A stretch of DNA of 64,000 bases from the NCBI GenBank assembly GCA_035221665.1, contig CM069148.1, positions 45,136,001 to 45,200,000 on the forward strand. Direction: 5' to 3'. Source of the DNA: Okamejei kenojei. Its lineage: Eukaryota. Below, piece after piece: positions 1 to 64,000 of the stretch (positions are counted from its first letter, which is position 1; each line of letters begins with the position of its first letter). The notes beneath the pieces are model-generated. The model ran no database searches. It saw only the letters and a program-made list of their open reading frames with translations, and was not told where the DNA came from. The position numbers and the translations under genes are program-made.

Positions 1-3000
1 CCGTCCCCTGTCCTTGGTTCTCCAACCTGTCAGATTGTCTTCCTAAATACATTTTTAATCATTGTATGCCTCATTGTCACCTTCCGCTAGCTAACAATGA
101 TTTGACTCTACATCTCCTTTGATTTTGTCCCCCTTTGATGTCTCGTTTTCACAACCTTTCCCTTCCTATCTTTGAGCCTCCCACTCCCCTCACTCAGTCT
201 GAAGAGGGCATCAACCCGAATCGTCACCGCATTCCTTCTCTCCATGATGCTGACAGTGTGGAGGCACAGGACTCCTGAATGACTACCTGTCCGCCACTCT
301 TCAGGAACTAAGCACCTGTCACACAGACCTTTTTGTTTTGCTACATTTCACCGGAGCTCTGACATTTACGTATAGAGTCCTGCCGTGGGCAGACATACCA
401 ATGCAATATCTTCCTCTAGTGAGAGCAACTCCACACAGTCATCCCAGGCTCACCGTATCGACTGTCTCGATCTTGTTTGTAAACATCCTTACTGACCACT
501 CATTATGCCCACCATTTTTGGTGTTGGTCTACAAAAGTTCTAAACAAGTTAAATACTTTGACATCCCAAATCAAATGTATGCTAAGAACAGGTGGGGACT
601 CAACACCGACCCCTGGCAGCCCCCTCGCCCACCAGACACAGGTCTCCAATCAGAAAAACAATGCACCCACCGCTAACCATTTGACAATCTTCTTCCAAGC
701 CAAGTTTGAATAGGCCCTTGGATTCTCGCTATGCAGGTTTTCCTTCCACATTCCAAACACAATGTGTATATTGGAGGGTTTAATTGGATCACTGAATATG
801 CCCCTAGGGTGGCTGGATGGAAGCACCAGGGAGAGATAGATGGGAATGTGGGGGAGAATAATTTAGGTTGGGAGAATAGAATTATGTTTAATGTGTGGTT
901 GCTGGACTCAGTGGGATGAAAGACCCATATTCCACGCGAATATGAACTTCATGGCTCGCCCTTCCCTCCTCTTTAAGAACCCCCCCCCCCCCCCCCCCCC
1001 CGGAGCACCCCCTCGGCTTTGCTGCACACTACCCCACCTCTCAACCATCTCACCCATGGATGTGTTCACTGAGCGTCTCATGGCCCGCTGTATATTCACC
1101 AGCTCATTCTCTGACAAGCGGCCGTCACTACCCCATGTGCTTCCCTGCCTGACCGATAATCCCGTCAAACCAAGATACTTCCAAGGGTAGATAGTGTCTA
1201 GAATGAGCAGGTTAATCACGACAGCTACTTACAGGAATTTGCTCATGATGTGTGCACATGATTTTTCTTGTGCAGGATTCTCATGCGGTTCGGCAATTAA
1301 TTTCCAACAAGCCAACTCGATATCCTTGCCCAATTCAACCTGGACAGTAGAACCAGCAGTAGCACCAGGCCCAGGATGGAGTTTAGGAGGACCCAACCCC
1401 GACACAGGGACAGTGTATCTGGCTGGTGCTGGGGCACATGCTGTGGGACCACAGAGTCCCATTTTGAACATTGACAAATGGCCACTGCTCCCCTGGGAGC
1501 CGCCTGTGCTGCGGTGTGGGGTGCCAGCTTGTCCCTTGAGACTCTGGGTCTGGGCCGAGCCTCCAGTCCTGACAGCAGTGGTCAGGTCCCTGGCAGGAGC
1601 TGCTGATAAGCATTATTGCATAGATCAGGTAGATCTCACATCCCTTCTCTGCAACCAACATGATTATAAAGCAGACTTTTACTTTAAATTGTCCATCACA
1701 GAACAGTGCTTGATCATAATTCTCAGAATTGTTTCCATGATACAGAATGGTCTTGCGTTCACAAATGGCCACAGGGGGGCACTGAATCACGCCTTCTCTA
1801 TAGAAACTTGTCTGACGGGGGCAAGGGATTCACCTCCCTCTCAAGACTCCATGTGGAGTTTGATTGATTTATTGTGGCCATAAGAAAAGAGCCAATGGCT
1901 TGTGTTTGCAGGTGAATCTCAGTGGTAAGTGAATTCTATATATACTGTAGCAGAATAAAGAGCTGGGGGCCCATTACCCAACTGCCAGCTCTGTGCGGTG
2001 TTCAGTTCCCTTTGCATTGTGGCTACAAACATTGTGGCTACATCAGCCAGCAAACTCAAAGAACCGAAATGTGAATCAAAGCACATGGTCCACATACCAG
2101 AACCTGACCTGGCCATTGTGACTGAATGAAGAGCATGCCTGTCATAGAACTTGAACATTCGAGAAAGAGTGTTTATCAATCTTCTACTCAACTTAACTTC
2201 TGCATAGCCCTCACACCCCTTGAATATTGTCATGTCCAAAAACCTGACAACCTCTGCCGTGACAATACATAACCCCCATGTTAATGAATTGGAGGTATAA
2301 TCTCATCTGAACTAACTCCTTGGTCTAATAATGTGGTCTCTAGTTCTAGGTCACCATTCGGATGAATCAATAGACACAAGAGACCGCAGATGTTTTTGGA
2401 GGTAACACAGCAACTAGGTATAAAGGACAGATAGTGATTGATGCCAGGGCCTTCAGACTGATGGAGTAGAGTTGGAGATAATTGTAGCAAGGTGAGGGGA
2501 CTGGGTGGGGCAAGAGCCTGCCAACTGATAGGGTGACGAGTCAGGTGGGAGATAGGAAGATGGAGATAGAAGCCAGTGTGAGGTGAGAAGTGGAGAAGCC
2601 CAAATGAGCAAATAATGAATCAGATAAGGAAAGGAAGGGTGGTGATGAAAATATAAAGCCAGTGGGAGGGAATAATTGGGAAGAATAGAACAGGGGGCAG
2701 AGATGGCAAGAAAAATATGGGGACCCAAGTAGGGAAAGGTGGAAGCCAGAGTTTGGCAAGGTCTTCCTCACTAGAAAAGTCATCTGTCCATTGTCGCCCT
2801 CCATAGATACTGCTTAACCTGCTGAACAGGTTTGTTTTCCTCGTGTCAGATTGAATCTGCCCAGTCAGCCTCCTAAGAACACTGACCTTGAAATTCTTTC
2901 ATTAAGAAGTGCATAAACTTGGTTAGCACCCAACAACAAAAGCTTTTCACTGTACCTCAACCAAACTAATCTTCCAGTTTGCAGGAACCAGAACTCAAAA

Positions 3001-5012
3001 AGAAAATGTTTGAAACCAGATAGAATTATGGAGCACGAACGGGCTCTACAGTCGACCAAGCTGTCCCTCCACCTCAAGCTCCATTACATGAACCTCCACA
3101 AACCTATTTACATTTCTCCAAGTTCCCATTAACTTCTCCCAGATATAACCACTCACTTACTCAAACGGGGCAGTTGAGGTGACTGATGTAATTGACCGAT
3201 CTACACGTCTTTGAGATGTGAGAAAGAAACTGGAGGAGTGGGGGGTGGGGGGGGGGGGGGGGGGGGGGGGAGAAGACAACCAGAGTTTAATGATTTGGTC
3301 ATGCTGCCTCTTCATCAGAACTGGAGGTTTTTCAACGCCAAGCAACTTGCACCATTCCTCCAGGCTTATAATACAACTTGGCGAATTTGACCCCGATTTT
3401 TCTGGAGGCATTCATGAGTTCTGGAAACCACGCTTTCAGTGTAGGGCTTGCCCTGATTCCAGCAATGGACCAATGGACCAATCTTCCTCTGTGATTTTAT
3501 TTCATAGTGTGAACTGGGACAGGTTTGCCACTGGAGTGCATCTTTTTAATAATTCATTCCCCGTCAAACCAATGCTTTTTAGAAGGGAACGTGCTGTGAT
3601 CATTTACAAGGGCTATGCCACACCCTGGATCCCTCACTGTCTATTCCCACAACTGCTCCAACCTTTAACACTGATCCTTCCTTGCATCTCCAATCACTAA
3701 TCTGCCAGTGAAAAGATGCTTATGCCTAACAGCTCCTTCATTGCATGAAAATGGGGGCCTAACGAGGAAGCCCCAAAGACCATTTCAGGAGGCATGTGAA
3801 GAGTTCATCCATTATACAGAGTTTATAGAGACCGGTGCTGGTAATTATAAATCTCTAAGCAACAATATTTATCCATGCGTTCTTCAGCAACACCGACTTT
3901 GCAGACCTATGGCCTACTGTGACCTCCTATAGAGTTCACCAGCTTTTGGAGGACAGTCCCAGTCACTCACCCATCATTACCCGGCCTCCAGGACCATTCA
4001 ATTTCTGTGAACGTTGCCACTTCTGTCAGGGATGCACAACCCTCAAGCGTTACCCACCCTGATTTGACTATCAATCAACCCTACGTGCACAAACAAATTA
4101 GAATTATAGTGTTTTGTGTCTACTAACTTAAGGCTGTCACGCCATAGGCCAATAAGATTAAAAAACATAGAAAATAGGTGCAAGGAGTAGGCCCATCACC
4201 ACCTACCAATTCAATTATGATCATGCTGAACATCCAAAATCATAACCTCGGTCCTGCTTTTTTCTCCATATCCTTTGATTCTGTTAGCCTTAGAGCTGAA
4301 ATTTACTCTCTCTTGAAAACAATCCGTGATTTGGCTCACTGCTTTTGCAGCAGAGAATTCCACAGATGCACAACTCTCTGGGTGAAGAGGAATTTTCCTA
4401 TCTCAGACCCTAAATGGGCTACCCCATATTCTTACACTGTGACCCCTGGTTTCAGGACCTCCCCCAACATCGGGAAAACATTGTCAGGACAGACAGAGGC
4501 TGAAGGATGTTTCAGGCCCATGGGAAAAAAAAAGGGGAGGCAGAGTGGGCGCAGCGCATCTGCCTTCTCAATTTCAGGCATTCAGACCACAACCACTCAG
4601 TGCACCTCCTTACACATGGACCTGTCACCTCTTGCCTGGATAATCTGACCCCAAGCCCCGAAGGGTCATTGTGGGGGAGAACATGCCTCCTGTGCCAATG
4701 TTTCTCCACTGGCCTGCAAAGATCTCTCAATGGGAGCATGTGCATCAGGAGGCTGCTCCCGTGATTAAATGCCAGCAGCTGACACACAATGTGAACACAG
4801 GAATTATTCAGAAATATGGCTGCAGGATTAAGCCGTGTCATGGGCTGACATGGAACCACGGTGAGACAAATAAGGAAATTGCACAGGGAAATACTTGGAA
4901 TTTAATGGTACTTTTCGCACCCTTCCCGCCAAATGAAAAATGTATTTTTCAGTTCCAATGGGTCCAAGTGGGGGCAGAGGACAGTTTGTACACTTTTAAC
5001 CAAACATGCTGC
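1..5012 (+). repeat. Indel-rich direct copy of 13484-18399 (probable false duplication at a contig end)
   Basis: Colinear with 13484-18399 from ccgtcccctg to aacatgctg. Differences are mostly scattered 1-nt indels. Ends at the N gap. Confidence 0.9.
1276..1362 (+). pseudogene. Frameshifted copy of the CPT1A terminal exon inside the duplicated block (likely artefact)
   Basis: Same acceptor (atttttcttgtgcag|gattctcat) but with 1-nt indels: tcatgcgg vs tcatcgg, aattaatt vs aattatt. Confidence 0.75.
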
Positions 5013-5512
5013 NNNNNNNNNNNNNNNNNNNNNNNNNNNNNNNNNNNNNNNNNNNNNNNNNNNNNNNNNNNNNNNNNNNNNNNNNNNNNNNNNNNNNNNN
5101 NNNNNNNNNNNNNNNNNNNNNNNNNNNNNNNNNNNNNNNNNNNNNNNNNNNNNNNNNNNNNNNNNNNNNNNNNNNNNNNNNNNNNNNNNNNNNNNNNNNN
5201 NNNNNNNNNNNNNNNNNNNNNNNNNNNNNNNNNNNNNNNNNNNNNNNNNNNNNNNNNNNNNNNNNNNNNNNNNNNNNNNNNNNNNNNNNNNNNNNNNNNN
5301 NNNNNNNNNNNNNNNNNNNNNNNNNNNNNNNNNNNNNNNNNNNNNNNNNNNNNNNNNNNNNNNNNNNNNNNNNNNNNNNNNNNNNNNNNNNNNNNNNNNN
5401 NNNNNNNNNNNNNNNNNNNNNNNNNNNNNNNNNNNNNNNNNNNNNNNNNNNNNNNNNNNNNNNNNNNNNNNNNNNNNNNNNNNNNNNNNNNNNNNNNNNN
5501 NNNNNNNNNNNN
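5013..5512. other. Assembly gap (500 N)
   Basis: Exactly 500 N. The round size suggests a scaffolding placeholder. Confidence 0.99.
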
Positions 5513-6042
5513 CATAGAGAGATAGTATTGGCGGGACAGGGATGATTGGCTGATGCAGTGTATAGGGAGTTGCAGCTAATCAAGGGGGGTAGGAGATAAT
5601 GCGTGGATGATCTTTTCAAGGTCGTCGAAAAGATCATGTATTTGCTGAAAACTAAACTGCATTTGCTAAACATCTAGAATAAAAGCAGAAAATATTGGAG
5701 ATACTCGAGATGTCAGGTAGCATCTGTGAAGCAAGAAAGGGATCAGTGATCTATAACCATTTATCAAATTTTCCAGTTCTCTGGCTGCACGATATCCAGG
5801 GTTGATCTAGAAATATTTTGCAGGTTTCCTTCGATCTCTACCCCCTTCTGTCTCAGCACTGGAGGATACATCCAACCTGGGCCACGTGGTTTCCATTTTG
5901 ACCACAGACCATCATTCTAACACCAGCCTATGTTTATTTTTTCTACCATCTTTTTACTGAGGCCTTTAACAGTATCTGCTTCCTTGGTAATGACTAGTAT
6001 AGACGTGCTCTTCAGTATTCAGCTGCTGCATTTCTGTCTCTA

Positions 6043-6886
6043 CAGACCTTCCCAACTATCCGCTTTTGGCGGGATATTCCCGCTTTTTAGTTCCCTTCCC
6101 GCCATCCCGATTTGTACCCTAATTATCCCGCTAAAATTTCTTTCCTCCCGTGGTGAACGCCGGCGCCATGTTGTCCCGGATTGCCGGCCCGCGCGATCAG
6201 CCCGGCACTTTGCCGGGCCCTAGGTGGTCCGCGGCGTGCGCAGTTGGTGGAGGGTTGCCCGGGCCCCAGTGGGCCGCGCGTGCGCAGTGGGTGAGGGTTG
6301 ACGGGCCCAGTGGCGCGCGTGCGCAGTGGGTGAGGGTTGCCGAGGCCCCAGTGGCCGCGCGTGCGCAGTTGGGGAGGGTTGCCGGGCCTGGCGCCCTTTT
6401 CGAGCCACGCCACGCCAGCCCAGAGCCGGGCGAGGTCGACGGCCCCCGCGCGATCGCGGCACTTTCTTGCCGCCAGCGGCCGCTCGCGGCAGCCCCTATC
6501 AAGTGGCACTCCCCCCACCCCCACCAGTGCGCAGGCGCAGACCCGCCGGCAACCTGGCCAAGGCGCATGTGGCCGCACCCGCCCGCCGGCAGCCGACTGA
6601 TCTGCTCCAGTCGCAGGCGCATAGCGCCGGCAACAACCCCAAGTGAGAGAATTGAAGGTGAGTCTAGTGCCAAAAAAAAAGTTTATCAAAGTTTAAACAA
6701 AGATTATAAATGTTTCAGATTACAGTACCTTTTTCACATTTTGGCAATTTAAATTACTTCTTCACAATTTAGAATTTGTGACATGGGACCCGAAAGGGAG
6801 CCGCGACATATTATGAAATTTTCATTTAAAAATATGATTTTGAGGGGAAATATTATGATTTTGACAATCAAATGTTGGGAGGTCTG
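6043..6886. mobile_element. Non-autonomous DNA transposon with short terminal inverted repeats (TIRs) and a 7-bp TSD
   Basis: Left end cagaccttcccaac; right end gttgggaggtctg (reverse complement cagacctcccaac). Flanked by GTCTCTA at 6036-6042 and 6887-6893. CpG-rich interior. Confidence 0.75.
6214..6390. repeat. GC-rich tandem repeat inside the transposon (about 42-bp unit, about 4 copies)
   Basis: Repeating unit gggcccagtggc(c)gcgcgtgcgcagt(t)gggtgagggttg(c). Confidence 0.85.
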
Positions 6887-8072
6887 GTCTCTATGTGTAG
6901 ATCACATTCTCTGTCCTATCAGAGGTCTAGTCATGACCCTGTTCAATATCTGCATTCTTATCAAAGATCTTTTGATTCCCATTACATTAACTGTGTCTTG
7001 CATGTTCTATTTTTTGTTGTTTTTCGTACTTCCTCTGCTAACGATAACCATTCAACCTGCTTGTCCCTAGTATTATCAACACTTTTTCTGCCTCTTCTTG
7101 TGTTTTTTTTTTACTTTGTTGGCCATCTAGAGAGGGTCAGACTTTATTGCCACATTCCTCTCCCCAGCCCGCCTTCCACAATGTGCCCAGACAGCTCCCT
7201 AGTCATCAGCTCAATGCAAACATAGAGTTATACAGTAATGAATCATGCCCTTCAGCCCAACTCGTCTCTGCCGACCAAGTTATCCATCTGAGCTAGGCCC
7301 ATTGGCCTGTGTTTGACCCACATCCCTCCAACCCCATCTACATCCATGCACCTGTACAAATGTCTTTTAAATGTTGTAATAGTAATTCATTTTCTATTGC
7401 TCTATTTTGGTTCACGTAACCACAATCGCACTCTTTTTGCATGGCTGTCCTTCTACGGTAAGAAGTTCCATTCCGGCTTGTCCCTTGCCCTTTTTTCATT
7501 ACAAATCCAAACCCTCTGAAGTTTTGTGGAGATCCTTCCTCCCTCCCCCCACCCCACCCCACCACACAGATGCTGTTCAACCTGCTGAGTCTCCAGTAAT
7601 TGTTTTTCCTTGGATTCTGATACAGTATCACCGTTTCCAGAGTGTTCCCCGTTGGGTTAACTGCCCACTTCGTTGAGGTCCTGCTGAGATACCAAGGCAT
7701 CTTCTTTTTGTCCCCCTACCAGTTGGCTGGTTGAAGGCAAGCTCATCCCAAGTGTCCACAGACCTCCAGGCAGTGAATACCAAGCACAGGCTCTGCTCTG
7801 CTGATTTTCCCACTGTTGCTCACTCGGGCTGGAGCCGCAGCTTCTGAGAGCAGCAGTGGTTTGGGCTGCACTCTTCCACATTTCTGATCTCTCCAAACTA
7901 GTTTATCATTCAAGGTGCCAAAAGTTGCTTTTGAAATAAGCGAGAGTGTTGGCGTAAGCCCTTCTACTGCGCTGGTGATTGATGCGTTTCTGTCATGCTG
8001 CACCGTGTCCCAGTTAAACCGGCTTCTTGCTGACTTGTTTCTCTTGTTCTCTTGTTCTCCTGCTCTCTCCAG

Positions 8073-8237
8073 TGCCAAGAGGTCATCCGTCAGTCTCTGA
8101 GCGTGGCCCAGCAGCTTGCCGATGATGTGGACTTCCACTCTTTCCCGTTTGACCAATTTGGGAAGGGTCTGATCAAGAAGTGCAGGATCAGCCCCGATGC
8201 CTTTGTCCAAATGGCTCTACAGTTGGCACATTACCGG
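8073..8237 (+). CDS. CPT1A: CPT1A coding exon (equivalent to human exon 14)
   Basis: Pyrimidine tract with AG at 8071-8072 and GT at 8238. 165 nt, phase 0/0. Encodes [55 protein letters not shown], containing the carnitine acyltransferase SPDAFVQxALQLA motif. FHSFPF is CPT1A-like. Confidence 0.95.
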
Positions 8238-9191
8238 GTATGGCATGATACTTTATTTGTTGCGTGTACTGAGGTATAGTGACATAATCTGGTATGCAGT
8301 TCAGCACAAATATCACTATACATAAGCACTTAGATACACGAGGTACGCATCTCAGATACAGTACAAGTCTACAGCAGTGGTACATTGAGACAGTATACAG
8401 AGTTGCCAGTTTGGCACCATTTTCAAGTCCCAGTTGTTGTAAGTGCAGGGTTCTTGATCCGACCATGAAGGTCTGTTGTCCTGGTGGCGTTGCAGGATCG
8501 GCCTGGCCAAGCATCGTCGTGGTGACCCCCCGCTCCCCCACCGCTATAGGCCGCGTCTGGTCCAAGTGCTCGGCCTCTTGGAGCGGCACCTGGTCAAGCC
8601 GAGCCCCAGGCTGTTGCAGGGCCTCCAGCGGCCCACTCCCTTGTCGAGGCCGTGCGCTCCCTCCCACAGCCGGTCCACTCTAGGTGGGTGAACGAGCCGG
8701 GCCTCCCGGTCACTGAGGGACGTCACCGTGATGGGATCTGGACCCTGGACTGTAGTAATGAGGAGCAGTAACGTCAAGGGTCACAGCTATTTGCTGGCCA
8801 GTAAGACAATATTCCACGGATTTTGTGTGTTTTTTAATGTAATTATTGAGTCACCAGGGCTTTGAGTGTAGTTCTATACTTCTGGCACTATTGCAGGGCA
8901 GACTGATGAGAGGATAACGTGCTGGGACAATGCCAGAGATTATGGATCAAAGAGCAGCTTGTGAGAAATAATTAACTCCTGTGCAGTTCAGGTTCTGGAA
9001 AATAGAAAGGATTATCAGAGGGTGATTAATTTTTGTTTTGCAATCTACTAAGAAGGTACATATCCTTCGAGTGACCTTTGGAAGCTTATGGGATTCACTC
9101 AGGCTGTGAACTCTCGGACCTTATAAAGGTGCCAGAGATTTGTGGATCAGGGGGTTTAAATGATGATCTACCATTTATGTTCTGATTTTAG

Positions 9192-9326
9192 GACAAGGGT
9201 AAATTCTGCCTCACCTACGAGGCCTCAATGACCCGCCTGTTCAGAGAGGGTCGCACAGAGACGGTCCGGTCCTGCACCAGTCAGTCCACCCAGTTCGTCC
9301 TGGCCATGGTCAACCCTTCTCAGATG
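9192..9326 (+). CDS. CPT1A: CPT1A coding exon (equivalent to human exon 15)
   Basis: ttttag acceptor, gtaagt donor, 135 nt. Encodes [45 protein letters not shown], with the [19 protein letters not shown] signature. Not present in the ORF track. Confidence 0.96.
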
Positions 9327-9713
9327 GTAAGTACCTTGTGATGCCCACATTGATCACACGTTCCCTTCAGGAACATGCTATCCCTGGGACCCAGGCTGGA
9401 TGTTGAAGCATTGGGTAAATCCCTTGGGATCAAGAAGTGGTTGCGGGGATTGGGATGTGGGGAGTTATCAGTGGCATTGAGGAGGCTGCTTTTGGTCTGG
9501 TCAGTCGGGGAGTGTTGTGGGGTGGGGGGTTGCGGTTTAAAGTATGAAGCTGCCAGGACTATGTTGTCTTGCTGTTACTATCTGTAGGTTTTCCAGGTCA
9601 GTGGTGACCGTGCTGTTAGGTGCGGTGCATTACCCTGGGGATGGGCAGCAGTGATGTCAAGGAAGTCATTCAATCTATTGTCTCTTTTTTTCTTCTCTGT
9701 GTCCAAATCCCAG

Positions 9714-9866
9714 AATGAAGAGAAACTGAAGTTGTTTAGGTTGGCAGCTGATAAGCACCAGAGTATGTATCGTCATGCCATGACGGGAGAGGGCATCGAC
9801 CGTCACCTCTTCTGCCTCTATGTGGTGTCCAAGTACCTGGGGGTGGACTCGCCCTTCCTGAAAGAG
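9714..9866 (+). CDS. CPT1A: CPT1A coding exon (equivalent to human exon 16), followed by a GC donor
   Basis: cccag acceptor, 153 nt. Encodes [51 protein letters not shown] (GIDRHLF motif). The in-frame donor is AG|GCAGGT. Confidence 0.94.
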
Positions 9867-10129
9867 GCAGGTGTTGTGTGTCCATGAGAACAAGAGCATT
9901 TGTGTTTCCTCCAGATGTGGAAGCGGCTCTCGGTCAGTGTATTACCCTGAAACCTCGGCCCAGGAACGCAGCAGTGCCGTCTGTTGGATGTTAACATGGC
10001 ATTAACTACAACCTCGCCAATGCTGTTTTCAAAAGCTCTGATCCATTCTCCTGTTGGACAGCATCGTATTGGCTTCTTTGTGTAACTCTTACAGCACGGA
10101 AGCAGGCCCTTCGACCCACCTTGCCTATC

Positions 10130-10930
10130 TATGCTTATCCTATTTCCCCGCATTAGATACATATCCCGTTACTCCTTACTTATCAAAGAACATCCAAATG
10201 CTTTTTAAACTTTGTGATAGTATTTGCTTCTACCAGCCCCTTTGGCAGCTTGGCCCAGATAGGCAGCACCCTCTGCGTGATCAGCTTGCACTTCAGATCT
10301 CCCCACTCAACCTAAAACTCTTCTCGTTCCAGCCTCCCTCTGCCTTTGAAAAAAGGATTCTGACTATCTATCCTATCTTTGCCTGTCAGAATTCTATAAA
10401 CCTCCACAAGGTCACCCCTGTGCCTCCTATATTCCAGTGAGAATAAACCTAATCTCTCCTTAAACTGCAAACTTCCATTGCCTCCAATATCCTGGTGATT
10501 TTTTTTCTGCACCCTCTTTATTGCTTGCACACCTTCCTATAGTGCGACGACCAGAACTACCAAAGATGCAGTCGAACCAGCTGCATCTTGTACTGCTGCA
10601 TCTTGAGCCTTATATCAGTGGCACATCTGAAACACTAAGATATCTCTGTGCATTGCTGCTCCTAATGTCCCTGCTGTTTGTTGTACAATAATTTGACTTT
10701 CCAAGGTGCATTACTTCACACTTGTATGGGTTAAATTCCACCTCCCACTGATCCATGTCAGTACTCTTAGCCAACCTTCTTTGATATCTATAACTCCACC
10801 ATTTCAGACTAGAGTGAATTTCAGATCCAGTGCAATATGCCTTGGATTTCTTGTGCCTTAACCTTCTGGACCAGCCTACCAGGTGGGACCTTTTCAAAAA
10901 CCGTATTAAACCACCTAGACAACATCCACT
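10130..10930 (-). mobile_element. Degenerate 3' fragment of a CR1-type LINE
   Basis: Minus ORFs encode LGLFSLEYRRHRGDLVEVYRIL and WEVEFNPYKCEVMHLGK, typical of the CR1 ORF2 C-terminus. Confidence 0.8.
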
Positions 10931-11478
10931 GGCCTGCCATCATTTATCTCCTTGGTTTCATCAGAGAGTCATATCCTATAACCCTAGCAAAGTGATTACC
11001 CCTTTTTAATCCCAACTTCTACGGAAATAGCCTAATTTTTCAATCCCTCCGGGACCTCATCCCTGTTTAAGGCCACAATGCTTTCCCTAATCAGCAGTGA
11101 AGCACCCCACCCCTATGGCAACCCTCATGCCTGGAACATTGGCACCAGAACATTGAGCTGCCAGTCCTGCCCTTCTTTCAACCATGTTTTTGTGATACTA
11201 ACAATATCATAATCCCATGTAAAGTTCTTGTGTTGTAATCCGATGTGACGACCTTTGCTCTCAGCTCATCCGTTTTATCTGCGCGGCTCTTTGCATTAAT
11301 AAAAATGCAGTTAAACCTATCGACCATCTCGTGCTTCCCCACCTGACGCTGCCTTCTCTTCCCACTGGACTTGCCTATTCCACTTCCTACACATGAGTCA
11401 GTCTTCCCACCCGTTCAAAGTTGACCCCTCCCCTCACGAGTTTGAAACCTCCCATGTGCCATGAACAAGCCTCCCCAG

Positions 11479-11657
11479 AAGGAGAAAACTGCAGATGCTG
11501 GTTTAAACTGAGGATAGACACAAAATGCTGGAGTAACTCAGCGGGACAGGCAGCATCTCTGGATAGAATGTCTAAAGAGGGGACCCGAAACGTTAGCCAT
11601 TCCTTCTCTCCAGAGATGCTGCCTGTCCCGCTGAGTTACTCCAGCATTTTGTGTCTA
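11479..11657. mobile_element. Short palindromic Penelope-derived element with a 9-bp TSD
   Basis: Inverted arms (tagacacaaaatgctggagtaactcagcgggacaggcagcatctctgga and its complement). Flanked by cctccccag at 11470-11478 and 11658-11666. Confidence 0.75.
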
Positions 11658-12136
11658 CCTCCCCAGGATGTTATTGGATGTTGAACCCTCCTGTGCAGGT
11701 GCAAGCTGTCCTCCTTATCCAGTTCACCCTGCCCTGGGAGAGATCCCAATTATATAAATACCAGAGGCCCTTTCACCTGTGGCAGCTCTCTAGACATGCA
11801 TTCATCTGTCCTATCTTCCAATTTCTGCACACACCAGCCTCCCTCCCTTCCAACCCATCCTCGCCCCACAGGTACATTGATGCCTGTCCGACATGCTTCT
11901 CGTTCCTCGTGCTCTGTCTGTGAATCTGTCCTTTCACACACTGCAGCACAATCTCTGCCCTTAATTCGAGGCCTGGGTTCTGAGTTTTCCTCAAAACCCC
12001 AGTCTCCCTGAGCCTCTATCACCCCCCCCCCCCCCCCCACCTCACCGCCACCCATAATCACTGAGCCCAGTACCAGGCACAATTTCATCCCTAAACCACC
12101 TCCCCCCATTTATTGTGTGACCTCTTTGCTCTGCAG

Positions 12137-12238
12137 GTCTTGGCTGAGCCCTGGAAACTCTCCACCAGCCAGACTCCAGTCCAGCAGATTGACCTCCACG
12201 ACCCTAAGTATGTGTCAAGTGGCGGGGGCTTTGGGCCG
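12137..12238 (+). CDS. CPT1A: CPT1A coding exon (equivalent to human exon 17)
   Basis: ctctgcag acceptor, gtgagt donor, 102 nt. Encodes [34 protein letters not shown] (STS carnitine-binding motif, GGGFGP). Confidence 0.95.
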
Positions 12239-12883
12239 GTGAGTATTAGTGTGAAGCTGTTCTGTCTCCCTGTCTACACTGTATCCTGTCTTAGAAGAGG
12301 CTTGTAGGACCCAGACCCAGCAGCAGGGCCCGGGTATCAGAACCAGCCCACTCCTCACCAATGTGGGGCGCAGGAGGGGGGAACCATTGAATAGTGGGGG
12401 GTTTGGCGGTGAGAAGGGGTGTATTAGGTTATCTGTTCCTGGCCATAGGGAGGAGGCTGCACTGGATGAAGTGCTGGCGGCTACAACACAGTTGACTGGG
12501 ACCAGGTGTCCTGGGTGTCGGAGGGTGCAGGGAGATGGTGGTGGCGACCAGAGTTTGCAGTGAACGGGAGCGCGGGACAGGGTCAGGGGAGCCAGGGCCG
12601 TGGCGCAGGGAGTGGAGGGTATGGGTGGGTGGTGTCAATGGTCCAAGGTGAAGGGGTTGCTTGGCAAGGTTTGCAGAAGAAGCCACAGTGAGGGGGCACT
12701 GTGGCAGGAGAGAAGGATCGTGGAACTAGGGAGAGTAGTGGAGAGACTGGGGTCAAGAGCTAGGAAGGAAGAGATGATGGCGTTGTGGAGCAGCTGGGGG
12801 TTTTGGGGGATTGTCGGGAGCTGGGGCCTCCTGTGACTGAGACACTCCATCCTGTGATGTGCTGCCAATCTGTCTTTTCTTAG

Positions 12884-12976
12884 GTTGCTGATGATGGCTA
12901 TGGTGTGTCTTATATCATGGTCGGAGAAAATCTAATCAACATGCACATTTCAAGTAAATTCTCCAGCCCCGAGACA
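12884..12976 (+). CDS. CPT1A: CPT1A coding exon (equivalent to human exon 18)
   Basis: ttttcttag acceptor, gtaagt donor, 93 nt. Encodes [36 protein letters not shown]...PET is closer to CPT1A than to CPT1B. Confidence 0.95.
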
Positions 12977-13344
12977 GTAAGTTTGCTCTTGTGGGAAGGG
13001 AGAATGCCTGAGGAGAGAGGGAGGGGAGTTTGTTGGCAGGCTGTGTGTCTGGGTTTAATCTCCTGCCCACTTGACTCTGATCTTCATGTGGGACTGCCCA
13101 TGAGGTGGGGGGTGGGGATGCTGTGAGCCGTGAAGGTGAATGCTGGTGTGGCGGAGAGGGTGGGGAGATGTGAGCGAGGACGAGCCCAGGAATGTAAACG
13201 TGAGGGGAGGGTCTGTGGCAATGGGATGCAAAGGTAAGGATTGAAACGAGTATTGGAGCTGCAGTCATCCAGGCAAGTTCCATCGCAGTCCTGACCTTGT
13301 GTCTTGTGGGTTGGGTTTGGGTTGTCAGGAGGTGAGTCACTCAG

Positions 13345-13732
13345 GAGTCCTGGGCCTCCTTCATTGTCAGAGTGAGGCCCAACACAAAATGGAGGAACAG
13401 CACCTCATATTTCACTTGGGCAGCTTACACCCCAGCGCTATGAACATTGACTTCCCTAACTCTTGCTTTCCCTCTCTCTCCATCCGTCCCCTGTCCTGGT
13501 TCTCCAACCTGTCTGATTGTCTTCCTAATTATATTTTATCTTTGTATGCCTCATTGTCACCTTCTGCTAGCTAACAATGATCGACTCTACATTCTCCTTG
13601 ATTTCCGTCCCCCTTTGATGTCTCGTTTTCACACCTTTCCCTTCCATATCTTTGTGCCTCCCATTCCCCTCACTCTGTCTGAAGAGGGCCTCAACCCGAA
13701 TCGTCACCCATTCCTTCTCTCCAGAGATGCTG
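13345..13732 (+). mobile_element. 3' fragment of a Penelope-like element
   Basis: VLGLLHCQSEAQHKMEEQHLIFHLGSLHPSAMNIDF (end of the GIY-YIG endonuclease domain), then a degenerate hammerhead-type motif near 13679. Confidence 0.8.
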
Positions 13733-13799
13733 ACAGTGGAGGAGGCACAGGACTCCTGAATGACTAACCTGTCCGCCACTCTTCAGGAACTATGCACCT

Positions 13800-14190
13800 G
13801 TACTCACAGACCTTTTTGTTTTGCTACATTCTCCGGAGCTCTGACATTTACCGTATAAGTCCTGCCGTGGGCTGACATACCAAAGTGCAATATCTTCCTC
13901 TAGTGAGAGAAACTCCACTTGTCATCCCTTGGCTCACCGTATCGACTGGTCTCGATCTTGTTGTAAACTTCCTTACTGTCCACTCATTATGCCACCAGTT
14001 TTTGGTGTTGTCTACAAATGTTCTAACAATGTTAAATACATTGACATCCAAATCATTAATGTATCTAAGAGACAGGTGGGGACTCAACACCGACCCTTGC
14101 AGCCCCTTCGCCCACCAGTCACAGGTCTCCAATCAGAAAAGCAATGCTCCACAGCTACCCTTTGACTGCTTCTTCCAAGCCAAGTTTGAA
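13800..14190 (-). mobile_element. CR1-type LINE reverse transcriptase fragment
   Basis: LQGSVLSP...YINDLDVNV...FVDNTK, a degenerate form of the PQGSVLGP / INDL / FADDTK motifs. Confidence 0.7.
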
Positions 14191-14735
14191 TAGGCCTTGG
14201 ATTCTCGCTATGCAGGTTTCCTTCCACATCCCCAACACAATGTGTAGATTGGTGGGTTAATGGTTCACTGAATTGCCCCTGGTGGGTGGCTGGATGGAAG
14301 CACCAGGGAGGAGATAATGGGAATGTGGGGAGAATAAGTTAGGTTGGGATAGAATTAGTGTTATTGTGTGGTTGCATGGACTCAGTGGGATGAAAGACCC
14401 ATTTCCACGCGATATGACTTTATGGCTCGCCCTTCCTGCCTCTTTACCCCCCCCCCCCCCCCCCCGTGCACCCCCTCGGCTTTGCTGCACATCTACCCCA
14501 CTCTCAACCATCTCCCCATGGTTGTTTCACTGAGCGTCTCGTGGCCCGCTGTATATTCACCAGCTCATTCTCTGACATGCGGCCTCACTACCCCCATGTG
14601 CTTCCCTTTGCCTGACTGCTCCGATATTCGTCAAACCATGAGACTTCAAGGGTAGATGTTTCTAGATGGAGCTGGTAATCACACTGCTACTTACTGGAAT
14701 GCTCATGATGTGTGCTCATGATTTTTCTTGTGCAG

Positions 14736-14822
14736 GATTCTCATCGGTTCGGCAATTATTTCCAACAAGCCATGCTCGATATCCTTGCCCTATTCAACCT
14801 GGACAGTAGAACCAGCAAGTAG
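14736..14822 (+). CDS. CPT1A: CPT1A terminal coding exon
   Basis: tttttcttgtgcag acceptor. Encodes DSHRFGNYFQQAMLDILALFNLDSRTSK then TAG, matching the CPT1A C-terminal DSHRFG pattern. Confidence 0.93.
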   Translation, partial: DSHRFGNYFQQAMLDILALFNLDSRTSK

Positions 14823-15407
14823 CACCAGGCCCCGGGATGGAGTTGAGAGGACCAGACCCCGACACTGGGACAGTGTTTCTGGCTGGTGCTGGTGGCACTT
14901 GATGTGGGACCACGAGAGTCATTTTGAACATTGACAAATGCACTGCTCCCTGGGAGCCCTGTGCTGCGGTGTGGGGTGCCAGCTTGTCCCTTGAGACGTC
15001 TGGGGCTGGGCCAGAGCCTCCAGTCTGACAGCAGTGGTCAGGTCCTGGCAGGAGCTGCTGATATGGCATTATTGCATGAGATCAGGTAGATACTCACTTC
15101 CCTTCTCTGCACCAACATGATTATAATGCAGAGATTTTACTTTAATTGTCCATCTCTGAACAGTGCTTGATCATAATTCTCAGGATTGTTCACATATACA
15201 GAATGTCATTGCAGTTCACAAATGGCACAGGGGGGCACTGAATCACGGCTTCTCTATAGAAAATTGTCTGACGGGGGCAAGGGATTCACCTCCCTCTCAA
15301 GACTCCATGTGGAGGTTGATTGATTTATTGTGGCTATTATGTAAAGAGCCAATGAATGTGTTGCAGGTGATCTCAGTGGTTAAGTGAATGCTATATATAC
15401 TGTACAG

Positions 15408-15413
15408 AATAAA
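15408..15413 (+). promoter_or_regulatory. Probable polyadenylation signal of CPT1A
   Basis: AATAAA about 590 nt after the stop codon, followed by a GT-rich stretch (ctgtgcgtgtgttc). Confidence 0.55.
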
Positions 15414-17571
15414 GAGCTGGGGGCCATTACCAACTGCCTGCTCTGTGCGTGTGTTCAGTTCCCCTTAGCATTGTGGCTACATCAGCCTGCAAACTCATAG
15501 AACCAAAGGTGAATCAAAGCACATGGTCACATCTCCAGAACCTGTCCTGGCCATTGTGGAGCTGAATGAAGAGCAGGCACTGTCATTAGAACTTGAACAT
15601 TTGAGAAAGAGTGTTATTAAATCTTCTACTCAACTTAACTTCTGCATAGCCCTCACACCCCTTGAATATTGTCATGTCCAAAAACCTGACAACCTCTGAC
15701 TGAGAATACATAACCCAGCATGTTAATGAATTGTGAGGTATATTCTCATCTGAAGCTAACTCCTTGGTCGAATAATGTGGTCTCTAGTTCTAGGTCACCA
15801 TCGGATCGAATCAATAGACACAAGAGACCGCAGATGTTTTTGGAGGAACACAGCATCTGGGGATTGAATGGACAGATAGTGATTGAGGCCAGGGGCCTTC
15901 AGACTGATGGAGTAGAGTTGGAGATAGTTGGTAGAAAGGTGAGGGGACGGGGTGGGGCAAGAGCTGCCAACTGATAGGTGACGAGTCAGGTGGGAGAGAG
16001 AAGGATGGAGATAGAAGCCAGTGTTGAAGGTGAGAAGTGGAGAAGCCAAAATGATGCAAATATTGAAATCAGATAAGAAAGGAAGGTGGTGATGAAATAT
16101 AAAGCCAGTGGGAGGGATATTGGGAAGAATAGAACAGGGGGCAGAGATGGCAAGAAAAATATGGGGACCCAGAGTAGGGAAAGGTGAAGCAAGAGTTGGC
16201 AAGGTCTTCCTCAGCTGAAATGTCATCTGTCCATTTGCCTCCATAGATACTGCTTAACCTGCTGAACAGGTTGTTTTCTCGTGTCAGATTGAATCTGCCC
16301 AGTCAAGCCTCCTAAGAACACTGACCTTGAAATTCTTTCATTAAGAAGTGCATAAACTGGTTAGCACGCAACAACAAAAGCTTTTCACTGTACCTCAACC
16401 AAACTAATCTGCAGTTGCAGGGAACCTGAAATCAAAATAGAAATTGTTTGAAACACAGATAGAATTATGGAGCACGGAAACGGGCTCTTCAGTCGACCAA
16501 GCCTGTCCTCACCTTGAAGCATCCATTTACATGAATCCTCCACAAACCTATTTTACTTTCCTCAAGTTCCCATTAACTCTCCCCAGATTTTACCACTGAC
16601 TTACTCAATCGGGGCAGTTGACGGTGACTGATTAATTGACCGATCTACACGTCTTTGAGATGTGAGAAGAAACTGGAGGACGTGGGGGGGGGAGAAAGAC
16701 AACCAGAGTTAATGATTTGGGCTGCTGCCTCTTCATCAGAACTGGAGGTTTTCACCCAGAGCAAACTTGCTCCATTCCCAGGCTTATAAGTACAACTTGG
16801 CGAATTTGACCCCGATTTTTCTGGAGGCTTTCCATGAGTTCTGGAAACCACGCTTTCAGTGTAGGGCTTGCCCTGATGCCAGCAATGGACCAATGGACCA
16901 ATCTTCCTCTGTGACTTTTATTTTCATAGGTGTGGAACTGGACAGTTGCCACTGGAGTGCATCTTTTATTAATTCCATTCCCCGTCAAACCATGCTTTTT
17001 GAAGGGATACGTGCTGTGATACATTTGACAAGGCTATTCCACACCCTGGAGCCTCACTGTCTATTCCACAACTGCTCACATTTAACACTGATCCTTCCTT
17101 GCATCTCCAATGCACTTATCTCCAGTGAAAAGTTGCTCATGCCTAACAGCTCCTTCATTGCATGAAAATGGGGGCTAACGAGGAAGCCACAAAGACCATT
17201 TGTCAGGAGGCATTGAAGAGTTCATCCATTATACAGAGTTTATAGAGACCGGTGCTGGTAATTAGAATCTCTGAGCAACAATATTTATTCATGCTACGCT
17301 TCAGCAACACCGACTTTGCAGACCTATGGCCGTCTGTGACCTCCTATAGAGGTTCACCAGCTTTGTGGAGGTCAGTCCCAGTCACTCACCTTCCCGGCCT
17401 CCAGGACCATTCCAATTTCTGCTGATCGTTGCCACTTCTGTCAGGGATACAACCTTCAAGCGGTCCACCCTGTTTTGACTAATGCAATCAACCCTACGTG
17501 CACAAACAAATAGAAGTAGTGTTTTGGTGTCTACAAACTTAGGCTGTGCACGCCATAGGCAAGAAGATTAA

Positions 17572-17888
17572 AAAACATAGAAAATAGGTGCAGGAGTAGG
17601 CCCATCACCACCACCATTCAATATGATCATGGCTGATCATCCAAAATCAGTACCCCGTTCCTGCTTTTTCTCCATATCCGTTGATTCTGTTAGCCTTAAG
17701 AGCTGAAATTTAACTCTCTCTTGAAAACAATTCAGTGAATTGGCCTCCACTGCCTTCTGCAGCAGAGAATTCCACAGATGCACAACTCTCTGGGTGAAGA
17801 GGTTTTTCCTCATCTCAGTCCTAAATGGGCTACCCCTTATTCTTACACTGTGACCCCTGGTTCTGGACTCCCCCAACATCGGGAACAT
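17572..17888 (-). mobile_element. 3' end of a CR1-type (HER1-like) LINE
   Basis: ORF FPMLGESRTRGHSVRIRGSPFRTEMRKNLFTQRVVHLWNSL followed by the ctatgttt-type tail. Confidence 0.85.
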
Positions 17889-19239
17889 TGTCAGGACAGA
17901 CAGAGGCTGAAGGATGTTTCTGGCCCATGGGAGGAGGCAGAGTGGGCGCAGTGCACTGCTTCCATTTCAGGCATTCAGACCACATCCACTCAGTGCACCT
18001 CCTTACACATGGTCCCTGTCATCCTCTTGCCTGGATAATCTGACCCCAGCCCCGAAGGGTCTTTGTGGGGGAGAACATGCCTCCTGTGCCCAATGTTCTC
18101 CACTGGGCTGCAAAGATCTCTCAATGGGAGCATGCTGCCTCAGGAGGCTGGCTCCCGTGATTAAATGCCAGCAGCTGCACACTATGTGAACACAGGAATT
18201 ATTCAGAAAATGCTGCTGGATTAAGCGTGTCATTGGGCTGACAGGGAACCCGGTGAGACTAATAAGGATTGCACAGGGAATATTTGGAATTTAATGGTAC
18301 TTTCACCCTTCCCCCTAAATGGTAGAAATGTATTTTCAGTTTCAATGGGTCCAAGTGGAGGGCAGAGGACAGTTTGTACACTTTTAACCAAACATGCTGG
18401 CGAATACCTTTGTGGGAAGAGGCTCGTACAAACGACGCTGGTTATTACAGAATATTCGCTATTGAACAGGGTAAACGCTTTCATCTTTAATACAGGGTAA
18501 ACGCTTTCATCCAACCATTCATATTCCACACCGACAAGTTTTGTTCACAAGCAATTGTTAATTTAATGTTATATTTCAGTCATATAACTGACAGCCAATG
18601 CAAAAAAAACATTTCAGGCCAAAGCCGCCAGCTCTTCCTTCAGCCCAGCCAATCAAATAACATGTTTAATAAACTGCAACAATCTCTTTAGTTTTCATTT
18701 CACTTTTTATCACTGATTTTCCTCGATTATTGAAGTGTTTAGTTCATTGCACAGTAAACATAACTGCAATGCACTTGTTCAAAGTCAGTGCGATTTCCCA
18801 ATTACGTATTCTGAACCCTGCAGTGTAATCCTCCAAGGTAGAAATAGCTCTGCCACTGCTTCCTGTTTATATACATTCAGAAGCCTGTGCTGTCTGATTA
18901 CGCACATACTTATGAGTGTGCTCTCATCTCCCTGGTTTGCTATTTTAGTAACCCTTTCCGGTTCTCCCTGTACAAATTAGAATTTTGCAATATATTAAAA
19001 TTACCCATTTCTACTGTGGCTTAATTTTTTTAATATTCCGCTGTGTCTTTAATCGTGGAACTTCCTGATGGCGTTCTCTAGGCTGCCTTGCCTGAGGTTT
19101 CTGATTTTTCCCTCATACCTGTAGATCCAGCACTTTCCTCTCCAATTTCCCAATCAACTGGTTCCTTTCTAGAGTCGAGGACATTTAGGAATGTGACAAT
19201 TTAAACTCCAACAATTCTGCAGCTAGTTCTTTCCACTCT

Positions 19240-19800
19240 CCCAGCAAATACAGAAGCCCCGTCGTAAGCACACTGTCCAGTTGCATCACAGCTTGGTTTG
19301 AGAACAGCTCCCCCCAAGACACAATAGTTTACAGAGAGTTGTAGATGTAGGCCAGTCCATCACACAGACCAGGCTTTCCACCATTGACTTCTACTTTTTA
19401 CACTGCCTCTGAAAAGCAGTCAATATAATTAAAGGCATGCCCACCCAACCAGTCATTCCTTCTCCCTGCTCCTGTTCGGCCGAAGGTACAAAAGCATGAA
19501 AGAGAATACCACAGACTCAGGAACAGCTCTTCCCCTCAGATATCAGGCTTGTGAACGGCCCTCCATAAGCTGGGGTACCGTCCGATTCCACCCCACTGTG
19601 GATATTGGACTTTGTCTAATGAACTTACCCGCTACCATGCTGAGAACTATATTCTACACTCTGTATCTTCCCCTTGGTTCTATTGTACTTGAGTTTGACG
19701 ATTTATTTATGTGTGGTATATCTGTTCTGTTTGGATCAGAGAGGCAAAACAAAGCTTTTCACTGTACCTCAGTACACGTGCCAATAATAAATCTAAATCT
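19240..19800 (+). mobile_element. Probable 3' fragment of a Rex1-type LINE
   Basis: Tail aaagcttttcactgtacctcagtacacgtgccaataataaatctaaatct. The aaagcttttcactgtacctc motif recurs at 2939 and 16377. Confidence 0.55.
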
Positions 19801-20660
19801 GATATGTGCCGTCCGTTACTGGGGAATGTCTGCCTGGCTCCAGTCCCATTTTACCCGCTTATCGATCACTTCCAGTTTTATTTCCCTTTTTATCCTTGGT
19901 TGTCAATGATTATTCAAGTGTTTTGCATTTGAAGTGTTTTCCACATCCACTACAAACTAAAAATGCATCAGGTTTGTTCAAAGTGAATGTAACTTTCCTG
20001 TGCCTATTTGGAATCCGGCATAATTCGATAATCTGATTTATTCGATCATTCGACAATAACAAGTGTCAGATTACTGAGATTTGAACCTATATTTTGGATA
20101 AGTGCTATGTTGGCGAGTTTGTGTTTCTTGCAGAGTCCCAGTGGTGAGTGAGTGGGCACCATAACACTGGGCCACCCGCTGACTGATTGACTCCTGATTC
20201 TGTGTTGATTCGTCCTGTTTCTGTTGGGAGGTTTGCCCTCGATTCGTACAGAACGAAAACTTGTTCTGAAATTGACTCCAGATACGAGAAGACGTAAATT
20301 CTAGTCGATTTGGGAAATACAAGAATTGATTTAAGAAATCGATGGATGGTTTGAAATTACTCAATAAGCAAACCTATAGTAAATGAATGGATTTCATGAT
20401 TGAACCTCACCCAAACAGCCACTGGTATTTAATCTAATGTTTGGCCAAGGAGAGCAAGATTGACGTCACATACACATACATACATTGAGGGAGCAGGGTG
20501 GTCACTGGGCTATGTTGAATGGTGTAGTCAATGTGAGCTGGGGATTGAGGCTTTGCCCAGTGTTGTTGATTTAAAGTGACTTCTGCCTATAGGTTAGCAG
20601 AAGGTGATTGCGTGATTGGCAAATACAACTCTTTTTCGCTACTTTTACCCCCCCCCCCAC

Positions 20661-20700
20661 GCACGCACACACGCACACGCACACGCACACGCACACACAC
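20661..20700. repeat. (GCACAC)n/(CA)n microsatellite
   Basis: gcacgcacacacgcacacgcacacgcacacgcacacacac. Confidence 0.9.
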
Positions 20701-20939
20701 ATACTTGGGCTGTGGAATATGCCAATAGAGCACACAAGCAAACCCGAGTGCCTTCATTCAACTGGGATTTGCCCGATTGCTTCTGAGCTAAGAGCTGTCC
20801 CATTGAGAACAGTGCTATTGAGGTGAGTGTTCCGTGTGACATTTACCATCATTCATGGGAAGTAGGACAGTACCAGGAGAAGGGGAAGTGATGGAGGAGG
20901 GGTGCAAGATTTACTGGTGATCATAGGCATTACCAAATT

Positions 20940-21382
20940 TGTCCATCGGCGAGACCAAGTGCAGGCTCGCCCAACACCTTTGCTCAGTCCATGTTAACCT
21001 ACCTGATCTCCCGGTTGCTCAGCACTTCAACTCCCTCTCCCATTCCCAATCTGACCTTTCTGTTCTGGGTCTTCTCCATGGTCAGAGTGAGGCCCAGTGC
21101 AAATTGGAGGAGCAGCACCTCATATTTCTCTTGGGTAGTTTACACCCCAGTGGTATGAACATTGACTTCTCTAATGTTAGATAGTCCTTGCTTTCTCCCT
21201 CCTTCCCCTCCCCCTTCCCAGTTCTCCCACAAGTCCTACTGTCTCCGCCTACTTCCTTTCTTTTTCCTGCCACCCCCGCCCCCCGACATCAGTCTGAAGA
21301 AGGGTCTCGACCCGAAATGTTGCCTATTCCTTCTCCAAAGATGCTGCCTTACCCGCTGAGTTTCTCCAGCATTTTCTGTCTA
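20940..21382 (+). mobile_element. 3' fragment of a Penelope-like element (GIY-YIG end plus terminal repeat with hammerhead core)
   Basis: IGETKCRL...LPVAQHFNSLSHS...KLEEQHLIFLLGSLHPSGMNIDFSN. CTGAAGA-AGGGT-CTCG-ACCC-GAAA at 21294-21317. Confidence 0.88.
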
Positions 21383-22740
21383 TGTAAAGATAACAACCCA
21401 AGCCCAACTCTTCATCCAAACAGGAATTACTGTCTCTGTATTGATTTGCCTCCATGGCCTCCTTACAGAAGTATGTAGTCCCTGTCGGGTGGCTGATTGA
21501 CCCAAGCCAAGGCCTGAAGTGACTGTGTTGAGGACCGTTGACATTAAGAACCAGATCCCCAGGAAGGACGGTCTGTGAACAAATATAAAAAGCCTGAGGT
21601 GACCGGAGCCCTTTGAACCAGAATCCAAGCACCACCTTTCACCGAGTAGCAGTTAGTTTGGTGCCAGGATGGGAACGTTAATCCAAATTTAATCCTGGGG
21701 GAACTTTGTACTAGAGCACGCAGTAACTAAAAGTGGCACATCAAAGGCCCCACCTCCACCAGTCTTGATCCCTCCTTCCACATCTTGTGCCTTCCTTTAC
21801 CTCAGCCTGTGTTCATTAATGGCTCACTGGCCTGGCTGCTCTAAGGCTAGTGCCCAGACAGAGCCAGTGAATGAGAAGGGACAGTTTGTTTAACCAGGAG
21901 CTGGTTCTCATTCTCAGCTTGAAGAACCCTCTTTTGAAATCCTTTGCTTGCTTACTAATCCTTGACTGAAACTGGATCAAATGTAGGTCAGTATCAGCAT
22001 AACGTGTTTCATCCCTTCCAGCCAAGGGGCAGTCATGGTTCCTGTCCAGAGCAGTAATACCCAAACAGCCCCCTCAACTGGTTCTCCCTTTCAACAAGGT
22101 CATGGCTGATCCAACCTTGGCCTGAACATAACTTCCCTACTCTTGCCATTCACCTTATTTTGGTAAATGTCCATCTCAACATTTAATATATTAAAAGGCT
22201 CCCCTCTATATTAAAAGGCCCCCATCTGCAGCTCCCTGGAGAATTCCAAAGATTCACACCCCTCTTAGAAAAAAGTTTCTTTAAGATGGAGAAAACTTCC
22301 TTTTCTCCATCTTAAACAGATTACTCTTCATTCTGAAATCATGTTCCCTAGGTCCAGATACCCCATCCAGCCAAACATCCTCTCAGCATCCACCCTGTTT
22401 GTCACCGCAGGTCATATCACTGGTCTCCAATATGTATAGGCCTAACCTATCTGTTTTTATAATAGCACAGAGGGAGGCTATTTGGCCCATCAGGTGCATG
22501 CTAGCTCTCTAGGGGGCAATCTAATTTATCCTAAAGCCTCTCTCCTTATTTCTCTGTACCCTTCCAAATATTCTTCTCCTTTGATTATTTTTACTTGCAC
22601 TTGGGGAATTTACACCAACCTAGCAAACTACCAGAACGTCTTTGGGAAATGCATGGAAACCAGAGCACTCAGGGTGATCCACAGGTCACAGGGAGAATGT
22701 ACTGACAGCATCCGAGTTTAGGATTGCACTTGTCCAATTT

Positions 22741-23190
22741 CATAGAAACGTAGAAACATAGACAATAGGTGCAGTAGGCCATTCGGCCCTTCGAGCTAGC
22801 ACCACCATTCAATATGATCATGGCCGATCAGCCAGAATCAGTACCCCGTTCCAGCTTTCTCCCCATAATCCATTCATTCTGTTAGCCCCAAGAGCTATAT
22901 CTGACTCTCTTGCATATCTTTCATTCATTTGTTCTATATCATGGTCTATCTCTTTTTCACACAGAGAATGGTGAGTCTGTGGAATTCTCTGCCTCAGAGG
23001 GCGGTGGAGGCCGGTTCTCTGGATGCTTTCAAGAGAGAGCTAGATAGGACTCTTAAAGAAAGAGGATTCAGGGGATATGGGGAGAAGGCAGGCACGGGGA
23101 AATGATTGAGGATGATCAGCAATGATCATATTGAATGGTGGTGCTGGCTCAAAGGGCTGAATGGCCTGCTCCTGCACCTATTGCCTGTTG
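22741..23190. mobile_element. Two CR1-type LINE 3' tails in opposite orientation
   Basis: 22741-22910 is the reverse complement of the LINE tail. About 22950-23190 is the same tail in plus orientation. Confidence 0.75.
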
Positions 23191-23474
23191 CTTCCCTTTC
23201 CCCTGACAGTCTGAAGCAGGGTCTCAACCCAAAACGTCACCTATTCCTTTTCTCCAGAGATGCTGTCTGACCTGCTGAGTTATTCCAGCTTTTTGTGTCT
23301 ATCTTCCCCAACCAGAAACCCTGTTTGAACCAGGGGATCTACAATCTTCTAGACTGCACAGATACAGCATGGATACAGGCCCCTCAGCCCACTGTGTCTG
23401 CGTCGACCAGCGATCACCCTGTACACTAGCACAATCCTACACCAGGGACAACTTCAGTCAATTAACCTAAAAAC

Positions 23475-23659
23475 ATGTGCAGGAAAGAACTGCAGATGCT
23501 GGCTTAAATGAAAGGTAGACACAAAATGCTGGAGTAACTCAGCAGGACAGTCAGCATCTCTGCCTGAAGAAGGGACTCGACCAGAAACTTCACCCATTCC
23601 TTCTCTCCAGACTTGCTGCCTGTCCCGATGAGTTACTCCAGCACTTTGTGTCTACCTTC
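23475..23659. mobile_element. Short palindromic Penelope-derived element with an 11-bp TSD, inserted in a SINE
   Basis: Inverted arms around ctgaagaagggactcgaccagaaac. Flanked by aacctaaaaac at 23464-23474 and 23660-23670. Confidence 0.8.
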
Positions 23660-23884
23660 AACCTAAAAACCTGCACGTATGTGGAGTGTGGGAGGAATCC
23701 GGAGCCCCCGGAGAAAACGCACGCAGTCATAGGGAGAATATACAAATTCCATACAGAGAGCACCCGTAGTCAGGATCTAACCCAGGTCTCTGGCGGCAAG
23801 ACTATCGTTGCACCAGACGCAGAAGATCCTTCAAGGGGTGAACCCTCGGAAAGCATCCGGACCGATCGTGCACTTGGTCATTTT

Positions 23885-24700
23885 CTAATAATCTGCATGG
23901 AGCAAACTGGTTGGAGTTTTTCGTAGACATTTTCAACCTCTCATTGCCGAGGTCTGAGATCCCCACCCGGTTTATAAAAAAGCATCACTAATAGCCGTGC
24001 CCTAAGAGGGTAAGGCAGCATGATTATCAAGCCGATGGCACCAACGTCCACAAAGTGACCTGATTAAGTGTTTTGAGAGATTGGTTACGGCACATATCAC
24101 CTCCTTCCTCAGCAAGGACCTGGAGCCAATACAATTTGCCCATTGCCACAGTAGATCAACGAGAGATGCAATCTCACTGGCTCTGCACTGGACCACTTGG
24201 ACATTACAACATACATACATCAGGTTGTTTCTCATTGATTACAGGGTTCAACACCCTCATCCCCTCCAAACTTGTTAGCAAGATAAGAGAGCTGGGTCTC
24301 TGAGCATCCTTTTGCAACTGGATTATCTACTTCCTCATCAACAGAACACAATCCACATGATTTGACAAGAACACTTCCTTCTTGGTAACCATCAGCATAG
24401 GAGCACCTCGCGGTAAGGTGCTAAACACCCTGGTCTACTCACTCTATACCCATGACTGTGTGGTCTGACATCATTCCAACTCCATCTTGAAATTCATTGA
24501 TGACATGATTGTATGAGTTATGGACAATAATATGTTAGACTGTATCTCTGCAGTCCAGAACAGGCAAGAGATCAATCGACTCACTAAATGGTGCCAGAAC
24601 AACCACCTTGATCTCAACGTAAAAAAAAACCACAAGGAACTGATTGTTGACTTTCGAGGAGGAAGACCAAGGGTCCACAGACCTGTCTTCATCCATGATT
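23885..24700 (+). mobile_element. Rex1/Babar-type LINE reverse transcriptase remnant
   Basis: LEPIQFAHCHSRSTRDAISLALH, FNTLIPSKLVSKIRELGL and WCQNNHLDLNVKK.KELIVDFR, with frameshifts. Confidence 0.8.
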
Positions 24701-25149
24701 TTGCTTCAAAGGTCAACCCCTTTATCCTAGAAATCAACCTAACAAATCTTCCTTGTGTTGCCCCTATTGTTTGTATATCATTCCTTAAATATTAAGGCTA
24801 AAACCCTCCATAACACTCTCTGTAAATTTGAATCAAAACATGCTCACTTTTATCTTCATACTCCTTGCAATAGAGGCCAATATTCCATTAATCATCCTGT
24901 ACCATCATGCTAACATTTTATGTTTCATTTACTGGGATTCCAGATTAATTTGTATCACATTATGCCGTACCATTCTATTTAAATAATAACTTGGTTTTTA
25001 ATTCATCCTTCCAGTTGAGAGTCTTTAATTATCCCACATTATTATCTGCCAGCTTCCTTCCCACTCTCTAAACCCATCTATATCCCATTACAGAAGACAG
25101 ACACAAGATAGTCTGAAGAAGAGTCTCGACCCAAAATGTCACCTATTCC

Positions 25150-27105
25150 TATTCGTTAGCAGTCTTGTTGTGCGTGGCCCCTTGGGCAAGAGTGACCATA
25201 ATATGATTGAGTTCTTCATTAGGATGGAGAGTGACATAATTAAGTCAGAAACAAGGGTTCTGAACTTAAACAAAGGTAACTTTGAAGGTATGAGACGTGA
25301 ATTGGCCAAGATAGACTGGCAAGTGATTCTTAAAGGGTTGACAGTGGATGTGCAATGGTAGGTATTTAAAGACTGCATGGATTAACTACAACAATTGTTC
25401 ATCCCAGTTTGGCAAATGAATAAATCAGGGAAGGTAGTGCATCCATGGATAACAAGGGAAATCAGGGATAGTATAAAAACAAAAGATGAAGCATACAAAT
25501 TAGCCAGAATAAGCAGCCCACCAGAGGACTAGGAGAAATTCAGAGTCCAGCAGAGGAGGACAAAGGGCTTAATTAGGAAAGGGAAAATAGATTATGAAAG
25601 AAAACTGGCAGGGAACATAAAAACTGACTGCAAAAGTTTTTAAAGATATGTGAAGAGAAAGAGATTAGTTAAAACAAATGTAGGTTCCTTGCAGTCAGAA
25701 ACAGGTGAATTGATCATGGGGAAACAAGGACATGGCAGACCAATTGAATAACTACTTTGGTTCTGTCTTCACTAAGGAAGACATAAATAATCTGCCAGAA
25801 ATAGCAGGGGACCGGGGGTCAAATAAGGTGGAGGAACTGAATGAAATCCAGGTTAGCCGGGAAGTGGTGTTGGGTAAATTGAGTGGATTAAAGGCCGATA
25901 AATCCCCATGGCCAGATAGTCTGCATCCCAGAGTACTCAAGGAAGTAGCCACATAAATAGTGGATGCATTGGTGATAATTTTTCAAAACTCCTTAGATTC
26001 TGGAGTAGTTCCTGAGGATTGGAGGGTAGCTAATGTAACCCCACTTTTAAAAAAAGGAGGGAGAGAGAAAACGGGGAATTACAGACCAGTTAGTCTAACA
26101 TCGGTAGTGGGGAAAATGCTAGTCAGTTATTAAAGATGGGATAGCAGTACATTTGGAAAGTGGTGAAATCAATGGACAAAGTCAGCATGGATTTACGAAA
26201 GGTAAATCATGTCTGACGAATCTTATAGAATTTTTCGAAGATGTAACTAGTAGAGTGGATAAGGGAGAACCAGTGGATGTGTTATATCTAGACTTTCAGA
26301 AGGCTTTCGACAAGATCCCACATAAGAGATTAGTATACAAACTTAAAGCACACGGTATTGGGGGTTCAGTATTGATGTGGATAGAGAACTGGCTGGCAGA
26401 CAGGAAGCAAAGGGTAGGAGTAAACGGGTCCTTTTCAGAATGGCAGGCAGTGACTAGTGGGGTACCCCAGCTATTTACAATATATATTAATGATTTGGAT
26501 GAGGAAATTGAATGCAACATCTCCAAGTTTACGGATGACACTAAGCTGGAGGGTAGTGTTAGGTGTGAGGAGGATGCTAGGAGGCTGCAAGGTGACTTGG
26601 ATAGGCTGGGTGAGTGGGCAAATGCATGGCAGATGCAGTATAATGTGGATAAATGTGAGGTTATCCACTTTGGTGGCAAAAACAGGAGGATAGACGATTA
26701 TCTGAATGGTGGCAAATTAGGAAAAGGGGAGATGCAACGAGACCTGGGTGTCATGGTACACCAATCATTGAAAATAGGCATGCAGGTGCAGCAGGCAGTG
26801 AAGAAAGCAAATGGTATGTTAGCATTCATAGCAAAAGGATTTGAGTATAGGAGCAGGGAGGTTCTACTGCAGTTGTACAGGGTTTTGGTGAGACCACACT
26901 TGGTGTATTGTGTACAGTTTTGGTCTCCAAATCTGAGGAAATACATTCTTGCCATAGAGGGGCTACAGGGAAGGTTCACCAGACTGATTCCTGGGATGTC
27001 AGGACTTTAATATGAGGAAAAACTGGATAGACTTGGCTTGTACTCGCTAGAATTTAGAAGACTGAGGGGGGATCTGATAGAAACTTACAAAATTCTTCAG
27101 GGGTT
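25150..27105 (+). mobile_element. Relatively young 5'-truncated CR1-type (HER1-like) LINE, ORF2 with stops and frameshifts
   Basis: PLGKSDH (end of the endonuclease) and RT ORF 26153-27010: SQHGFTKGKSCLTNL, LDFQKAFD, YINDLD, KFTDDTK, LVRPHL. Confidence 0.95.
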
Positions 27106-27451
27106 AGAAACATAGAAATTAGGTGCAGGAGCAGGCCATTCGGCCCTTCAAGCCTGCACCGCCATTCAATATGATCATGGCTGATCAGTATCCCGTACCT
27201 GCCTTCTCTCCATACTCCCTGGTCCCTTTAGCCACAAGGGCCACATCTAACTCCCTCTTAAATATACCCAATGAACTGGCCTCAACTACCTTCTGTGGCA
27301 GAGAATTCCAGAGACTCACCACTCTCTGCGTGAAAAATGTTTTCCTCATCTCGGTTCTAAAGGATTTCCCCCTTATCCTTAGACTGTGACCCCTTATTCT
27401 GGACCTCCCCAACATCGGGAACAATCTTCCTGCATCTAGCCTATCCAACCC
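27106..27451 (-). mobile_element. Inverted 3' end of the same LINE family
   Basis: Reverse complement reads GLDRLDAGRLFPMLGRSRIRGHSL through to the ctatgtttct tail. Confidence 0.9.
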
Positions 27452-27911
27452 GTTTTGGTCTCCTAATCTGAGGAAAGACATTCTTGCCATAGAGGGAGTA
27501 CAGAGAAGGTTCATCAGACTGATTCCTGGGATGGCATGACTTCCATATGAAGAAAGACTGGATAGACTTGGCTTGTACTCGCTGGAATTTAGAAGATTGA
27601 GGGGTGATCTCATAGAGACTTACAAAATTCTTAAGGGGTTGGACAGGCTAGATGCAGGAACATTGTTCCCGATGTTGGGGAAGTCCAGGACAAGGGGTCA
27701 CAGTTTAAGGAGAAGGGGGAAGTCTTTTAGGACCGAGATGAGAAAATCGTTTTTCACACAGAGAGTGGTGAATATGTGGAATTCTCTGCCACAGAAGGTA
27801 GTTGAGGCCAGTTCGTTGGCCATATTTAAGAGGGAGTTGGATGTGGCCCTTGTGGCTGAAGAGATCAGGGGGTATGGAGAGAAGGCAGGTACAGGATACT
27901 GAGTTGGATGT
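27452..27911 (+). mobile_element. Second plus-strand copy of the LINE 3' region
   Basis: Repeats about 26917-27105 (ttttggtctcc.aatctgagg) and continues [28 protein letters not shown]. Confidence 0.9.
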
Positions 27912-29626
27912 TTTTATGTTTCCTTCTCTCCAGAGATGCTGCCTGTCCCGCTGAGTTGCTCCAGCTTTTTGTGTTTATCTTTGGTTTAAACCAGCATGTG
28001 CAGTTTCCTCTTACACATATATCCCATTGCAAACTCTTACTATCCTCACGATTAGCTAACCCAGCAATCTTTGGATAAGCTGAAAGTTTGTCGAGAGTAC
28101 ACCCAGATCGTTTAACCAAGTCATTAATATAGATTATAAATGGCTGCACCTCAGCACGGAACACTATGGCTCCCCGACAGGTAATCTAAAAATGACACAT
28201 TTATCCTGCCTTTTGGATTTGTCAGTTAGCCACTCCTCTATACTTGCTGATATATTACCCCCCACCTCACTTTAATCTAATGCAGTGACGTTTTATGTGG
28301 CAGCTTATCAAAATCATTCTGGAAATCCAAATCCACCATCTACTGGTTTCCCTTTAGCTTCCGATTGTTACATACTTCAGGAACACAAGGACATTTCTCA
28401 GACATGATTTTCCTTATGCAAGTCCATGCTGACGCCTTATTGTGATATGATGTGTCTTGTTACTACTTCCCAATAATGCATTCCACCATTTCCCTAATGA
28501 CGGGTATTAGATTAATTGGCCTTCGGTTTCCTGCTTATCTTTCTTGTGGCATTGGAAATGTTCTTAGATTTCAACCAGTGGCACCATCATCTCAACTGCC
28601 ACTGCCTTTAAGATCTTAGGGTGCAGACTGTTGGCTTTTAGTCCCAATAGTTTCTTACCTTAAAAATCAATCCAAAACCAAATGTATCAATGGGTCGATG
28701 AAGAAAAATGCTAGCTTATTGCAGGCGAAACAGGAGATGTCAAACAGCGTTACAGAGAACAGGTCACACAGCAATACAGAGAGGGTAGGGAATACACATT
28801 TACCAAGGGACAATGGAATTCTAGAACAGGAGACATTTGAAAAAGAGAAGCTATAGGTGACTCACAAGGTTGCCTGAGATGGAGCGATTATGAGGGGAGA
28901 CTGGATAGGCTGAATTTGTTTTCCGTGTAGCAGAGGACTTGATAGAGGCGCACAAAAGTATGAGTGTCATACATTAAGCAATAAGAAATTGAGGTGTTAG
29001 TGACCAGAGGACACTGAGTTAGGGTAAAGGGATTGGTGGAAGAATTATTTCACCGAGGGGTTGATTGGAATCTGGAACGCACAGCCGAGAGGGTGGTGGA
29101 ACCAGAGACTCTCAAAACAGTTAATATGTATTTAGCTGTGGCCTGAAATAATAGGCTAGTCATGGAATGCCATGGTATATAAAAGTTACAGACTGAATGT
29201 TGGAAACTGGAATTAGCATAAGTAGGTGACATCAAAGACATAAGTGACTGCAGATGCTGGAGTGTGAAGCAAAATAGAAAATGCTGGAGGAACTCAGCAG
29301 GTCAAGCAGCACCTGTGGAGGCAAAGGTTGGTTGACAAGTTATCCACTCTCCTATCCATGCTGGTATAATGCCCACAATCTCACTTTGATCTTATGCTGT
29401 AACATTTTACATGTCACCTTATCCAAATTCTCTGGAAATCCAAATACTTAATGTATAATAATTCTCCTTTATCCCTTTTGTTCGTTACATTTTTCAAGAA
29501 CACTAGGAAATTTGCCAGGCATGGTTTTTGGTAGTGATAGGTATTTGGTAGCCAGCATGGACAAAGTGGACCAATGGGGCCTGTCTCTGTGCTGCATGAC
29601 TCTTTAACTCAGTTATAAAAGAGACT

Positions 29627-29932
29627 GTGTAGCAGTGATGCAGCTGATAGAACTGCTGCCTGAGACCCAGGTTCAAACCTCAGATGCTGCCTGTGCGGAG
29701 TCTGCATGTTCTCCCTGTAACGGCGTGGATTTCCTCCTGGGGCTCCGGATACCTTCCACATCTCAAAAACATGCGGGTTTGAAGATTAACTGGCTGCTGT
29801 AAAATAGCCCTAGTGTGTAGGGAGTGGATGAGAAAGCGTGTTAGGATAGAACTAGAGTGTGATCGGGTGATTGATGGTTGGCGCAGACTTGGTGGGCTGA
29901 AGGTCTGTTTCCATGCTGTATTTCTAAACTAA
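29627..29932 (+). mobile_element. tRNA-derived SINE (HE1/V-SINE-like)
   Basis: B-box-like ggttcaaacc, central gagtctgcatgttctccctgt...tttcctcc domain, tail gtttccatgctgtatttctaaactaaa. Confidence 0.7.
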
Positions 29933-31168
29933 ATCCAGTGGGTAAACCTTATGTTGATTAATCTGTCACTCACCACCTCAAAATGATTTATTTGGATTGC
30001 AAATTTAATAAATTGATATATCATAACATGTTGATAATTTAACAGTAGATTGGTGAATCAATCATTGGTATTTGATGCAATGTGAACATACATGCTTACC
30101 AGTCAGCTGAGGCACTAGCCTCCTATAAGACAGGACAAATCTGTGACTATTTTAACATTACAATTTTGCCTAAATTTAACACTGTATAGATTTCGTGAAA
30201 ATTAATAAACATTGGGAAGCGAAAAAAATCCAGATGCTGAAAATCTGAAATAAAAACAGACTGGAGACACTCAGCAGGTTAGGCATTACCTGTGGGGAGA
30301 GAATGGGGTTAACTTTGTTAGTGCCCTTTCATCGGAACTGGATAAATTAAAAAATATACATATTTTAAATTGCAGAGCAGAGGGAGGAATGCAGTGAACA
30401 AAGCGTATGTCTGTGAAAGGGTGGAGACCAGAGGAAATGGATGGCACAGATATATATATATCCACTGAGGGCAGGAGGCGACGGAAACAGAGGAGAAACA
30501 AAGAAACAGAATGATATCATGTTCCAACTGCGTGAACAGTGCCGCCGCTGGAAGACTGAGGAGAATGTAAAGAAGAATGTGAGGAAAGACCTGCTGGTCA
30601 GGCACCATCTGTGTAAGGAGGACCACATGGAGTTACATCACAACTGACCAAGGATTGAAAAGCACAGTAAAATACATGAGGTAATGGGTGATGTTGAACA
30701 TGCATGGTTTTTATCTGCGATCATCAGCTTTGTTGCAATAATTTAGAAACTGAACATTGATGCATTTTCCTTTTTATTAAATAATTGAAAATACTTAATT
30801 TTGCAAGATAACTGAACAAATTGTACAGCACCAAAAATAAAAACCAAAAAATTCAAACCCTAGATTTGATAAATAAAGAGATGGCACAGATTTAAGATAA
30901 TTTATAAAAGAACAAATGAGAACATAAGGAAATACATTCTTTTTTTAAAATAAACAGCACATTAGGCAATATTTGGAATGCTCTGTCTGGCAAGTGGTTG
31001 TTATAGGTTCAAAAGGTAATTGAACAAGACACTTGAAGAGAAAGTATTGTATGATGTGTGACTAACTGGGTTACTCTTTGAATGAGTCACTTCAACTTGA
31101 ATAGCCACAAGGCTTCCTTTTGTGCTGCACTGTTCTCTTAGTAAGATGCTGTGCTGTAGGTGGAAATG

Positions 31169-31300
31169 GGTTTGGTTTTATTGCGATTCTGTACAGGGGC
31201 AAGTTTAAGGGAATGGGCCTTTATCTGTTATGGTTTGGTTTGGTTTTATTGCGATTCTGTACAGGGGCAAGTTTAAGGGAATGGGCCTTTATCTGTTATG
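31169..31300. repeat. Tandem duplication, about 68-bp period, 2 copies
   Basis: ggtttggttttattgcgattctgtacaggggcaagtttaagggaatgggcctttatctgttatg occurs twice. Confidence 0.9.
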
Positions 31301-31910
31301 ATCATGGGAAATAGTTGAGCCCTGTGTTTTTTCTCCAAAAAGTAATAGGTTGATAAGCATTTAGCCCAAAAGGTAGATCAGTAAATGTATTAATAAGGTT
31401 AAGACAAAATACTTTGAGAGTCTGTGATGGGGAAGACTGTTACAAGTTATTTTAGTATAGGCAAGAGCAAGACCTGAAAGAGTGTATCAAGAGTCCAAAA
31501 GGAATGAGCAGCATATTCGAAAAATCTGAAACAATGTTCAACAAAACGTTGGCATCCGTCTGCATTGATCACCAAAATGTATTGGGTACAACAAAGTAAT
31601 TTGACTCTAGATATAAACCTCTATGTCCACGGGGACAGAATATAAGGGGGCAGAATTTACTTTCAGCTGTTCAATATCATGTTTTAACCCACAGACATGT
31701 CTGGAAACCACACAGAAGGAAATTGATTTTTGCCTTGGTTATATACACTGTAGATATGCTGGGATGATTCCTGGATTCCAATGGTTAAATTATAAAGAGA
31801 TTACACAACAAGGGGCTTATTCAATGGATTTATGGGTTAAGTCATAAACCACCTGACTGCATTTTTGCAATCCTAAAGTTCTCAAGATATTAAGGGGAAC
31901 TAACAGGGTG

Positions 31911-32003
31911 GATAGACACAAAATGCTGGAGTAACTCAGCGGGACAGGCAGCATCTCTGGATAGAAGGAATGGGTCACGTTTCGGGTTGAGACCCTTCTT
32001 CAG
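31911..32003 (-). mobile_element. Penelope terminal-repeat fragment with a hammerhead-like core
   Basis: Reverse complement contains ctgaagaagggtctcaacccgaaacgtgacc. Confidence 0.75.
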
Positions 32004-33530
32004 AGAGAGAAATGAGTTACACTTCTTAAGAAATCCAGGAAATCTCAAAACTTTGAGTCAGGCTTTTGGAGAGTGAAATTACAAACACATCTATCTGAAA
32101 AGGGAGGTATAAATTTAGAACTTTTTTCTGCAAACATGTTTTAAATGCTAAATCTGAGAATAATGGATAATTGATAACCAAAGAAGACAAAAGCAGATAT
32201 AAGGAAACAGGTCACCCATGATCTCACTCAATGACAGATTTGTGGGACTAAATGGCTTGCACCTGTCTCTATAAGTAATGTAAAAAATTAATGAAGAATT
32301 GAAGTATTATGGGAAGCATAGAAAGGTTAAGTCTTGGGTGATAGAGATGGAATAGAACCATTCATGTTCAATATAAGAAAGCAGACATAATATTCAAAAG
32401 AATTAGAGCAAATTTTTGAAGAAAAGGTAATCGCATTTGACTACGTTTGTCTCTCCACAGATGGAGACTTGCTGAGCATCTCCAATATTTTCTGCTTTTA
32501 TTTAAGTAAACATGTTTTGGGGTGTGGCTCTAATGGCGATCGAAGTATTATTGATGATTGTGGCAGAGACCAGATGTTATCGTTTCGTCAAGGCCTTCTC
32601 TAGAACAAGATGATTTTGACCATTGTGATATTTCAGTGTGTGTCAAGTGAGTATTATGCCTAGTTTTCAACCTAGGGCCTCACTGCTTCTTCAAATGAAC
32701 ATGAAAAGGTTCAGGAAGCAATCAAAAAGATAATGAAGCTCTCCCAAGAACCTGGCCACATTTCTCACACATCTGTCAACAATATTTGCAAAAGGTTTAC
32801 CTGCACAGCTTGACCTTAAGTGTTGTTAGCTGGATTCCTGTTCATTTTGTTAAGGCCCATTAATACATTGAATGCTAATTGATGCATTTTTAGTAGAGGA
32901 AGTAACAGTAGCCAGGACCAAAGATCTAGAGAAGCTCTCCTCTAATATATTTGGCCAGCACATCAAAGAGAATACACTCTTGCTCACATGGTACACAGGA
33001 ACTTTAATACTCATCAGATCCACCAATAAGGCTAACAAAGCAACTTAACCTTTCACTGAAGGACACCATTCTTCTCTCACTACTTTACTGGAGCTCCGGC
33101 TGAGACGAATGCATCATCGGTGAAGGAAGCAAAGTTGCTGCCATCTCATCTGAAGCAGAAAGTTGAGGTGCTTTTAAGAGCTTGCAGAGACAGTCGGAGA
33201 TATCAGATGAGGAAGTAATGAGCAGTTCTGAGTCATGCGGATGGAAGAATGACAAAAAACAAGGAACTTTAATTAAAATTTCCAGTCCCAGGTTTCTCGT
33301 TGTTGCAAAAATCGAGAATGCACGCTGTGTACCAGCAGCAAAATATATATTTTTTAATGAAACTGATTAATATTTCCTTGTTTGAAGAAATGCAAATATG
33401 TGTATGCAATCTGGGAGTAGTTCAATGAGACCAGTTCAGTACACTGGTCCTACCCATGCAAGTTGTCAAACTTTGAACTTTTCGCTAGTTCTTGGAATCA
33501 TTCGACTGTGCACAATAGCTAAGATTTTTT

Positions 33531-33532
<2 letters not shown>

Positions 33533-33564
<32 letters not shown>
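33533..33564. repeat. Poly-G tract (32 nt)
   Basis: Read directly. Similar G or C runs occur at about 980, 3241, 12022, 14447, 38070 and 39861. Confidence 0.9.
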
Positions 33565-33567
<3 letters not shown>

Positions 33568-35247
33568 GCATTAATCTGATCAATGTTAAGCATGATATTT
33601 TTCAGACTTTTTTCAGAACATTATGGTGCAGGGTCTGGGTTTAGGCACCACTTGGCCAAAGTCACAGGAGCGAACTTCTGATGCCTGGCGAAGCAGAAAA
33701 TTGGTCACCGTTCCAGTGGGGAATCCAACTTCATTATCCTGACCCAACAAGGAGCTTTATTTCCAGATGCCCATTCCTATTAAAATAAACTCCTTTGCAA
33801 AATGCACTGCAGCTCCCCTTTGTCATTATGCTTGCATCACTGGAAGGCCAGCATTTAATGCTGATCCCTAATCACCCTTGAGGTAGTGGTGAACCACTGT
33901 GGTCCTTCTAGTGAAGGTGCCCCCACAGTCTTCTTGGGTAGGGAGTTCGCAGGATCTTGACCCAACAGTGGTGTAGCAGTGACATAGTACCATGTCATTA
34001 TATTGAATGAATCTGTGGGGAACACAAATATGGTGATATCCCCATGCACCTGCTGCCTATAACTATATATAATGGGGATAGTAGGAGCGTAACCTCTCAG
34101 ATATGTGGGTCTGTGGTTGGTGTAGACAGCCACGTGTTGCAAGGCTGTGCACTGCACATAGGCACTGATGGATAAAGGCAGCGAGGTATTGAGGCGGCAT
34201 AAGGCAAGAATGGAGAACAGGCTCACATCAGGTCACACACAAGAACAAGATAAACCAACGCAGCAGACAATGGGTTCTTTTTCACCAAATATAACACTCT
34301 CTCACACCTCGGTCTCTATTCCGGGGACTCTGTACATCATCTACTGTCAGTTCTATCAGCGCATTGGCTTCCTGAACCTCAATATTGTGTGCTGGGATGG
34401 GGATGTATCTAAAGCATTCCAGAGTCAAATGCTCACATAAATATTTATATTGATACATATAACCCAATGCATTTTGCTGTGTAATGGGTGGTTTGTATTG
34501 AATTCACGCTGATCCTTCTCAGAATATGTGACAGGACAGTGCATAGGGAGCTTTACAGTGTGTATGACTGGCACTGTCCCTGGGGATATTTAATGGGCAG
34601 ACAGAAGAAGGAATTTGGCACAGGGCTGTCCCTGCCCTGGGGAGTATTTATGGTACAGTATGGAGAGAGCTGCAGTGTTCTTGTCCTGGGAGCGTTTGAT
34701 GAGTGATCGAACTGGAAGTGTTTCATTTCTTAACACTTCTCTTAACATAGTAAACAAAATCTGCAGTTTTTTCTGTTTAAATGCCTGTGGAAATAATTAA
34801 AGACTGTGGTGATCTGAGATTATGCGGGCCCTGAATATGGGCCTGGTCCTGAACCGGAGCCTGGATCTGTTCAAGCCATGGGCCTAAACCTGGATCTGAG
34901 CCCTAATCCAAGGTCTGAGCCTTGGACCTTGCTTTGGACATTGGCTGCTTGCACCTGATGAGTACTTAATTCAGCTATCACTAGAAAACAGTTCAGCTTC
35001 ACAGGCCACGTTGAGGCATGGTTATGGAAGGTTCGGGCCACAGCTTCTGCACAGATTGCAGCAGGTGCTGGAAATGCCAGTTCTTGCAACACTCCCTTTG
35101 GGAGTTGCGATCGCAAACTGGTCTGTTTCCGTATCGCTCTCTGTAAACGGCACCTGCTGACATTTAAGACAGTGCAGGCAGCCAAGCTATGGTCAGTAAA
35201 ACAAAAGTCCAGTTGACTGTTGAAGAATTGTGAAGAGTTTTGGTCCC

Positions 35248-35469
35248 TCAGGCGTGGGGAGTTGCTTGCTGGCTCTCTGTAAAGGGCAGATCCTGGGATT
35301 TCTGCATGATGAAAACTGCCACGTCAGCCAGGGCCACTGGGTATTCCTCGAGCAGGGTCCCACCATCAAACACCTGGGCTGTGTTCACATCTTTCCACTG
35401 GTAGCCATTTCCTGGTAGGTAGATGTCCCTGTGGACTTTGCCCGGCTCTGTCACTGGTGCCACCAGTAC
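35248..35469 (-). CDS. SITS-binding protein-like GH31 terminal exon
   Basis: Acceptor cccacacctag. Encodes VLVAPVTEPGKVHRDIYLPGNGYQWKDVNTAQVFDGGTLLEEYPVALADVAVFIMQKSQDLPFTESQQATPHA then TGA. LVAPV...YLP..W marks the GH31 C-terminal beta domain. Confidence 0.93.
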   Translation of the reverse strand, partial: VLVAPVTEPGKVHRDIYLPGNGYQWKDVNTAQVFDGGTLLEEYPVALADVAVFIMQKSQDLPFTESQQATPHA

Positions 35470-35589
35470 CTAGGTGTGGGAAGCAGACTGGTTACAGAAT
35501 GGGCTACCAACTCCACAGGAGCCACACACTTCCCCAAACAGCACACGGCATCTCACTAGCTTTGCAAAATGCAGCCATCCTAGAGCTTC

Positions 35590-37160
35590 TAGCAAAATAA
35601 TTTGTTTTTTGAGGAGGTGACAAAGGTGATCGATGAGGGTAAGGCAGTGGATGTTGTCTACATGGATTTGTGTCGGAACTTGACTTTGAACATTGGCTAC
35701 GGTGGAGGCTCGAGTGTGGCGTGGATACAGCTGACAATATTGTCATCTGATGGTCGATGTTTGCAAACTGCATGAATAACAGTTTTGCTTAACACAGTAT
35801 TTTCTAAACTGTGAATGTGTAATAAAAGCATGTTAAGGAAAAGAGATAAGGATTTTAGTAAAGCATTTTATAAAGTTCTCCATGGTAGGCTGAACCATTA
35901 GATTAAAATGCACAGGATTAACAGTGACTTGGTTGTATATATTCAGAATTAACTTATTGATAGAAGGGTTATGGTGGTAGGATAACATTCAGGCTGGAGG
36001 TCTTTGACCTGTAGGGATCTGTGCAGGGACTGTGGTTGTTTGTGATATTGTGATGACTTAGACATAAAGATAGATGTGTTGGTTAATGTTCGCAGATGAC
36101 ACCAAGATTATAACTCTCTCAGAGTGTGAGGAAGGCTGTCAAAGTTAGCAGATGGAATTTAGTCCAAGCAAGTGTGTGGTGTTGCACTTTGGGAGGTCAA
36201 ATTTAAAGGGAAAATATACAATTAATGGCATGGCCCTTAATAGCATTGATGTACAGTAGAATCCTGGGCTCCAAGACCATAACTCACTGAAAGTGGCAAA
36301 ACAAATAGATAGAATGGTAAAGAAGGCATATGATATGTTTGCTTTCATAGGTCAGGACATTGAGAATAAGATAGACACAAAAAGCTGGAGTAACTCAGCG
36401 GGACAGGCAGCATCTCTGGAGAGAAGGAATGGGTGACATTTCGGGTCGAGACCCTTCTTCAGTCTCTATCTTCGGATTAAACCAGCAGTTCCTTCTTACA
36501 CATTGAGAATAAGAGTCCGGAAGTCAGGACTTAGCTTTATAGGACTTTGGTTGGGCCGCATCTGAAGGATTTGCCTGCAGTTCTGCTTGCCCCATTACAG
36601 GAAGAATGTGGATGATTTGGAAAGGGCACAGAGAAGGTTTGCCAAAATGATGCAGGGATTAGAGGATTAGCTACAGGGAGCGGTTGGACTGACTTGGATT
36701 GTTTTTTATGCAACGCCGGAGGTTGCATGGAGACCTTTAGAAATATAGAAAATTATGAGAGGCATAGATAATAGAGTCAGAACCTTCTTCCCAGGATGAA
36801 AAAACAAATATTAGAGTTATTTAAACTTAGATTATTTAATATTCTAAAATTATTAAATATTAAAATTATTTAATATTAAACTTAGCCCCTCTCACCTTAA
36901 CATAGCGTTAAGGTGAGAGGGGCTAAGTTTAAAGGAGGTGCGCAAGGCAAGTTTTTTTTACACAGAGGGTGGTGAGTGCCTGGAATGCGCTGCTTCGGGT
37001 GGTGGTTGAGGCAGGTTTGCTAGTGGCATTTCAGAGACCTTTTGATAAGTATATGGATATACAAGGAATGTTTGAATACACAGGGAGATAAGAATTATGT
37101 TCCGCACGGACATTGTGAACCGAAGGGTCTGATCTTGTGTTGTGCTGTTTTATGTTTTAT
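35590..37160 (+). mobile_element. Degenerate CR1-type LINE in the last intron of the GH31 gene
   Basis: Recognisable RT segments (gtggatgttgtctacatggat, gcagatgacaccaag, aagtgtgtggtgttgcactttggg, cacagagggtggtgagtgcctggaa) and a 3' tail. Confidence 0.8.
36372..36499. mobile_element. Penelope-derived mini-element with a 15-bp TSD and an intact hammerhead core on the minus strand
   Basis: acattgagaataaga at 36357-36371 and 36500-36514. Minus strand 36431-36462 reads CTGAAGA-AGGGT-CTCG-ACCC-GAAA-TGTC. Confidence 0.82.
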
Positions 37161-37653
37161 GGTACATCCATTCACTTTGACTGTATTTATAATTATCAGA
37201 AAAGCAAGCCGATTGTAAAAAGCAAGGATATCTCAGGTTGGACAACATGAGTTTAAGGTAAGGAATTAGATGGGATGTGAGGAATAAACCCAGTAAGGGT
37301 TTGGAATTTGAAACGCACTGCCTAAGGGAATGGTCCTTGACAAGTATTGAATGTCCGTGGCATTAATAGGCTCTGAACCAAGTGCTGGTAAATGGGATTT
37401 GTGTAAATGGAGGCTTGAAGTGCTGAAAAACCAATTTATATGACTCTGTCGCTGCTGATATTCCATTATCAAGCCAAATTATTACCACACTATGCAACCA
37501 TTATTTTCCCCTTTGTTTCGCTTGTACAGGCTAGGCAAACAGAAACTAACAAGGAAACAAGTCAACGGCAACAGCACAAATTGTCCCCAAGCACCTGCTT
37601 GCTTGTGACTGCTATTGTAATATAATGCAGTTGTTGGAACAATCTGCTCCTAC

Positions 37654-37833
37654 CTCGTCACCAATCAGAAACTCATCGTTGATAATGAAGGTACTTGGGT
37701 CACTCGGGCTGATCCACCACAGCGGCCGAAACACAGGATGCCCGAGGGATGCCCACTCTGCAGCGTATTTCAGGAGAAGTGGCACGACAAAAGCCCGGTG
37801 TCTGTGTATATACGACCGGGTCACATTCACAAT
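37654..37833 (-). CDS. SITS-binding protein-like GH31 exon
   Basis: Acceptor ctgttccag, donor gtagga, 180 nt. Encodes IVNVTRSYIHRHRAFVVPLLLKYAAEWASLGHPVFRPLWWISPSDPSTFIINDEFLIGDE, with GxPxxRPLWW and DEFLxG motifs. Confidence 0.94.
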
Positions 37834-39211
37834 CTGGAACAGACATCGCCATCAGCTACCGATCACCCAAATGGAGAATAACAAACAGTGCCTGCTACCT
37901 CGCAAGGGTGATTTATATTTAGAAGTAATTTATGAACTGAATCTCATCAAGTGGTTTATATATAGATTATCAGAATGATTTACATGCTGGAATGTGATCA
38001 AGGTGGTTTCAATATTTTAAATGTAAGATAACAGACATGTGGGAGTGCGTTGTTGGAATATAAAGGGTGGGGGGGGGGGGGGGGGTACAGGGGGTGATGC
38101 TTTTATAGAATTACAAGTGTTCGGGAAGGTCTGGTTGTAGGTGGAATTAGATGGCAACCTTTGGTAGTTTGTATATAAATCACGCAACTTGTTTCATGTG
38201 TTGGTCATGGGATGCCGACATCACTGAAAATGCCCACATTATTTGCCGATCCCAATCACCCAGAGGGGCAGATAGGAGTTAACAACACAGGTGGGTCTGA
38301 AGTCATGGAAAATTTCCTTCCTGCATGACATTTGTCAACCAATGAGTTTTTAATCCAATAGTTTCTCATCGTGACTGGAGAAATGGTGCAGGAAAGTGGG
38401 TTTCAGATTCCTGAGGAACTGGGACAGCTTCTGGGAGAAATGGGACCACAGCACACCAGACAGATTGCACCTCGACAGGAACATGACCAATACCCTCGAG
38501 GGGCAGTTTGCCAGAACCGCTGTGGAGGGGTTAATCTAGTGTGGGTGGGAATCTGCAGGTAGAATCAAAGCTCAGCTGAAAATAGGACTGGGGGTTCCGG
38601 TGAGGAGGCATTTAAGGAAGAAAAAAAATAATCTACATAGGTAATGACAACTAGAGTGAATAAGAACAGGCACAGAGTAGAATGAAAAGGGAATTTAAAT
38701 AATAATTGCATTTGGTATACTATCTTCAGCTGTTTAACTTCCACTCAGGTTTTGTGGCTTTTAAGGTTTACTGTGCATGTAAGTGAGTGTGGTAAATAAA
38801 GTTAGTGAACTACAGACACAAACAGCTGCATGTGCTGGTGATAACAGAAACTTGGCTCAAAAAAGGAGCACGTCCAGGCCTTAGAGGTTCCTGGATACAG
38901 AGTGTTCAGGCAAGGTAGGGAAGAAAAAAAGCAGTGTCGATTAAATAAAATATTAGTGCTGGAGAGGATGGTGCAGACTTGCCAAAGACAGAATTCTTTT
39001 TATTGAGGTAAGAAACTGTAGAAACAGAATTGGAAGTTCTTCTATATGTTACCAACAACTAAGAAAGATATAAAGCAGTGAATATGCAGGCAAATTAGAG
39101 AAGAACCAAAAACTATACAGTAGTAATAATTGGGGGGGCTGTCCCAATTAAATATGCTGGGATAGCAATATGTTAATGGCAGAGAGGTTAAAGCATTTCT
39201 GAAATACTGAG

Positions 39212-39665
39212 ACTCATGGAGTTATACAGCACAGAAACAATTCCTCCGGCCCAACTTGCCCGTGCCAACCAAGATGCCCCATCTACACTAGTCTCACCTG
39301 CCCGCATTTGGCCCACATCCCCCACAACCTTTTCTATTCATGTACCTGTCCAAATGTATTTTAAATGTTGTTAAATTACCTGCCTCAAGCAGCTCATTCC
39401 ATAAACCTACCACCCTCTGTGAGAAAAAGTTGCCCCTCAGGTTCCTATTAAATCTTTCCCCTCTCACTTTAAACCTATGTTTTCTGATTATTGATTCCCC
39501 AACTCTGTAAAAGATTGTGCATTCACCCTATCTATTCCATTTAAGATTTTATACACATCTAAAAGATCACCCCCTCAGCCTCCAGCGCTCCAAGGAATAA
39601 AGTACTACCCTGCCCAACCTCTTCATATATCTCAGGACCTCAAGTCCTGGTAAAATCCTTGTAAA
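39212..39665 (-). mobile_element. 3' fragment of a CR1-type LINE
   Basis: ILPGLEVLRYMKRLGRVVLYSLERWRLRG followed by a tail. Confidence 0.75.
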
Positions 39666-39711
39666 CAGAATAAATTCCCTGAGCAGTAAGTTTCTGGTCC
39701 AACAAGAGGCA

Positions 39712-41160
39712 GGCATTGGAGAAACAAGAAACTGCAGGTGCTGGAACCTTGAGCACAAAACAACAAAGTGCTGGAGGAACCTATGGGTCAGGCAGCATCT
39801 GTGGAGGGAATGGACAGATGATGTTTTGGCTCGGGACCCTTCTTCAGAGTGGCTGGAGTTGGGGGGGGGGGGGGGGGGGGAAGCTGGAAAAGAGGCGAGA
39901 GTGGGGCAATGTCCAGCAAGTGATGTATGGATGCAGATGGGGGGGGGGGGGGAGATGGGGGTTGATTGCCAGATGGATGGAGTAAGTGGTAAAGGCTGGA
40001 GGTGAAAAGGAGGCAAATGAATACCAGATGAGGGAAGAGGAGAAGTAAAATGTGAAGCCAGTTGCAGAAATAGTGGGGAGGGGTTGGGACTCGGAGATGG
40101 GAGATGAGTGTAGGAAGGAGGGGAAAGATGCAAAATGATTGGAGAGGTGGGTGAAATGTATGAGGGTGGGGGTGACAGAGGAAAGATAGGAGCGTGTATT
40201 AAATGAAATTGAATAATTTAATGTTCATACTGTTGGTTTGTCAGCTACCCAGACTATGAGGTGCAGCTCTTTCAGTTAGCGGTGGCCTCACTCTGACCAA
40301 GAAAGATCAGTATGGGTATGGGAACAGGAGTTAAAATGGTTAGCAATTTGGAGTTTCAGTAGACCAAGGTGAACAGAGTGCAAGTATTCAGCAAAACAGT
40401 TGCCTAGTCTATGTTCGGTCTTGCCAATGTAAAGGAGGCCACATCAGCAGTAGACAAAGTTGGAAGAGGTAGACGTGAAAACTTGTCTCACCTGGAAGGG
40501 GTGTTGAGTTCCCTGGATGGGAGATGCAAGGACTGGCATTACATCCCCATGCAGGTAGGGAAGGGGACTGGTTCAGTGGGGAAGGATGAGTGAACCAAGG
40601 AGCTGCAAATTGAGTTGTCTCTACACAAAGCAGCGGGGCGGGAAAAAAATGTGACTGATGGTGGGATCACATTTAAGGTGAACGAAATGTTGGAGAACAA
40701 TGTGTTGGATGCGGAGGCTGGTGGGATGAAATGTGAGGTCCAGGGGAAATCTATCCTTGTTCCTTCTTGGGAGAGTGGGAGTGAAAGAAGAACTGTGGGA
40801 TGCAGAGGAGACACATGTGAGGGACCCATCCACAATAGCACAGGAAGGTGGGGGGGGGGAGCCATACTTACTGGAGAGGGCATCTTGGGAGGAGGGGCAG
40901 CGGGGATGAAATTGAGAGTAAGGGATGGATGCAGTCCTTACAAGAAACAGGGTGAGTGGAGTGTGGTCAAGGCGGGTGTCAGTAGGTTTGTAGTAGATGT
41001 CAGTTAATAGTTTGTCCCTTGTGATGGAGATAGAGATTGAGAAAGGGGTGAGAGGTGTCACAGATAGTCTAAGTGAATTTGAAGACAGGGTGGTAGTTAG
41101 TAGTAAGGTTGATGAAATCAACGTGATCAGCACGGGTGCAGGAGATAGCTAATGTAAAGG
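39712..41160 (-). mobile_element. Penelope-like element remnant (RT thumb, GIY-YIG region, terminal repeat)
   Basis: LLTDIYYKPTD, SIPYSQF and LTFHPTSLRIQHIVLQHF. Degenerate hammerhead-like motif at about 39820-39847. Confidence 0.82.
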
Positions 41161-41450
41161 AGCAAGAATTGGGGAATGGTGCTGGGGTATGTCTGGAACA
41201 AGGAGTGTTTAACGTAATCAACAAAAAGACAGGCATAGCTGGGAGGTAATTGTGTGTGTGTTCATTATCTATTGTCCGTTCTATCAGCACATTGGCTGGG
41301 GCAGGAGTAATTGTTACCTGGACGAGAAAAGATTATTGAAGTCAAGCCAGGACCGATTTGTTATTGGAAATTGTGTTTAACCGATTTGTGAACATTTTCT
41401 CTTTGAGTTAACAGATGGAGCTGATGAGGATAACTTTTCCACACATTCCC

Positions 41451-41592
41451 TTCCAAGCTCTCTCCCCCACATTCCCATCTCACCCTCCCATAGTCCCAGC
41501 TGTCTCCCTCATATTTCCAGCTGTCTCCCTCACCTTCTCATCTCTCTACTCCATATTCCCGGCTCTCTCCCCAACATTCCCAGCTCTCCTTC
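41451..41592. repeat. 21-bp minisatellite (about 7 degenerate copies) next to a splice donor
   Basis: Units like tcccagctctctccccaacat. Confidence 0.75.
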
Positions 41593-41598
41593 ACGTAC

Positions 41599-41720
41599 CC
41601 AGGTCTCCCCAAAGACCCATGGCGGAGTGCTGAAAGACATCACAGGTAGAAAAGTCACAACCTGCAGCCACCGGATAAAGAGCTCCTCGTCTGCCAGAAA
41701 ACCATTTGTCAGCGAACCTC
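41599..41720 (-). CDS. SITS-binding protein-like GH31 exon
   Basis: Acceptor gatcttccag, donor gtacgt, 122 nt, phase 1/0. Encodes (G)GSLTNGFLADEELFIRWLQVVTFLPVMSFSTPPWVFGETW, with the GH31 ELxxRWxQxxxFxP motif. Confidence 0.93.
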
Positions 41721-41805
41721 CTGGAAGATCAAAGGACACAGAGCAAAGGTTTCGAGCTCGACTAAAATATTGAGAAAGTGAATGTTTTCTTTGCCATGAC
41801 ACATA

Positions 41806-43543
41806 CAGTGCATTCAGAAAGTACTCAGACCCCTTCACTATTTCCACATTTTGTTACGTTACAGCCTTATTCTAAAAAGGATTATTATTATTTTTTTTTA
41901 AATCATTAATCTTTTTTTCTTCCCTTTTTTCCTCTTTTTTTGTATGGCTTTGTAAATATTTGATTAGTGTATAAATGTAAATAATTTGGTGTACATATAG
42001 CTGCTGGTGTACATATAGCTGCTAAATTTGTATAAAATAATTATAAGCAGTTGAATAATGGGTGGGAATTAATAAGCTTTGGCTTCTTCCTGCTCCTTTT
42101 CAGACACATACGATTCATTTATTTATAGATACTGTTTATGACACTTGATAAATATTCTTGTTTTGTTTTTTGTATGGCGTTTCACACATGCTTTTTATTG
42201 TTTTATTCTGTTCGAAATAAAGAACTAAATAAAAATAAATAATACATATAATCTACACACAATACCCCATAATGAAAGTGAAAACAGGCGTTTAGAATTT
42301 TTTGCAAAGTAATTAAAAGGAAATAACTGAATTATTACATTTACATAAGCGTTCAGACCCTTTACTCAATGCTTTGTTGAGGCCCCTTTGGCAGCGATTA
42401 CAGCCTCAAGTCTTCTTGGGTATGATGCTACAAGCTTGACACACCTGTATTTGGGTAATTTCTCCCATTCTTCTCTGCAGATCCTCTCAAGCTCTGACAG
42501 GTTGGATGGGGAGCATCGATGCACAGCTATTTTCAGGTCCCTCCAGAGATGTTTGATCGGGTTCAAGTCCGGGCCACTCAAGGACATTCACAGACTTGTC
42601 ACAAAGCCACTCCTGCGTTGTCTTGGCTGTGTGCTTAGGGTCGTTGTCCTGTTGGAAGGTGAACCTCCGCCAGTCTGAGGTCCAGAACGCTCTGGAGCAG
42701 GTTTTCATCAAGGATTTCTCTGTACTATGCTTTGTTCATCTTTCCCTCAATCCTGACTAGTCTCCCAGTTCCTGTCGCTGAAAAACATCCCCACAGCATG
42801 ATGCTGCCACCACCATGCTTCACTGTAGGTTTGGTATTGGCCAGGTGATGAGCGGTGCCTGGTTTCCTCCAGACGTGTCGCTTGCCATTCAGGCCATAGA
42901 GTTCAATCTTGGTTTCATCTGACCAGACTATCTAGTTTGTCATGACTTTTGGCAAACTCCAAGCGGGCTGTCATGTGCGTTTTACTGAGTGGCTTCCGTC
43001 TGTGGTCAGTTTGGCTGGGCAGCCAGCTCTATGAAGAGTCCTGGTGGTTCCAAAGTTCTTCCATTTAAGAATGACGGAGGCCACTGTGCTCTTCGGGATC
43101 TGCAATGCTGCAGAAATTGTTTTATACCCTTCCCCAAATCTATGTCTCGACACAACCCTGCCTCGGACGTCTACGGACAATTCCTTCATCTTCATGGCTT
43201 GGTTTTTGATCTGACATGCACTGTCAACTAAGGGGCCTTGTATAGACAGGTGTGTGCCTTTCCAAATCATGTCCAATCAATTTAATTTACCACTGGTGGA
43301 CTCCAATCAAGTTGCAGAAACATCTCAAGGATAATCAATGGAAACAGGATGAACTTAAGCTCAGTTTTGAGTGACATAGCAAAGGGTCTAAATACTTGTG
43401 TAAATGTTATATTTCACTTATTTATTTTTATTTACTTTGCAAAAATTTCTAAACACCTGTTTTCGCTTCTTCATTCTGGGGTATTGTGTGTAGATTGATG
43501 ATTTAAAAAAAAAGAACCAATCAATTTTAAAATCAGGCTGTAA
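41806..43543 (-). mobile_element. Decayed Tc1/mariner (Tc1 family) transposon
   Basis: Left end TA|cagtgcattcagaaagt. Transposase pieces: KELSVDVRGRVVSRH...GYKTIS, FTFQQDNDPKHTAK, PDLNPIKHLW, LEAVIAAKGASTK. The right TIR is truncated, and the left TIR carries an AT-rich insertion (about 41905-42250). Confidence 0.92.
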
Positions 43544-45218
43544 GGTTTGAACACACTGCACACCTATGCATCTCTTATTCATAATTGAGCCTTGGGCCTT
43601 GGACAACCTGACACTAGCTGAGCCATAAGCCCTCAATGCTCAAGACCTGGGTATCATTTCACCAGCACAGGCCACCAGTGAATGTTAGGGTGTCAGGCCT
43701 TGCTACCGCACACATTTGCATCCTAAACTAACCACATCTTCAATGTGCATAGAACAATCATTTAGGGGGAGAAGGGGGGAACAGAGGACTACAAAACTGG
43801 TCATTGGAGTAGAGGGAAAGAGATAGGGATTACTCGGGTGGAGGGAAGGAGTTCAGGATAACATAAGAAGTAAGAGCATGTGGGTCATCCTTTCTCCCAA
43901 TCGTCAGTTATGGCTGATCTCCTCCTCAATACTATTTTACTTCACACTCACTGTATCCCTCAATTCCATTAATGTCTGGAAAGCCACCCATGTCTGTTTT
44001 GAATGAACACAATGAATAAGCGTCCTGGGTAGAAAAGTAAAAAAATTCACCACCTTCTGAGTGAAAAATATTTTCCTCATCTTTATTTTAATACTTCATA
44101 AGATGGAACTCCTCTATTCAAACAGTGCCCTTTGTTATAGACTCCTCAGGCAGGGGAAACAGTCTCCGTGCATTGTCCTTTTTGTACATTTCAAAGATAT
44201 CTGTCATTTTTTGAAACTCTCGGGACTACAACCCATCATCCTACTCAATCTGGTCACTGAGGTGTGGGAAAGCAGCTCAGGATTACAAGACTGATCACCC
44301 CTCTATCAACATCCTTGAGTTTACGGAATGTGTAAGATGTAAATGTGAATATGGGTCTCAACCCGAAAAACATCACCCATTCCTTCTCGCCAGAGATGCT
44401 GCCTATCCCGCTGAGATACTCCAGTTTTCTGTGTCTATCCTTGAGCTTATATTGACCACGTTGAACAGGAGTAGCCATATATACAATGTGGCTACAAGAA
44501 CAGGTTAGAGACTAGGAATCCCGAGGTGAATAACTCACCTCTTATTCCCCATAGCCTGTCCATCATCTACAAGGCTCATGTCAGAAGCATGATGAAATTC
44601 GCTCCACTGGCCTGAATGGCCCTTATTTAACTCTGACCCAATTCCTGACATTTTACAGGACATAGCAGCCTGCTTCCTAGGCACTCTATCCATAACCATT
44701 TAATGACCTTCCTTACTTTGCAAGATCAGAAGTAAGAGGTGTAGACTGATGATTGTACAATGTTCTGTACCATACACGACTCCTCACATATTGAAGCAGT
44801 CCACAAGCAAATGCATGAAGCCCTGAAGCTGATATTTATAAAGAAAGATATACCTTTATGTATGGCCTGAATGAGATGGACAAAAGGGTTGGTTTCTTCG
44901 CTGCTTGCTTGTATGAGGGCTGAATGGCTACTTTTGGTGTTGTATATGTTCTACGATGTATATCTTGAAAACCCTCACATCTTGAAACTTAACCCATAAT
45001 TTCTCATGTGGATTAGTTTGATCAATGCCCATCACAGATTTAATGAATTAATTAATTAACTTAGGATATGACTACCTCGATCCCCAAGAGGAATGTTTTG
45101 CCCTCTCTAGTAGGGCCATGTGTAGATTGATTCAAGAGAGAGAATGCGTAATGTTGGCTGACACAAGACTAGCATTTCTCCAACAATACAAAAACACACA
45201 TCATTGTTTTTCTATTAC

Positions 45219-45355
45219 CTATTGCATCTGGAATGAAGAAGCTGTATCCCAGCAAGCTGTAGTGAAGGACAGAGGGAATGAGGCCCTTTAATCCTGCATA
45301 ACTCCAGTCAGACTCTCGGGGTACCATTCGAACAAACAGTGGCAAGTGAGCGGCC
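45219..45355 (-). CDS. SITS-binding protein-like GH31 exon (acid/base region)
   Basis: Acceptor gtactgtag, donor gtaata, 137 nt, phase 2/1. Encodes (R)AAHLPLFVRMVPRESDWSYAGLKGLIPSVLHYSLLGYSFFIPDAI(G), resembling the MYORG pattern GLxSLIPxVL...LGYxFxxPDxxGG. Confidence 0.92.
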
Positions 45356-46275
45356 CTACAGTACACAAGACATATATGAACAACTCTGTCACATCCTCAC
45401 TCGTTAAGTAAAGCAGCCCATTATCAAATGATGTCAAAAATCATGATAAAGGAAATGAAGCAAGATACAGAGAAAGGTAGTGAGAGAGAGACAGCGAGAG
45501 AACTGCTACATAAAGGGAGATGGAGCGGGCAAAGGGCAGAGAGAGCTAAAGTCTACAGCACACATCACAGCGATAAGAGAGATTGCAGCATTAGGTGACA
45601 GATTTGGGTAGGGCAAGAGCAGGAGATAAAGAAAGCTCCATCGGGAGATATGGAGATTCAGTTAGAGTTTACAGGAAGCTGGAGTAACAAGAGAGAGATT
45701 CCTAGATAGCAGCAAGATAAAGCAAAGGGGGGGGGGGGGGAGAGCGAGAGTGCTGTACACAGGGAGATGATGAATGAGAAACAGATAATGATGCACAGTG
45801 TTACAGAATGGTTACAACAAGGAGGGAGGCAATTCAGGCTATCATGTATATCCAGACTCCATGTAACAATAATCCACACCCCTACCCTCTCCCAATTGCC
45901 ATGCAAATTATTTTATTTTTAAGACAATTTTTTTTAAAACAATTTTTACAATAAAATGTTAAAACAAATGTTCTCAATGCTGCTTGTGTGAGGTTGTGTG
46001 CTCCAATTGTTGCATTTCCAATCTTTCACCAGTAAACACATCACACAAATTCACCTGGAGCAACAAGGCACTGTAGAAAAGCACTTCCTTTCTTTACACT
46101 GGGCAAAATACCCGTGTTTGATTCTCAATGGCAGGGGTTTGGAGCCAAGGATTGTAATAGTCCTATGTGATAGTCTCACTGTGACATGCTCCATCTTCTG
46201 CCCAGATAACTTCCATTCCATTCCCTTTGTCCATTCCCAATTCTCTCTCGTCACCATCCCTCCCTTCAGACAAAA

Positions 46276-46492
46276 TGTGTAGGAAGGAACTGCAGATGCT
46301 GGTTTAAACCAAAGATAAACACAAAAAGCTGGAGTAACTCAACCTTACAGGCGGCATCTTTGGAGAGAATGAATGAGTGACGTTTCAGATTGAGACCCTG
46401 AAGAAGGGTCTCGACCTGAAATGTCACCCATTCCTTATCTCCAGAGATGCTGCCAGTCCCGCTGAGTTACTCCAGCTTTTTGTGTCTATCTT
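46276..46492. mobile_element. Palindromic Penelope-derived element (head-to-head terminal repeats)
   Basis: Arms meet at tgacgtttcagattgagaccc-tgaaga-agggtctcgacctgaaatgtca. Degenerate 15-bp direct flanks catccctcccttcag / cattcctcgcttcag. Confidence 0.78.
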
Positions 46493-47164
46493 CATTCCTC
46501 GCTTCAGGTTGTTCTCAGTTGGTGGTCCCCAGCTCCCAGTCATCTTCACAATGGAGATTCAGTCTGCCACAGCCCCGCACCAGGTTGCACTCATTGCCGT
46601 TCAGGTTCCTATCCACCTACAGTCTGCTTATTCTTTAATCTCCAGTTCAGATACTCTCAGCCTACAGTCACAATTACTCCAGCACAGGCAAGCTTCCATA
46701 TCAGTTACTCTCAGCCCCATTTACTATTTCCTGAGGAACACACACAATTACTTTCAGTCTCCAGTGCATCGTCTCAGTCATAAAGCTGCAATCCTGGTTA
46801 TTCATTGTCTCAGTTCATTTTACTCTCCGTTTCTGTCTGGTTTAGCCTCCGACACGGTGACTCTTAGTACCAGTCGTTTATTCTCAATCCTCATTCCTGG
46901 CCACTCCCAATCCTCAAACTCGTTGGTATAGTCTTATTTATTTTTGGCCACAGTCCCAGTTACCCTGTTTCGCCTAGTTTCTCCTAGTGTAGGTTGCTGT
47001 CCTTCTCAGTGCTGTTTATTCTCAGCCCACAGCCCAAGTTATCAGACACAGCACTAGCCATGTTATATCTGTAATCTTGGTTACTCTTTGCCCCATTCCC
47101 GTTCATTCTCAGTCTGCAGTTGAGGTAACTGTTGATCAGCAGAGTTGGTTTCAAGCATACATAC

Positions 47165-47433
47165 CTAGTGGCAGCTGATATAATTGTTGCATTTCCCAGC
47201 TTCTGAGCCAGCAGTGCAAACTGGTTGATGTATTCATCGCCACACTGTCGGCAGGGATGATGCTGCGCCTGCCACAAATAGGGGCTTCCCACTCCCACTT
47301 CCAGAGTGATATAGTTGACGTCGAACCGCCTCTGAAGGCTACGGACCTGCTCGATGAACCAGCCCTGTGCCTCCTCATCGCTGATGTTCAACTTCACCGC
47401 AAACCTCCCCCTCCACTTCATCAGGAGGGGTCC
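47165..47433 (-). CDS. SITS-binding protein-like GH31 exon (nucleophile region)
   Basis: Acceptor cttctcttgcccag, donor gtatgt, 269 nt, phase 0/2. Encodes GPLLMKWRGRFAVKLNISDEEAQGWFIEQVRSLQRRFDVNYITLEVGVG...LGNATIISAAT. Corresponds to the GH31 'LDFTNPEAxxW' segment and the nucleophile strand. Confidence 0.88.
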
Positions 47434-49841
47434 CTGGGCAAGAGAAGGACACAGAGGAGTTAAGGCAACTGCACAGATTTGGGGACAGTCAAGTAACAGG
47501 AAATAAAACATGTTAAGTGAAAGAGACAGAAAATACCAGAAATATTCAGCCGGCCAGACAGCATTCGTAGAGATAACAGATTTCTAGATTAATAATCTTT
47601 CATCAGAAAATACTGTATCTGATAAAAGTATTGACCTTAAATGTTTCTCTCTTCAGTAAGCCTGCTTGAGATACTGAAAGTATACACATTTTCCCTCATT
47701 ATTGCATATTTCACTCTTGTCAATATTCTGCTTTAGTGATTAGGGTTTGTTTGATATTCTAGTAAAAAATGAAGACGATGTGGGCATTCAGGGATTGATT
47801 TAAATATATGCACATCCTTACCTCGCTAATCAAGTCATGTGTCTTAATCATTTCAATCCAGCAGAGGGCAGGTAGCTTACATCAAGCCTAAACCTTCTAG
47901 TTCTAATAGATGCCAGAATAGCATAGGATTACTATTTCTGACCTCACACCTCCCAGAGCCAGAACAGAACATCCCCAGGGCAGGTACTGCATGGGTGAGA
48001 TACAGAGTAAACAACTTACAGTAAAACTCCTTTCATCTGACACACTTGTGACGTTGGCGGTGCATCATTTTTGAGACCACATAATTAATTCACTTTTCTT
48101 AAATGTTACACAGTAAAATTATTAATTTATAAAGTGAACCCTAAGGGAACATAGGAAACAGAGTCAGGTAAGTTTGAAAGGAGCACAACTAACAGAACCA
48201 AGTAGACTTTTACACCATCCCATGAAACACTCCTAAAGCAGGAGGGCAGGATATGTTGATTGGAGACAGCTTACTCCAACTAGTGTAGAACTGCAGCATT
48301 GCAGATTGTGGGCGACTGCAGCTGGAGAAATACTATTATGAACACTGAAGACCTACACATGTATTTTAAGATTTATGACTGGATGTAAAACATTGCAGAG
48401 GTGGAGCACTGCAGAGATTCATGTATTGCACTTTTCCATCCATGATACAAGGGAACTCCCTTTCCACTTCAATTGCTGAGGTCTGCTGGAGCTGCCTGGC
48501 TGAATGACTGCAAGGGCAGTTTAAAAGAAGGGTATCCCCATTGAACTGCATGTGAGTGAGACCATATTGCAGGGTTCACAGTTCAGTACGATTTCTCTCC
48601 GACGGCGGCTAGCGTGCATTTGCGGGTGCGGCCATGCGCACTTGGCATGGTATGCGCAAGAGGGGCTGCCGCGAAAGAAAATCGCTTGCCTAAGAGCACT
48701 GCGCACTCCCTCCCCCCATGTCACTAATATGTGAGTGACCGGGGCACATGCGCCGGCATAGTCTTGGCCTTCACTTGGCATCTCTGCTTATGCCTATTTA
48801 TCTGTCCCTAATCTTATTTTTTTAATAATTAGTTTAATCTGGGTTTAGTATGGCTCTTTGGTGTTTGTTTTATTTAGGGACCAGGACTATCCAAAATAGA
48901 GAAGGAAAAAGTGAATATTTAGAAGAGCTGTCCTAACCTCTTAGCTAGTTCCATCTTGATGGCTTATGAGCACTGCTGGTGCCACCCTTTTACTACCCCT
49001 GCGCCAAAAGCAGGCAGTTCAAGAGTCAGTGGCAGTCACTACTTCAGCAGGAAATGAGAGAGAGGTAGTGCAAAGACAATTTTGCTTCTTAAAACAAAGG
49101 AAAAAGCCGGAGGCTGGTCCTGAGTGAGCTAGGAGAGTGTAGAGGTGTGGTCCGTGACAAGGGAAGGGTTTTAAGTCCATCATTAGTAGCGTGGTGGATA
49201 TCCTTGAGACTCTGACTGAGTCTCCTCTCATTGCCATTGGGCACTCTGGATTTTCCTTGTTAAAAGCAAGAAGACTACAGTAAAGTCCAGCTGACCAGTG
49301 TTTACGTTCATGTAGTTGTGTGTCTTGTTGCTTTTTTAGTATGGCTGTATGGTAATTCGCATATCACGGTATCTTAATTGGTACATGTGACAATAAAAGT
49401 CCTTTGAAACCTTTACTGTTTGGATTTGGTTGTATGCTCTGTCCATGCAGCCATCAACAAGATGGGAAGGGAAGGGACATGGCCCCAAATGTGCAATCTT
49501 CATTCATGACATTTCTCACCAAGCTTCTGAGGGAGTATCAAAATCCAGCAACTTGACCTGGAGGTCTGAAGGAAGAGGGTTCCAAATCGACTACCTCAGT
49601 ACCCTTCATATGATCAGTGCCACATTCAAACTTGGTTTGGGCAGACGTGCACCAAGCTTGGGTGGGGTCTGCATACTGGTCTAAGCAGCTGCTACAGGAT
49701 GTTGGTGATGGAACTGAAGTTGTTTTGACATGATGGTAACCATGGTCAATCTCAACATCAATGGCAGTAGGGGTTCTATCCACATATTTAACAATCTTTT
49801 GGTCCTCAGCAAAGAGAGATTTAAGAAGTAATTTAAGAAAT

Positions 49842-49970
49842 AGTTTAAGAAGGAACTGCAGATGCTGGAAAATCAAAGGTAGACAAAAATGCTGGAGAAA
49901 CTCAACGGGTGAGGCAGCATCTATGGAGCAAAGGAAATAGGCAACGTTTCGGGCCAAAACCCTTCTTCAG
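49842..49970 (-). mobile_element. Penelope terminal-repeat fragment with an intact minimal hammerhead core
   Basis: Minus strand 49941-49970 reads CTGAAGA-AGGGT-TTTG-GCCC-GAAACGTT. Confidence 0.78.
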
Positions 49971-51625
49971 AAATATATAGTTCTTTATGCAGAAACTTGT
50001 CATGTTCTGTGAGATGGAACTACTTGCAAAATAGCGTGAGTTAGCCACTTCTCTTTCCAGGAGGGTGACTATTGTGTTGAACTTGACTTTTCAGCCAGAG
50101 ATTTTTAGGGGTCAGAGAACTGTGCTGTTACTTGCTTTGCCTCACCCCTTGCCATTGTACTTTATAATCATGTATGTACTTGGGTCTTCTACATTGGAAG
50201 TATGCTTTAATCAAGAAACATTTGTTCATTTAAGCTCCTTGTTGGTATCAAGGTAAGGAATTATTCCAGCCTTCAACACTGCTGAGTGTGAGCGAACAGG
50301 TTGATGGAACTGGTTGGCCTTCTTGACTTCACCTTGAAATCTAGGGGAGGAGGGTCTTGAAATAATCATCTCCAAATTTCTCAGTCTAAAATCTCCTGCA
50401 TCACAGTGAAGGTATTCATGTCGTGTTGTGAGCCTAAGAGTTCACAGGGAGATCCAGAAGGAACATTGATATACTTCAAAGTCGGTGTGGTATATATCTT
50501 GAAGCAAAACATGTAACTGTTGGTGTTCCCATCTGCCTGACGCCTTTGTCCTTTTGGGTGATGGTGACCGCAGATTTGGGAGATGCTGTTGGAATAGCCT
50601 GGATGTGCAACTTCATTTTGCAGATATCATATATTTCAGCAACTTGCCCCAGTCATGGAGAGAATTGGTATGTAGAGCAGTAAATGGGGGACCAATCAAG
50701 AGGGTAGCTTTGCCCTGGATGACATCAAGAATCTTGAGTACCATTGGAACTGCACTCATCCTGCCAAATGGAGAGAATTCCAACAACCTGTGTTCCTTTA
50801 TGTAGTAAATTCAGTTCTCTTCAGTTCATTCAGTTGAGATCTAGTCAATAGTGACCCACAAAATGTTGATAGTGCGTAATGATGGTGATGCCACTGAGTA
50901 TCAAAACTAGGTGGTTTGACACTTGTTGAAGATGGCCAATTCTTAACATTTATGTTGCAGGAATGTTGCTTGTCACTTTTCAAGACTAAAGCTGAACATT
51001 ATCTGTGTCTTGCTGCATGCAAGCATGAACTATTTCCTTGGTTGAAAAGTTGCAAATGGAATTGAACATTGTGAAACTAAAAATCACCAAAATCTGCCTT
51101 CATAATGGAGAGAAAATCACTGATGGATCATTGATCATTGAAAAGCATTGCTGAATCACTGATGATATTCCTGGTCACGACCCGAAATATCACTTTTTCA
51201 TGCTCTCCTCAGATGCTGCTGGATCGGACGAGTTACTCCAGCAATGTGTGTTTTTTGCTCAAGCGTCTGCAATCTGTTTGTTGCTAGATATGTACACATT
51301 TTTAGCAATGAACCCATTTTAATTTTTATCAATAAACTTTGAGATCACCTTAAGGAGCCCTGAATCATTAGTTCAGTTCCTGTCTTCACAAATGCTCTCT
51401 GATTTTCAAACTGTTTCTCACATCTCCTGATTTAATTTCAAGTTTTCAACATCTGGAAATGTATTGCCTTTTATTTTCTCCTCAGTGTCCAACGCAGTCA
51501 AATACTGCCTTAGCCATAAGAACAATTGCTCTCACCTCACCTCTAGATTTCTGCTATTTGATCCACGTTTGGAAAATACTTTATCGAGATCCTGAGATAA
51601 TGAAATCCAAAGTGGGCACCAGTAG

Positions 51626-51908
51626 AGCGGCACAGTGGCCCAGCAGTGAAGCTGCTGCCTAACACCGCCATAGACCCGCGTTCGATCCCGACTGCGGGTG
51701 CTGTCTGTATGGAGTTTGTACATTCTCCCTGTGGCCATGTGAGCTTCCTCCGGTTTCCTCCCACACTCCAAAGACGTACAGGTTTGTAGGTTACTTGGCT
51801 TTGGTAAAATTGTAAATTGACCCTCGTATGTGCGGGGTGATCGTTCATCGGCTTGGACTCAGTTGGACAAAGGGCCTGTTTCCGTGCGTATCTTTAAAGT
51901 TTAAAGTC
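51626..51908 (+). mobile_element. tRNA-derived SINE (HE1/V-SINE-like)
   Basis: A-box-like gtggcccagcagtg, B-box gttcgatcc, central gtatggagtttgtacattctccc...ggtttcctcccaca domain, tail tatctttaaagtttaaag. Confidence 0.8.
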
Positions 51909-52099
51909 TGATAGCATTGATGATGATGACATCTTCCATTAATTTGCTGATGACTGAGACTACATTTGAACAGTAATTAGCCACCACAATTGTCCTGCTG
52001 TTTGTAAATAGCACTCACCTAGGCAATCTTCCATATTTTTAGTGTTTTAATTGCCTGGAACAGCTTAGGAAATGGTGGGACTACGTCTGGAGCGCAGGT

Positions 52100-52750
52100 G
52101 TTCAGTACCATAGCCAATGATTTATGTCTGGTCCTAAAGCATTTGCTGCATCCAATAATACCTCAAGGATGTCCAGCTTTGAGCTGTCACGTCTGTTCTT
52201 GGATATATCATTTATTCCATTTAGCAAGCGTGTTCTTAATGTGACTTTCTCTCCACATTATTAATGCCATTGTGGATAAAGGTAACTGTCACAGCTAGAT
52301 TGTAGAGGACAACATCACATAAAATTATCTGGGGGTTTTTTTGTTCACTATCTGCCAATCTCTCATTGTATCTTTCAGCATTTTGCCAGTTCAGCACATT
52401 GAAGTCCCTCAACCAGAGTACATCTTGAACCTTGCAACATTCAGTGCTTCTTCTCAGTGTTGTTAAACATGGTGAAGCACTGATTTGTCAGTTTTAAGAG
52501 GATGACAACTGGTAATCAGGAGGAGTATTCTTACCCCATGTTTGGCCTGTTGCCACAAGAGTTCTTTAGATCTGTAGTCAATGCTGAGGAATTCCAAGGC
52601 TACTTCCTCTAGCTTGCATTCCAATGTGGCAGCACCTTGCCCTTGTCTGATGTCCAGACATACTACAGTGAAAGAGGACCCCAGTACAGGGCTCTCCATA
52701 TGGGAGTCTTCCCATGTTACATTGAGAACTTAAGGCAGAGAGTGTTGCAG
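52100..52750 (-). mobile_element. Old LINE remnant (APE endonuclease-like region)
   Basis: EVALEFLSID...ELLWQQAKHG..LLLITSCHP resembles the start of a LINE endonuclease. Heavily decayed. Confidence 0.4.
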
Positions 52751-53518
52751 AGAGAACAGGGTCACAGATTCTCAGGCTGCCTGTAATTCCTGTAGCCTGG
52801 CCATATCTGTAATATGTAAAGAATACAGGAGGTTTCATTTTGACTATTTGAAAGGATTGCCTATCAGCATATGGCTGCACTCCAATTTCACGTCCTCTGC
52901 TGCAGAGAGTGATGGGCAGGAGGACTCCTTGGCCTGGCTAAGATGGGCATTCACAGGTCCATTCAGCAGAGTGTCAGAGGATCTGTTCATGCTGACTGCC
53001 TCTCTCCTGCCTGCCTGAGGTTACTACTTAATGGAGGCCGCCTGCAATCTCTATTCGTGACCCTTTTAACATTAGCCTCCCAGGTTGTAGAATCTCCAGA
53101 GTGATCATATCTTCTGCAAAAAGGATAATTGTGGGTTTAATATCATTTAATCTAAAACAAAACCAAAATAAATACAAAAAGGGACTTGAGAAAATGGATT
53201 AGCTACAAGGTATAGTTTGCTTTGGAGAGCTGGAATGGCGAGCCTCAGTGCTCCCCACTGTACCAATATGATCTCTCTATTTTCTATCAGTTCCTACCAT
53301 CTGAGATGCTAATGTTAAAAGGGGCTTGGTTAGCGATGATGGTGGGCCCAGCTTGGCCTGAAGGTATTCAAAGCATCAGCTGACAGATAGATGCAACTTT
53401 AATGTTCTAAGGTGAACTGAAGCCAGATGGCAGAAAGATGACTGCATAATAAGACTGATCAAGCAGCACAAAACATTTTACGGTGCAAAGATGGTGCAGG
53501 AATAAAACCAAGATGTAC

Positions 53519-53689
53519 TTGAGATCCATTTGCTGTTGATGGAAGTCTGAGCCACAAATGTTCTCGTCCTTCTTGCAAAGTAGTCTGGAAGTGGAGGGAA
53601 TCAATGGTGGTGAAAGGAGAGAGTGTGATGGACAACCTTAGTTGACGTAGGCCACGGTATGTGTTCTGCAGTTGAAGTGTCCCTTGTCC
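53519..53689 (-). CDS. SITS-binding protein-like gene (GH31, MYORG-related): most 5' exon found in the window
   Basis: Minus-strand acceptor tctgtttgcag, donor gtacat, 171 nt, phase 0/0. Encodes GQGTLQLQNTYRGLRQLRLSITLSPFTTIDSLHFQTTLQEGREHLWLRLPSTANGSQ and joins the next exon in frame. Confidence 0.85.
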
Positions 53690-54050
53690 CTGCAAACAGA
53701 AAAGCAAGCCAATTCAAGACTGAAAGCAGAGTTTGCCACTTCCACATAAACTGGTACAAACAACTTGATGCCTCTTCTCCTTTGAAATCACATAAATAGA
53801 TTTTCAGTGTTGTTTCAGCTTTTTTTAAATTTTGGGAACATAATGAAGAGGTCTGAGTCTAGTTGCCAGAACTACCTCAGCACTGCCCCAGCACAGCCCA
53901 GATTTCAATCCGCACCACCCCAATACAGTCCAGTACTTCCCGAGCAGTGCCCGTCAAGGGTGTTTAATTGCCGTATGTACCAGCAACCGGAACAATGAAA
54001 TTCTTACTTACTGCAGCTTTACACACAAATAAATAATATATTCAATTAAT

Positions 54051-54152
54051 GTTCAAGAAAGAACTGCAGATGCTGGAAAATCGAAGGTAGACAAAAGTGC
54101 TGGAGAAACTCAACGGGTGCACCCGCTGAGTTTCTCCAGCACTTTTGTCTAC
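54051..54152. mobile_element. Penelope-derived fold-back mini-element with an 11-bp TSD
   Basis: 66-bp near-perfect palindrome at 54087-54152. attcaattaat at 54040-54050 and 54153-54163. Confidence 0.82.
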
Positions 54153-54289
54153 ATTCAATTAATAATCAGTAATATTAGTTAGCAGACCACAATAATGCAA
54201 ATAACAGAGTTTGCAGCGTAACCAAAATAAAGTCAATAGTGATCATAATGACTGAGGTAGTGGTAAGTGCTGCGACTGAATTACGAACC

Positions 54290-54910
54290 AGACCATGATG
54301 CGACCAGTCAGTATGCATTCTACCATGCACCTGTAGAATTATGATAGAGTATTCAACGTCATACTGAATCTCCTCAATCTTCAAAGCAAGTAGAGGTTTT
54401 GATGAGGTTTCTTTGTGAGTTGCATCAATGTGCTGAGCCCAGGACAGATCTTTAGGCACGCCCAGGGACCTGAAGCTGTTGACTCTCTCCACCACCGTCC
54501 CATCGATGTAGATGGGTTCATGATCCCTGGGCGTCTTCTTAAGTCACCAATCAACTCCTTGGTCTTGCTAACCAAGAGAGCAAGGTGTTTTGGTGCCATT
54601 CAATCAGATTATTCATCTATCTCCTGTGTCCCGACTCATTATTACCCGTTATTTATTCAACAACAGTGGTATTGTTGGCTAATTTAACAATGGCATTGGA
54701 GCTTGCGTGTGGCTACACAGTCATCAAGGGCATAAAGAGAGTATAGATGGGACTGAGCACACAGCCTTGAGTGTTGATGGTTCCTGAGTTGTAAGTCACA
54801 GATCCAAATGTAAAGGGACAAGCGGAGACCCAGTTCTCCAAGTTTGATGATACGCTTTAAGGGGCAGGTTGTGTTAAATGCCAGATTCGTCAATAAATAA
54901 CAGCCTGATT
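54290..54910 (-). mobile_element. Rex1-type LINE reverse transcriptase remnant
   Basis: VSKTKELIGDLRR, VERVNSFRSLGV...LSWAQHID and AFNT...KLGELGL. Confidence 0.75.
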
Positions 54911-54939
54911 GATGTACAAGTGATGCACAAAATCACAGA

Positions 54940-55660
54940 ATTCAATATTCATATAGTTAGGTTGTAAATTTCCTAAATAGAAATGAGGTGTTGCTCCGCT
55001 AGTCTTCAATTTGCAACGGGGGAAGTCCAGTACAGAAAGATCGGTATGGGAGGAGAGTTAAAATGGTCAGCAACTGGGAGATCCAGCAGGCCTTGGTTGA
55101 CCGAACACTATTGTTCAGCAAAGCTGTCTCGCTCATGTAGAGGAAGGCCACATGTGAAACACTGAATGCAGTAGATGAGGTTAGAGGAGGAGCACATGAA
55201 CCTCTGTCTCACCTGGAAGGAGTCCTTGGATGGATGCGAGGGAGGAGGTGCAGGGACAGGTGTTACATCTCTTGTAGTTGCTCGGGAAAGTACGTGTGGG
55301 GGGAGGGGGGAGGTCATTCAGCGGGAAGCGTGTGAACCAAGGAGTTGCAGAAGGAGCGCTGCCTGCAGAAGGCGGAGACAGGTGAAGGTGGGAACATGTG
55401 GTGGGAAGGTGGTGGAAACGTCAGACAATGAAGTGTTGGATGCAGAGGCTGGTGCAGTGATAGCTGAGGCGGGGAACTCTATCCTTGTTGCTGTTGTGTG
55501 GAGGGAGAGCGAGAGCAGAGCTGCAGGACACAGATGATGGAGAAAGAGATGAAGATGGGGGGGAAGTGAGAGGTGTCAGAGATAGTCAAGAGGGCAGGGT
55601 GAAAGCGACAAAGTTAATGAAATTAAAGAGATCTGCACAGATGCAGGTGGCAGCCTCGAT
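54940..55660 (-). mobile_element. Penelope-like element remnant
   Basis: SFQVRQRFMCSSSNLIYCIQC, the cysteine-containing segment that precedes the GIY-YIG domain. Confidence 0.72.
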
Positions 55661-56544
55661 GCTGTTCAGGTTTCCATTATTTTTCAAGATTAGAAATGGG
55701 TCTTCAGCAGTTTCAGTATTCCTTCATCACAGCACCTCCAAATGCTTTGCATCACCTCTAGAATATCCCTCAGCAATACTCTTCTGATACTAAAATATAC
55801 TGACAGCACTATCCATTCAATTGTCCAGCACTCCTCAACCAGTACCCCTGACAATTCAGCCTTTCCACCCATCAGCACTCTCTCGGCATTAACCCTCCAA
55901 GAATTCAGTGCTCTCACACCAACGTCCCTGCAGCAATGCAGCCATTCCAGAGTACTATCCAGCGCGCCACCAATACTGGCCCTCTGTCGGTTCAGTATGT
56001 CCTCAATGATGCTGCTGAACAGTCCTGTAACCCTTCGGTGATGTCCGCCTGACTCCCCAATGCTCCTTCAGCAGATCAGGACTACCCCAGCATTGTCCTT
56101 CCAACAGTTCAGCACTCTTTCAACACTGTCTCCTCAACAGTACAATGCGACTTGAGTTACGTACTCCCAACAATCCTGGTCTCTCCCAGCGCAGCGCTGC
56201 CTTCCAATAGTCCAACATTCCCCCACCACAGTTCCTTCAACCGTGTTGACATTTCGTCACTTTACCTTCAGCTGTTTGGTAGTCTCTCAGGACTGACAGT
56301 CCATCACTCACTTAGCACAGTCATTCTGAAAGTGTTATATTTCCTCAGTACTGTGTCTTCAGCTGTACAGTATACCCTCAAGTATCCCTTAGTCTTCAGT
56401 CCAACTGTTCAATGCCCATTTGTCACTCTGAGATTAAAAGAATAAGAAGTGATCTATTTGAAAAGTATAAACGTTTGGAGGTGCTGTGTTGAAGGAATGC
56501 TAAAACTGCTGAAGGCCCACTTCTAAGCTTGAGAATGGGCATCA

Positions 56545-56810
56545 GGGTGGCACAGCAGTAACTGCCTGACAGCACCAGAGACCCAGGTTAATAATAATAA
56601 TAATAATAATAATATTTTATTGTCATTGCACATATGTTCATATGGTTTAATCCTGATCGGGTGCTGTCTGCACATACATTCTCCCTGTTTTCCACTGGAT
56701 GATCCGGTTTCCTCCCACATTCAAAAGGCGTGCATGTTTGTAGGTTAATTGGCTCAGGTAAAAATTGTAAATTGTACCTAGTGTGTAGGATAGTGTGAGT
56801 GTGGGATGGT
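56545..56810 (+). mobile_element. tRNA-derived SINE interrupted by a (TAA)n-bearing fragment
   Basis: gtggcacagcagt...gagacccaggtt, then (taa)n at 56589-56614, then the gggtgctgtctg...ggtttcctcccacat domain. Confidence 0.7.
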
Positions 56811-58367
56811 GCTAGAATAAAATTCTAATGAGAAATAAAAGGTAAATGCAGAGTTAGAGTTGAATGGCCTATTTCTGTTTCTTGTGCTTACATTTTAATG
56901 CAGTGTCCCTTTAATACTATCCCTCCATCAATGCAGTGCAGCAGTCCTGCTTTTGTCGTGTCAGCTTGGGTGGTTATCTCATGCCCTGACTTTATGGATG
57001 AAACGTGTTTGTGAGGATGGTAATATGCCCAGCACTTATGGAGCTCTACTCTAGTTATAGCCAGTAACGCATGGGAAGAATCAGGGGTGGAGGGAGGAAC
57101 GAAACAGTCTCTGATATTTCCTGCAATCTGAATAAATTCTGAAGATGATTATCAGTTTCCAATTTACAACCATATCCAACAACACTACACCCCCTCCCAA
57201 CCCACTCCTACAGACACGGCCGATTGTAAATTGGCATCACATGTAAGGAACATTGAGTACAACCCTCCGCTCTGCAACTCCGTTCATTGGGATCACGGTT
57301 AATTTCTGACCTCACATTCCAGTTCCCTAACTCTTATTATGCTTACAAAACAAAAATAGTGAAAGTGATTGCATTATCCGTCAATATTTGTGATGGATCT
57401 CAGATATCAGAAAATCTTTTGTCTGACAGTCTTACAGACAGAGAAATACCCCTACTAATTTAGTGTCTGCGTTTCCCGCCCATTCCATTCCCCTACCATC
57501 CCTCCAATAGCCATGTGCAGCTCCCACAGGGGATTTCACAAGGGATTGGTCTCAAAGTTTTGGGCCGGAACCAAGTTCAGAAATAAAAACACTCTCCGAA
57601 TATTGTGAAGGATGGTCTTTACTGGCTGGAATAAACCCTGGAGACTCCTGACTAAATAAGAATAACTAAACTAGTGGGGCTCCTCTCATCTGAAAATGTT
57701 CCCTACTCTTACCACTTGAACATAAAGCACCAAGCCTCCTTCCAAATTAGATCTCCTGGGAAGCTGGCTGAACCTTCATCTATACATAAACACAAACAAT
57801 GTAAACATAATCATATCCTATTTTTCACCCATAGGCTGTGAGAGGTGAAGGTGGGAGTGTCCTGAAAGCTGGGGGAAGGGCGATTCAGGCAGTGTCAGGG
57901 AATCCACCACACAGCTAAGTCAGCAGTCAGCATGCTAAACATTCTCAAGCTGCTCGAAATGTTACCAGGAATGGACTTGGGCAAAGAGCCAAGTTTGTGA
58001 ATGGCCAGGGCGAGGCGTCAGCACGCAGCTGCCCAGGGATGGAAGGCTCATGGCTCAGAAGCGACACTTGTAAACTTGGCTGTCCTGGTTATTGTACATG
58101 GTGGTGAGTGACTCGAGGCCATCTGTTCCAAAGATCAACGTGGAGAGACCAATCCGTGTCGAAAGATTATCAGCCACAGCTTGCTGCCAGCCAGAGAAGC
58201 CCGTAATTAATTTAAAGGACTCCTTTAACCGGCAGTTGAGATTGGGCCAGGTTGCCCAGAAGCGCTGATACTGTGAGCTGCTCCCTGGCAGTCACTAATG
58301 TTACATGAGATAACAGGTCTGACACTGAACAGAGTTCTTGTCTGTCCATCCTGAACTAATTTATCTT

Positions 58368-58417
58368 TCTCTCTCTCTCTCTCCTTGTCTCCCTCTCTCT
58401 CTCTCTCTCTCTCTCTC
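58368..58417. repeat. (CT)n microsatellite
   Basis: Read directly. Confidence 0.9.
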
Positions 58418-59469
58418 CCCCCATAACATTCCCCCCCAGTTATCGCTACTCACAGCTTATGGAAGTCCAAGAACAGCAGTCTTCCAAAGATGCCGATGCA
58501 GGGTGTGGAATCAAAGCTGCTCACTGCTCCACCATGCACTCCTTACAGTCCTGGCTCTGTCCCAGTGCTTTAAATAGAACACACCATGGTTCTCATTGAT
58601 ATACCTATGAACTACTTGTGAACTACTGGCTGGGTCTTTGCTCGCCAGTGTCTAAGTTTGAATTCTCTTGATGAGTTTGTTCAGGACAGACTGCCGGTGG
58701 ATCCTATCTAATTGGTAGGCCAAATGCTCACCGAGAACCCATGAATCAGTGGGTTTATCAAGCCTTACCATGGCCCCCCAGGATTCTGGCAAGCAAGTGG
58801 AGGCCCATCACAAGTACAGCCTACAAGAGGTTTCTGGGGGAAATAGCATGACACACTGGTGACTGACATGATTGCAGTTTCTGGAATTTGGAACAAATAA
58901 ACTAAATAGTGCAAGAGCTCAACAGCATCTATTGAGGTAAAGTGTTGGTTGGTTGGATGACACAGAGAACATTAGTCTGATCAAAGTTGCTGAAGGATTG
59001 TGTAAGAGAGTTGTACAATATGTTTGATGTGCACGTTGATTAATTAAGGACTGCATGTGCCCTCCTGCTTCATAACATTGCTGCTTTTTGCTAGGCTGAC
59101 AGAGTCCTACTGTAGATCATTACCCACTGATCCCCAATGAAAGAGCAGATATCAGGGAAAGTCAGGAGTGGACGTCGATGTGAAGTACCTCACAGTTAAA
59201 TATACTACAAAACTGATTGCAAAGAAGATTATTGGGACAAGTGGATGAAACACAGAATGCTTGAATAACTCAGCAGGTCAGGCAGCATCTCTGGAGAACA
59301 TGGATTCTCCTTCTGAAGAAGGAACCCTACCAAAAACATCACCAAGCCATTTTATCTAGAGATACTGTCTGGCCCACTGAGTTGCTTCAGCACTTTGAGT
59401 CTTTCTTCGTCAGCCAATATTCTACGAATGTCTGCTCCCATGGAAGACACTGGTACAAAGCAAGCAGTG

Positions 59470-59738
59470 CTTTAAGACCGAGATGAGAAAGACTTTTTTC
59501 ACACAGAGTGGTGAGTCTCTGGAACTCTCTGCCACAGAGGGTAGTTGAGGCCAGTTCATTGGCTATATTTAAGAGTGAGTTGGATGTGGCCCTTGTGGCT
59601 AAGGGGATCAGAGGGTATGGAGAGAAGGCAGGTACGGGATACTGAGTTGGATGATCAGCCATGATCATATTGAATGGCGGTGCAGGCTCGAAGGGCTGAA
59701 TGGCCTACTCCTGCACCTAATTTCTATGTTTCTATGTT
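59470..59738 (+). mobile_element. Young 3' end of a CR1-type (HER1-like) LINE
   Basis: Closely matches 27725-27910 and ends in the tttctatgtttctatg tail. Confidence 0.88.
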
Positions 59739-60284
59739 TACCTCAGCAGACAGCAGCAGCGTGGATTGTTCACAGAGATCCATCACTCCCTCTCCTAGCC
59801 TGTAATGCTTCAGTTTTCTGGACAACATCTTCAGATTGTGCTCCAGCCTCAGTGCTGTGCCAGCCACCCTATGCGACCTCCACAGTGGCAGCCTGTGCTC
59901 CAAAGGAGCAGAGAAACAAACTACATATTAAACGCAACAATAACAAGCATAATCAATACATTTTAAAAGGACAAAGCAGTCAGGGAAAAGGAAAACAGTG
60001 TTAAAGAGAGTGAAAACTGGGTGGTGGGAGGGGAGCAGAGAGGAGTGGGGATAAGAAAGAAAAGGAGGCAAACGAGAGAACAGAATTATAAATGGAGCCA
60101 TTGATTTTAGGAATAGGCAATAATTGGGTATTAACATCAGGCAGACAGAATCACAGGTTATGGGGACAAGAGAGACAATTGGGAAAAGAAGGAATGAAGC
60201 AGGGCAGAATGTGAGTGAGGGATGGATGAGGAGGAGTGGATGGGTGTTACCGTTGTGAACACTAGTATGGTTATTGGAAGAGGT

Positions 60285-60360
60285 CTGGATTATGATGCAG
60301 AGGAAAAACCTCAAATCTTACCATTGGGATTTGGAGTGTTTCCTCCGCATCATAATCCAG
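60285..60360. repeat. 76-bp inverted repeat (hairpin)
   Basis: 36-bp arms, 30 of 36 positions complementary, 4-nt loop (ccat). Confidence 0.85.
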
Positions 60361-61729
60361 AAGTTAAATTCAGTTAAATAAATAATCTGTAAAAACAAAA
60401 AAAGGCCGGTCTCATTAAGTGTGACATTTTAACTACCAGAGTGTTATTAAACTTGATCTGGTTCACCGATGATTTTTAGGGAATGGAACCCACTGACTTT
60501 GTAATTAAGTCTATTTGTGATTGGATCCAAATCATAGCTGCTTTCTGAAAAGGGCCAGCAAGGTACTCCACTGTACCAAGCCACCTTAACAAAACACAAG
60601 AAGAAAACTGGACAGATGTTACTATATCATTCTAAGCACCAGGTCTGGAAAAGTAAAAGGCACATAGACTACCCACTTTGTAAAGACATTTTCATGAAAA
60701 CCAGAGGACTTGTCCCAAGGTGGAGGGATGTCCCACTGACCTCATCACGATTCTGATAGATTCACACTCAGAATTACAATTTTTTTATCCATGATCTTGG
60801 ACTCCTCAAACATAAAAGCAGCATATATCCAAGAGAAGTCGTTTCAGAGTGGTATCTGGGGAGAAGGGGATTAATGGAATAATCCTGGAAATCTGTAAGG
60901 TTAACTTTAGGCTGCACAATGTCTCAAGACATCAGGTCAAATACATGATGTTACTAGCAGGAGTGGTCACCACCACAGTGCTCAAGTTGACAATGGGAGA
61001 AAATGATTTGATAGACACAAATTGCTGGAGTCAGCACGTCAGGAAGCATCCCTGGAGAAAAAGGATGGGTGATGTTTCAGGTCAGGACCCTTCTTCAGAC
61101 TGGTATAGTCAAAAGTTTTCTTCAGTATGGTATAAAGTGCCAAGAAAATTATTTCTTGGCCCTTTATACCAAATGCATATGTAGTGGCTGTGATTATATT
61201 TCATTTCCAGTTCCATTGATTTCAATGAGAGAATTTCAAAAGAGGAATGCAAATATCAGTTGTAATTGACATTTGGTAAAAATGGAAGAGAAGGGAATTA
61301 AATATTAAAGTAGGAGAAGAAAGGCTGCCATTTTCATTTGCCCCAAAGATCTTTACAGCCAATGAAATATTTTACTTTGCAATGGAGGAAAAATGGAAGC
61401 CATGTTTTTGCGGTGCAAGCTCATAAGGTTTCTGATAGACTCTCTGAAGGAACCTGATAAAGTCTCGCCAGAGACTATGAAACAAAGTTAGTGCAAATTA
61501 TATTGGCGACATGGAGATTGGTTAACAGATAGAAATAACACAATAGAAATAAATGGATCAGTTACAGACTGGCAGTCTTTCTTTGCCTGTGGGGTGCTAA
61601 AATAGAAAACAGACAGTTTAGCTGTGTGTACTTAAAAAAGGAAATTAGGAGAGCCAAGATGGGGCAAATATCACTGGTGGATTAAATTAAGCAAAAACCT
61701 AAAGCATTTGCTAAGTATATTAATGGTGA

Positions 61730-61826
61730 ACAGAGTAAGAAGAGTCATTAAGAACCAAAAAGGCAATCTGCAGTGGACAGAGTAAGGAGAGTCATTAGGA
61801 ACCAAAAAGGCAATCTGCGGTGGACA
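61730..61826. repeat. 47-bp tandem duplication in a decayed LINE
   Basis: acagagtaagRagagtcattaRgaaccaaaaaggcaatctgcRgtgg occurs twice. Confidence 0.85.
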
Positions 61827-62424
61827 AAGATGAGATTTTGAATGAATACTTCTCACCTGTATTCACTAGGGAGAAGAGAATTATAGTTCGAGAAGTCAGG
61901 CTGAACTACGATGAAATTCTTGAACAGGTTACCATTAAAAAGGAGAATGTATTAAAACTGGAGGATTTTGTGGAGACAATGTTGGTGGTATATTTCCTTG
62001 CTTTGCATTGCCTGCTGTAGATGGTTTCTATCTCGGAATCATGAGAATGTGAATGGCAATGTGGCATTATCAAGGAGGAATATATGTACATGTATATATG
62101 GTGCCAGGCTTATGGCCCTGGTCTTCAGATGTCCTTTTCTTTAAGTGACAAAAGATTGTGCTGGTGCAGTAACTGCTAGTAAAAACAGAAGTCCCAGAAA
62201 ACCCCATTTATCTCAAAGGCAGGGGATTGCAGGGGAATGCAGGCAAGGTATATTTTTATGAGATACCATAAACACGGTAGAATTGGATAACCTGGAGGCA
62301 GAAACAGGGATGGTGTGAGGTCTTACTTTATGGAGAGGACATTTGATGCCATCTTGTTGAAATGTTTGCCAGTTTGAAACAGATAGGGCCAGTTATTTCA
62401 GCAACTCAAATGCCCAGTAGTGAA

Positions 62425-62725
62425 GAAGATTGAAACGAAGTGAACAATGCCCAGTCCATGTCCCCGCCATCGAAGGAATCTACAAGAGTTGCTGCCTCAA
62501 TAAGGCAGCCAGCATCATCAGAGACCCACACCGCCCTTGCCACACTCTCATTTCACTCCTGCCATCGGAAAGAAAGGAGAGGAGCTGGAACACTGTAATA
62601 TCCAGGTTCAGGAGCAGATTCTTCCCTACACCATCAGGCAATTAAACACTACAATCTCCAAATAGGCTGCATAGACTTAGGGGTTCTTTTTTACTTTGCA
62701 CAACTATTGTTTGTTTATTTGTTTG
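62425..62725 (+). mobile_element. 3' fragment of a Rex1-type LINE
   Basis: CLNKAASIIRDPHRPCHTLISLLPS...RFRSRFFP. Confidence 0.75.
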
Positions 62726-64000
62726 TTTTATATATATAAAATATATATAATATAAGGGCCGAATGCTCCTATTGTCTATTGTCAAAGACATCCAGAAATC
62801 ACTCATGCTTCTGGGTGCTCTGGCTTTATCCAAACAGACCACTGGTTGATGGGGTTGAGACAAGCTAAGAAGTCTAGACCTCGTGTTTAGCGTTATTTGT
62901 TTACTTTTGTACTATTCGTCTAACATTATTAATAAAGCAAAATATTCTTGAATATGTAGTCATCTCAAACTTCACAGAAATATGTTTGCAGATCTCTCAA
63001 GTCTTGCACTCTCTTTAAAACTGTATAGACTTGTTTATGTTATCTCTCCCCATTCATCCTGCTGGAAGGCATCACTTCACACTTTACCATGTCAAATTTT
63101 ACCTGTCACCATTAGCCAAATTCTTTCCGTCCAAATATTGCTAACCTCCTTGTTTACTAGACTTTTGAGTTTCCTGAAATCTAGTCTAGTCTTTAAAAAT
63201 ATGCCAAATACACTCGTACAATTGTTTAAAACTGTTTATATATTGAAATATGTTCAGACCCTATGCCTGTTTCTGGTAACAATATGGAAAAACAACCCTT
63301 CACCCCCATGCTGTGCTTTCTTTTGCAAAGCAAGTTTTATACCCTGATTATTCTGATCCATTTACACAATGTTTCACTGCCATAAGATGAAAAAACATTG
63401 TTTAAAAATGAAAATTTCAGCAAACCTGTCTTTGCACAAAGCAAGTGTAGTCTTTATATTTTCACGCGAATATCCTCTATCCTCCTACGAGGTGTACAAG
63501 ATTTTTTAATTATTGTATACCTCCCTCTTGCAAGAGCTTACCATAGACTCGAAAGTGTTTGAGTGCCATAGAACATAGCGCTGATTCTTTAATCATATAA
63601 TATTCGTCTAACATTATGTGATAGTTTTATAACTGCATACAAACTGCACCGCTCTTTTCAACTTCTTCATTACACAAAAAAACAACTTGTTCAAATTAGT
63701 GACTAACAATTTGTTTTTAATTATTTTTAAATTGCAAAATGCCAATTAATTTTGTTCTTGACTATGCTGGTTGCACATTTCTGCACCATTTATATTAGAT
63801 TTATAGCTACATGGTTTATCTTTCTCCACAAATCAGACACAAATATATCACTGTGATTGCAAAAATGGAATGACATGGGAATTACCCAATCGCTACCACT
63901 GGCTATAGTGTTGTCACTATATCCAGCCTTATTTAAAACAGAGTAGTGTTACATTTGCAACCCGGTCTCCTGGCACTACCCCATATCCAAGGCAAGACTG

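Follow-up and report, generated by a model that had tools for sequence, protein, structure and literature searches.

Some membrane proteins carry a hydrolase-like domain without catalytic residues, as is the case for Klotho (GH1) and DPP6/DPP10. The same holds for the GH13-like 4F2hc (SLC3A2) and rBAT (SLC3A1), which are single-pass proteins with such a domain on the luminal side and act as the heavy chains of amino acid transporters. The SITS-binding protein of Torpedo (SP105; UniRef SP15_TETCF, here P0002) was reportedly cloned in 1989 and is said to be an abundant electric-organ membrane protein that forms a disulfide-linked dimer and is not the chloride channel. It belongs to GH31, so its likeness to 4F2hc and rBAT is one of analogy and not of family homology.

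Within GH31, the SITS-binding proteins resemble the alpha-galactosidase MYORG (PDB 7qqf, 7qqg and 7qqh; PMC9491548, excerpted portions) in being built as type II membrane proteins with an N-terminal beta domain, a barrel that carries an insert and a single C-terminal beta domain, and in their interface residues. The same portions of that paper name D463 as the nucleophile and D520 as the acid/base of MYORG, with the D520N mutant catalytically impaired, and list D213, W321, D353, D354, W426, K461, D463, R504, R517 and D520 as ligand contacts. Galactose is held by W321, D353, D354, W426, K461, R504 and R517, and the +1 glucose by D213, R504 and W426; both D354 and W426 contact the 6-OH, while D463 lies at the ring. 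Dimerisation is ascribed there to F402, V406, L419, L422 and I429. Moreover, MYORG binds the transporter SLC20A2 in the ER according to an excerpt of the review PMC12404772. The SITS-binding proteins differ from MYORG in that most of these ligand contacts are replaced, and in that they form a separate clade already in lamprey.

The window analysed here is a stretch of 64,000 nucleotides from Okamejei kenojei. A tblastn search of the window with the two best matches of exon 47167-47433 identified a SITS-binding protein gene of seven minus-strand coding exons, in which every acceptor is AG, every donor is GT and the phases are 0,0,2,1,0,0. The initial annotation had described six exons; these six, with their AG/GT borders and phases 0,2,1,0,0, are real, but a seventh coding exon upstream, at 59892-59742 and with phase 0 after it, had been missed. 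The spliced seven-exon frame encodes 416 residues with its sole stop at the end, and aligns without gaps to residues 280-695 of P0001, the SITS-binding protein-like sequence of Amblyraja radiata (95.2% identity). Identity over the 416 residues is 81% to the Torpedo (Tetronarce californica) protein, an orthologue that carries the same Glu and Pro at the catalytic positions and differs in nothing of substance, and 53% to zebrafish, where si:ch211-236l14.4 is the orthologue. As judged from its sequence, the gene in the window is intact and codes for the SITS-binding protein. Its features are given below in P0001 numbering, with exons placed by tblastn and the spliced frame and single residues by alignment to MYORG, and with further evidence named where it applies.

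59742..59892, minus strand: coding exon, residues 280-329, barrel strands 1-2
59873-59871, minus strand: His at the position of MYORG W321
59774-59772, minus strand: Cys at the position of MYORG D353
59771-59769, minus strand: Glu (Glu320) at the position of MYORG D354
53519..53689, minus strand: coding exon, residues 330-386, where the insert region begins, with sequon NGS; contig pieces end at its borders
53519..53689, minus strand: the same exon carries F363 and L367, at the MYORG dimer-interface positions F402 and V406
47165..47433, minus strand: coding exon, residues 387-476, with sequons NIS and NAT
47412-47410, minus strand: Arg at the position of MYORG W426
47307-47305, minus strand: Thr at the position of MYORG K461
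47299..47301, minus strand: GAA, Glu431 in NYITLEVG, nucleophile position (MYORG D463), from the codon and the alignments
47178-47176, minus strand: Ser at the position of MYORG R504
45219..45355, minus strand: coding exon, residues 476-522
45330-45328, minus strand: Arg485 (MYORG R517)
45319..45321, minus strand: CCC, Pro488 in FVRMVPRESDW, acid/base position (MYORG D520), from the codon and the alignments
45309-45307, minus strand: Asp492
45228-45226, minus strand: Asp519 (MYORG D551)
41599..41720, minus strand: coding exon, residues 522-562; one contig links it to the two exons that follow
37654..37833, minus strand: coding exon, residues 563-622, with sequon NVT; also supported by contigs
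35248..35469, minus strand: final coding exon, with residues 623-695, the stop and the GH31 C-terminal beta-sandwich; also supported by Pfam and contigs

Four public runs, none recorded as RNA and one flagged as probably DNA, come from this or a closely related species and were compared with the window as contigs. One contig of 556 bases joins the last three exons with one letter different, two further contigs join the last two exons, and the exons at 53.6, 47.2 and 45.3 kb have pieces that end at their borders. These contigs are spliced sequence and carry no information about tissue or level. For residues 1-279, with the membrane helix and the N-terminal beta domain, tblastn returned no credible match within the window, and their exons presumably lie beyond position 64000. 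The four N-glycosylation sequons that had been proposed (NGS, NIS, NAT and NVT) are all present in the spliced frame, and NGS is not conserved among orthologues (5/235 listed clusters). Between the exons at 45.3 and 41.7 kb, the intron contains broken transposase pieces (42350-43280) that we take to be Tc1-like from their motifs, and reverse transcriptase fragments of a LINE, presumably CR1-like on the same grounds, lie downstream of the gene at 26123-27007 (plus strand) and 27188-27619 (minus strand). An assembly gap of 500 N occupies 5013-5512.

The protein is predicted to have a complete MYORG-like GH31 fold that comprises an N-terminal beta domain, the barrel and a proximal beta domain. 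The model of P0001 was built from alignment A2, which includes active enzymes (pLDDT 89.5, pTM 0.89); the model from orthologues alone has a pLDDT of 55.7. A2 combines 30 rows of SITS-binding proteins (SITS rows) with 110 rows from the set of 141 representatives P0129-P0269, after removal of fragments and long rows. MYORG takes ranks 1-10 in Foldseek (E 4.5e-53), and is also the top match of a second structure aligner (Z 42.9, rmsd 2.6 A over 583 residues, 27% identity). A PDB search with the single exon 47167-47433 returned two matches at chance level only. In Pfam, P0001 scores 72.4 bits for PF21365 (cut-off 24.4) and a marginal 24.6 for PF01055 (cut-off 23.5); both families are above cut-off in four of five proteins, and the C-terminally shorter P0005 likewise passes both.

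The two catalytic positions of this fold can be located in the SITS-binding protein in three ways. A phmmer search against PDB 7qqf/7qqh pairs E431 with D463 and P488 with D520, gap-free nearby (E 8.7e-74), and the D520N mutant chain in the PDB marks the acid/base column in the phmmer alignment. The same register is found with no gap in a 140-row MAFFT alignment, and again in a profile-profile alignment of 99 orthologues against 37 intact-site relatives (probability 100, E 1.4e-109). In the predicted model E431 ends strand 427-430 and P488 comes after strand 483-485. The earlier claim that Glu at 47301-47299 and Pro at 45321-45319 take the place of both catalytic Asp is thus borne out by the codons, read as GAA and CCC, and by three concordant alignments. 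Measured against the features of retaining GH31 enzymes, the protein has no Asp nucleophile after strand 4 and no Asp acid/base after strand 6.

The orthologue set combines the best 120 of 302 and the best 120 of 166 matches and comprises 235 distinct rows, none of which was dropped before counting; sharks, rays, ray-finned fish, coelacanth, lungfish, amphibians, turtles, a crocodilian, squamates and birds are represented. Column 431 holds Glu in 231 of these listed rows, Gln in two (P0051 and P0418), Arg in one and a gap in one, with Asp in none. Column 488 is more variable (P 196, A 22, S 5, Q 4, R 3, L 3, C 1 and D 1 in the same 235 rows), and its lone Asp belongs to P0434, a record that is garbled in this part of its sequence. 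Conservation of the two replacements, which the initial annotation had proposed to check, therefore holds for the Glu and in part for the Pro, which is usual (196/235 listed) but not fixed; retention of both Asp in orthologues, which it had named as evidence to the contrary, is found in none (0/235 listed). A divergent unnamed paralogue, P0122, retains the nucleophile Asp but carries Ala at the acid/base position; together with herring P0124 it represents a second SITS-binding paralogue of bony fish, one that evolves faster. Just after Glu431 (47298-47290), batoids, sawshark and sevengill shark read VGV and other vertebrates GGE or GxE; in column 434, Glu occurs in 225 of the 235 listed rows and Val in five. 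The window protein also has C447 and C450, which are rare elsewhere, within a low-confidence loop (438-450). Nothing was found in favour of a decaying gene or an alignment artefact as the source of the missing Asp, and its probability is next to negligible, given the open frame, the canonical splice sites, the spliced contigs, the 235 listed orthologue clusters and the three gap-free alignments.

A carboxylate from the RESD motif had been suggested as a possible substitute catalyst. E490, the Glu of this motif, fails because it is Glu in only 3/235 listed rows. D492, the Asp of SDW, is Asp in 232/235 listed rows and aligns with MYORG V524, yet an Asp at this position also occurs beside the intact acid/base Asp in P0232 and P0257. 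A non-canonical enzyme could nevertheless be imagined, with Glu431 as nucleophile and with an activated leaving group, a cofactor or D492 replacing the acid/base, much as ascorbate does in myrosinase. Such an enzyme would agree with the fixation of Glu exactly at the nucleophile position and of Asp four residues past the acid/base position (232/235 listed). However, the protein has lost the residues for holding the -1 sugar, Gln stands at 431 in the orthologues P0051 and P0418, the lamprey protein has no acid there in one alignment, in a poorly aligned region, and GH31 enzymes in which the nucleophile Asp is mutated to Glu are reported to show almost no activity. We regard this explanation as very unlikely.

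Replacement of the catalytic pair is accompanied by changes throughout the sugar pocket. Among 40 relatives in A2 that were picked only for having both Asp, W321 is kept in 38 and D353, D354, W426, K461, R504 and R517 in 39 each. By comparison, the 30 SITS rows of A2 keep W321, W426, K461, R504 and D520 in no case, D353 in five and R517 in 15; D354 is replaced by Glu in all 30, W426 by Lys or Arg in 29 and R504 by Ser or Thr in 30. Altogether, of the ten MYORG ligand contacts, D213 and partly R517 are kept in SITS-binding proteins, two show Asp-to-Glu changes and six are replaced (D353 variably), so that the MYORG-type set of galactose contacts is lacking in the SITS rows. The W321, D353, K461, R504 and R517 columns have pairwise identities of 0.19-0.49 in a 20-species panel, against a barrel mean of 0.58; E320 and E431 reach 1.0 and 0.9 in the same panel, and E320 is present in 232/235 listed rows. 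Contact columns that vary among orthologues are unlike a specific sugar site, and because the further contacts are lost and their columns drift, the site was dismantled and not merely disarmed. This loss favours a dead enzyme and weakens the idea of a lectin. The earlier proposal that the fold is kept while the canonical two-Asp mechanism is impossible is accordingly supported across the listed orthologues, with four further sugar contacts lost, and the SITS-binding protein is very probably catalytically inactive.

The two near-invariant pocket Glu, E320 and E431, also fit a retained ligand site or unusual chemistry. A non-catalytic binder, either lectin-like or a cation/amine site, would use a pocket remodelled around E320, E431, D519 and D492 to hold a new ligand. 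These four residues are kept in 229-232 of the 235 listed rows and E434 in 225, the loss of the basic K461 and R504 would make the pocket more acidic, and D192 at the +1 subsite (MYORG D213) is Asp or Asn in 226/235 listed rows. On the other hand, both aromatic platforms (W321 and W426) are lost and other contact columns drift, the basic residue 394 could neutralise both Glu, and D519 and D492 occur in intact-site enzymes as well. On balance such a binder appears rather unlikely. An alternative use of the two Glu follows from the MYORG contact map, in which D354 and W426 lie at the 6-OH and D463 at the ring, so that Lys/Arg394 would sit between two lengthened acids. The combination of D354E with W426K/R may therefore plug the pocket: the emptied -1 site would be filled by a salt bridge of Glu320, Lys/Arg394 and Glu431, which would account for both Glu being fixed. 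In degenerate non-SITS rows of A2, the Glu at D354 goes with Lys or Arg at W426 in 7/8, against 6/62 without that Glu, although the rows are not independent; this pairing is a hint, as about five of the seven belong to one arthropod-type group.

Four positions that match residues of the MYORG dimer interface are hydrophobic and well kept in the SITS-binding proteins. In the 235 listed rows, F363 is found in 227, L367 in 206, Leu or Met at L390 in 229, and Leu, Phe or Tyr at F397 in 231, and a MYORG-type homodimer made by the insert region is likely from this conservation. The same residues could instead serve a heterodimer in which the SITS-binding protein tunes the activity or traffic of MYORG, and both genes coexist from lamprey onward. 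However, a homodimer also accounts for the conserved interface, and regulation of MYORG would leave the membrane helix unexplained, so we consider such a regulator quite improbable.

The orthologues possess a single hydrophobic N-terminal helix at about residues 28-52 (model helix 24-54; hydropathy peak 30-48). As its exon is outside the window, the argument from the helix rests on orthologues. Among 16 jawed vertebrates, residues 28-52 have a mean identity of 0.87, compared with 0.58 in the N-terminal domain, 0.52 and 0.73 in the two halves of the barrel and 0.66 in the C-terminal domain. In the 20-species panel the best-conserved 25-residue segment belongs to the barrel core (0.88) and the helix is second (0.86), and Cys34 of the helix is kept in 96% of listed rows. 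Between lamprey and zebrafish SITS-binding proteins, 26/43 residues are identical in the helix region and 36% overall (one pair); for MYORG of lamprey and killifish the values are 15/31 and 43% (one pair). A plain anchor would be expected to drift more, and the helix therefore probably binds something. Conservation confined to one face of the helix is absent, as 1952 of 2000 shuffles reach the observed moment, so the conservation gives no pointer to a single partner-binding face. Such conservation would also be expected from self-association or from a targeting signal. An atlas search with the helix region gave no usable match, and with the whole protein the range returned was 'Chordata' only.

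Taken as a whole, these observations are consistent with a dead, probably dimeric, single-pass membrane glycoprotein that would serve as an accessory subunit or chaperone for a membrane protein; we put this complete reading just short of an even chance. In it, the SITS-binding protein would perform no hydrolysis, and its membrane helix and luminal domain would hold a partner, for instance a transporter or channel. The accessory role is suggested by the conservation of the helix, by analogy with 4F2hc/rBAT, Klotho and DPP6/10, by the binding of MYORG to SLC20A2 and by the reported isolation of the Torpedo protein as an abundant membrane dimer of the electric organ. Among the three roles offered in the initial annotation, that of a scaffold or partner is thus the best supported, and that of a lectin for MYORG-type sugars the least.

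The replacements extend from lamprey to birds, and in lamprey a SITS-binding protein-like gene (P0132) coexists with a MYORG whose catalytic site is intact (P0206). A 33-row tree (LG+C20), with P0001 standing in for the window, unites the SITS rows including lamprey in one clade with the Torpedo protein (100/100) and vertebrate MYORG in another (98/94); a 126-row FastTree likewise puts SITS apart from MYORG. These trees place the split between the two before the origin of lampreys. The 33-row tree puts SITS among degenerate invertebrate proteins, with unstarred support (83/95 and 86/93) and on long branches. A clade of SITS with vertebrate MYORG survives the AU test (p 0.152), and an exclusive clade of SITS with four insect-type rows, a group named after the data had been seen, is rejected (p 0.018). 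The designation as a MYORG paralogue is right at the subfamily level, while the AU test leaves a duplication within vertebrates neither supported nor rejected (p 0.152). Of the 240 listed rows (best 120 of 302 and best 120 of 166), none carries a mammalian name, although birds, reptiles and amphibians are well represented; this distribution suggests that the gene may have been lost in mammals.

Missing catalytic residues are also found in other MYORG-like proteins. One or both Asp are lacking in 70/110 non-SITS representatives in A2 and in 76/118 in another alignment, counts to be read with the caution that clustering at 50% identity over-counts fast-evolving forms. The named examples come from a bug, a horseshoe crab, an annelid, a mussel and hemichordates, and include P0231 of Rhodnius prolixus, P0163 of horseshoe crab, P0172/P0222 of Owenia, P0137 and P0138. 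Loss of catalysis is, by these alignments, clearly common in the MYORG-like subfamily. P0231, annotated as a 'myogenesis-regulating glycosidase', forms with P0218, P0195, P0266 and P0199 a well-supported group on short branches without the acid/base Asp, likely an arthropod pseudoenzyme lineage. This group shares D353N, D354E, W426K and R504S with SITS but differs in that it keeps the nucleophile Asp. On a broader proposal, there would be an ancient, animal-wide lineage of dead GH31 proteins accessory to anion or phosphate transporters; the SITS-binding protein would be its vertebrate representative, would retain only the transporter-binding role that MYORG plays towards SLC20A2, and would have disappeared from mammals. 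We hold this to be decidedly unlikely.

A search of a limited set of papers found none that names the SITS-binding protein or terms a GH31 protein a pseudoenzyme, and an earlier mention is possible. The excerpted portion of PMC12027728 does not discuss the missing residues. The gene itself is already known and annotated in many genomes; the loss of its catalytic machinery was not found stated in print. Pseudoglycosidases are known in other families already.

The SITS-binding protein, known since 1989, is annotated by its family name as a glycosidase and is probably none, yet it has been retained since before the split of lampreys and jawed vertebrates. Many invertebrate 'myogenesis-regulating glycosidase' annotations are likewise attached to proteins without the catalytic pair (70/110 representatives). 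If the animal-wide branch of dead GH31 proteins were real, the non-catalytic role of MYORG would be separable from its catalytic one, and zebrafish would provide a handle on it. For the SITS-binding protein itself, the focus of study would shift from substrates to partners, and knockouts in zebrafish, frog or chicken would make its role testable.
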